NCBI RefSeq assembly: GCF_030265065.1
Contig: NC_080408.1
Location: forward strand, 22,855,480 to 22,919,479
Length of the DNA stretch: 64,000 bases
DNA from: Corythoichthys intestinalis
Lineage: Eukaryota
Direction of reading: 5' to 3'
Within the stretch, counting starts at the first letter, position 1; the number at the start of each line of letters is the position of its first letter. Shown piece after piece: positions 1-64,000 of this stretch. Below the pieces are notes generated by a model. That model had not been told where the DNA came from. It did no database searches and saw only the letters and a list, made by a program, of their open reading frames with translations. Position numbers and translations under genes: made by a program.

Positions 1-39
1 TGGATAATGTGAAAACTAGATACTAACCTTTGTTATGTT

Positions 40-400
40 TGGAAGTCATTTAATGTTAAAGTTGTTAAAATTTCTCCCATTATTGCAGTACTTCCCTTCT
101 GTCCCTTCTGTCTACTTTCTACATGTGAAAATTTTATCCGATTCATCATTTAATGATAGATTCAAGTCAAGGTTTTGTCGATTTAAGAGTATTTTAGATA
201 AAAAGTTACTTACTGTAGGTTCGCTAGGAAGGTTCTCTACAACAGAGCCTTTCTGCTTTACTTACTGCTTACTGCTTTAAGATGGCGGCTGTTTACTAAC
301 GCCGGCTAGTGTATCATTTCAGATCTACTTCTCAACACATTTGCTAACTCCACAGAGTCTGTCATTTTGCATCTAATTCTACATGCATGTGGTATTTAGC
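40..400. repeat. Dispersed repeat family, second copy at 28085-28420
   Basis: About 75-80% identity across tgttaaagttgttaaaat...ctacatgtgaaa...agtattttagataaaaagtta...tctgtcattttgcatcta. Confidence 0.6.
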
Positions 401-559
401 GTAGCATCATGTGGGCTTAGATTGTAGGCTGTTGGCTAAAGTCAGGTATTATTGGAGCCACCTAGCCTAGCATCGCGTTTGCAACAGTGTCACATCTCCC
501 TTCCCGCTCTTCTCTCTCCGTGTCTCTCATACTTTTCTCGCGTCATTCAACCAACGTAG

Positions 560-960
560 TAACGCACACCTTTACATCCTCAGTAACGGTAACGACGTTG
601 CAAAGCTGAGAAAAGTAATTAATTAGATTACTCACTACTGAAAAAATAACGCCTTTAGTAACGCTGTTATACTCTGACGCAGTTATTAACAACCCTGCTC
701 AGCACAGACCTTAAAAGGCTAAAGCATCATTTCATACTCTTGCCAAGATAAGAAAACAAATATTACCATTTGTTTCCAAATAAGCAAGACTTATTCCGTG
801 ATGTTGTAGTCTCCCAAACCGCGTTTTCAGCTCATCATCATGAAAATAATTGTTCGTCGATGAAATATTTTCGATCTCGTCATTGTTGACGAAAACAACA
901 ATTGTTAGACCTTGTTTTTTGTCACGAGAATACACATTTACTTTATTTCAATTCCCTGTA
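560..960. repeat. Dispersed repeat (cagcacagacctttaaaggctaaagca...cattgttgacgaaaac), second copy at 25975-26195
   Basis: The same two segments recur at 25975-26195. Confidence 0.55.
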
Positions 961-965
961 CAAAG

Positions 966-1147
966 GCTGCGCTAGCCGAGGCACTCAGAAGTGGCACAAA
1001 ATCCAAGAAGAACCTGATCTGTGATGTCATCTCATACTCTACAACTGCGAGCCAAACATCTCGCTCCGTGGAGAACCTCCTGCGATGTCTCGTCTGCGGC
1101 ATGAGGCGGCTGACGGAGGATGAATCTCCTCTTCCCCTCTCCTACAA
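966..1147 (+). CDS. NACHT-WD40 (TEP1-like) gene, candidate exon in the NACHT region (AALAEALRSGTKSKKN...PLPLSYK)
   Basis: Acceptor caaag|GCT. The frame is open from 966. Donor AA|gtgtgt. It joins in frame across an ~75-bp intron to the next exon. Confidence 0.35.
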
Positions 1148-1222
1148 GTGTGTTAACATAGTCTCGTCAACCAAAGCCAGCTGTTTATCATTAAATAAGG
1201 ATGTTTCTTGAAATCTTGAAAG

Positions 1223-1364
1223 GGATTTGCTGTCAGAGTTTCACACCACTTTGAAAGACATAAAGAGGAGCAAGCCTCTTGTGTTGCTGGTGGATGGGGT
1301 GGATCTTGTGTGTGACAACTGGGATCAGCTCAGTTCTGGTTGGATACCTCAGCAATTACCACAG
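1223..1364 (+). CDS. NACHT-WD40 gene exon (KDLLSEFHTTLKDIKRSKPLVLLVDGVDLVCDNWDQLSSGWIPQQLPQ)
   Basis: NACHT Walker-B-like hhhhDGxD motif. Donor CAG|gtctgt. Ends in phase 0. Confidence 0.6.
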
Positions 1365-1435
1365 GTCTGTCACTAAACTAATGTGACTCATTTTTTTACT
1401 AAACCATAACGTTATCATGATTTTGGCTGTGACAG

Positions 1436-1615
1436 GGTGTTTGTTTGGTGATGAGTGCCACATCCACCTCGGTGTTGTTGCACGCCCTGTCCAAGAAGAG
1501 TTCCACGCTGCTCTTTACCCTGCCACCGCTCACTATGACTGAGCGAAAGGAAATCGTTGAGAAGGAATTGGATTCCTTCGGGAAGAAACTCGGAGATGCC
1601 GCCTTCAACAACCAG
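1436..1615 (+). CDS. NACHT-WD40 gene exon (..SATSTSVLLHALSKKSSTLLFTLPPLTMTERKEIVEKELDSFGKKLGDAAFNNQ)
   Basis: Acceptor gacag|GGT, donor CAG|gttctt. Phase 0 to 0, 180 nt. Confidence 0.6.
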
Positions 1616-1695
1616 GTTCTTTCTCGCGAATGTCAGCGTTATCGTTTTGCGACATTTGATCCTTCTCAATGACTTGTGTGTTTCACTTGCAATAG

Positions 1696-1788
1696 CTGCA
1701 GACGCTGATCATGAAAAAAGGTGCGGACTGTCCTCTCTATCTGCACTTGGCATGTGAAGACCTGAGGAACTTTGCCTCCTTTGACAAG
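1696..1788 (+). CDS. NACHT-WD40 gene exon (LQTLIMKKGADCPLYLHLACEDLRNFASFDK)
   Basis: Acceptor aatag|CTG, donor AAG|gttcaa. 93 nt, phase 0. Confidence 0.6.
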
Positions 1789-2971
1789 GTTCAATTTCCT
1801 CTCCAAAAACTAGAAAATTTTATATTATACAGTAGGTCAGAGTTAATATAACTTTGAGCTTAAACATTTTTTAATCAATTTTTCTCAAATAAACAACTAC
1901 ATTGAAAACCACAATTTTATTTTACTTAGCTTATTCATTCTCAATAATGCAGCTCTAGGGTTTATTCTGATGTTGTGACTTTTATCTTTTAAATGCAGCC
2001 TATATTTGTTTTCCTTTTAAAAAGAGATTTTTTCCATAATGATACAACTTTTTCCCCCAAAGCTGTAAAAGTTTATTTTTGCACATAATGCGTTTTTTTT
2101 TTGTTTTTGTTTTTTTTTTTAATTATTAAATAAGCTTCATTCTAGAAACTTAATTCTCATTTTGTTGAGGAAAAAAATACTTGTCTTGATTACCTAAAAA
2201 GAACAAATTCTGGGTTTGACATACTGGATTGTGTAAATCATCCCCTTATTTGTTCATTTGAGGTCCTCCCTTCAGGCAGGAGATTCAGTCCCTTGTTTTA
2301 AGTCCAACAGGACAAAAAAACTCCTTACCAAGTGCAATTAGGTTGCTAAATTTGCACAATTCTTGCACTTAGAATGCGAAGCTGTGTATAGCATTTTTAA
2401 ATTGTAGTCCGTGTGTTATTTATTGTATGTGTATGAGTTGTTATCTGTATGCTCACCTGCTGTAAGGCAAGTTTCCCCTTCTTAGGGGACAATAAACTTA
2501 AACTGATTTGAATGTTGAACTTTAAAATGAAATAATTCTCAAAATTATGTTACTTTTTTTATTTGAATTAAAAAGACATTTCTAGGATCATGATGTAGAT
2601 CTAAATCATCCCAAAAATTTTTCTTGACAAACTTTCTCCTCCTACTGCAATATTTTGCAGAAAAGTAATATCACTAGACAAAATTCTTAATTTTTCATAT
2701 CCAAATTGAGAATTTTGTCTTGCGATATTACTCCTTTAAAAAACATCTTCTTGAAATAAGACCTTGCCATAATATTTTAGCTTTTATTTTTAAAATGGAG
2801 TAGTCTAATACTTTCATTTAAATTCTTGTAACATCTGAACTTTTTTTTTTTTCATTAAATCAAAGTGACCTTCTAATCCCTTTCTTAAACTTGAATAAAT
2901 AAGATGATATAACAAAAATGATTACATTATCATCTCCATCTTGAAAATGACCTCGTATCTTTGTACCGCAG

Positions 2972-3107
2972 CTGAATGAGAACCTACTGGCTTTGCCTCA
3001 GTCACTCAATCTGCTGGTCCAGTACTGCCTGAAGAGAATCTGCTCTGACCACGGGGGCATTGTAGGACTCCGCTGGGCTCTGGCATCCCTCACCGTCAGC
3101 AATGCCG
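2972..3107 (+). CDS. NACHT-WD40 gene exon (LNENLLALPQSLNLLVQYCLKRICSDHGGIVGLRWALASLTVSNA)
   Basis: Acceptor ccgcag|CTG, donor G|gtatga. Ends in phase 1. Confidence 0.6.
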
Positions 3108-3173
3108 GTATGAGGAACCGCTGAGCTTCATCAATTTTGCTTGATTAACGAACCCTCTTCTCTTCATCTCCAG

Positions 3174-3333
3174 GCTTGAGGGATCGAGATTTATACTCGC
3201 TACTGAATACATGTAACGAACTGTACTCGCCCAAAAGACGGGTTGCATGGGAGGAGGTGCTGCCGCTTTGCAGGAGCCCCAAAGGTCGCGTTCCTATGGT
3301 GGCATTTACCCGAGTTATGCAGAGCCTGCGAAG
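3174..3333 (+). CDS. NACHT-WD40 gene exon (GLRDRDLYSLLNTCNELYSPKRRVAWEEVLPLCRSPKGRVPMVAFTRVMQSLRR)
   Basis: Acceptor tccag|GC completes the Gly codon. Donor AG|gtgaat. Phase 1 to 2. Confidence 0.6.
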
Positions 3334-3588
3334 GTGAATACATCAAGATTTCATCAATAGTGGCATGAAACAAGTTTGCCTATAAACCAAGTAACTTCAG
3401 AAACGGTATAATATAATCAAAGTTGCTTTAAAGTGCCTGTGATAGCATCAAAAATTCTTAAATAGCATTATTATGTGAATTAGAATAATATTTTGAGACG
3501 ATTCTACTATATACAACAATTTGGTAAAGCGCAGATGACGAGAAATTAGTCTTCTAATCTGCTGTTTAGCCCCACCTGTCATTATAGC

Positions 3589-5153
3589 TAGGGATGGGAA
3601 TTGAAATCCGATTCCAATTCGGAACCGGTTCCGACTGTTTCGAGGCCTCGACATCACAATGAAAAAGCCTTAACGATCCCTTTAACGATTCCTAAAGACG
3701 CGTATTGCGTCGTGACGTGTCTTGTTGTCCAGACGCATCAAACTAGCATGGCGCCAAAAACCACTCGGTCCAAAGTTTGACTACACTTCACCAGGAAAGA
3801 GTGTGAAAATGAAAGGTTACGACGGGTAAGCACGAGCATTGCAGCCATAAACGTAACAATGACAGCACGTAGGTTCAAACGCTCGAAAGTGTGTCTTCAC
3901 TTCACGAGGAAAAATTACAACAAAGCGACTTGCAGTCATTGCAAGGTGGAGATTACTGCATCGGGAGGGAATACGACTGCGCTGTCCTCACAGAGAGGCC
4001 AAGGCTCAGTTCTAGCTATACAGCTAGCTAAACTCCCAAATGACGATGTAGAAGACGTTGGTATAAGTTGCTGACTTTATTCAACCATCACTTGAAGAGT
4101 GAAACTAAGAATAGAAATGAAACAAATCAATTTCGTCCCCAATAACAAACAGGTTTGCATCAACGTAAATCAGCGATGACTAGCTGCTAATAACAGTATG
4201 GTTAGCATTCGTTCGCTAGCATTAGCACATCGTTCAAACCACTACACAACTGGATTTAAGTGTCCGATCGCGAGTGGAAACACAACATCAACAACACAAA
4301 AGATGATACATACAGGCATTGCCTCTGTAGATATTAACATTAACAAAGAACGTAGGCTCGTAGAAGTGTTTCCCTCTCTCACTTCGCTCGCTCACTCGCT
4401 TGGATTCGGCATTTCTTCGGGTGCCGAAACTGCGGCCCGCGGCCCAAATACGGCCCGCCTCCACATTTGGTCCGGCCATTTTGAAATTTTTTTTTTTCTC
4501 AATCGTGTTATTTATTTCCTGGCCTTTTTCCTTGAAGAATTCAGAGAGGGTTATTTGGTTATTATGTATTTAATTAATAGTGTTTTTATTATTAATTATT
4601 ATTATTATATCATTATTTTTATTTTATTTACTTTCATTCCGTGAAGAATCCAGAAAGGGTTATTTGATTGTGGCTTTCTGAAAAACAATTATTTTTTTAC
4701 ATTTATGCACTTCTGCAATCGTCACACTTTTTCTGTTACAAACTGACCCCGGCCCCTCATCAGAGAAGGGAAAAGTTATGTGGTCCTCACAGGAAAAAGT
4801 TTGGGGACCCCTGATTTAACACATATTGCCAAAGGCAGAACAACAACCTATCTGCCAATATATACCAATATTTTTTATTTCTATTAGATAAATGTTTCAG
4901 TAAAATGTTACACATTCTTGTGTATTTGCCACTTATTGCCATAGTTAACATTGAGGCTTTGGGCCTCTTTTGATTTCGTTGTGAGTTTGTAAGGTTGTGA
5001 GTTCAGATTAAACAAACTCGATGCCAATCAAAACGTTTGTTCTTCTTTTTCCCCAAATTAGAATCGATAAGAGAATCGATAAAGAATCGAATCGTTAAGC
5101 AATATCGATAATGGAATCGGAATCGTAAAAATCCTATCAATTCCCATCCTTAG
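3589..5153. mobile_element. Non-autonomous DNA transposon with terminal inverted repeats TAGGGATGGGAATTGAAATCCGATTCC / GGAATCG..TCAATTCCCATCCTTAG
   Basis: Perfect ~17-bp inverted termini with (AATCGA)-rich subterminal repeats. No intact ORF. Intron of gene 1. Confidence 0.6.
4420..4815. mobile_element. MITE of the CAGGGGTCCCCAAACT family nested in the 3589-5153 element
   Basis: The same sequence, reverse-complemented, lies at 39113-39450 and 39965-40030. A related fragment is at 22345-22420 (ggcccgcggcccaaatacggcccg). Confidence 0.55.
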
Positions 5154-6952
5154 ATTTAAGATTCAGCCAATTGAGGGGGACGATTCAGAACGAGGAAAAT
5201 TGCGACAGAGCAGGAAAATGTCATTGTTTCAATCTTTCTACTCCAATATTCCTACCGGATAACTGTCGACCTCTTGCACCTCCCAAATGGTATTTTATGC
5301 CACCGGAGTTGGTCAGACTTTTGTCTTTCCCCTGCCCCGGCTTCGGAGACGGAGGAAAGAGCGTAAACAAAGCGGGAGGCGTGACAGCTAGCCGACATGC
5401 TAACCCGAACTGTGCGGCGTTTCCAAGTTTTTTCTGCGGAGAGCAGGCAGTGCTCATCGCCGTGGAGGGAAGGGGAACGCCAAAAATGACAAATCGCACA
5501 AAACTACCCCATCACATGTCACACACGGCGGCAGGGTTGATTGTCTTCACTGATCGGCCAGTCCGCGGCGGGCAGGCAGTGCTCGTCACCAGGGTAAGAA
5601 GGGGAAACGCCGAAAATAAACAAAACAGGAGTAGTATTATCACCCACGAAATGCAAGCCACCGCCTTATTTAAACGTCTGCCATGGCATTTGACATAATG
5701 TAAAACACAAAGCTTACTCACTTAGTCATCCGTCCATTGGTCTCTTGGTTGTCGGACTTGTTTTGCCCATGTATGTGAACAATCTTTTGAATATCCAAAA
5801 AGCCTCACACCACTCTTGCTGGTGAAGTAACAAAAGCTTGCAGCACATTGGGCTGGTGTGTGAAAAATAAACAAATTAATCCGCAAAATCAGCTGAATCT
5901 GCAGTCCATCTGCATGCTATAAAGCAGTGGCTTTGTTGTGAGATGCTGACCTGGGTTACGTTACATTCGCATTCTTCCTCAAACAGAGACTGGAGCCGGA
6001 AGTCACTCATTTTCATGGCGCGGGATTTAAAAAATTGAATAAATAAAACGATCGCTTCTACACACTACAAAGCGGTCCATTTCATTCAGGAGCATAAAAT
6101 ACCACGGGGAATAAGAAATAAACATGCTTTTTGCTGTCATAGGCACTTTTAACTCATACATTTCCCGTAGTCATTTATTTATAGTCATTTAACTTCAGTT
6201 CAGCTTGCGTTCCCGTCTACCTTCTATAGATCTCTTGAACATATTTTGAGTATTCCGAACTCATTTTAAGTTAATATTGTGAACGTGGTTGAATGAGTTG
6301 AGTTGAATTAAGTTAAAATGATCAAGTATGTGGGCTTTACTGAAATGATAAATTGTGTAAATTTAGCCTTTGCCTTACTCCAAATGCCTTCAAAAGAGCG
6401 CACTGGCACCAGTATAGTCAGCCAGGGTGTTTAGCTCAATTGTCTCTGCACTCCACTGCTACTGTGGTGGCTTGTTTGATTCCTGCTTGGAACCAAATAT
6501 TATATATACTGAAACTGAAGACCAGTTAAAATTAAGATGTCAAGTTTTAACTCTTAACTTGATACACGTTTTTCATGAAAACTTATCCATTCAAGTGATA
6601 TTGGTTGATTGGAAAAGTCAAGTTCTGTCTTTTCCTGTGTAAATACTAGGCTGACTTAAGGAAGGGCTGGCTGTGAAAATTCATTTTTCAGTGCCACTGA
6701 TGTCACTAGACTGTTAATTGCAGTTAATCAATTAAAGTGACTTTCAAAGGGTCAATGTATAACAAAGTGGCCTTGAATGTGATCATAGCGGGGGTTGGGG
6801 TCTGTCAGTGCCACTGCTTGACCCCAATGCAAATGGACCACAATGAACAGGTGAAATTAAATTCCTTGAGCTGAACAGTTTTCTGGTAAACAAATGTACT
6901 GTCTTGCCCTTCTGTGCTTGGTGAAGTTATCCAAGTAAATGGTATTTTCCAG

Positions 6953-7086
6953 TCTGACAAATCTGTCTCAACACCACAACACTGACGATGTGCTGGCTCT
7001 GTCCAACCCTGATGTGAGGCGAGCCTTTGAAAATGTCCTCCTGCCCTCTGAAGACCACAGAAAAAGAGCTCACCTTGTGTTAGCAG
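6953..7086 (+). CDS. NACHT-WD40 gene exon (SLTNLSQHHNTDDVLALSNPDVRRAFENVLLPSEDHRKRAHLVLA)
   Basis: Acceptor tttccag|T. The phase-2 carry-over gives AGT. Donor G|gtgaac. Confidence 0.55.
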
Positions 7087-7183
7087 GTGAACCCCCACCC
7101 CCAATCATTTCTTCCCAGCCTTTTATTTGTCTGTGAGAAGCGCCACAAATTATGTCTTTTCCTCTCTCCGGGTTCACCTGCAG

Positions 7184-7272
7184 GTCACTTGTGGGTGCTG
7201 GCTGATTCTCAGGGTGCAGATACTTTTCTTCATGGAGAGGCAGACGCCATCCAGCAGCTAACTACTAGTTTG
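7184..7272 (+). CDS. NACHT-WD40 gene exon (GHLWVLADSQGADTFLHGEADAIQQLTTSL)
   Basis: Acceptor ctgcag|GT. Only a weak donor TTG|gttggt restores phase 0 for the next exon, so the boundary is uncertain. Confidence 0.4.
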
Positions 7273-7547
7273 GTTGGTCGCTTTTTAATCAATCGCACAC
7301 AAGCCGCTCAACTGTATTGATTTCATTTTGATTTGTTTGCCACATGCGCAACAGAATTGCATTTAATTAAACAAATGTTTTGGTAAATTGCATTGTATGA
7401 TGCTAAGAATGTTTTTAGTGGTGTACATTTCAGATTAAAAAAATAAATATTCAGAAAGATATTTTTAAATTTAGATGTATTCTTATTTCTAAAGAATGTT
7501 TAAAAATATAAAAGGACATCCTATAGGGAAACAGTTGTAATTTTCTA

Positions 7548-8395
7548 GAATACCATAATTTCCGGACTTTAAGACGCTAATTTTTTCCTTCGTTTTGAAT
7601 CCTGCGTTTTATAGTCCAGTGTGGCTTATTTGTCGATTTATTTAGGTTACTAGGTAACACTTTATTTGACAGCGGCATCATAAGACTGCCATAAGACCGT
7701 CATAATTATGACATGACACTATCATGTGCATTACTCAATGCTAATGACAGATGTCATTAAGTGTCATCCATCAAATTGTCACCAGCTCAATTTTTGTCAA
7801 GCTTGAATCCATTCAAAAGTGAGATAATTTGGAGGATAACGCTAAATGACTTCTGTTATAAGCATTTATCATTGCTCATGACAGTGTCATGTCATAATTT
7901 ATTGTCTAATGGCAGTCTTATGGTGCCACTGTCAAATAAAGTGTTACAAATACCATAACTAGTAATTAATGAAACAACTGGAACAGTAACTGAAGAAATA
8001 ATTTGCACAGAACATGAATTTTGATTGTTATTTGCATCTGTAGCGCTGCAATGCATGCTAGAAGGAATGTTGGATGACAAGTGTTGCCAGCAGGTGGCAG
8101 CAGAGGTTGACTCTCTCCCAAGGGAGATGTGATGGCCAAATGACGCTTCTTGAAGCAATGAAGCTTTTCAGCCAATTGGTTCAAAGCTTCATGGTGTTTC
8201 AATTGGTCTTATGACAGTCGTATGATGCTGCTGTCAAATAAAGTGTTACTAGTTAATATCTTTTGGTGTAAATATGCCATAATAGTGTAAGGACAGCTTC
8301 GGCTTATAGTCCAGTACTGCTTATCTATGAACAAATGCCGTTGTCGTCCCAAATTTAAGGGGGGGGGGGGTTATAGTCACGTGCAGAGGTTGCGC
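7548..8395 (+). mobile_element. Composite non-autonomous element with termini ACCGTAATTTTCGGACTATAAGGCGCAC, copy 1
   Basis: Collinear with the reverse complement of 60565-61418. Contains an internal MITE with GGTAACACTTTATTTGACAG terminal inverted repeats at 7640-7945. Confidence 0.55.
7640..7945. mobile_element. MITE with terminal inverted repeats GGTAACACTTTATTTGACAG...CTGTCAAATAAAGTGTTAC
   Basis: Inverted termini flank a palindromic core (ataagac...gtcttat). Partial third copy at 8200-8250. Confidence 0.55.
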
Positions 8396-8689
8396 TAGAC
8401 TTTTTCGTTGTCTGTCATTTTGACTGACAGGGTCATAAAAATCCGGTCATAATCTATTTTTACCCGTCACTTAAATTTTTAAAATGATAATAATGACATA
8501 TTCAAAAGCAGTGTTGGTCAAAAGCGGTGCCTTACTTACTCAACTCTGAATAAATTGAAGAAACTACCAGCCATGTTGTGTCTACTCTCTGCTCTGTTGA
8601 TTTGTCATCCAAGACTCGGGGTGCGTTCAGGTTTGAGAATAGCGCACGTACTTCTGACTCCAAGCTGTTTGTCCCTGCTCATTCAATTA

Positions 8690-9465
8690 GGCTACGTTCA
8701 TACTACAGGTCTTAATGCACAAATCCGATTTTTTTGTCATATCCGTTTTTTTGGCGTGCCCGTTCAGACTGCTTTTGTCCATTGAGACCATTCAAGTATT
8801 ACGCATGCGCTCTAATTTGCAGTCCGCCACGCGCCGGTGCGCAGAAGCATCAAAACAAATGACAAGTCATCCGTCATTCCAGGGATATCATATTTTGCTT
8901 TTCAAAAGGAGGAGACAAATAACAGACCTAAATAATCCCCGTTTAGGCTTATATTCAGTTTATATGGATTGATAGCATGCACGCACTGTCCGTGCATGTC
9001 ACACACACATACGGGCAGTTTGCCCCGACTCTCCAAGACGGGCTGCAGCCAGACCCCTCTCCCGACTCTCGGCCGTGTAGGAAATGTTGAAATATAGCTC
9101 ACATAGAGCAGAGAGAAAACCATTCATTCTCATGCTTATCCTCAACCCATTTTAATTTTTTTATGACTGTTGTCAAGCCCGGCCCTTCCCCAAAAGCAGT
9201 GTTCACCGCAAGCTAGGCGCTAATAACGCACAGCTGAAATCTGATTTGGGACACTGGATGGTACAGACCGCCGCGACAGTCTGGAAAAATGTGGCCCAGA
9301 TCGGATTTGAACCACATACAAAAATGACCCAGATCGGATTTGAAATGGTCCACATCTATGCGATTTGTCCCGTTCAGACCATCAAGTCAATGCCTGACTC
9401 GAGTCGGAAAAACACGAAAAAATTGGATTCGTGCATTAAGACCTGTAGAATGAACGTAGCCTTAG
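8690..9465. mobile_element. Non-autonomous DNA element with terminal inverted repeats GGCTACGTTCATACTACAGGTCTTAATGCACAAATCCGATTTTTT
   Basis: About 40-bp inverted termini at 8690-8735 and 9425-9468. Internal atccgattt repeats. Confidence 0.5.
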
Positions 9466-9833
9466 ATAAGCTCTCCAAAGCTTCCTAACGTTTCCGTGTT
9501 TGCTACACCTGAATGCTAGTTCGGACATTTTTCCGAGTAAGGCCAACGACGTCATGCATCAAGAGAGACAATAGCTAATTAATATGCTCACTCGCCATCT
9601 TGTGGTCTGGGGTGTGAATTGCAACCTGTCAAAATGACGGATGGACTTCAGTTTTTTCCGTCACCGTTTTAAAAAAACGGTCAACGACGGAAAATATTCG
9701 GTTAACGCGACCCCTGGTCAGGTGCACCTTATAGTGTGTGGATTACGGTAATAAAGTTCCTATTTTTGGATTTCTAATACTAAAAAGGCACTTGTATTTG
9801 ACCATTTTTAACAATTTTATTTTTGCTGCTCAG

Positions 9834-9948
9834 GTGCAAAGTGATGAGATTGAGGTGCTGCACTCACTGCTGTCCAACTTTTACTTTCTTCATGCTAATG
9901 TGCGTAACAACCTCCTGCACCACCTACTCAACACCTACAACGATTATG
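9834..9948 (+). CDS. NACHT-WD40 gene exon (VQSDEIEVLHSLLSNFYFLHANVRNNLLHHLLNTYNDY)
   Basis: Acceptor tgctcag|GTG, donor G|gtaagt. Confidence 0.55.
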
Positions 9949-10027
9949 GTAAGTCTTTAGTACAGGACACTTGCCTTACATAGAATTTCATTTTTTTTTC
10001 TGCCACGTTTTTTGTTCCTCTCTGCAG

Positions 10028-10262
10028 ATAAGAAGTCACCCTCATTAACTAGCGACCAGCAGGCCGCTATGGATGACTGCAAATCTTTCCTGCAACGGCA
10101 TGTCGCTGTGCTATCCAAATTTCCAGCTCTCTTCATTCAACAGGCCCTCAACGAATCTCCTGAGACCGCTGCTCACAGTTGGGCCCGTGGCCTATTGGGT
10201 AGTGGGAGCATGCGTGCAGTGGAGTGGCTCAACAATGACCATCAAACTTTCATGGGCAGCAG
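10028..10262 (+). CDS. NACHT-WD40 gene exon (DKKSPSLTSDQQAAMDDCKSFLQRHVAVLSKFPALFIQQALNESPETAAHSWARGLLGSGSMRAVEWLNNDHQTFMGSR)
   Basis: Acceptor tctgcag|AT, donor AG|gtaagc. Matches ORF 10012..10266. Phase 1 to 2. Confidence 0.65.
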
Positions 10263-10843
10263 GTAAGCCAGATCTTTTACGTGAAATTGGGCGACTTTCA
10301 AAGTGATGCTTTCCCTTCGAGCTTAATCATTTTTGGAAACATTTAAAATGCGAACTGTTATAATACCAAATTTGAGCAAAGTGGCCTCAAAAATAGGTTA
10401 AAAATGATCAAAGTGGTGCTAAAAAGGGTCATTTTCTTCATAAAAGTCTTAAATTTAATGGAAACACCCTTAAAATTTTTAGCAAAGTGGCTCACATACT
10501 ATTGATTTGAAAGCTTTTTTGAGAAAAATACTAAATTTAGACGGCCAATATAGCTTCAGACATAAAGACATAATAACGGCTATAGTTGAAGAAATTAGAG
10601 AATTCACCGGCGCTCTTAATCAGAAATAATAAACACATGGTATCATAGTTGACATTTTTACACAATTGATCACTCAGTCCTATTCAGGAAACTAGAAAAA
10701 TACATAATTTGGTATGACTAGTAAAAAGATATTTAACAAGACGGGAACAATATATTAATATACAAAGAGGATATCAGAAAAAATAGGTATTGTTTGCTTT
10801 GTCACCCACGGGTCTGTGTTCTTGTTAATACTGTGTTATAATA

Positions 10844-12032
10844 TACACTCACCGGCCACTTTATTAGGTACACCATGCTAGTAACTGGTTGGACCCCCTT
10901 TTGCCTTCATAACTGTCTCAATTCTTCGTGGCATACTGACATGATGGCATCACACAATTGGTGCAGATTTGTCAGCTGCACATCCATGATGCGAATCTCC
11001 CGTTCCACCACATCCCAAAGATGCTCTATTGGATTGAGATCTGGTGACTGTGGAGGCCATTTGAGTACAGTGAACTCATTGTCATGTTCAAGAAACCAGT
11101 CTGAGATGATTCCAGCTTTATGACATGGCGCATTATCCTGCTGAAAGTTCAGAGATTCAAATCAGAAGTTGGGTACATTGTGGTCATAAAGGGATGGACT
11201 TGGTCAGCAACAATACTCAGGTAGGCTGTGGCGTTCCAACGATGCTCAATTGGTACCAAGGGGCCCAAAGAGTGCCAAGAAAATATTCCCCACACCATTA
11301 CACCACCACCACCAGCCTGAACCGTTGATACAAGGCAGGATAGATCCATGCTTTCATGTTGTTGACGCCAAATTCTGACCATACCATCCGAATGTCGCAG
11401 CAGAAATCGACTCATCAGACCAGGCAACGTTTTTCCAATGTTGTATTGTCCAATTTCGATGAGCTTGTGCAAATTGTAGCCTCAGTTTCCTGTTCTTAGC
11501 TGAAAGGAGTGGCACCCGGCGTGGTCGTCTGCTGTTGTAGTCCATCTGCCTCAAAGTTTGACGTATTGTGCGTTCAGAGATGCTCTTCTGCCTACCTTGG
11601 TTGTAACGGGTGGTTATTTGAAACACTGTTGCCTTTCTATCAGCTCGAACCAGTCTGGCCATTCTCTTCTGACCTCTGGCATCAACAAGGCATATCCGCC
11701 CACAGAACTGCCGCTCACTGGATATTTTTTCTTTTTTGGACCATTCTCTGTAAACTCTAGAGATGGTTGTGCGTGAAATCCCAGTAGATCAGCAGTTTCT
11801 GTAATACTCAGACCAGCCCTTCTGGCAACAACAACCATGCCACGTTCAAAGTCACTCAAATCACCTTTCTTTCCCATACTAATGATGCTTGGTTTGAACT
11901 GCAGGAGATTGTCTTAAACCATGTCTACATGCCTAAATGCACTGAGTTGCCACCATGTGATTGGCTGATTAGAAATTAAGTGTTAACGAGCAGTTGGACA
12001 GGTCTACCTAATAAAGTGGCCGGTGAGTGTAT
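10844..12032 (-). mobile_element. Decayed Tc1-family transposon (terminal inverted repeat TACACTCACCGGCCACTTTATTAGGTACACC)
   Basis: Inverted termini at 10844-10875 and 12000-12032. Frameshifted transposase pieces on the - strand at 11149-11877 (MGKKGDLSDFERGMVV.., ..WSDES.., ..GGGGVMVWG..). Confidence 0.75.
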
Positions 12033-12444
12033 TTAAATTACCAACAAAAAAAAGAGATGCCACAAATATATTCCTAATGTATGTTCTATAATAGTTCTTT
12101 TAAATAAAATGAAAAGTAGGCTAAATAAAATAAGTGTAAATGGACATTACCTCATTCACTGCCATTGACAGAGATATACTTCAGCTCTATTTAAACTAGG
12201 AGGGCTGGCACTGAATAATTTTGACTCGGCGCCTTTGAAGACGATCGCTGCCAAACTCCTCAGTCAAAATGGGTTGGACGTCTCTTGCAGTCAGTAAGCA
12301 GCCAGTTAATTAAGAAAAAAAACATAATCTTGAAACTGTTTAAGGTAAATTTCAAAGAGGTCTTATTTTTTTTCAGTGTCTTATTCAATGTATTTATTAG
12401 TTTTGTGCGGTTGTGCCTATGGGTTTGCTATTTATGTCTTCCAG

Positions 12445-12562
12445 CCAGCTGGTGTCTACCTTCACAACAGAGCCCACCTGCTTGGCAGTGGGCTGTGACA
12501 GGGAGATGATCGTCGGAACTGGACAGGGAACTTTGCATTTCATCAACAGAAACACAGGACAG
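12445..12562 (+). CDS. NACHT-WD40 gene exon, start of the WD40 region (SQLVSTFTTEPTCLAVGCDREMIVGTGQGTLHFINRNTGQ)
   Basis: Acceptor ccag|C, donor CAG|gtaaaa. Phase 2 to 0. Confidence 0.55.
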
Positions 12563-12653
12563 GTAAAAAGACACTGTAATAAATAAGATGGATGTACCTT
12601 CAACATTTCAAATCTGAAGTTAAAATCTCCCCTTCTGTGTTACTCCAATGCAG

Positions 12654-12778
12654 GAAGTAAAGGCTCTAGTAAGCAGCAGTGACGGCATCTCCAGCTGCGT
12701 CTTCCTCAAGGACGGATGCCTCGCCACGACTTCCTTTGATGGGCAAATTGAGATCTGGGATGCCGCCAACGGGTGCCG
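12654..12778 (+). CDS. WD40 exon (EVKALVSSSDGISSCVFLKDGCLATTSFDGQIEIWDAANGC)
   Basis: Acceptor tgcag|GAA, donor CG|gtgagc. WD signature D-x-x-I-x-I-W-D. Confidence 0.65.
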
Positions 12779-12854
12779 GTGAGCAACATCTACTTGAGTG
12801 GATCCCAAATAAAGGCCAGTATTGACTAATTGTGAAATTCTTTGCTATTGCCAG

Positions 12855-23736: not shown

Positions 23737-25363
23737 CAGTGCCTTGCAAAAGTATTCGGCCCCCTTGAACCTTGCAACCTTTCGCCAAATTTCAGGCTTC
23801 AAACATAAAGATATAAAATTTTAATTTTTTGTCAAGAATCAACAAGTGGGACACAATCGTGAAGTGGAACAAAATTTATTGGATAATTTAAACTTTTTTA
23901 ACAAATAAAAAACTGAAAAGTGGGGCGTGCAATATTATTCGGCCCCCTTGCGTTAATACTTTGTAGCGCCACCTTTTGCTCCAATTACAGCTGCAAGTCG
24001 CTTGGGGTATGTTTCTATCAGTTTTGCACATCGAGAGACTGACATTCTTGCCCATTCTCCCTAGCAAAACAGCTCGAGCTCAGTGAGGTTGGATGGAGAG
24101 TGTTTGTGAACAGCAGTCTTCAGCTCTTTCCACAGATTCTCGATTGGATTCAGGTCTGGACTTTGACTTGGCCATTCTAACACCTGGATACGTTTATTTT
24201 TGAACCATTCCACTGTAGATTTGGCTTTATGTTTTGGATCATTGTCCTGTTGGAAGATAAATCTCCGTCCCAGTCTCAGGTCTTGTGCAGATACCAACAG
24301 GTTTTCTTCCAGAATGTTCCTGTATTTGGCTGCATCCATCTTCCCGTCAACTTTAACCATCTTCCCTGTCCCTGCTGAAGAAAAGCAGGCCCAAACCATG
24401 ATGCTGCCACCACCATGTTTGACAGTGGGGATGGTGTGTTCAGGGTGATGAGCTGTGTTGCTTTTACGCCAAACATATCGTTTTGCATTGTGGCCAGAAA
24501 GTTCAATTTTGGTTTCATCTGACCAGAGCACCTTCTTCCACATGTTTGGTGTGTCTCCCAGGTGGCTTGTGGCAAACTTTATACGAGACTTTTTATGGAT
24601 ATCTTTGAGAAATGGTTTTCTTCTCGCCACTCTTCCATAAAGGCCAGATTTGTGCAGTGTACGACTGATTGTTGTCCTATGGACAGACTCTCCCACCTCA
24701 GCTGTAGATCTCTGCAGTTCATCCAGAGTGATCATGGGCCTCTTGGATGCATCTCTGATCAGTTTTCTCCTTGTTTGAGAAGAAAGTTTGGAAGGACGGC
24801 CGGGTCTTGGTAGATTTGCAGTGGTCTGATGCTCCTTCCATTTCAATATGATGGCTTGCACAGTGCTCCTTGAGATGTTTAAAGCTTGGGAAATCTTTTT
24901 GTATCCAAATCCGGCTTTAAACTTCTCCACAACAGTATCTCGGACCTGCCTGGTGTGTTCCTTGGTTTTCATAATGCTCTCTGCACTTTAAACAGAACCC
25001 TGAGACTATCACAGAGCAGGTGCATTTATACGGAGACTTGATTACACACAGGTGGATTCTATTTATCATCATCGGTCATTTAGGACAACATTGGATCATT
25101 CAGAGATCCTCACTGAACTTCTGGAGTGAGTTTGCTGCACTGAAAGTAAAGGGGCCGAATAATATTGCACGCCCCACTTTTCAGTTTTTTATTTGTTAAA
25201 AAAGTTTAAATTATCCAATAAATGTTGTTCCACTTCACGATTGTGTCCCACTTGTTGTTGATTCTTGACAAAAAAATTAAATTTCATATCTTTATGTTTG
25301 AAGCCTGAAATGTGGAGAAAGGTTGCAAGATTCAAGGGGGCCGAATACTTTTGCAAGGCACTG
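23737..25363 (-). mobile_element. Tc1-family transposon, 1627 bp, terminal inverted repeat CAGTGCCTTGCAAAAGTATTCGGCCCCCTTGAACC... (Passport / Frog Prince-like termini), flanked by TA
   Basis: About 100-bp inverted repeats at both ends. TA at 23735-36 and 25364-65. The unoccupied site gcgtTAatttcgtcaa is preserved at ~36145. Confidence 0.9.
23953..24972 (-). pseudogene. Tc1 transposase gene of 340 codons, intact except for one in-frame TAG at codon 304 (..ELELFC*GEWARMSVSRCAKLIETYPKRLAAVIGAKGGATKY*)
   Basis: ORF track 24061..24972 (303 aa) has the full N-terminal paired/HTH region and the DDE residues ([23 protein letters not shown]). The remaining 36 codons downstream of the TAG are still in frame. 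Confidence 0.85.
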
Positions 25364-26204
25364 TAATTGCGTCAAATATTTTAACGTGATTAACTTAAAA
25401 AAATTTATTACCACGCAATAATTTTGACAGCCCTAAATTAAAAAATAATAATAAAGCAAATGTGACACACAGAATGGCTTGCTAAAATTTGCTTAAACAT
25501 ATTGTTCTACGTAAAGGACGTCAGCAAAGGTCGGCCCTCCACATTTTTACCACACCATATCTGGCCCCCTTTGCAAAAAGTTTGGACACCCGTGATCTAC
25601 AAGGATGCCAACTTGGTGATTATAATACTATACACACACACACACAGCAGGAAAAGCAGTACATCATTTTCAATTAAACCCACCCGGAAGGCACGGACTG
25701 TAGGTTAAAAAAAAAAAATCCAAGCGTTTAACACTGGAAAGTCTGGGATTTTTTTTGTTATTCTTAGAGTCTAGCCAGAAGTTGCAAGCAATCAGTATTT
25801 CCCAGTAATTGGTCATTTACCAAACAAAACAGCTGAAGTGGGCTATTAGCTAAATGCCATTTCGCTAACTAGCTCTCCTCTTGACTTACTGACCAGAAAA
25901 GCCAAGTGGCTCTTCTTTAGACTGGCCAGTGGTTTAAGGGGACATGCTCCATTCTGAAGCTAATGCTAATGCTAGGAGTTACATTCAGCATTTGATAAAC
26001 ACTCAGCACAGACCTTTAAAGGCTAAAGCAGCATTGGCATTTGTCTCCTTTTCTAGTCTCCCAAGCCATGTTTTTAGCTTGTCATTTTGACTTAATGGTC
26101 ATGAAAAAACTATTCGTCGACAATATATTTTCCTTATAGTCATTGTTGACGAAAACCACACTGCTCGCAGTCCTTATTTTTTACCAAGTTTGTTTGGTGT
26201 ACAG

Positions 26205-26359
26205 ATGACTGTACTATATTCCTCTGGCTTTTGAACGAACTGAATGATAAGGACCATTCTGGGCGCCCTGATAGCCTTCTCAAGGGCCACAGTGGAGGGG
26301 TGACCTGCCTGGCCTTCAGCCCCGATGGTGGACAGCTGCTCTCGGGTGGAAAAGACAAA
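26205..26359 (+). CDS. WD40 exon (DDCTIFLWLLNELNDKDHSGRPDSLLKGHSGGVTCLAFSPDGGQLLSGGKDK)
   Basis: Acceptor gtacag|AT, donor AAA|gtacga. Canonical GH..C.AFSPDG..L.SG.D motif. Confidence 0.65.
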
Positions 26360-26444
26360 GTACGAATAAGCTTTTGAAGTTCAAATACAAAAATGAAGTG
26401 TTTATGTGTGTGCACACTTTCATGTGTGTGTTTTTGTTTTGCAG

Positions 26445-26552
26445 GCTCTGATGGTATGGGACATGACCTTATCTCCTCCTGGTCTTTCCAAAGTTCTACC
26501 GGCATTCCACAGAGACTGGATTACTGACTGTGTTTGGACTTCAGATTGTGTG
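26445..26552 (+). CDS. WD40 exon (ALMVWDMTLSPPGLSKVLPAFHRDWITDCVWTSDCV)
   Basis: Acceptor tttgcag|GCT, donor GTG|gtaggc. Confidence 0.65.
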
Positions 26553-26780
26553 GTAGGCATTTTTTCCAGAATTCTTTTTTTTTTTTTTTTTTCTATTTTA
26601 CCAAAACTGAAAAACTAAGGATGTTTATTTTTTATTCAAAATATTTGTATTAATTCAATCCAGAATGTATATATTTCCTTCATTATAGCTGTTTTTTCTT
26701 ATATTACAATATCTAAAAACTGAAAATCTGCCTCTTTTTTCTTATATACTTTTAAATGTGCTGTTGTTGTTGATTGACAG

Positions 26781-26885
26781 ATAAGCTCCTCCAATGACTG
26801 CAGCCTTTGCTTATGGGATGTGGAGGCATCCCTGAACCTGCGAGAGATCACCTGGAAGAGTCCTCTCACATCCCTCTGCTGCCTG
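26781..26885 (+). CDS. WD40 exon (ISSSNDCSLCLWDVEASLNLREITWKSPLTSLCCL)
   Basis: Acceptor ttgacag|ATA, donor CTG|gtgaga. 105 nt. Confidence 0.6.
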
Positions 26886-26952
26886 GTGAGACACTATACA
26901 CATTACGTTGAATGTCTCTGCGGATGTCTTATTGGGTGCACGTGCACTGGCA

Positions 26953-27082
26953 GGGGCCCTACGTGGCAGCTGGATGCGCTGACGGCAACCTGCATTTGTG
27001 GAAATGGGAGACCACTATGGAAATCTGCAACATTCCCGCCCACGAGGGACGGGTTCATGCATGCGCCGTCCTCACTGATGCA
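26953..27082 (+). CDS. WD40 exon (GPYVAAGCADGNLHLWKWETTMEICNIPAHEGRVHACAVLTDA)
   Basis: Acceptor ctggcag|GGG, donor G|gtaagc. Confidence 0.6.
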
Positions 27083-27147
27083 GGTAAGCGTCAAATGAAT
27101 ATGATTATCGATATGTTGATTTTCACGTTTTCATCTTTTCTTTCTAG

Positions 27148-27227
27148 ACAAAGAAACAAACCCCGAGGATCTCACTGTACTCACTGCTGCCCAAGATGGA
27201 AAGGTTCGGTTCTGGAAACCATTACAG
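27148..27227 (+). CDS. WD40 exon (DKETNPEDLTVLTAAQDGKVRFWKPLQ)
   Basis: Acceptor tttctag|AC, donor CAG|gttggt. Confidence 0.6.
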
Positions 27228-27615
27228 GTTGGTCCATTTTTTTAAATTTAATTCAATAATAGTTTAACCTAAGTTCATGTTTGAACTTGCTAAAATACTG
27301 TTCAAACTGTCATGTCATCTATCATGCAGAGGATTCTGCTAACCTGTTTTTTGGGTTCAGCCACTTGACATTCTCAACATTCACAAGGGTATTTTTGACG
27401 ACATGGCAGCTATTGAGATTGATGATCATTTTTTTTGTGTGTAAATCTAATGCCACACATGCATGATCAACAAGCAAACCAGGTTTTGATTACCATGTAG
27501 AATGTATTCTTTTGAAAAAAACATTCTAATTTACAAGCTGCTCTCTGAATATGATGCATTTGCGTGACATTAACACAACAAGAAAAACATTTTTTTTCCT
27601 TTGGTTGTTTCACAG

Positions 27616-27742
27616 GTGGAGCACTTAAGCACCTTCCAGGGTCACAGCGGTGGAATTTGCAGCATCGCTCGCAATGGGAGCATCCGAGAGTTCCTCACCG
27701 TGTCGGAAGATCGCTCATTGCGAAGTTGGACGTGGGAAACCG
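27616..27742 (+). CDS. WD40 exon (VEHLSTFQGHSGGICSIARNGSIREFLTVSEDRSLRSWTWET)
   Basis: Acceptor tcacag|GTG, donor G|gtaaag. GH plus S.D.S.R.W signature. Confidence 0.65.
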
Positions 27743-27805
27743 GTAAAGTTGGATCAATTCACACGATTGTAAATTTCCAATTTATTATTTTTTTTGTACC
27801 TTTTA

Positions 27806-29542
27806 ATACGTAGGAGAGAGTGGGGTAAGATGAGCCACTTTTTACTTATGTTGCAATTAGAGGTGGGAGGCTTTGGGCACCTTACGATTCAGAGGCCCCC
27901 AGCTAATAGCTGCTTTTAATGTTTCGTACATTGGTTACAAAAATTGTACAAAAATCCTCTCGGGCTTAAATAAACAACTAGTTCAGTGTTCAGTATTAAG
28001 TTAACAGTTCAAAACAGTAAATGAAATACTCAAGTCCCCATTGTGTATCGGCAGCTTTAAACTACATTCAATTATTTTAATGTCGTGTATCAACCGTTAA
28101 AGTTGTTAAAATTGCTCCCGTTATTCCCTAATTTCCCATCCATCTACTTTCGACATGTGAAAGTTTTAAAACTGTTTTATCATTGAAAGATGGATTCAAG
28201 GCAAGATTCTACCGATTTAGGAGTATTTTAGATAAAAAGTTATTTGGATCGTTTGTAAGATTAAGATGGCTGCTGTTTAGTAACACCGGCCAGTCTGTCA
28301 TTTTGCATCTAGTTTTCTATACATGTGCTGCTAACGCCGCCGAGTCTGTCATTCCGCGAATTATGTGGGCGTCGTTTGTAGCGGCTGTCAGCAGCAGTAA
28401 GTTTTTATTTTTTTTATTTAGCTGCATGAGTTGAGCCAAAGCCGTGAGTTGAGCATTGTCATTACCTGGGTAATGACAAGCATGATGTTTACTCTCGGTC
28501 CGTTCTTCATTGCGTCCCGAAGACCGCGCCGACTCTATTTTAGTTCCGCTTTACTTGGCATATTTCAATAATCGGAATTTGGATGTTTGTGAATCGTTAT
28601 GGAATCTTCCACAGTCGAATCGCAAACAATCTAACAATCGGAAATTTCGGACAACTACTTGCTATGCAGATAAGGAAAGAATACACAGAGACATAATAAC
28701 AACACATTATTTTACTTCAGGATGTTTCCTATCAAATAAAATTCTCAGGATCCATTTCTGACAAAGCTGCCCAAAATTATGACCATTCAAGAAAAAGTTG
28801 TCCTCTGGCTCAACTTGCCCCAGGAAAGGGGTAAGTTGAACCAAGTCGATGGGCAAGTTGAACCACATGTTTCAACAGCTTTGAACTTCTACCATCAGCA
28901 AATCATCATTTAGTTTTGAAGCAATTTAGCCATAAGATCAAAACTTAACTATTCAATATTCCTATTTCCAACTGTCTAAGTTGCAGGACAACTCCATTAT
29001 TTTGAGGTTCAGGGAGCTTTTTCAGTCCATCATTCCAAGGGAAAGATGCTTTGTCATTTTCCTTGAATGCAATGGAGGGTTTCTCACTGCTAGTGATTCC
29101 TCTGATCCTTCTGAGAAATCTGGCACTCACTTTATTGCCAACCAAGCCAATGTAATGATGGCTCAGTTTACCCCATAGCTTTTGGATCAATCTGTATAAT
29201 ACTCACCATTTTGGGGAAAAAAACCTCATCTTTATGAAAGTGATTTACAAAGCCATAACATGTATAATTTATACTGTAATTTTAGACGTAGATGAATTTG
29301 CCCTGAGATAATCCTCAAATTACTGGACATGCAGAAAATTTACTTTGACATGCACAAAAAAAAAATGTGTGTAAAACAAGTCCTAACCTCTATCACACAT
29401 ACTTCTCTTTAACACAGCACGATAGAAATGATGGGCGCTTCCTGAATTTATGGTCACATGACAAAGCTTATGTATCACTAGATACAAGGGGTGGGTCAAC
29501 TTACCCTTTGGCTCATCTTACCCCATTCTCCCCTACTTAAAT
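27806..29542. mobile_element. Non-autonomous DNA transposon (terminal inverted repeat GGAGAGAGTGGGGTAAGATGAGCCA...TGGCTCATCTTACCCCATTCTCCCC)
   Basis: About 25-bp inverted termini. The interior contains the dispersed repeats 28085-28420 and 28440-28640, and a mini inverted repeat at 28800-28870. Confidence 0.55.
28440..28640. repeat. Dispersed repeat, second copy at 50650-50860 (..gacaagcatgatg.ttactctcgg...cattgcgtcccgaagaccgcgc...ttccgctttacttg.catatttcaataatcggaatttggatgtttgtgaatcgtt)
   Basis: About 85% identity over 200 bp. Confidence 0.6.
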
Positions 29543-30193
29543 TACTAAAATTTAGCCACTATGTGTGTTACTTTCTACCAAATAACATGCAGTGAAACAC
29601 AATGCAATTAGATTGTTTCATTAATATATCATACTTTTTTTTCTACCTAGTTTGATTGTTCGAAATTGGCATTTTAAAGTCCACAGGACCCAAGTAGGGT
29701 TCGAAGGAAACTCTATTATTTACTATTTATTATTTATTTAACTATATTATACTTATGGTCTGCGTGTTCATTTATCACCGTGAATTGAAAGTACCTACTG
29801 AAAAGATACAATAATTGACTCAAGAAAACACCCACGGACTTCATGTCGTATTTGCTCCAAGTATATTGATTCCAGAGATATTGTAAATACCGATACAGAA
29901 TTCTGGCTGACAGTTCCCTGATCCGGACAAAGTACGCAATAGCGGAAGTATCAGTGCTTTCTCTCAGTTCATAAACAAGTGTAATCAAACTAATATACAG
30001 ATTATTAGATTATCAAGTACCGTAACGTAAAATCAGTCTTAACATAGTACGTTTATATACGTGCATATAAAGTAAGAGCTAATTTTATATAATCCCAATA
30101 CTTTTGACAGACTCCTCCTTCATGAATTTACATAGATTCATGGTGGTGAAACGTATCTTGGCTAACAGAGTCCATCTTTTGCCATCCTCATAG

Positions 30194-30327
30194 AGAGACC
30201 CCCTAGCTTGCGAGGCCCCGTCACTGCCCTCTGTTTCGCCGATCGGAACTACAACGTGCTGCTTGCTGGTTACGAGTCTGGCCTGCTGGAGGTGTGGCAG
30301 CGCAACAGAGTGGTCGGACGAATGCAG
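30194..30327 (+). CDS. WD40 exon (ERPPSLRGPVTALCFADRNYNVLLAGYESGLLEVWQRNRVVGRMQ)
   Basis: Acceptor ctcatag|AG, donor CAG|gtaatg. Confidence 0.6.
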
Positions 30328-30397
30328 GTAATGATGTTGGTCAGGTGACAACGAGCTCATCACACTCACATCGTGTTGTTGTTACTGTTATTTTCAG

Positions 30398-30519
30398 GCT
30401 TCGGACAGCAGGGTCTGCGCCATCTGTTCCATGCCTAACCGCCGCTTTGCATTTTACTGCTTGGGCTCTTGTGTGGATGTGTGCAAGCTGACATGGAATC
30501 AGGAGCACACCACTGCCAG
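30398..30519 (+). CDS. WD40 exon (ASDSRVCAICSMPNRRFAFYCLGSCVDVCKLTWNQEHTTA)
   Basis: Acceptor ttttcag|GCT, donor AG|gtaagt. Confidence 0.6.
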
Positions 30520-30587
30520 GTAAGTAAAAAGAATAGCATTGGTTGTTTGTATAGCATTTTTATTTTAATAGAACTTGTGTGTTCCAG

Positions 30588-30737
30588 CATCATCAAGGTG
30601 ATGTCGCACCAGGTGTCAGACCAAGTGGCTTTCCTGGCGTACTGCTCCATTCTCATAGGCGTGTCCGACAGCGGATTGATTTTTGATGTCACTCCTAATG
30701 AAAATGACAATTATCAGTGGTCAATGATGGTCAACAG
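30588..30737 (+). CDS. WD40 exon (SIIKVMSHQVSDQVAFLAYCSILIGVSDSGLIFDVTPNENDNYQWSMMVNR)
   Basis: Acceptor gttccag|C, donor AG|gtaatt. Confidence 0.6.
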
Positions 30738-33039
30738 GTAATTTGCAGTGTCCTCCATCTTGGGATAGCGTGGTTTACTTTTGTAACACATGTGGTGAAA
30801 GGATAAGCTGCTCTCAGCACTGTTCCATAAAAATACACATATTTTGCAGTTTCAGTATTCCTACAACTTCTCCATCTCTTTTTTTTTTTTTTTTTTTTTT
30901 TTGTAGACACTGGTCAATTCAAATTTGACCAATTACGGTACAAAAATTGTTGCATTGTTACTTGGGCTGCAACTAACGATTATTTTTATAATCGATTAGT
31001 CGGATAAATGGCACTTTTTTCAATTACCTTCACAATTTAACTCGAAGTTGTTTTCGACATTTTGTAAGTAGCAATGAAGACAAAATGGAGGACTATTTTC
31101 TTCATAAATATTTGATGACCGCTTCCTGACTTAACTGTAGTATACAACTGTACTGTTTTAAGTATATAAACTTGTCATAATTTTGAATAAAGGTTCTGAG
31201 TATAAAACATAACAAGAATTTCTCAATACACAAATCAGACAAAAGTGATGTTCATTCAAATTTTAAACAAGTGCTGCTGACTTTTTTTGTGGGCAAAGCG
31301 CTGATAGTGTCACTCATTTATTTTCTTCAAACAAATCGAATTAGGAGGAGGCAGACTGTAATTGGTTTTCTTTTTCCAATGGTTGTTGACAAATACAATC
31401 CAAATTCAAAGCCCACTCTCTTGTATGACAGTTACCAGTTTGAATGGGAGTTTGTGTTGAAACTAAGGAGACTCTAAGCTGTTATATGAATCGGTTTATG
31501 TGTGTGGTTTCTTTATGAGAAGAAATGAGACAGCTTTACTATCAAACAATAACTCAAGTGCTATAATGCTTCTCCAAAACACAATTCAGACACTTAAGAC
31601 ATTGGTTAGCATAATCAACACCTAGCTTAGCACTCTGTGCTAAGTAGTAACATCAACAAAGAATAATAACAGTACAATATGCTTAATTTACTCCATTCTG
31701 ACAGAGGCACACTGGATCGAACAACACAAAAGACAATCTAACTCTGGACACTTCGTAATATTGATTCAGCAACCCAACTTGAATGTAGCAGTGAACTCTC
31801 TCTTGCTCTATTCATTGGCACGTGCGCACAGCGTCACATTACCCACAAACAAGGACCCAAACGGGACTGCTCATTGCTGCTGGCAAAAATTGATTATCAA
31901 ATTCATTGGCAACTAATTTACAGGCATGAAAATCTCTCACCTTTCGGTGAAATTCGCCGTTTTGAAGTCAAAAAGGGTGACCTACGTGAACTGCGTTGAT
32001 CCGAGGAGAAATTATTTTTGGGAGGGGGGGGGGGTCAGGAGATTTTATTTGATTAATTATTATTATTATTATCATGTGATTAACTTAGTACGTAAACTGA
32101 GCAATTAAAAAATCGGTCCTTTAAAAAAAGTGACACTTGGACTGTCAGCAAATCCTTCTAGATGCTTCGCTGACGAGAACCAATCATTGGCCCAAACTGC
32201 GTTCCATTATTCCAATTGCGCGCACTCTTTACGTGTACATGGAGAGCCTTTGGTTCCATTGCAAAGCTGCGAAAACAAAAAGCAGGCCTTATCCACACCA
32301 GGGCAGACCAGAGCGCAGCATACACACTTGCCTGTATTTGCCAGCAGATTGAATTTGGTGAGTAATGGTTTCAATCGTTTTCATATTTTGCGATATAATA
32401 AAGTTACTGCCATTCGTTGCAGCTTGCGTTGAACACTGCCAAAGCTAGCCAAATCTCCCGTGAAAAAATAGCTCCCGTTAAATTGGCGTCAAGCTTGTGT
32501 ATTTAGCGGTAATATAAACAAAGACACGCACTGTTGAGTCAAATTAAGCAGCATGCTCTCTCGGCTGGAGGGGGGCGCCTCGCATCGCTCCCGTCGTCCG
32601 CCTGAGACGCGTTATTTTCGGCTGGGACTTGAGCTGACGGCCGGTGTCGGCACAACACCGGCCCGACGATTGATGGGAATGATTCTTGCTTCTTAAATCT
32701 TTTCAGAAATACTGTGATCCCTCGTCTTTCGCAGTTAATGTGGACCAGAACCCGCTGCAATAAGTGAAAACCGCGAAGTAGGGCCCCCCCACCCCCTCAA
32801 TTTTTTTGTGCATGTTCAATGTATTTATTCAGATTTTACATTGGGGAAAAAAGAAATATATAAGACATGTTTTTACAAATTATTTTAAAACAAGAATAAA
32901 GTAGTAAAAGGAAATGCTTGGCTTTATTAAATGCTTCATAGTGAGTCTACTCAAGCCCTTTGAGGCTGCTCACTTTGTTAAACGATGATAGACACGTGCA
33001 AATGTTTTCTATGATTTAATTTGTTGTTTTTTTTGTTCT

Positions 33040-33365
33040 TTAAGTGGTTTTTTTTGTATTTTTTGTTTTGTTTTTTTGTTTGAAGCAACGTATTTTTTGA
33101 TTGAATAATAATAAAGACACGATTGTCCTAGCCAAAATGTGGCCCAAACGCAAAACAACATTACTTCAATGGAAAAAGTTGTTTCAATCAAGAAATATTG
33201 TTTTCAAATGCTTTTTTTTGGTCTCAAATTTATTTCTGCAATCAAAAATAATTTTTTATTGAAGTGACTTTTTTGGGATTAAAAATATATATTTTGATTG
33301 AAGCAACTTTGTTTTTGATTGAAGCAACTTTTTTTTGGATTGAACAATAAAGACACAAATCCACC
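33040..33365. repeat. Tandem minisatellite-like array (unit about ttgattgaagcaacttttttttggattgaacaataaagacac)
   Basis: 5-6 degenerate tandem units. Confidence 0.5.
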
Positions 33366-34353
33366 TCCGTAGTTTTTGAGAGAGAAAGAAATTAAGAAAG
33401 CTTTAAAAATAAAAGCCACCGGGGAGTCAGATTTTTTTTATTTATTTAAGATTTATATTTCATTATATAGATATGCCTTGTAAGGAAAGGAGATTGAGGG
33501 ATAAAAAAAAAAAAAAAAGTTTGATGAAGCTGCTAAAGGCAGTGGATACCTCATCAGCTAGGTGAATAGCACACTTGGTAAGAATAAGTTTGCAAGGATA
33601 GTCGGGTATAAAATACAATTATAAACACAATTACAATGTTATTTTTCTATAAGATTTTATGCCATTGCTTTATTATTGGGTGCTAGAGTTGTTAAGTATG
33701 GATAATAATGAAATAATAGTTTTGAGAAAACTGTGCTGTTGGTGGCTCAGTGACCATCTGATGTGGTTTGTTCAGACAAGAACAAGTTGAGGAAGGAAGT
33801 TTTGATTCAGAGGTTGAAGGAAGAAAAGAGGCAGACTGACTGAGTCACAGCCAGAAAGTGTTGATGACAGTGTTGATTTCTATTCACTGTTGCCCCCTCC
33901 CAATTAAAGTATGTCACAGTTGCAGCCAATTATTATCTAAAGCTGGTTAAAATTGAAGTTACAGTATGTTGTTTTAAGGTGTATTAAGTACTTGTTCATG
34001 TGCCCCTTTTGATCTACGAGCACCCGCCCCTCCACCGGTCTCTGCACGACCCTGCTGAAACACAGTGTGTGTCGACAGACAGACCTCAGTATTTTGTTGG
34101 GTTGTACAGTGTACCGTAACATATTTCCTCCACACCCTTCTCACCTTTTTAACCCTTGACCCATTTTCATGCCTGAATTATTCGTTTTTAGTCGATTTAT
34201 TCGATTTAATTAGTGGATGCAGCCTTAATTGTTGCGCGAAAATGGCATTTTGAAATCTTTTGGGGAAAAGATTACACTTGCGGTATTTTTATTGTCAAAT
34301 TTGACAAACGATACGCAACATTTACATATGTGTGCATTTGTGATTTCTCACAG

Positions 34354-34453
34354 CTGGAACCACAGAGTCGGAGTTCTGGAACTCATCCAAAATGACAAAA
34401 ACAGCATGTGGATGTTGGGCGTGTCGGATGGAAAGGTCGAGCTCGGCTTTATT
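34354..34453 (+). CDS. WD40 exon (SWNHRVGVLELIQNDKNSMWMLGVSDGKVELGFI)
   Basis: Acceptor tctcacag|C, donor ATT|gtgagt. Ends in phase 0. Confidence 0.55.
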
Positions 34454-35014
34454 GTGAGTTTATGTCCAACGCCACCTCCGCTCCATGTGATAGCGGCAAC
34501 ATTTCTCAGTGTGTTTACATGCAATAAAAGGAAAGACTGGGTCAGTCGGAAAAGGAAATATGCACCTTTTTTTCTGAAATGTTCTATGTATGATGTTGAT
34601 AAGGTGAATCGAAATGTTGACTGTGCATTATGATTGGCTGGAAATATATCGCAACAGTATTGTATCATCAGTGCAATTTATACATATTGCTTCTATGATA
34701 TTATCTAATGTTGTACTTGAGCATTCTTTTTGTTTTCAGTTTGCCATGGGCCCGGAGAACGCCATTAACACATCTTTTAGCACTATGACCTTAAAGACTG
34801 ACGCGGAGGATGAAAAAAAAGATTGGATAACCGCTGTGACCATAGATGAAGGTGACAAGCACACCAATTTGCGACCATTGCTTCTCGCGTTTTTTGTTGT
34901 TCCTATTGTCAGAAATTGGCCTTTTCAGGATTTGTGGTTTGTGGCGACGTGGCGGGAAACATATGGTTCAATCAACCTCCAGAATTATCCACGTGGAGCA
35001 GCAGGAAGCTTGTA

Positions 35015-45766: not shown

Positions 45767-46743
45767 TAGGGTTGTTCCGATCATGTTTTTTTGCTCCTGA
45801 TCCGATCCCGATCGTTTTAGTTTGAGTATCTGCCGATCCCGATATTTCCCGATCCGATTGCTTTTTTTTTGCTCCCGATTCAATTCCAATCAATCCCGAT
45901 AATTTTTCCCTTTCATATACATTTTGGCAATGCATTAAGAAAAAAATGAATAAAACTCGGACGAATACATTCAACATACAGTACATAAGTACTGTATTTG
46001 TTTATTATGACAATAAATCCTCAAGATGGCATTTACATTATTAACATTCTTTCTGTGAGAGGGATCCACAGATTGAAAGACTTGTGACTTTGTATATTGT
46101 GACTAAATATTGCCATCTAGTGTATTTGTTGAGCTTTCAGTAAATGATACTGTAGCCATGCCCAAATGCATTATGGGAAGTGGAACCATGACTGTGCGTA
46201 GTGCTACCAATTGATATATCTTCTCTGCATTGGGAAATAACATAAGTTGTTAAGAAAAAGATCAATTGCTACCCTGATTCCCCAAATTGCTTCCCATGAT
46301 ATTTCTAATCGTAGGGAGAGTGATTGTAAGGCTTTAGCCAATTAAAAAAAGGCTCCAAAGGCTGCCAAAATTCACTTTATTCATTTTACGATGCCTTTTA
46401 TCTCTCTATATAGGTAAAACGGCGCCATTACAGATTGAGCGCGACGATGTGTGAGTGGGTCGTGCAGTGCATGCATTAATTGCGGTAAATATTTTAACGT
46501 GATACATTTTTTTAAAAAATTAATTACCGCTGTTATCGGGATAAATTTGATAACCCTACCCTAAGCCTAAACTAAAGACTCTGGATGAGTGTAACATATT
46601 ATGTCTGTAATGTTAAATGCAATTAGAAAACAATTTAATTAAAAAAAAAATATATATTTAAAAAAGGCATGGCCGATATTTTTGGGGGGATTCCGATACT
46701 TTGGAAATGACGTGATCGGACCCGATCGATCGGGACATCTCTA
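45767..46743. mobile_element. Non-autonomous element (terminal inverted repeat CTAGGGTTGTTCCGATCATG ... GATCGATCGGGACATCTCTAG), copy 1
   Basis: About 90% identical to 47958-48972. Internal (ccgatc)-rich subterminal repeats. A hAT-like TAGGGCTATCAAATTTATC end is embedded at 46480-46560. Confidence 0.6.
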
Positions 46744-47163
46744 GTGTTAACATATGGCAGTTTAGGGTGGTTAAATGTAAGTGTAATATTGCATGTGTTT
46801 TACATTAGGGCTCGTTTATACTTAAACACTGAATTTGTTTTAGGACATTTTCATATTTATTATGGTCTTAAATATAAAACTAATTTATGTTTTTGAACAT
46901 AAAGTAGGTGTTATTAGTACACTTTCATGACTCTTTTGGTCTTTTAATAGACCAAAAACACAGTAAGTGTTGCGCACTGACTGTTTTAGTCTATTTCATC
47001 CTTTTATGGTTTTTAAGGCTTATTTACAACAATTCCAGGACCGTTTGGCTGAATGTTTTAGGACCATTTTAGACCTCATTTATTCTTGGACAATAACAAT
47101 GTGTGTGAACAGTACTTACTTTAGTGTAAAAATAATGCTAAAATAATGTGTTCTCATTTCCAG

Positions 47164-47235
47164 GAGTCGGCCGGCATGTTTAGCGGAATGTTTAAAAAGT
47201 CACCAAAGCCGTTAAAAGAAAAGACAAAGTCTCAG
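47164..47235 (+). CDS. Repeat-exon gene, basic module (ESAGMFSGMFKKSPKPLKEKTKSQ)
   Basis: Acceptor ttccag|GAG, donor CAG|gtgagc. 72 nt. Confidence 0.6.
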
Positions 47236-47317
47236 GTGAGCAGTTCAGTCCATTTTTTATAGCATTTTAGATAAGTGTATTATTTAGCAACTTTTTCCTA
47301 TTTGTTAACTGTTCCAG

Positions 47318-47383
47318 GATGATTTGTCTCAAACAAACGAGCTGTCGGCCAGCAATGAAAACCTGTCTGAGGGAGGGCCTAAG
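47318..47383 (+). CDS. Repeat-exon gene, acidic module (DDLSQTNELSASNENLSEGGPK)
   Basis: Acceptor gttccag|GAT, donor AAG|gtcagt. 66 nt. Confidence 0.6.
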
Positions 47384-47463
47384 GTCAGTAGCACTGAAGT
47401 TAGCGTACTTGTGTTACAGTGTCGTGACAACCGAAACACTAATGCTTCCTGTTGTGTCTGCAG

Positions 47464-47535
47464 GAGAAAGTAGGACTCTTTGGCGGGATGTTCAAAAAGC
47501 CCAAAATACCTAATATTGCAAGAACCAAGTCTCAG
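47464..47535 (+). CDS. Repeat-exon gene, basic module (EKVGLFGGMFKKPKIPNIARTKSQ)
   Basis: Acceptor ctgcag|GAG, donor CAG|gtcaga. 72 nt. Confidence 0.6.
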
Positions 47536-47957
47536 GTCAGAGAGAGGTGCAGTCTTAAATGTGACACGAACTGTATGATGGGTTTTGCATGTTTTTCAAG
47601 GCTTTTTTGTGCCTTTAACTTTTAACTTGTTGGGTTAAATGACAATCTTAATATTGTACATGATTTTGTCTCGAGTAGAACTGACTGTATAAGACAATTT
47701 ATAAAACTTTTTAATACTTTTTATCTTTTAATATGATATGGATTGTGTTAACAGTTTTATCACTCTCGTGGTCTTAAATGCAACACTGACACTGTTTTAT
47801 TTTAGACCTCTTTTGGTCTCGTGCAATAGTCTGGACATGTGAAGACTAATTCATAGCCATTTTTTGTTCATATCTGGACGGTTTCAGGCCTTTTGTATGC
47901 AAGACGGATTGTGTTTTTAGGCCATTTCACACTTCTAGCTGTTTTAGAATAATTCCT

Positions 47958-48972
47958 GGTAGGGTTGTTCCGATCATGTTTTTTTGCTCCCGATCCGATC
48001 CCGATGGTTTTAGTTTGAGTATCTGCCGGTCCCGATATTTCCCGATCCGATTGCTTTTTTTTTTTTTTGCTCCCGATTCAATTCCAATCATTCCCGATAA
48101 TTTTTTCTGATCATATTCATTTTGGCAATGCATTAAGAAAAAAATGAATAAAACTCGGACGAATATATACATTCAACATACAGTACATAAAGTAAGTAGT
48201 GTATTTGTTTATTATGACAATAAATCCTCAAGATGGCATTTACATTATTAACATTCTTTCTGTGAGAGGGATCCACGGATGGAAAGACTTGTAAATCTCA
48301 AAGGATAAATGTGACTTTGTAGATTGTGACTAAATATTGCCATCTAGTGTATTTGTTGAGCTTTCAGTAAATGATACTGTAGCCATTTAACTGTTCTGCC
48401 CAAATGCATGATGGGAAGTGCAACCATGACTTGCCTAGTGGCACCAATTGATATATCTTCTCTGCGTTGAGAAATAACATAGGGTGTTAAGAAAAAGATC
48501 AACTGCTACCTTTCTTCCCCAAACTGCTTCCCACGATATTTCTAATTGTTTAGAGAGGGGTTGTAACGCCTTAGCCATTTAAAACAAGGCTCCAAAGACT
48601 GCCAAATTTCACTCTACTCATTTTACGCTGCCTTTTAGCTCTATATATAGGTAAAACGGCGCCATTATAGATTGAAAGCAACAATGCATGAGTGGGTCGT
48701 GCAGCGCATGCATTAATTGCGTTATATATTTTAACGTGATTAATTTTTAAAAAATTAATTACCGCCGTTAACGCGATAAATTTGATAGCCCTACTTTAAG
48801 CCAAAACTAAAGACTAGATGAGTGTAAGACATTTTGTCTGTAACATTAAATACAATTAGAAAACGATTTAATTAAAAAATATATATATATTCAAAAAAGG
48901 CATGTCCGATATTTTTTTGCCGATTCCGATACTTTGAAAATGACGTGATCGGACCCGATCGACCGGGACATC
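47958..48972. mobile_element. Non-autonomous element of the same family, copy 2
   Basis: Same terminal inverted repeats. The flanking sequence differs from copy 1, so this is an independent insertion. Confidence 0.6.
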
Positions 48973-49140
48973 TTTAATTCCTGGACTTTTTGATCTTGAA
49001 AAACTGCTCATTTTCAAAACAGGCTTAATAGTACAGGTGAGGAAAGACTCTGTGTACTAGTCATTTAGCAATTTTCAATTCTAAACAAGAAACAAAATAG
49101 CCAGAAATGTGTGTTGTTAACATTTTTCGACCCCGGGTTA

Positions 49141-49205
49141 AGCAGCAGATGATGATGGATGGATGGATAGATGGATGGATGGATGGATGGATGGATGGAT
49201 GGACG
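49141..49205. repeat. (GGAT)n microsatellite
   Basis: About 16 units, with variants ggac and agat. Confidence 0.9.
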
Positions 49206-50649
49206 GACGGACATGAAATCAACCAAAATAAGCTTTGATTTCAATTTGATGTTTATATTTAAAAAAAAAAAAAAAAGTTTAAAAGTACAGGCTTGCGCCA
49301 TGATTTTATCATCAAAAGTTGGAAGTTAAGGAATCACACACCAAATGTGCTAATTTGCTTTAACAAATTCATGTTTGCAACACGGATATTATAAGCAAAC
49401 AACTTTGTGTCTGTGATCTCAATAAATCAGAATTAATGATAAAGTCATCCTCCGAGCCTGCATGTTCATGAAAATGTAAAATCTAATCAATTTTCGGTGA
49501 TGTTTTTACACGAAACAAGAAATTCCAAAAGCGCATGTTCTGGCTGATCTAGTTCTTTTATTTGAAATTGAAAAATTAAAGATATGATACATTGGTTGAA
49601 TAAGTCAAGCTCAGTATGGTATAATTGACACACTGCTGAAAGAAATCGAGTTACCGAACCTAATTGCTTCACGAATCAAAGAGGACGAAGAGATGGACGG
49701 AAAGTTTTCATTATATTTTTGTTTTTATAACATGTGCTCTTTAATTATATAGCACTTTGGTATATAGTAGCTGTTGATAAAGCATTACAAAATGTTGTCG
49801 TTGAATTTTTTTTTTTTAAAGGTCAGGTTTAGAGCCCATTTTGAGAACTTTTTTGTAAAATACTACTATCTTACTATTTTGCCTTGAATTTAGGTCAAGG
49901 CAAGAAACACAGGCAGGGAGGGAAGTTTGGTCTTTCTGGAGAGAAGTTTGCAGCAGATGTTCAGCTTGATTAGCTTGCTCTAACCACTGCCACTCGCTAC
50001 TTCTACTTTATTCAACAAGGGGCAGGAGCAAATTAACATACAATAGATTCACTTGTGTTTGGGCAGGTCTACGGAATACTCATATATGTTTACAGAAGAC
50101 TGAGGTAACCTCAGTCCTCGACTGATATAATCAATGATTCATCAACTCAGACTACTAATCACAGAGTGGTCACACAGTCAGTTCAAAAGTATAAGAACTG
50201 TGCAACATACAAATATTTTTGGAACAGTTTCACGTGATATAAATGTATAAGGAAACATCAAATCATAACAATCTATGTGAATAGGCATGTGCCAGTATGA
50301 TATTCTGACGGTATGATAACCTTAAGCCAAAATATCAATGTTTCATGTGTTACTTTGATATATCTGAGTATAAAAAAATGGGGAAAAAAAACTTTTTTCC
50401 ACTCAACAGAATTTTAACTTTTCAAAACGTATAGGAAATTGGAAAATAAGTATAATGTTAAGTTAAAAAAAAAAATCTAAATCAACTGAAAATAAATGCA
50501 GTCCTTTAGGTAGCCTAAACCCACAACCACAGCTCAACATTATTACCATCAGAACAAAAATAATTGAATTATTTTCCATAAAAAGCATGTGTGTATGACT
50601 CGTATCATGTTTAAATTATACACACACTCTTTCTCAACACAGACAGTTG

Positions 50650-51535
50650 CCAGAACGAAAAAACACCACGTTTTACCCGGGTCTATGACAAGCATGATGC
50701 TTACTCTCGGGACGCAATGCGGTCCGTTTCTCATTGCGTCCCGAAGACCGCGCTGTGTATTAGTTCCGCTTTACTTGACATATTTCAATAATCGGAATTT
50801 GGATGTTTGTGAATCGTTCTCGAATCTTCCACGGCCGAATCGCTCAAGGATGTAATGACGGCTGGCCACGCTGTACCGTGGTTCTAAGTGTTGGATGGTG
50901 CGTCTTTACTCACGAGAGATAATGGCTCGTCATCCAGAATGAATTCTTCGGCAATGACTCTTGTTATTCCCTGGGCTTTGGGACTGTCGAGTGCCAGTTT
51001 GTCACGCATAGCAAAAGTTTCCGCCAGTATTAGTTGCGTAGGACCTTTCTTTTTGTCTTCGGTTTTCTTAACATGATACTCGTTATATTGTTTGTGGTGG
51101 TATTTCCCTAAATGCTTGATTAGGTTGGTTGTATTAAAACTTCTTACAGCTTTACCACCATGCTTGACTTTATTGTGGCATATGTTGCACTCTGCCTCTT
51201 CATCTTTGTTGTCCTTTAAGGTGAAATGATCCCACACAGCTGACATTTTTACCGATAAAGTCTCTCGGTAAATTGGGAGACGGTAATGTAAATGTAGTGT
51301 GTTGAAGGTGTGCCGTAAAATGCGGACCGGATTTTAGGGAAACCGAAGCAAAAACTGGAATGGATTATGTAAATCGGTGCGCTGGAAAACCTGGACAGGA
51401 CTTTTTTTTTTAAAAACTGGATTGGAAGTCTGGATCGGAATTTTTCCGTGTTGGCCGATCCGATACCGATGCGCATTTTTTTGCCCATATCGGCGTCCGA
51501 TCTGATCCAAATATCGGCTCGGGACATCTCTATTC
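50650..51535 (-). mobile_element. Truncated hAT-like element carrying the BED-finger ORF (terminus 51505-51535 related to the 45767 / 47958 family)
   Basis: The terminus ..atcggctcgggacatctctattc matches the ..GGGACATCTCTAG ends. The left boundary is undefined because it merges into the 50650-50860 dispersed repeat. Confidence 0.4.
50884..51246 (-). CDS. BED-type zinc-finger ORF (hAT transposase N-terminus), 120 aa, no catalytic domain
   Basis: MSAVWDHF..AECNICHNKVKHGG..TTNLIKHLGKYHHKQY gives the BED-finger pattern SxVWxHF...C..C....T.NL..HL...H. It sits next to a hAT-like terminus GGGACATCTC at 51505-51535. Confidence 0.55.
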   Translation of the reverse strand: MSAVWDHFTLKDNKDEEAECNICHNKVKHGGKAVRSFNTTNLIKHLGKYHHKQYNEYHVKKTEDKKKGPTQLILAETFAMRDKLALDSPKAQGITRVIAEEFILDDEPLSLVSKDAPSNT

Positions 51536-51709
51536 ATAACATGGTAAACCTTGAATCCGGTAATCGGCACATGCTTATATGTGAAGCATATAATGAGTTA
51601 ACATGTTGAACATTTTTATATGTATTATATTCACATATTTGATTTGACTGTCTTCAATTTGAATGAAACTTTTTGTGTAAAGAACTATTAAATTTTTTGT
51701 GTCTTTTAG

Positions 51710-51829
51710 GAGGATCTGACTGCGAGCAGTGAACTGTCTGCCAGCAGCGACAACCTCACGGAGAAGACGTCTAAGGAGAAGTCTGAAGGCTTCAAAGAAA
51801 ACCTGATGGAGAAGCCTAAAGTCAAACAG
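51710..51829 (+). CDS. Repeat-exon gene (EDLTASSELSASSDNLTEKTSKEKSEGFKENLMEKPKVKQ)
   Basis: Acceptor cttttag|GAG, donor CAG|gttatc. 120 nt. Confidence 0.55.
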
Positions 51830-51917
51830 GTTATCAATAAAGCTCATCAATCAAGGGTTTTGTTTTTTTTTTGTTGGGGAGAGCGCGACCATTAACATTA
51901 GTGTGATTGCGTTTCAG

Positions 51918-51965
51918 AACGGCTTCAGCGCCATGATGAAGAATGCCTTCCACTCTGACAAACAC
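51918..51965 (+). CDS. Repeat-exon gene (NGFSAMMKNAFHSDKH)
   Basis: Acceptor gtttcag|AAC, donor CAC|gtgcgt. 48 nt. Confidence 0.5.
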
Positions 51966-52062
51966 GTGCGTTTGTTTGTTTCTACTTTCAGTAGTATTGA
52001 CGATGGAAGACTTCCAGTCGTGTGGCTTCTTTCTTCCTTCTGCTGTGAATTTAAATTAGTTT

Positions 52063-52180
52063 GTCAGTAGCAGACATCCAATCCCTTTGAACTGTGAGGG
52101 TTATCATGGAATGAATATTAGGAATATAGGAATATTAATTAGCTGCCAGCTCTTCCAGTTCAAATGGATTGAATGTCTTT
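52063..52180. mobile_element. GACGTCCAATCC MITE copy
   Basis: Terminal inverted repeats gtagcagacatccaatccctttgaactg / ccagttcaaatggattgaatgtc. Confidence 0.55.
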
Positions 52181-52931
52181 TTTTCCGTCAATAAATTAAT
52201 TAAAAGCTGCTTCATAGACTTCATAATGATATTGACGGGACACTTTCCCCAGATACTGCGCCACGCCTTTAAGTAGGGGCCGTCCCACACTCTGCTTCAG
52301 TCGGTCGCAGCTATTCTCAAACACATGCAGCGAGCCAACGCCGGATTTAGGTTGAAAAAGTATGAAAGCTGTATCGCATACAAACAAGAAAGATTGTCTC
52401 AGGAGTGATTTGTTCGAGGATTCAAGGTAATTATTATATTTTGTGTACCATGCATCCATTTTGAAACGTGAAAAAAATCAATGGGAGACATAAACTACTA
52501 CGGCATTGGCGTCATAATTTGCAATATTTACGTAAAATAAATGCTTACTGCCCGTTTTTTTTTTGTTTTGTTTTGTTTTAACCAATAATCTATAAAGAAT
52601 TCAGGGATTTACGCATTTATTCACAACAATTTTCAACGTAAAAAGCTCTTTATGGTGATAATGTTAGCAGCACATTCAACATATTTACGTACATTAAATG
52701 CTAACTGCCTGTTTTTTTTTTGCTTTTAACCAAGAATCCAGACTGTTTTCCGCTCATATCTTTAAAGAATTCAGGGATTTAAGCATTTATTCACAAGAGT
52801 TTTCAACGTAAAAAGCTCTTTGTCTGTGTTTATCCACTCAGTCAGCTTTGACGGAGATCGGCCCCGTTTCCTGTCAATATATTATGAAATCTATGGCTAC
52901 CTTTATTTTATTTATTTATGATATTGCTTGT

Positions 52932-52991
52932 GGTTGTTTAGGATGAGGATAACACTGAGGAAACGTCGGAAAAGAGCGAGAATCAGGCTGG
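52932..52991 (+). CDS. Repeat-exon gene (DEDNTEETSEKSENQAGHKQ)
   Basis: Acceptor tgtttag|GAT, donor CAG|gtacta. 60 nt. Confidence 0.55.
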
Positions 52992-53080
52992 CCATAAACA
53001 GGTACTACAAGTTGTTTTGAGGAAATCGTTAGCCTTTTTACTTATGTTTATGTTCATCATTTTTCAACATTTCTCTTCAG

Positions 53081-53200
53081 AGTAAGCTCTCAGACGCCAT
53101 GAACAAACTGAATCCATTCCGATCCGGAAAGGACAAGCAGAGTGACTCCAGCGACGAAGATGTGCCCGCTTCTAGCAGCAAGTCATCCGGCCACAAACAG
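53081..53200 (+). CDS. Repeat-exon gene, NPF module (SKLSDAMNKLNPFRSGKDKQSDSSDEDVPASSSKSSGHKQ)
   Basis: Acceptor tcttcag|AGT, donor CAG|gtactg. 120 nt. Confidence 0.6.
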
Positions 53201-53294
53201 GTACTGAAACCTTCGTCATGTGATACCTGGAGGGGGAGGGGCCAAAAAGGTAGTGCTTATCTTCTATATTTGAATGTGTACTCTCCTCCATCAG

Positions 53295-53348
53295 AATGCC
53301 ATGGTGGAAGCTATGTCCAAACTGAACCCGTTCAAGTCTGCCAATAAA
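53295..53348 (+). CDS. Repeat-exon gene, NPF module (NAMVEAMSKLNPFKSANK)
   Basis: Acceptor ccatcag|AAT, donor AAA|gtaact. 54 nt. Paralogue of the previous exon. Confidence 0.6.
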
Positions 53349-54227
53349 GTAACTTGATTAGGTCCATTCTTTAGTTTAGCTAAATGGTGGCGGTGTTAGC
53401 TTATCGGTGACTGCTCTTTTGGTCTGGCTTTATTGTTTAACTACATGTCTGGTTTTAAAGGCGTTGCTACTACATTTCCTATCAATTTTAAGACCAATTT
53501 TGACTGTTTTTATATATTTTCAGTCGCCTGGTTTTCAAGTAAAGACGGAAAGTGTTTGAACTCATTGACTGCCATCAGCGGCGAACCCTACCAGTTACTC
53601 TATCACCGTCAATGGCAATGAATTATTTATGTCAATATTTGGACTGTTTTGGTATTAAGTGTATATACTGACAGCGTTTAGGGATTCTTGATTTTGTTAT
53701 GGCATTTTCAGAGGCCTTTTTGTCTGCTTTTGTATAATCTTGGGAATCTGGTCTGGCAATACCGTCTTGTATAGCAACTCGCAAACTCTGTTTGTAGTCA
53801 CTGTGTTTTAGAATCTTGTCTGACTGTTTTAAACAACTTTTGGTCTTTATTACTATGCTGTGTCAATTAATGGAAATAATATTGGTAGCGTTTGTAAAAT
53901 TTTAGAGTTCATTTGTTGTTTAACATTAACTGCCATTGATGAACAATTATGCGACTTCTTTGTGGGACAACATTGAACGTGATGCAGAGTGCACTTTCAT
54001 ACAATACGGGGAGTCTTTCATTCTTAAAAACTGCTTTGTAATCTCTCTCACGGCAAATCAAACAGCATTTTGCTGCATTTTGGCAACCGTGAAAAGATGG
54101 CCATGAGATGAGATGGCTTGGATACATGTGGCTTGCTTACACAGTAACAACTGATTTGCTGACATCTGAATGTTTTCATATAAAGCACAAAGATCTAACT
54201 TGCACTGAACCCTCCTCTTTTACATAG

Positions 54228-54290
54228 AAAGACACCGAAGACCCCGAGATGCTCAAAGACACTGACAAGCAAGTGGAGGGGAAGCAGAAA
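54228..54290 (+). CDS. Repeat-exon gene (KDTEDPEMLKDTDKQVEGKQK)
   Basis: Acceptor tacatag|AAA, donor AAA|gtactg. 63 nt. Confidence 0.5.
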
Positions 54291-54519
54291 GTACTGCATT
54301 TTTATTATCATGAGTAATCAGTGGCAGCACACGCACATATCCTGTCTTTTTAAATCCTTCCTGTGTGTTATTCTGGCTAGCTCAAATACGACGTTGACAG
54401 AGAGAGAAAGCAGAGAAGTGAAACGCCGCTGCTTCCACGTCGACCCGCTCATGAGGTTTGTCAGAAATAGATTTTCACTTGGCGCCTGTGTGCCGACACA
54501 TCCGCTCGTGTCTTCACAG

Positions 54520-54579
54520 GAGAAAAACGGGACACCGGCTCAAGACAAAGCTAAGTCCAAAACATCTGAAGACTCTAAG
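54520..54579 (+). CDS. Repeat-exon gene (EKNGTPAQDKAKSKTSEDSK)
   Basis: Acceptor ttcacag|GAG, donor AAG|gtactt. 60 nt. Confidence 0.55.
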
Positions 54580-54667
54580 GTACTTACTGACTGGTTACTG
54601 GATTGTCTGATACCAGTTTTTTTGTATGCTGTTGGGCAACAAATAGCATGTATTTGCCCCCCTGAAG

Positions 54668-54745
54668 GAAAAAAAGGACATGACGTCCCGGCAGAAGGCT
54701 GACAAGGAAGTTCCCAAAGTTCCTCCGAATAAGCCTTCACAGGAG
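54668..54745 (+). CDS. Repeat-exon gene (EKKDMTSRQKADKEVPKVPPNKPSQE)
   Basis: Acceptor cctgaag|GAA, donor GAG|gtagga. 78 nt. The frame stays open beyond the donor, so the end is uncertain. Confidence 0.45.
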
Positions 54746-55285
54746 GTAGGAGGAGCCTCTGCTGTTGTTTGTGTACATCCAAAAACATTCATGAAAGGCT
54801 CTGAAACGGGACGACAGCACATTCAGCAAGGCATTCAAAATGAAGAAGTGCCTAAAATTGTCCCAAAGAAGCCAAAGCTTTCTGAACTCAACTTAAAACA
54901 GTGTCCTGTTGAAAGGGTCAAAGATAGTTTTAAAAGTTTCTACGGATCATTGTTTTTATTATATTTTAAATTCAAGGAAATATATGTTCGTAATCTGTTT
55001 TTTAAATTTTATAATTCTAATTTAAAGATATTAATTCATTTTTTAATTTTTTAATCTTGCACTAGCCATTTTGTTTTTCTCATTTTTATTAATTTATTTT
55101 TAAATTGTAAAATGAAAACTTTTACATTCTTCTATCAACATGTATATTTTTGTTGGATAAAATTCATTTTAGTTATTTGTTAAATTCTAGGCATTTGCAT
55201 TTTTTTTTTTTTTTAATACTATATAGGTTTTTGTTCTTTTGTTTAGCTTTATTTACTCGTTGAACTCATTGACTGCCACTGAAAG

Positions 55286-55376
55286 CGCTAGACGTCCAAT
55301 CCAGTTTTGACTGGGAGGGCTTGCAGCGACTGATCGCTGCCATGCCTCCCAGTCAAAATTAATTGGACGTCTCTCG
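55286..55376. mobile_element. GACGTCCAATCC MITE copy
   Basis: gctagacgtccaatccagttttgactgggagg ... cctcccagtcaaaattaattggacgtctct. Confidence 0.55.
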
Positions 55377-55560
55377 TTGTCAATGGAAGGCAATGAGAAA
55401 ATACTATGAAATACAATTAATTGTTATGGGGGTCCGTAACATAATGTAGTCTATTTGTTTTTATTCCTTTAAATTTTATTTAGTTTTATTAACATTTTTA
55501 TATTGTATGACTGTATCTATTCATACAGATATTTTCTATAATTATATCTATTACATATTA

Positions 55561-57162
55561 CAGTGTTGAGCAGAAGTATTTGCACCCCTTGTGATTTTGC
55601 AAGTTCACCAATTTAGAAAATAGGTAGAGGTCTGAAATTTCGATCATAAATGCATTTCCACTCATGGCGACATAATCTTAAAAAAAAAAAAAAAAAAAAT
55701 CCAGAAATCACGTTTTACGATTTTTAAAAATAATTTATTTTGTGATTTACTGGGTTTCATGAGTATATGTACCCCTGAGAAAATCAGTGCTAATATTTAG
55801 TGCAGAAGGCTTTGCAATTACAGAGGTCAGATGCTTTCTTCACATGCTTTCACATATGGAAACAGGGATTTTGTTCGTTTCGTTCCCGTTCCTCCACACA
55901 AATCTTCATTTGATCTGTCAGGTTTCGGGCCTGTCGTTGAGAACCACGAAGTTTCAGCTTCATCCAAAGATTTTCTATTGGATTGAGGTCTGGAGACTGG
56001 CTAGGCCACTCCAGAACCTTGATATGCTTTTTATGCAGCCACTCCTTGGTCAGTTTTGCTGTGGATCTTTGTCATGTTGGAAGATCCAGCCACGACTCAT
56101 CTTCAAGTCTCTGAGTGTTGGAAGGAGGTTGTGGCTCAAAATCTAACGATACATTTCACAATTCATCCTCTGCTTTATACAGTACAGTCGTCCTGCCCCT
56201 TTTGCCGAAAAGCAGCCCCAAAAAATGAGGTTTCCACCTCAATACTTTACAGTGGGGATGGTGTTCTTGGGATTGTACTCATCTTTCTTTTTCCTTCACA
56301 CACATGAGTTAAGTTTGCACCATAAAGTTCTGTTTTGGTCTCATCTGACCACATGACTTTCTCACATGACCCCTCTGCATCATTCAGATGATGTCTGGCA
56401 AACTTCAGACAGGCATTCACATGTACTGGCTTCAACAGGGGAACCTTCTGAGCAATGCATGATTTTAAACCATTGCACTGTCGTGTTCTACTGACAGTAG
56501 CCTATGAAACTGTGCATCCAGCTCTCTTCAGTTCATTGACCAGCTCCTGCCGTGTAGTTCTAGGCTGAGCCCTCACTTTTCTCATCATGACTGATGCCCC
56601 ACAAGGAGAGACTTTACATGTAGCCCAGTCCGAGGTAGATTATCAGTCATGTTTAGCCCTTTCTATTTTCAACCAATTGCTGCAGCTGTTGATTTATTCT
56701 CACCAAGCTGCTTTCCAATTGTCCCATAGCATTTTCCAGCTTTGTGGAGCTCGATAATTTTTTTCTCTGCTGTCTTTCGAAAGCTCTCTGGTCTTGCCCA
56801 TGGTAGCAGTTGGATTATGTCTGACTGTGGGGTGCACAGGTAACAAATGTGAGCTCAAACAGGTGGTGGGTGGGTGTAATGGTGTAAAGGTGGACTTTTT
56901 TTTTTTTTTTTTAAGGTAGACTGACAACTCTTTGAGTGTCATAATTATTGCTGATTCCCATGGATACAAATGCTTATGAACCCCAGTAAATTACAAATAA
57001 CTAATTTCTAAAAATCATACAATGCGAGTTCTGAATTTTTGTTAGATTACATCTCAATGAGTGAAAATGCATCTATAATTGAAATATTAGACCTCTGCCT
57101 ATTTTCTAAGTGGGTGAACTTGCAAAATCAAAAGGGGTGAAAATACTTATATACACACAGTA
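55561..57162 (-). mobile_element. Decayed Tc1-family transposon (TA|CAGTGTTGAGCAGAAGTATTTGCACCCC terminus)
   Basis: About 90-bp inverted repeats at 55561-55650 and 57045-57162. Transposase fragments on the - strand: MGKTRELSKDSREK.. (56700-56969) and ..WSDETKTELYG.. (56247-56435). Confidence 0.75.
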
Positions 57163-57492
57163 TAATATAAATTGAGACCTGAATTCCACATTGAAGTTCT
57201 GAAACTATCCCAAAAGAAACTCTTTGTTACATTTAAGCCAGGAAAAAAAGTCAAATTTAAATAACAAATAAATAGATAAATAAAACAAATAACAATCAGT
57301 GTAGCTTTTTAAAGCATAACACTAATTTTTTCCCAAAAACTCTCGGAAAGGGTTTTGAAATAGGCGTAATCGCCGTCTGAGTTACATTCAAAACAGAAAT
57401 AAACTTGATAAACTTTATAAAGATAGTTCAGCATCGAATACTAAAAGAGTCATTAAATTGTCCTAAAACCTTGCCAGTGTAATATATTATAA

Positions 57493-58255
57493 CACAGTCA
57501 TACCCCTTTCCCACTGGCCAAAAAACCCGTGTCAACCCACTAACAATCGGCTTTTGGTGGCAGTGGGAAAGTGCAGCGACCCGCCTCGACCCGTGTCAAT
57601 CAACCCGCCAAGCGACCTGCGTTAAAATCCCCTCGGCTATGATCGCGATGCAGTGTGAAAGCAAAACCCCGGGTCAACAGTCAACACCCTAATCTACGTG
57701 GTGACGTAGGCTAGTACGTGATGCGTCATAACAAAAAACAAAAACCATGTGCTCTAGCCCGGATCCACATACGGCGAACAGTCGGTGTAGCAGCGTTAGC
57801 AATAGCCATAACAGATAAAACAAAGGCGCTTCTCCTCCTTCTGTGACGTACACGACTCCTTTCAATTTCAAGCCAAAATTCAAGTTGCCTACGTTGCCTC
57901 AGCACAAGCAGAGTGTTGATCCTTTGCTGCACTTCGACCATTTTGAGGGCAGTAAAAAGCATGAAAACAGAGAACACAAATGGAAAGGAGGCTTCTATGT
58001 TGCTTTGCATCGTTTACTTCCTTGAACTGAATGAATTCGTTCGCACTTGTCGAAGCGCATCTTAGCGTGGTGACGTCACGAACCTAACGCCCGGCTGAGG
58101 AGGGGTGGGGGTTCGACGGATGAAAAAAAAAAAAAAAAAAAGACACAGCTTTTTTTTTGTCAATGGGAAAGGTGCCAAATGCCAATCGCTAGTGGGATTC
58201 ATCGGCTTGGAAAAACGCGCGCTGACCCACTAGTTTCAGTGGGAAAGGGGCATCA
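57493..58255. mobile_element. Non-autonomous element with terminal inverted repeats CCCTTTCCCACTGGCCAAAAAACCCG / ..CACTAGTTTCAGTGGGAAAGGGG
   Basis: Inverted termini plus internal reiterations of cagtgggaaag. Lies about 65 bp upstream of the exon at 58323. Confidence 0.5.
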
Positions 58256-58322
58256 GTGTCCAAACCTAAGAAGTGTGTGTTCGCACGTGATTTGCTCCTT
58301 ATACACGGATATTGGATTCCAG

Positions 58323-58379
58323 GAGATGAGGAGACGAGGCGCCAACACGCTTGTGCCAAAGCAGGAGAACCAGCATCAG
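58323..58379 (+). CDS. Repeat-exon gene candidate exon (EMRRRGANTLVPKQENQHQ)
   Basis: Acceptor gattccag|GAG, donor CAG|gtcagt. 57 nt. An alternative frame is possible. Confidence 0.35.
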
Positions 58380-58447
58380 GTCAGTACCATGAGTCACGTG
58401 GAATGTCAGTTGGGCAGACGTCTTTTAACGAGGGCATTATTTTGCAG

Positions 58448-58528
58448 AGCCAATCAGATGACGAGTTGCTGAAAGACGACGGCGAAGGCAGAGAGGACGA
58501 TGAGGTGACCCTGGCGGAGAGCAAAGCG
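58448..58528 (+). CDS. Repeat-exon gene, acidic exon (SQSDDELLKDDGEGREDDEVTLAESKA)
   Basis: Acceptor ttttgcag|AGC, donor GCG|gtgaga. 81 nt. Confidence 0.55.
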
Positions 58529-58692
58529 GTGAGATCCCATGAGAAACTTGTCAAAACTACAATAGCATCCACGCTATGCTACTCGTACAGACGCTACGTC
58601 GGGATTGTCAGCATCTGTATAAGAAACAGTTGCTCAAAACTGTCATGTAGTTTTGTAGGAGTTGACTGTGTTTGCATATGTCACTATTTCAG

Positions 58693-58752
58693 AAGAAAAA
58701 GAAGAAAAAGCGCTACAACCCGTTTATGCCACAAGTAGCTGCCAAGGTACAG
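58693..58752 (+). CDS. Repeat-exon gene, basic NPF module (KKKKKKRYNPFMPQVAAKVQ)
   Basis: Acceptor tatttcag|AAG, donor CAG|gtacgt. 60 nt. Confidence 0.6.
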
Positions 58753-58824
58753 GTACGTAAATGTCAAGTGTTCCATTAAGGGTGTCAGGCTGATTTAACA
58801 TTTGATTGCGTCACGTGACAACAG

Positions 58825-58932
58825 CCGGCATCGGATGAAGAAGCGTTGAAAGATGAAGAAAAAGCGGATGATGATGATGAGGAGGATGAGGAGGACAAAA
58901 AGGAGGAGGATGGTACCACCAAATCAGAACAG
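58825..58932 (+). CDS. Repeat-exon gene, acidic exon (PASDEEALKDEEKADDDDEEDEEDKKEEDGTTKSEQ)
   Basis: Acceptor caacag|CCG, donor CAG|gtattc. 108 nt. Confidence 0.55.
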
Positions 58933-59013
58933 GTATTCTTTTTCATCTTGCTTCATTATCAAGATGAACTTTCTTTTCAATGTTTCAATTTTTTTTTGTA
59001 TTTGACTTTTTAG

Positions 59014-59064
59014 GTCAAAGCCAAGAAAGCAAAGAGACGCAATCCCTTCATGCAGCACATCAAG
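59014..59064 (+). CDS. Repeat-exon gene, basic NPF module (VKAKKAKRRNPFMQHIK)
   Basis: Acceptor ttttag|GTC, donor AAG|gtaacg. 51 nt. Paralogue of 58693-58752. Confidence 0.6.
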
Positions 59065-59240
59065 GTAACGTTTAATCATGTAGTCGATCTCAAGTGTTTA
59101 TTATCACAGCATTGACAACCAGCGTGTTTGTCTGCAATTGTTTTCAACATGTTATGTTGTAAAGCAAGTCAATTAGGATAATTGTCTATTCATGCATTCA
59201 GCAGAGGTGTTTTAATTATTGTTTTAATTTGTGTGTGCAG

Positions 59241-59282
59241 ACCAAAGTGGTACAGAGACGGGATGCGGATGCAGATGCAGAG
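59241..59282 (+). CDS. Repeat-exon gene (TKVVQRRDADADAE)
   Basis: Acceptor gtgtgcag|ACC, donor GAG|gtaggt. 42 nt. Confidence 0.5.
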
Positions 59283-59627
59283 GTAGGTTTATTGTAATTT
59301 TGTTTGAATTAAATTTCGTTTAAATGTTAACATTTTATTTGTTTTTTTTAACATTTTAATATCATTTTGTTTCAATTTATTGTATTTAGTCCTGATTTCT
59401 TTGTATTTTAATTTGATCATATTAGATTTGATTACAATATTTTATTATATTTGAAATTATTTCAATTTTTGGATTGTTTAAATGTTTATTTGTATTCATT
59501 GTATTTATATATTTTTAATGTAGATATTCCTCATGTTATTTTTTAAATAGATTTTTCACTAATATGCTTTGTTTGAAATGAACTAATTTTTATTCTTAAT
59601 ATTTAAATCATTTTCTACCAATGACGG

Positions 59628-59720
59628 CGATAGACGTCCAATCCATTTGAACTTGAAAGCGAATTGAACTTGGCAGTTCCATTTGCTTCCCAGTTCAAAT
59701 ATATTGGACCTCTACTAGTG
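59628..59720. mobile_element. GACGTCCAATCC MITE copy
   Basis: gatagacgtccaatccatttgaacttgaaag ... cccagttcaaatatattggacctctactagtg. Confidence 0.55.
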
Positions 59721-60564
59721 ACAAACTTTTAAATTTAAAGCAATATCATCGTCAACAGCACTAAAAAAGTTACTAGTAACATGTATTCATTTATGTGTGT
59801 GTGTAAAAGCACAAAATAAACCCAAAGAAAATTGATACCAGAGGCAGTTTCCAGCCAGGTTTCCAGGTTGTCTTCATGCCTCTGTTAGTTTTTAGTCTTT
59901 AGAGATTTTGTTTGATAAGGTCACACGTTAAACATGACACCCTCTTGTCCCAGAGACACAATTACTACCCTCAATGTTGTCCTCCACAAAGATGTCAATC
60001 AGGTCCCGCCCAGTCAGCGCTTTCTTCCCACACAATGACACTACTTCATCTTTCAAACCGCTGTTTCGGTCACCTGGCCTTCTTCAAAAATATTCTTCAT
60101 TCTTCTTACAAACTTTTTGTAAACATCTGTTTCCTATTTTTTTAAACCCCCCCACCTGACATTCCGATACATAAGCCGCTGCCGTGTTGAAGGCATGCGA
60201 GAAGAGAGGAGGCCAACGCAATGTGTCCTGACTTGTTTGTCTGCTTCCTTTGAGATTTGACTTCCGCAAAAACACAACACACCAAAGTTACAGTTCCCTC
60301 TCTTTAGCACACAGAAGGCTCACCTGTTCAAATGAGACTACACTGTACTACTACACTGTAAATCACCCAATAATACTTAAATCAAAACCAAAGTGATTCT
60401 CTTAATTACTATGTATTTTTGGCTGGATTATATTAAATTTAGCCCATACTAAACCTAGATATGCTTCAGCAACTCTTGTTTTGAGCTGTACATTTTTTTT
60501 TTTGTGTGTGTTTTTTTTTTTTAATTTTCTTACAGTACATTTAATTTTCATTTACTTTGAATTC

Positions 60565-61418
60565 AAGTACCGTAATTTTCGGACTATAAGGCGCACCTGA
60601 GTATAAGATGCCACCCACCAATTTTGACACGAAAACGGCATTTGTTCATAGATAAGCCGCACTAGACTATAAGCCGAAGCTGTCTGCACTGTATTATGGG
60701 ATATTTACACCAGAAGATAACTGGTAACACTTTATTTGACAGTGGCATCATAAGACTGTCATATCATAAGACCACCATGAAGCTTTGAATCAATCCGCTG
60801 CAATTTTTCATTGTTTCCAGAAGCTTCATTAGGCCATCACTGCTCCCATGGAGGAGCGTCAACCTCTGCTGCCACCTGCTGTAAACACTGTTCATTCAAC
60901 ATGCCTCCTAGCATGCATTGCAGCAATACAGATGTGAATAACAATTAAAATTCATGTTCCGTGCTAATCATTTCTTCAGTTATTGTTCCAGTTGTTTCAT
61001 TAATTGATAGTTATAGAATTTGGTAACACTTTATCTGACAGTGACTGACGTTAGACCATCATAATTTTGACATGACATTGCCATGAGCATTAATGAATGC
61101 TTATGGCATGTCATTTGGGTCATCTGGCAAATTATGTCACTTTTGAATGCATCTAAAAGATCCGAGCTGGACATAAATGGAGTTAGTGACATAATTTGCC
61201 GTTTGACACAAAATGACATCTGTCATAAGCATTCATTAATGCCCATCATAGTGTTATGTCATAATTATGACTTTCTTATGGCAGTCTTATGACTCCGCTG
61301 TCAAATAAAGTGTTACCTATTAACCCAATAAATCAACAAATAAGCCGTACTGGACTACAAGCCGCAGGATTCGAAATGAGGGAGAAAAATAGTGGCTTAT
61401 AGCCAGAAAATTACGGTT
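60565..61418 (-). mobile_element. Composite ACCGTAATTTTCGGACTATAAGGCGCAC-termini element, copy 2, inverted relative to 7548-8395, with the internal GGTAACACTTTATTTGACAG MITE at 61022-61320
   Basis: The reverse complement of 61418..60780 is collinear with 7548..8200. Confidence 0.55.
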
Positions 61419-62794
61419 AATGCATTTTTTTTTTCTGTTAAAAGTTTTAAAATTGAATTTAAATCACTTTTTATACTCTTATATAAATGGAACTGTGTGT
61501 GCATGTTCATTCCATATAGATTCTGAAACGGCCAGTTGGATTTTAACAAAACTTTACACAGTTGTACTTTGTGTCTGGGAGTATTCTTAGATATGTTTGA
61601 TCGCTGTAGGCCTCGATTTAGTGCGGAAACTAAATTTGAAACTCAAAAAAATTACCTGATTTCGAGGTTTGGTATGTGTTGATTTAACAAACCTTAGCTT
61701 CAACAACACTGTACAAGTAGTATACACGGGCTATACTGCTAGTTTCTTCTAATTTGAATTGTATTTATTCTAATAAAAGGCTTATTTATTGTAGTTTTTG
61801 TAAATGTAGTTTTCATTTCATCCTAACTAAAGTTTTTCTATTAGATTAGATTTTGATGAAAATGTTTTCTGTAGCGACGCAGTGGTAGAGTGGTTAGTAG
61901 TATGTTTGCCTCAAAGTTCTGAGATTGTTGGTCAATCCCAGCTCTGGCCTCCCTGTGTGGAGGTTGCATGTTCTCCCGTATCTGCGTGGATTTTCTCCAG
62001 GTACTCCAGCTTCCTCCCACATCCCAAAAACATGCATAGTAGGCTGATTGAAGACTCCAAATTGCCCGTAGGTTTGAGTGTGCGCGAGGATGGTCGTCTG
62101 TTTTTATGTGCCCTGCCACTGGCTGGCAAGCAGTTCAGGGTGTACTAGGGGTGTGACAAAATATCGAAATGGTGATATATCGTGATACTTTGTATCCAAA
62201 AAGAATCGAGATATTGTTTTAAAAAGGTGTCAATGTTTCCACCACAGGTTATCAATAGGGTTGGGATCTGGGCTATTTGTAGGCCATGACATGACTGGAT
62301 AAGACTTTCTCCAAGGACTGCTTTAACGGTTTTAGCTCTGTGGCATGATGCATTGTCATCTTGGAAAATGACATATTTTCATTTGAAGGGATAAGAAATC
62401 TAAAATGTCTAAAATTTCAATGTAAACGTTTGAAATTTGTTGAAGATTTAACCACAGCCATCTCCCCAGTGCCTTTGCCTGACATGCAGCCCTACATCAT
62501 CAAGTACTGAGGGAATTTTGATGTCTTCTTCAGGCAACCATCTTAGTAAATCTCACTGGAATGGCACCAAACAAAAGTTTCAGCATCATCACCTTGTCCA
62601 ATGCAGATTCTTGGCTCTTGACACCTTGTCCAATGCAGATTCTTGACTCTTTGTCCAATGCAGATTCTTGACTCTTGACAAGGTGATGATGCTGGAACTT
62701 TTGTTTGGTGCCATTCCAGTGAGATTTACAAAGATTGTTGCCCGAAGAACCTGTTCCAGAGAGACCTTAAATGGCCCAAAATTACCTAATTGCC

Positions 62795-62925
62795 TGGCAT
62801 TGACTGCCACTGACAGCCATAGACGTTCAATCCGTTTGAAGTGGGAGGGATGGCAGTGAATGAACGAATGTTCATTCGCTGCCACCCTCCCAGTTCAAAT
62901 GGATTGGACGTCTACTAGTGATAAA
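62795..62925. mobile_element. GACGTCCAATCC MITE copy, complete with extended ends (cattgactgccactgacagccatagacgttcaatcc...ggattggacgtctactagtg)
   Basis: Perfect ~30-bp inverted termini around a palindromic core. Confidence 0.6.
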
Positions 62926-63426
62926 GTCATTCCAATTCACAGCAGAAACTTTTTTTCTGTTTATTAGTTGTTTGTACTATCCTAGACTGATTTCCTGACC
63001 AATGTATCGATAATCGTTGTATCGCCTTATCGTCAGATCATCGTTATCGTGAGCTATGTATCATGAGGTTCCCACTCCTAGGGTGTACCCTGCCTGTTTT
63101 TAGGCTCCAGCACCCAAGTGACCCTAGGCTAAGTGGTTCAGAAGACGAATGAATGAATCAATGTTTACTTTAATCGGAGTGGTCTCCTTTTTTGTTTTTA
63201 TTCATTAGTTTGTCACCATTCAACAAAAGAAAATCTTATTCGGCCTAATTGATAATGATAACAGTATTATTAGCCTAACAACATAAACCGATTATGGCAA
63301 AATTACTTTTTTTTAACTTCTGTGACCTTTGACCTCATGACCCCAAAATGCAATCACCCCTCCCACTTCATTTTATACATTTCCTGCTCCATATTTGATA
63401 ATACTGTAATCCCTTTTTCTTTTCAG

Positions 63427-63504
63427 AATGAGGGGGAAAACAGGTGCTTGTTTGAGCAATTGGAGGAATTCCGCATCGATCCATTGCCGCCTGAAGAGCG
63501 ACAG
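63427..63504 (+). CDS. Repeat-exon gene, C-terminal non-repetitive part (NEGENRCLFEQLEEFRIDPLPPEERQ)
   Basis: Acceptor cttttcag|AAT, donor CAG|gtcggt. 78 nt. Confidence 0.55.
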
Positions 63505-63582
63505 GTCGGTTTGGAATAATCATCTCCCTGGCAGGGCCTTGTTAATTGGCCTCCATCAAGTGTTTTTTTTTTTTTTCCGCAG

Positions 63583-63622
63583 GATTTTGAGCGTCTTATG
63601 GAGTGGTGGAACACTGTGGAGT
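63583..63622 (+). CDS. Repeat-exon gene (DFERLMEWWNTVE)
   Basis: Acceptor ttccgcag|GAT, donor T|gtaagt. Ends in phase 1. Confidence 0.55.
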
Positions 63623-63769
63623 GTAAGTCCAAAATGAAATCCTGGGGACACTGACTAGTCAATCGCCATCAATGGCGAAAACGATTGGGTTATTAAATAT
63701 GTATAACATTCTTGTGGTCTTTTATCTTTTAGTTGTATGTTTTTTAAAAAAAGATACTGTCTTTCTCAG

Positions 63770-63821
63770 CTTGGGAGGATACACCTAAGGACGAAGACAT
63801 GACGGAGAAAGAAGAGGCAAA
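63770..63821 (+). CDS. Repeat-exon gene (SWEDTPKDEDMTEKEEAK), continues past the window edge
   Basis: Acceptor tttctcag|CT takes the phase-1 carry-over. Donor AA|gtgagt. Confidence 0.5.
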
Positions 63822-64000
63822 GTGAGTGTTGGGTCTTATCGGCAGGTTGCTTTACGATATTCAACTAAAATCTGCTTTGAGATTTCATTTTACATAGTTA
63901 TTTTACGTCGTTTTAAAAGTGCTGAGCTGTGGGATTATGTTTAGTGGTAGCATTAATTTGTTACAAACTGGAGAAACTTTGATTGTTTGTAGTAGTAGTA

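Follow-up and report, generated by a model that had tools for sequence, protein, structure and literature searches.

The window, by which we mean the whole stretch of 64,000 nucleotides of Corythoichthys intestinalis DNA that was analysed, harbors on its minus strand a complete Tc1-like element of the Glan type, whose ends were set by self-BLAST together with an inverted-repeat search. The element, its terminal inverted repeats (TIRs) and the target-site duplication are located as follows:

23737–25363, minus strand: Tc1-like (Glan-type) element, complete, 1,627 bp
25148–25363, minus strand: left TIR of the IR/DR type, with inverted-repeat pairs and a direct repeat found
25337–25355 (outer) and 25151–25169 (inner), minus strand: putative binding-site repeats of the left TIR
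23737–23949, minus strand: right TIR of the IR/DR type, from the inverted-repeat search and self-BLAST
23745–23763 (outer) and 23928–23946 (inner), minus strand: putative binding-site repeats of the right TIR
25364–25365, no strand: TA target-site duplication, 5' side, directly abutting the CAGTG terminus
23735–23736, no strand: TA target-site duplication, 3' side, matched by the single TA of an empty paralogous repeat

The element begins with CAGTG and ends with CACTG, and the first 33 nt are the same at both ends. Its arms of 213–216 bp are 93–95% identical to each other, the value of 95% referring to an alignment of 219 positions with one 3-bp gap. Each arm contains an outer and an inner repeat of about 20 nt (19–23 nt) with the core TGCAA[A/T]A[G/T]TATTCGGCCCC, spaced by 183–186 bp, and neither the outer nor the inner core differs between the two arms. 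Inverted repeats of about 200 bp that comprise outer and inner direct repeats are the hallmark of the IR/DR subgroup, and the repeats found here are predicted to be bound by the transposase. The right TIR has suffered a 3-bp deletion in comparison with the left arm and with related elements; this deletion is private, being absent from the local duplicate at 35.7 kb described below. The TA duplication typical of the Tc1 family is present on both sides of the element (23735–23736 and 25364–25365). Over 1,624 aligned positions, the window element shares 93.7% identity with L001, a related element of full length.

The element is nested in another, older interspersed repeat, which is about 390 bp long. 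Two further features of the window bear on this insertion:

35879–36232, plus strand: empty paralogous copy of the host repeat, 80% identical and uninterrupted, with one TA in place of TA-element-TA
35397–35871, plus strand: partial duplicate of the Tc1 insertion, with 313 bp of the 3' flank and the first 165 bp of the right TIR at the same TA junction

The single TA in the empty paralogous repeat confirmed where the element ends and that the TA was duplicated. The partial duplicate consists of a flank (35397–35709) and a TIR piece (35707–35871), its counterpart at the original locus being 23424–23901, and the TIR piece is the only other sequence of the same family within the window. In addition, the duplicate holds a 35-bp micro-inversion, in which 35423–35457 matches 23451–23485 at 100% in reverse orientation and the inverted segment is edged by short inverted repeats (CTTGTA...TACAAG). 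An old duplication, as suggested by the 93.7% identity of the flank at 35.4 kb, was considered and rejected, as most of the mismatches stem from this one micro-inversion; leaving aside the 35-bp segment and a 3-bp indel, only 6 substitutions in about 440 bp (about 1.4%) separate the duplicate from the original. Judged by its sequence, 35397–35871 arose by local duplication and later truncation of the Tc1 insertion and not by an independent transposition. The TIR cut off at 35871 adjoins approximately position 44 of the next host-repeat copy, a junction that suggests an ectopic recombination or deletion event. Further copies or fragments of the host repeat are found at 46464–46528, 48158–48312 and 48701–48799.

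Exon-like plus-strand ORFs flank the element at 21438–21794 and 26912–27259, the latter with weak matches to WD40 and TEP1 beta-propeller sequences. A search with both of these WD40-like ORFs returned as its only match one 86-aa Logan fragment with 74% identity. Given these flanking exon-like ORFs and their weak WD40/TEP1 matches, the element probably lies in an intron of a WD-repeat gene, in antisense orientation to it.

The coding region of the element is a transposase pseudogene, identified by translation, Pfam searches and the match to SB100X of Sleeping Beauty:

23953–24972, minus strand: transposase pseudogene, 339 codons and TAA
24061–24063, minus strand: premature stop TAG at codon 304, the sole internal stop in the translation
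residues 1–51: Pfam HTH_SB, 59.9 bits (cut-off 43)
residues 68–138: Pfam HTH_Tnp_Tc3_2, 85.2 bits (cut-off 31.5)
residues 148–299: Pfam DDE_3, above the curated cut-off
24517–24519, minus strand: catalytic D152, aligned to WSDETK of SB100X
24244–24246, minus strand: catalytic D243, aligned to DNDPKH of SB100X
24139–24141, minus strand: catalytic E278, aligned to NPIENLW of SB100X, 34 residues after D243

The product starts with MKTKEHTRQV, reads ...ELELFC*GEWA... across the premature stop and ends with AVIGAKGGATKY before the terminal TAA at 23953–23955. In the list of open reading frames, it appears as a 303-codon open frame at 24061–24972 that starts from the native ATG. The coding region is gapless against the consensus of two related lineages (A and B, see below) and, over 929 bp, against its closest relative L083, and hence contains no frameshift. 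The paired-like, bipartite N-terminal HTH region of the Tc1 family is present in the form of HTH_SB and HTH_Tnp_Tc3_2. Residues 112–339 align end to end with the catalytic domain of SB100X (PDB 5cr4; E=1e-87, 57% identity), and on the strength of these alignments D152, D243 and E278 are the DD34E triad that characterizes the Tc1 family. The 36 residues lost by the premature stop correspond to residues 195–230 of the 230-residue Sleeping Beauty catalytic-domain chain. The uninterrupted ORF expected of an autonomous transposon is broken by the TAG at codon 304, and a look-up of the exact 303-aa product gave no record in public assemblies. The earlier note on this DNA had described a near-intact Tc1 transposase on the minus strand at 23953–24972, one nonsense codon short of a full 340-aa open reading frame, with a complete N-terminal DNA-binding region, an intact DDE triad, a TAG at codon 304 as the sole interruption where FCKEEWA was expected, and 36 downstream codons still in frame. 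This description was fully borne out: the frame is free of indels, the HTH domains and the triad are in place, and close relatives read ELELFCKEEWA at the site of the stop. Chance cannot account for such a set of features.

A protein query in which codon 304 was set to K retrieved 4,604 relatives at E<=1e-50, headed by intact 339-aa proteins from Oncorhynchus (one cluster with 2,560 members) and Lepisosteus oculatus that are about 91% identical. Cichlid, piranha, Xenopus, plaice and Polypterus proteins come next with 75–81% identity. Among the DNA copies retrieved from public assemblies, two lineages were distinguished, i.e. lineage A (L002 and L004–L007), which is salmonid-like and whose copies are 98–99.9% identical among themselves, and lineage B (L001 and L003), which is gar-like. 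Lineages A and B are 94–95% identical to each other, and each of them to the window element (about 5–6% diverged). The closest relative, which was found by sampling of cluster members, is a 929-bp marine-metagenome contig (P0142/L083) with 97.85% identity and no gaps, and a second marine-metagenome contig (L084) is 95.4% identical to the window copy, so other copies of high identity do exist. L083 and L084 share a TGG-to-TAG nonsense change at codon 168, yet they are about 3% apart; together with the codon-304 stop of the window copy, this means that all three copies found of the sublineage are defective. The shared codon-168 stop is explained either by a defective copy that was amplified in trans or by orthologous loci in two related hosts.

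In the protein collection of 5.8 billion clusters, no listed representative was closer than about 91–92%, and because the clusters were built at 90% identity, closer members could hide inside the large ones; sampling of eight further protein clusters yielded no extra copy closer than about 92%. In an exact search, a subfamily-diagnostic 28-mer had no match in bacterial or archaeal genome contigs or in viral contigs.

Published PCR primers helped to assign the element to a known family. Glan-specific primers, whose reported product is 654 bp (Krasnov et al., 2005, PMC1192797), have in silico 1 and 0 mismatches to L004 of lineage A, at a distance of exactly 654 bp, and two mismatches each (2+2) to the window element, with the same 654-bp spacing. 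The ITR of the window element ends with CAGTGCCTTGCAAAAGTATTC, which agrees with the published Passport ITR oligo, CAGTGCCTTGCATAAGTATTC, at 20 of 21 bases and conforms to the terminus CAGTGCCTTGC(A/G)(A/T)AAGTATTC that can be derived from the published Passport and Glan/Barb primers; the ITR primer of Krasnov et al. has 1 mismatch in the related loci. A full-text literature search with the TIR end sequence did not find it. The Glan primers with their 654-bp spacing, together with the Passport-like ITR, mark the element as a Glan-type member of a long-known family. The Barb/SSTN/RTTN branch, which the salmonid and frog relatives had brought into consideration, was rejected because of the fit of the Glan-specific primers and of the geometry of their 654-bp amplicon. 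Clark et al. (2009, PMC2651795) group Glan with the Xenopus Eagle element in a branch of the Passport-like family, for which a discontinuous host range and suspected horizontal transfer have been published (PMC1192797, PMC2198921, PMC2651795). The finding that the three lineages are only 5–6% apart, although two of them match hosts as distant as gar and salmonids, fits this horizontal-transfer scenario.

A comparison with well-characterized systems further delimits the element. Like Sleeping Beauty (SB100X; PDB 5cr4, 2m8e, 6urs), it combines a paired-like HTH region and a DD34E RNase-H-like domain with IR/DR termini that contain four binding sites and with a TA target; both belong to one fold family and one class of mechanism, the sequence match to 5cr4 being sufficient to settle the fold. 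The match in the PAI subdomain is weaker (E about 3e-5), however, and Sleeping Beauty belongs to a different Tc1 lineage; moreover, it is a reconstructed consensus, whereas the window element is a natural, decayed copy. Eagle from Xenopus tropicalis and the other elements of the Eagle/Glan branch (cichlids, piranha, Polypterus) are Passport-like as well, encode 339-aa proteins and can be aligned gaplessly, but they share only 75–81% protein identity with the window transposase and differ by distinct residues in the DNA-binding region; we took P0022 to be Eagle from its host species and cluster size only. Plaice genomic copies (P0024), which we presume to be PPTN, have about 77–79% protein identity to the window transposase.

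Passport (PPTN) from plaice has nearly the same length as the window element (1,626 bp versus 1,627 bp) and is an IR/DR Tc1 element with the same domain layout (PMC2651795). Passport is native to a vertebrate and active (Clark et al., 2009, PMC2651795), whereas the window copy carries a stop codon and missense changes that are predicted to be damaging. The greatest resemblance is to Glan of rainbow trout (Krasnov et al., 2005, PMC1192797), which likewise measures about 1.6 kb, has IR/DR-type ITRs of about 200 bp that end with CAGT, targets TA and encodes a DD34E transposase of 339/340 aa. Oncorhynchus copies are 94% identical to the window element in DNA and about 90–91% in protein, the latter value being a proxy in which Oncorhynchus UniRef proteins (90–91%) stand for the reference copies GenBank AY880883-8. 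Judging from shared GenBank records that both papers cite, DTSsa1 of Atlantic salmon (de Boer et al., 2007, PMC2198921) and Glan are probably one element. In contrast to Glan, for which intact ORFs are annotated in trout, the window copy is dead, its nearest relatives come from marine metagenomes, and it belongs to a separate sublineage, as seen also in the two mismatches to each Glan primer.

We then considered how far the copy has decayed. Codon 304 is AAG in both outgroup lineages and encodes K in 64 of the 83 full-length relatives, and the lesion is therefore a single A-to-T change. The 20 differences between the window copy and L083 were polarised with L084 and lineages A and B, whereupon 16 turned out to be derived in the window copy (1.7% of 929 bp) and 4 in L083. 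The window-derived coding changes comprise 6 synonymous and 8 nonsynonymous ones, the latter being Y48H, R70K, A76S, L131I, F159S, I208V, the doubtful G214A, and M254V. Outside the coverage of L083, K304*, E305G and A331G are private to the window branch in comparison with both outgroup lineages. Besides, 7 of the 22 CpGs common to lineages A and B are gone from the window copy. Two of the missense changes deserve particular attention:

24496–24498, minus strand: F159S (TTT to TCT), derived in comparison with L083, L084 and lineages A and B
24058–24060, minus strand: E305G (GAA to GGA), in the codon adjoining the stop, private to the window branch in comparison with both outgroups

Phe159 lies in the conserved KIELFG strand just past the catalytic D152 and is F in 76 of the 83 full-length relatives as well as in SB100X, and Glu305 is E in 80 of the 83 and is kept in SB100X (motif QEEWAK). 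From this conservation, both F159S and E305G are predicted to be damaging. The proposal that a TAG-to-AAG reversion would give a candidate active transposase can thus be upheld in part: the reversion would reopen the frame, but in view of F159S and E305G it would probably not restore activity.

On the window branch as a whole, 13 synonymous and 14 nonsynonymous changes were counted against the two outgroup lineages, corresponding to a dN/dS of 0.31, and the nonsynonymous share of 14/27 is to be compared with 78% expected under neutrality (p=0.003). This dN/dS value implies that the window branch, which is about 3% long, was for the most part travelled as a coding, functioning transposase before the copy died, and a branch under such constraint marks the window element as a distinct sublineage and not as a heavily decayed Glan. 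The copy-specific coding changes (8 nonsynonymous, 6 synonymous) differ significantly from neither neutrality nor mild constraint (p=0.07). With a private divergence of roughly 1.5–2%, the copy is only moderately young, and its lesions go beyond the one stop codon; at generic neutral rates, such a divergence would correspond to millions of years in a vertebrate. The earlier note had based its view of a young family on the TIRs being about 95% identical to each other. The figure itself was reproduced, but the conclusion was not borne out. A cut-and-paste element receives both of its TIRs from the parent copy, and insertion does not regenerate them. Left-right TIR identity is therefore no clock of the insertion age, and dating by it follows the logic of LTR elements, which is not valid for a DNA transposon. 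In line with this, the two TIRs of L001, which has a near-full-length open ORF of 335 aa, are only 94% identical, and those of the salmonid copies 97%.

Taken together, every cis and trans component of a Tc1 IR/DR element is present, and the locus very probably holds a structurally complete but non-functional Glan-type Tc1 copy. Glan is part of the Eagle/Glan branch within the Passport-like Tc1 group, whose IR/DR, DD34E members occur in fishes and frogs. By analogy with Tc1, Sleeping Beauty and Passport, the transposase of an active relative would have bound the outer and inner repeats of each TIR of about 215 bp and paired the ends, whereupon the element would have been excised from its donor site and integrated at a TA within the older repeat of about 390 bp, duplicating the TA, at a site that probably lies in an intron. 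Since then, the copy has drifted. The AAG-to-TAG change at codon 304 cuts 36 residues off the end of the catalytic domain, about ten private missense changes have accumulated, among them F159S and E305G at near-invariant positions, and the right TIR has lost 3 bp. The loss of the 36 residues together with F159S beside the catalytic D152 most likely renders the 303-residue product inactive, and the window copy cannot itself supply transposase. With intact termini and all four binding repeats preserved, the copy could still be mobilised in trans, provided that the host contains a working transposase of the subfamily.

The alternative put forward by the earlier note, in which the element is very young and belongs to a currently active family, stands one mutation away from autonomy and has intact master copies in the same genome, appears quite unlikely to us. 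It would readily account for a coding region of 1,020 bp with a single frame-breaking lesion and zero indels, for the intact cis sites and for the dN/dS of 0.31 on the branch to the window copy, and it agrees with the 97.85%-identical copy in a marine metagenome and with the abundant intact ORFs of the trout and gar sister lineages. The private divergence of about 1.7–1.9%, however, is at odds with it, as are F159S and E305G, which are private or lineage-private changes at residues kept in 92–96% of the 83 relatives and in SB100X. Moreover, the other two copies of the subfamily share the nonsense codon 168, no listed cluster representative exceeds about 91–92% (with clusters at 90%, closer members could be hidden), and the TIR-to-TIR identity, being no valid measure of age for a DNA transposon, lends it no weight.

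Two further explanations assign a function to the remaining frame. An expressed 303-residue product might act as a dominant-negative regulator that occupies the TIR sites without catalysis, given that the 303-codon ORF retains the full HTH_SB and HTH_Tnp_Tc3_2 domains behind its native ATG and that truncated transposases acting as repressors are known for other DNA transposons. There is no sign of selection for the truncated form, however; the 36 downstream codons are in frame only because no indel has occurred, private missense changes fall inside the DNA-binding region (Y48H, R70K, A76S), and the exact 303-aa product is absent from public records, all of which makes such a role very improbable. 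That the host has co-opted the frame as a domesticated transposase gene is effectively refuted, although the ORF is long and comes from a conserved transposase family, by the intact TIRs and TA duplications still attached to it and by the premature stop, and the insertion is moreover nested in another repeat of which an empty paralogue is present. A decayed, structurally complete Glan-type copy remains our preferred reading.

The element is of an ordinary, already-described kind: reports of near-intact and intact Tc1-like copies from the Glan, Eagle and Passport group in fishes and frogs go back to 2001–2009, thousands of their ORFs are in public databases, and native active vertebrate Tc1 tools exist in Passport (PMC2651795), Thm3 (PMC4683633) and ZB (PMC7913693). 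For annotation, 23737–25363 should be masked as a Tc1 (Glan-type) element and 35397–35871 recorded as a duplicate of the same insertion, and the case teaches that DNA transposons are not to be dated by TIR-to-TIR identity. It is conceivable, albeit rather doubtful, that the window copy and the two marine-metagenome contigs represent an undescribed Glan-like subfamily whose activity in a marine ray-finned fish ended only recently. In that case, a genome-wide consensus or a rare intact copy would provide one more native and active Tc1 transposase from a vertebrate, for use in the manner of Passport or ZB, and the horizontal-transfer network already described would gain a further host through the 94–95% DNA identity that links the salmonid, gar-like and window lineages.

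The window is rich in other Tc1 remnants. Four of them, at 55793–56758 (minus strand), 43765–44455 (plus strand), 10928–11779 (minus strand) and 62242–62593 (minus strand), have 29–43% protein identity to the main element and breaks in multiple frames, and belong to unrelated, much older families. An Rfam scan of the whole window gave no hit at the gathering score. A 120-aa ORF at 50884–51246 (minus strand) contains a BED zinc finger (Pfam zf-BED, E=1.3e-9) and probably represents the N-terminal part of a hAT-type transposase remnant. Besides, a tandem array at 18023–18233 comprises 3.1 copies of a 67-bp palindromic unit (CAGGACTGTCTCAGGAAATTAGAATA... and its reverse complement) and looks like back-to-back transposon terminal repeats.
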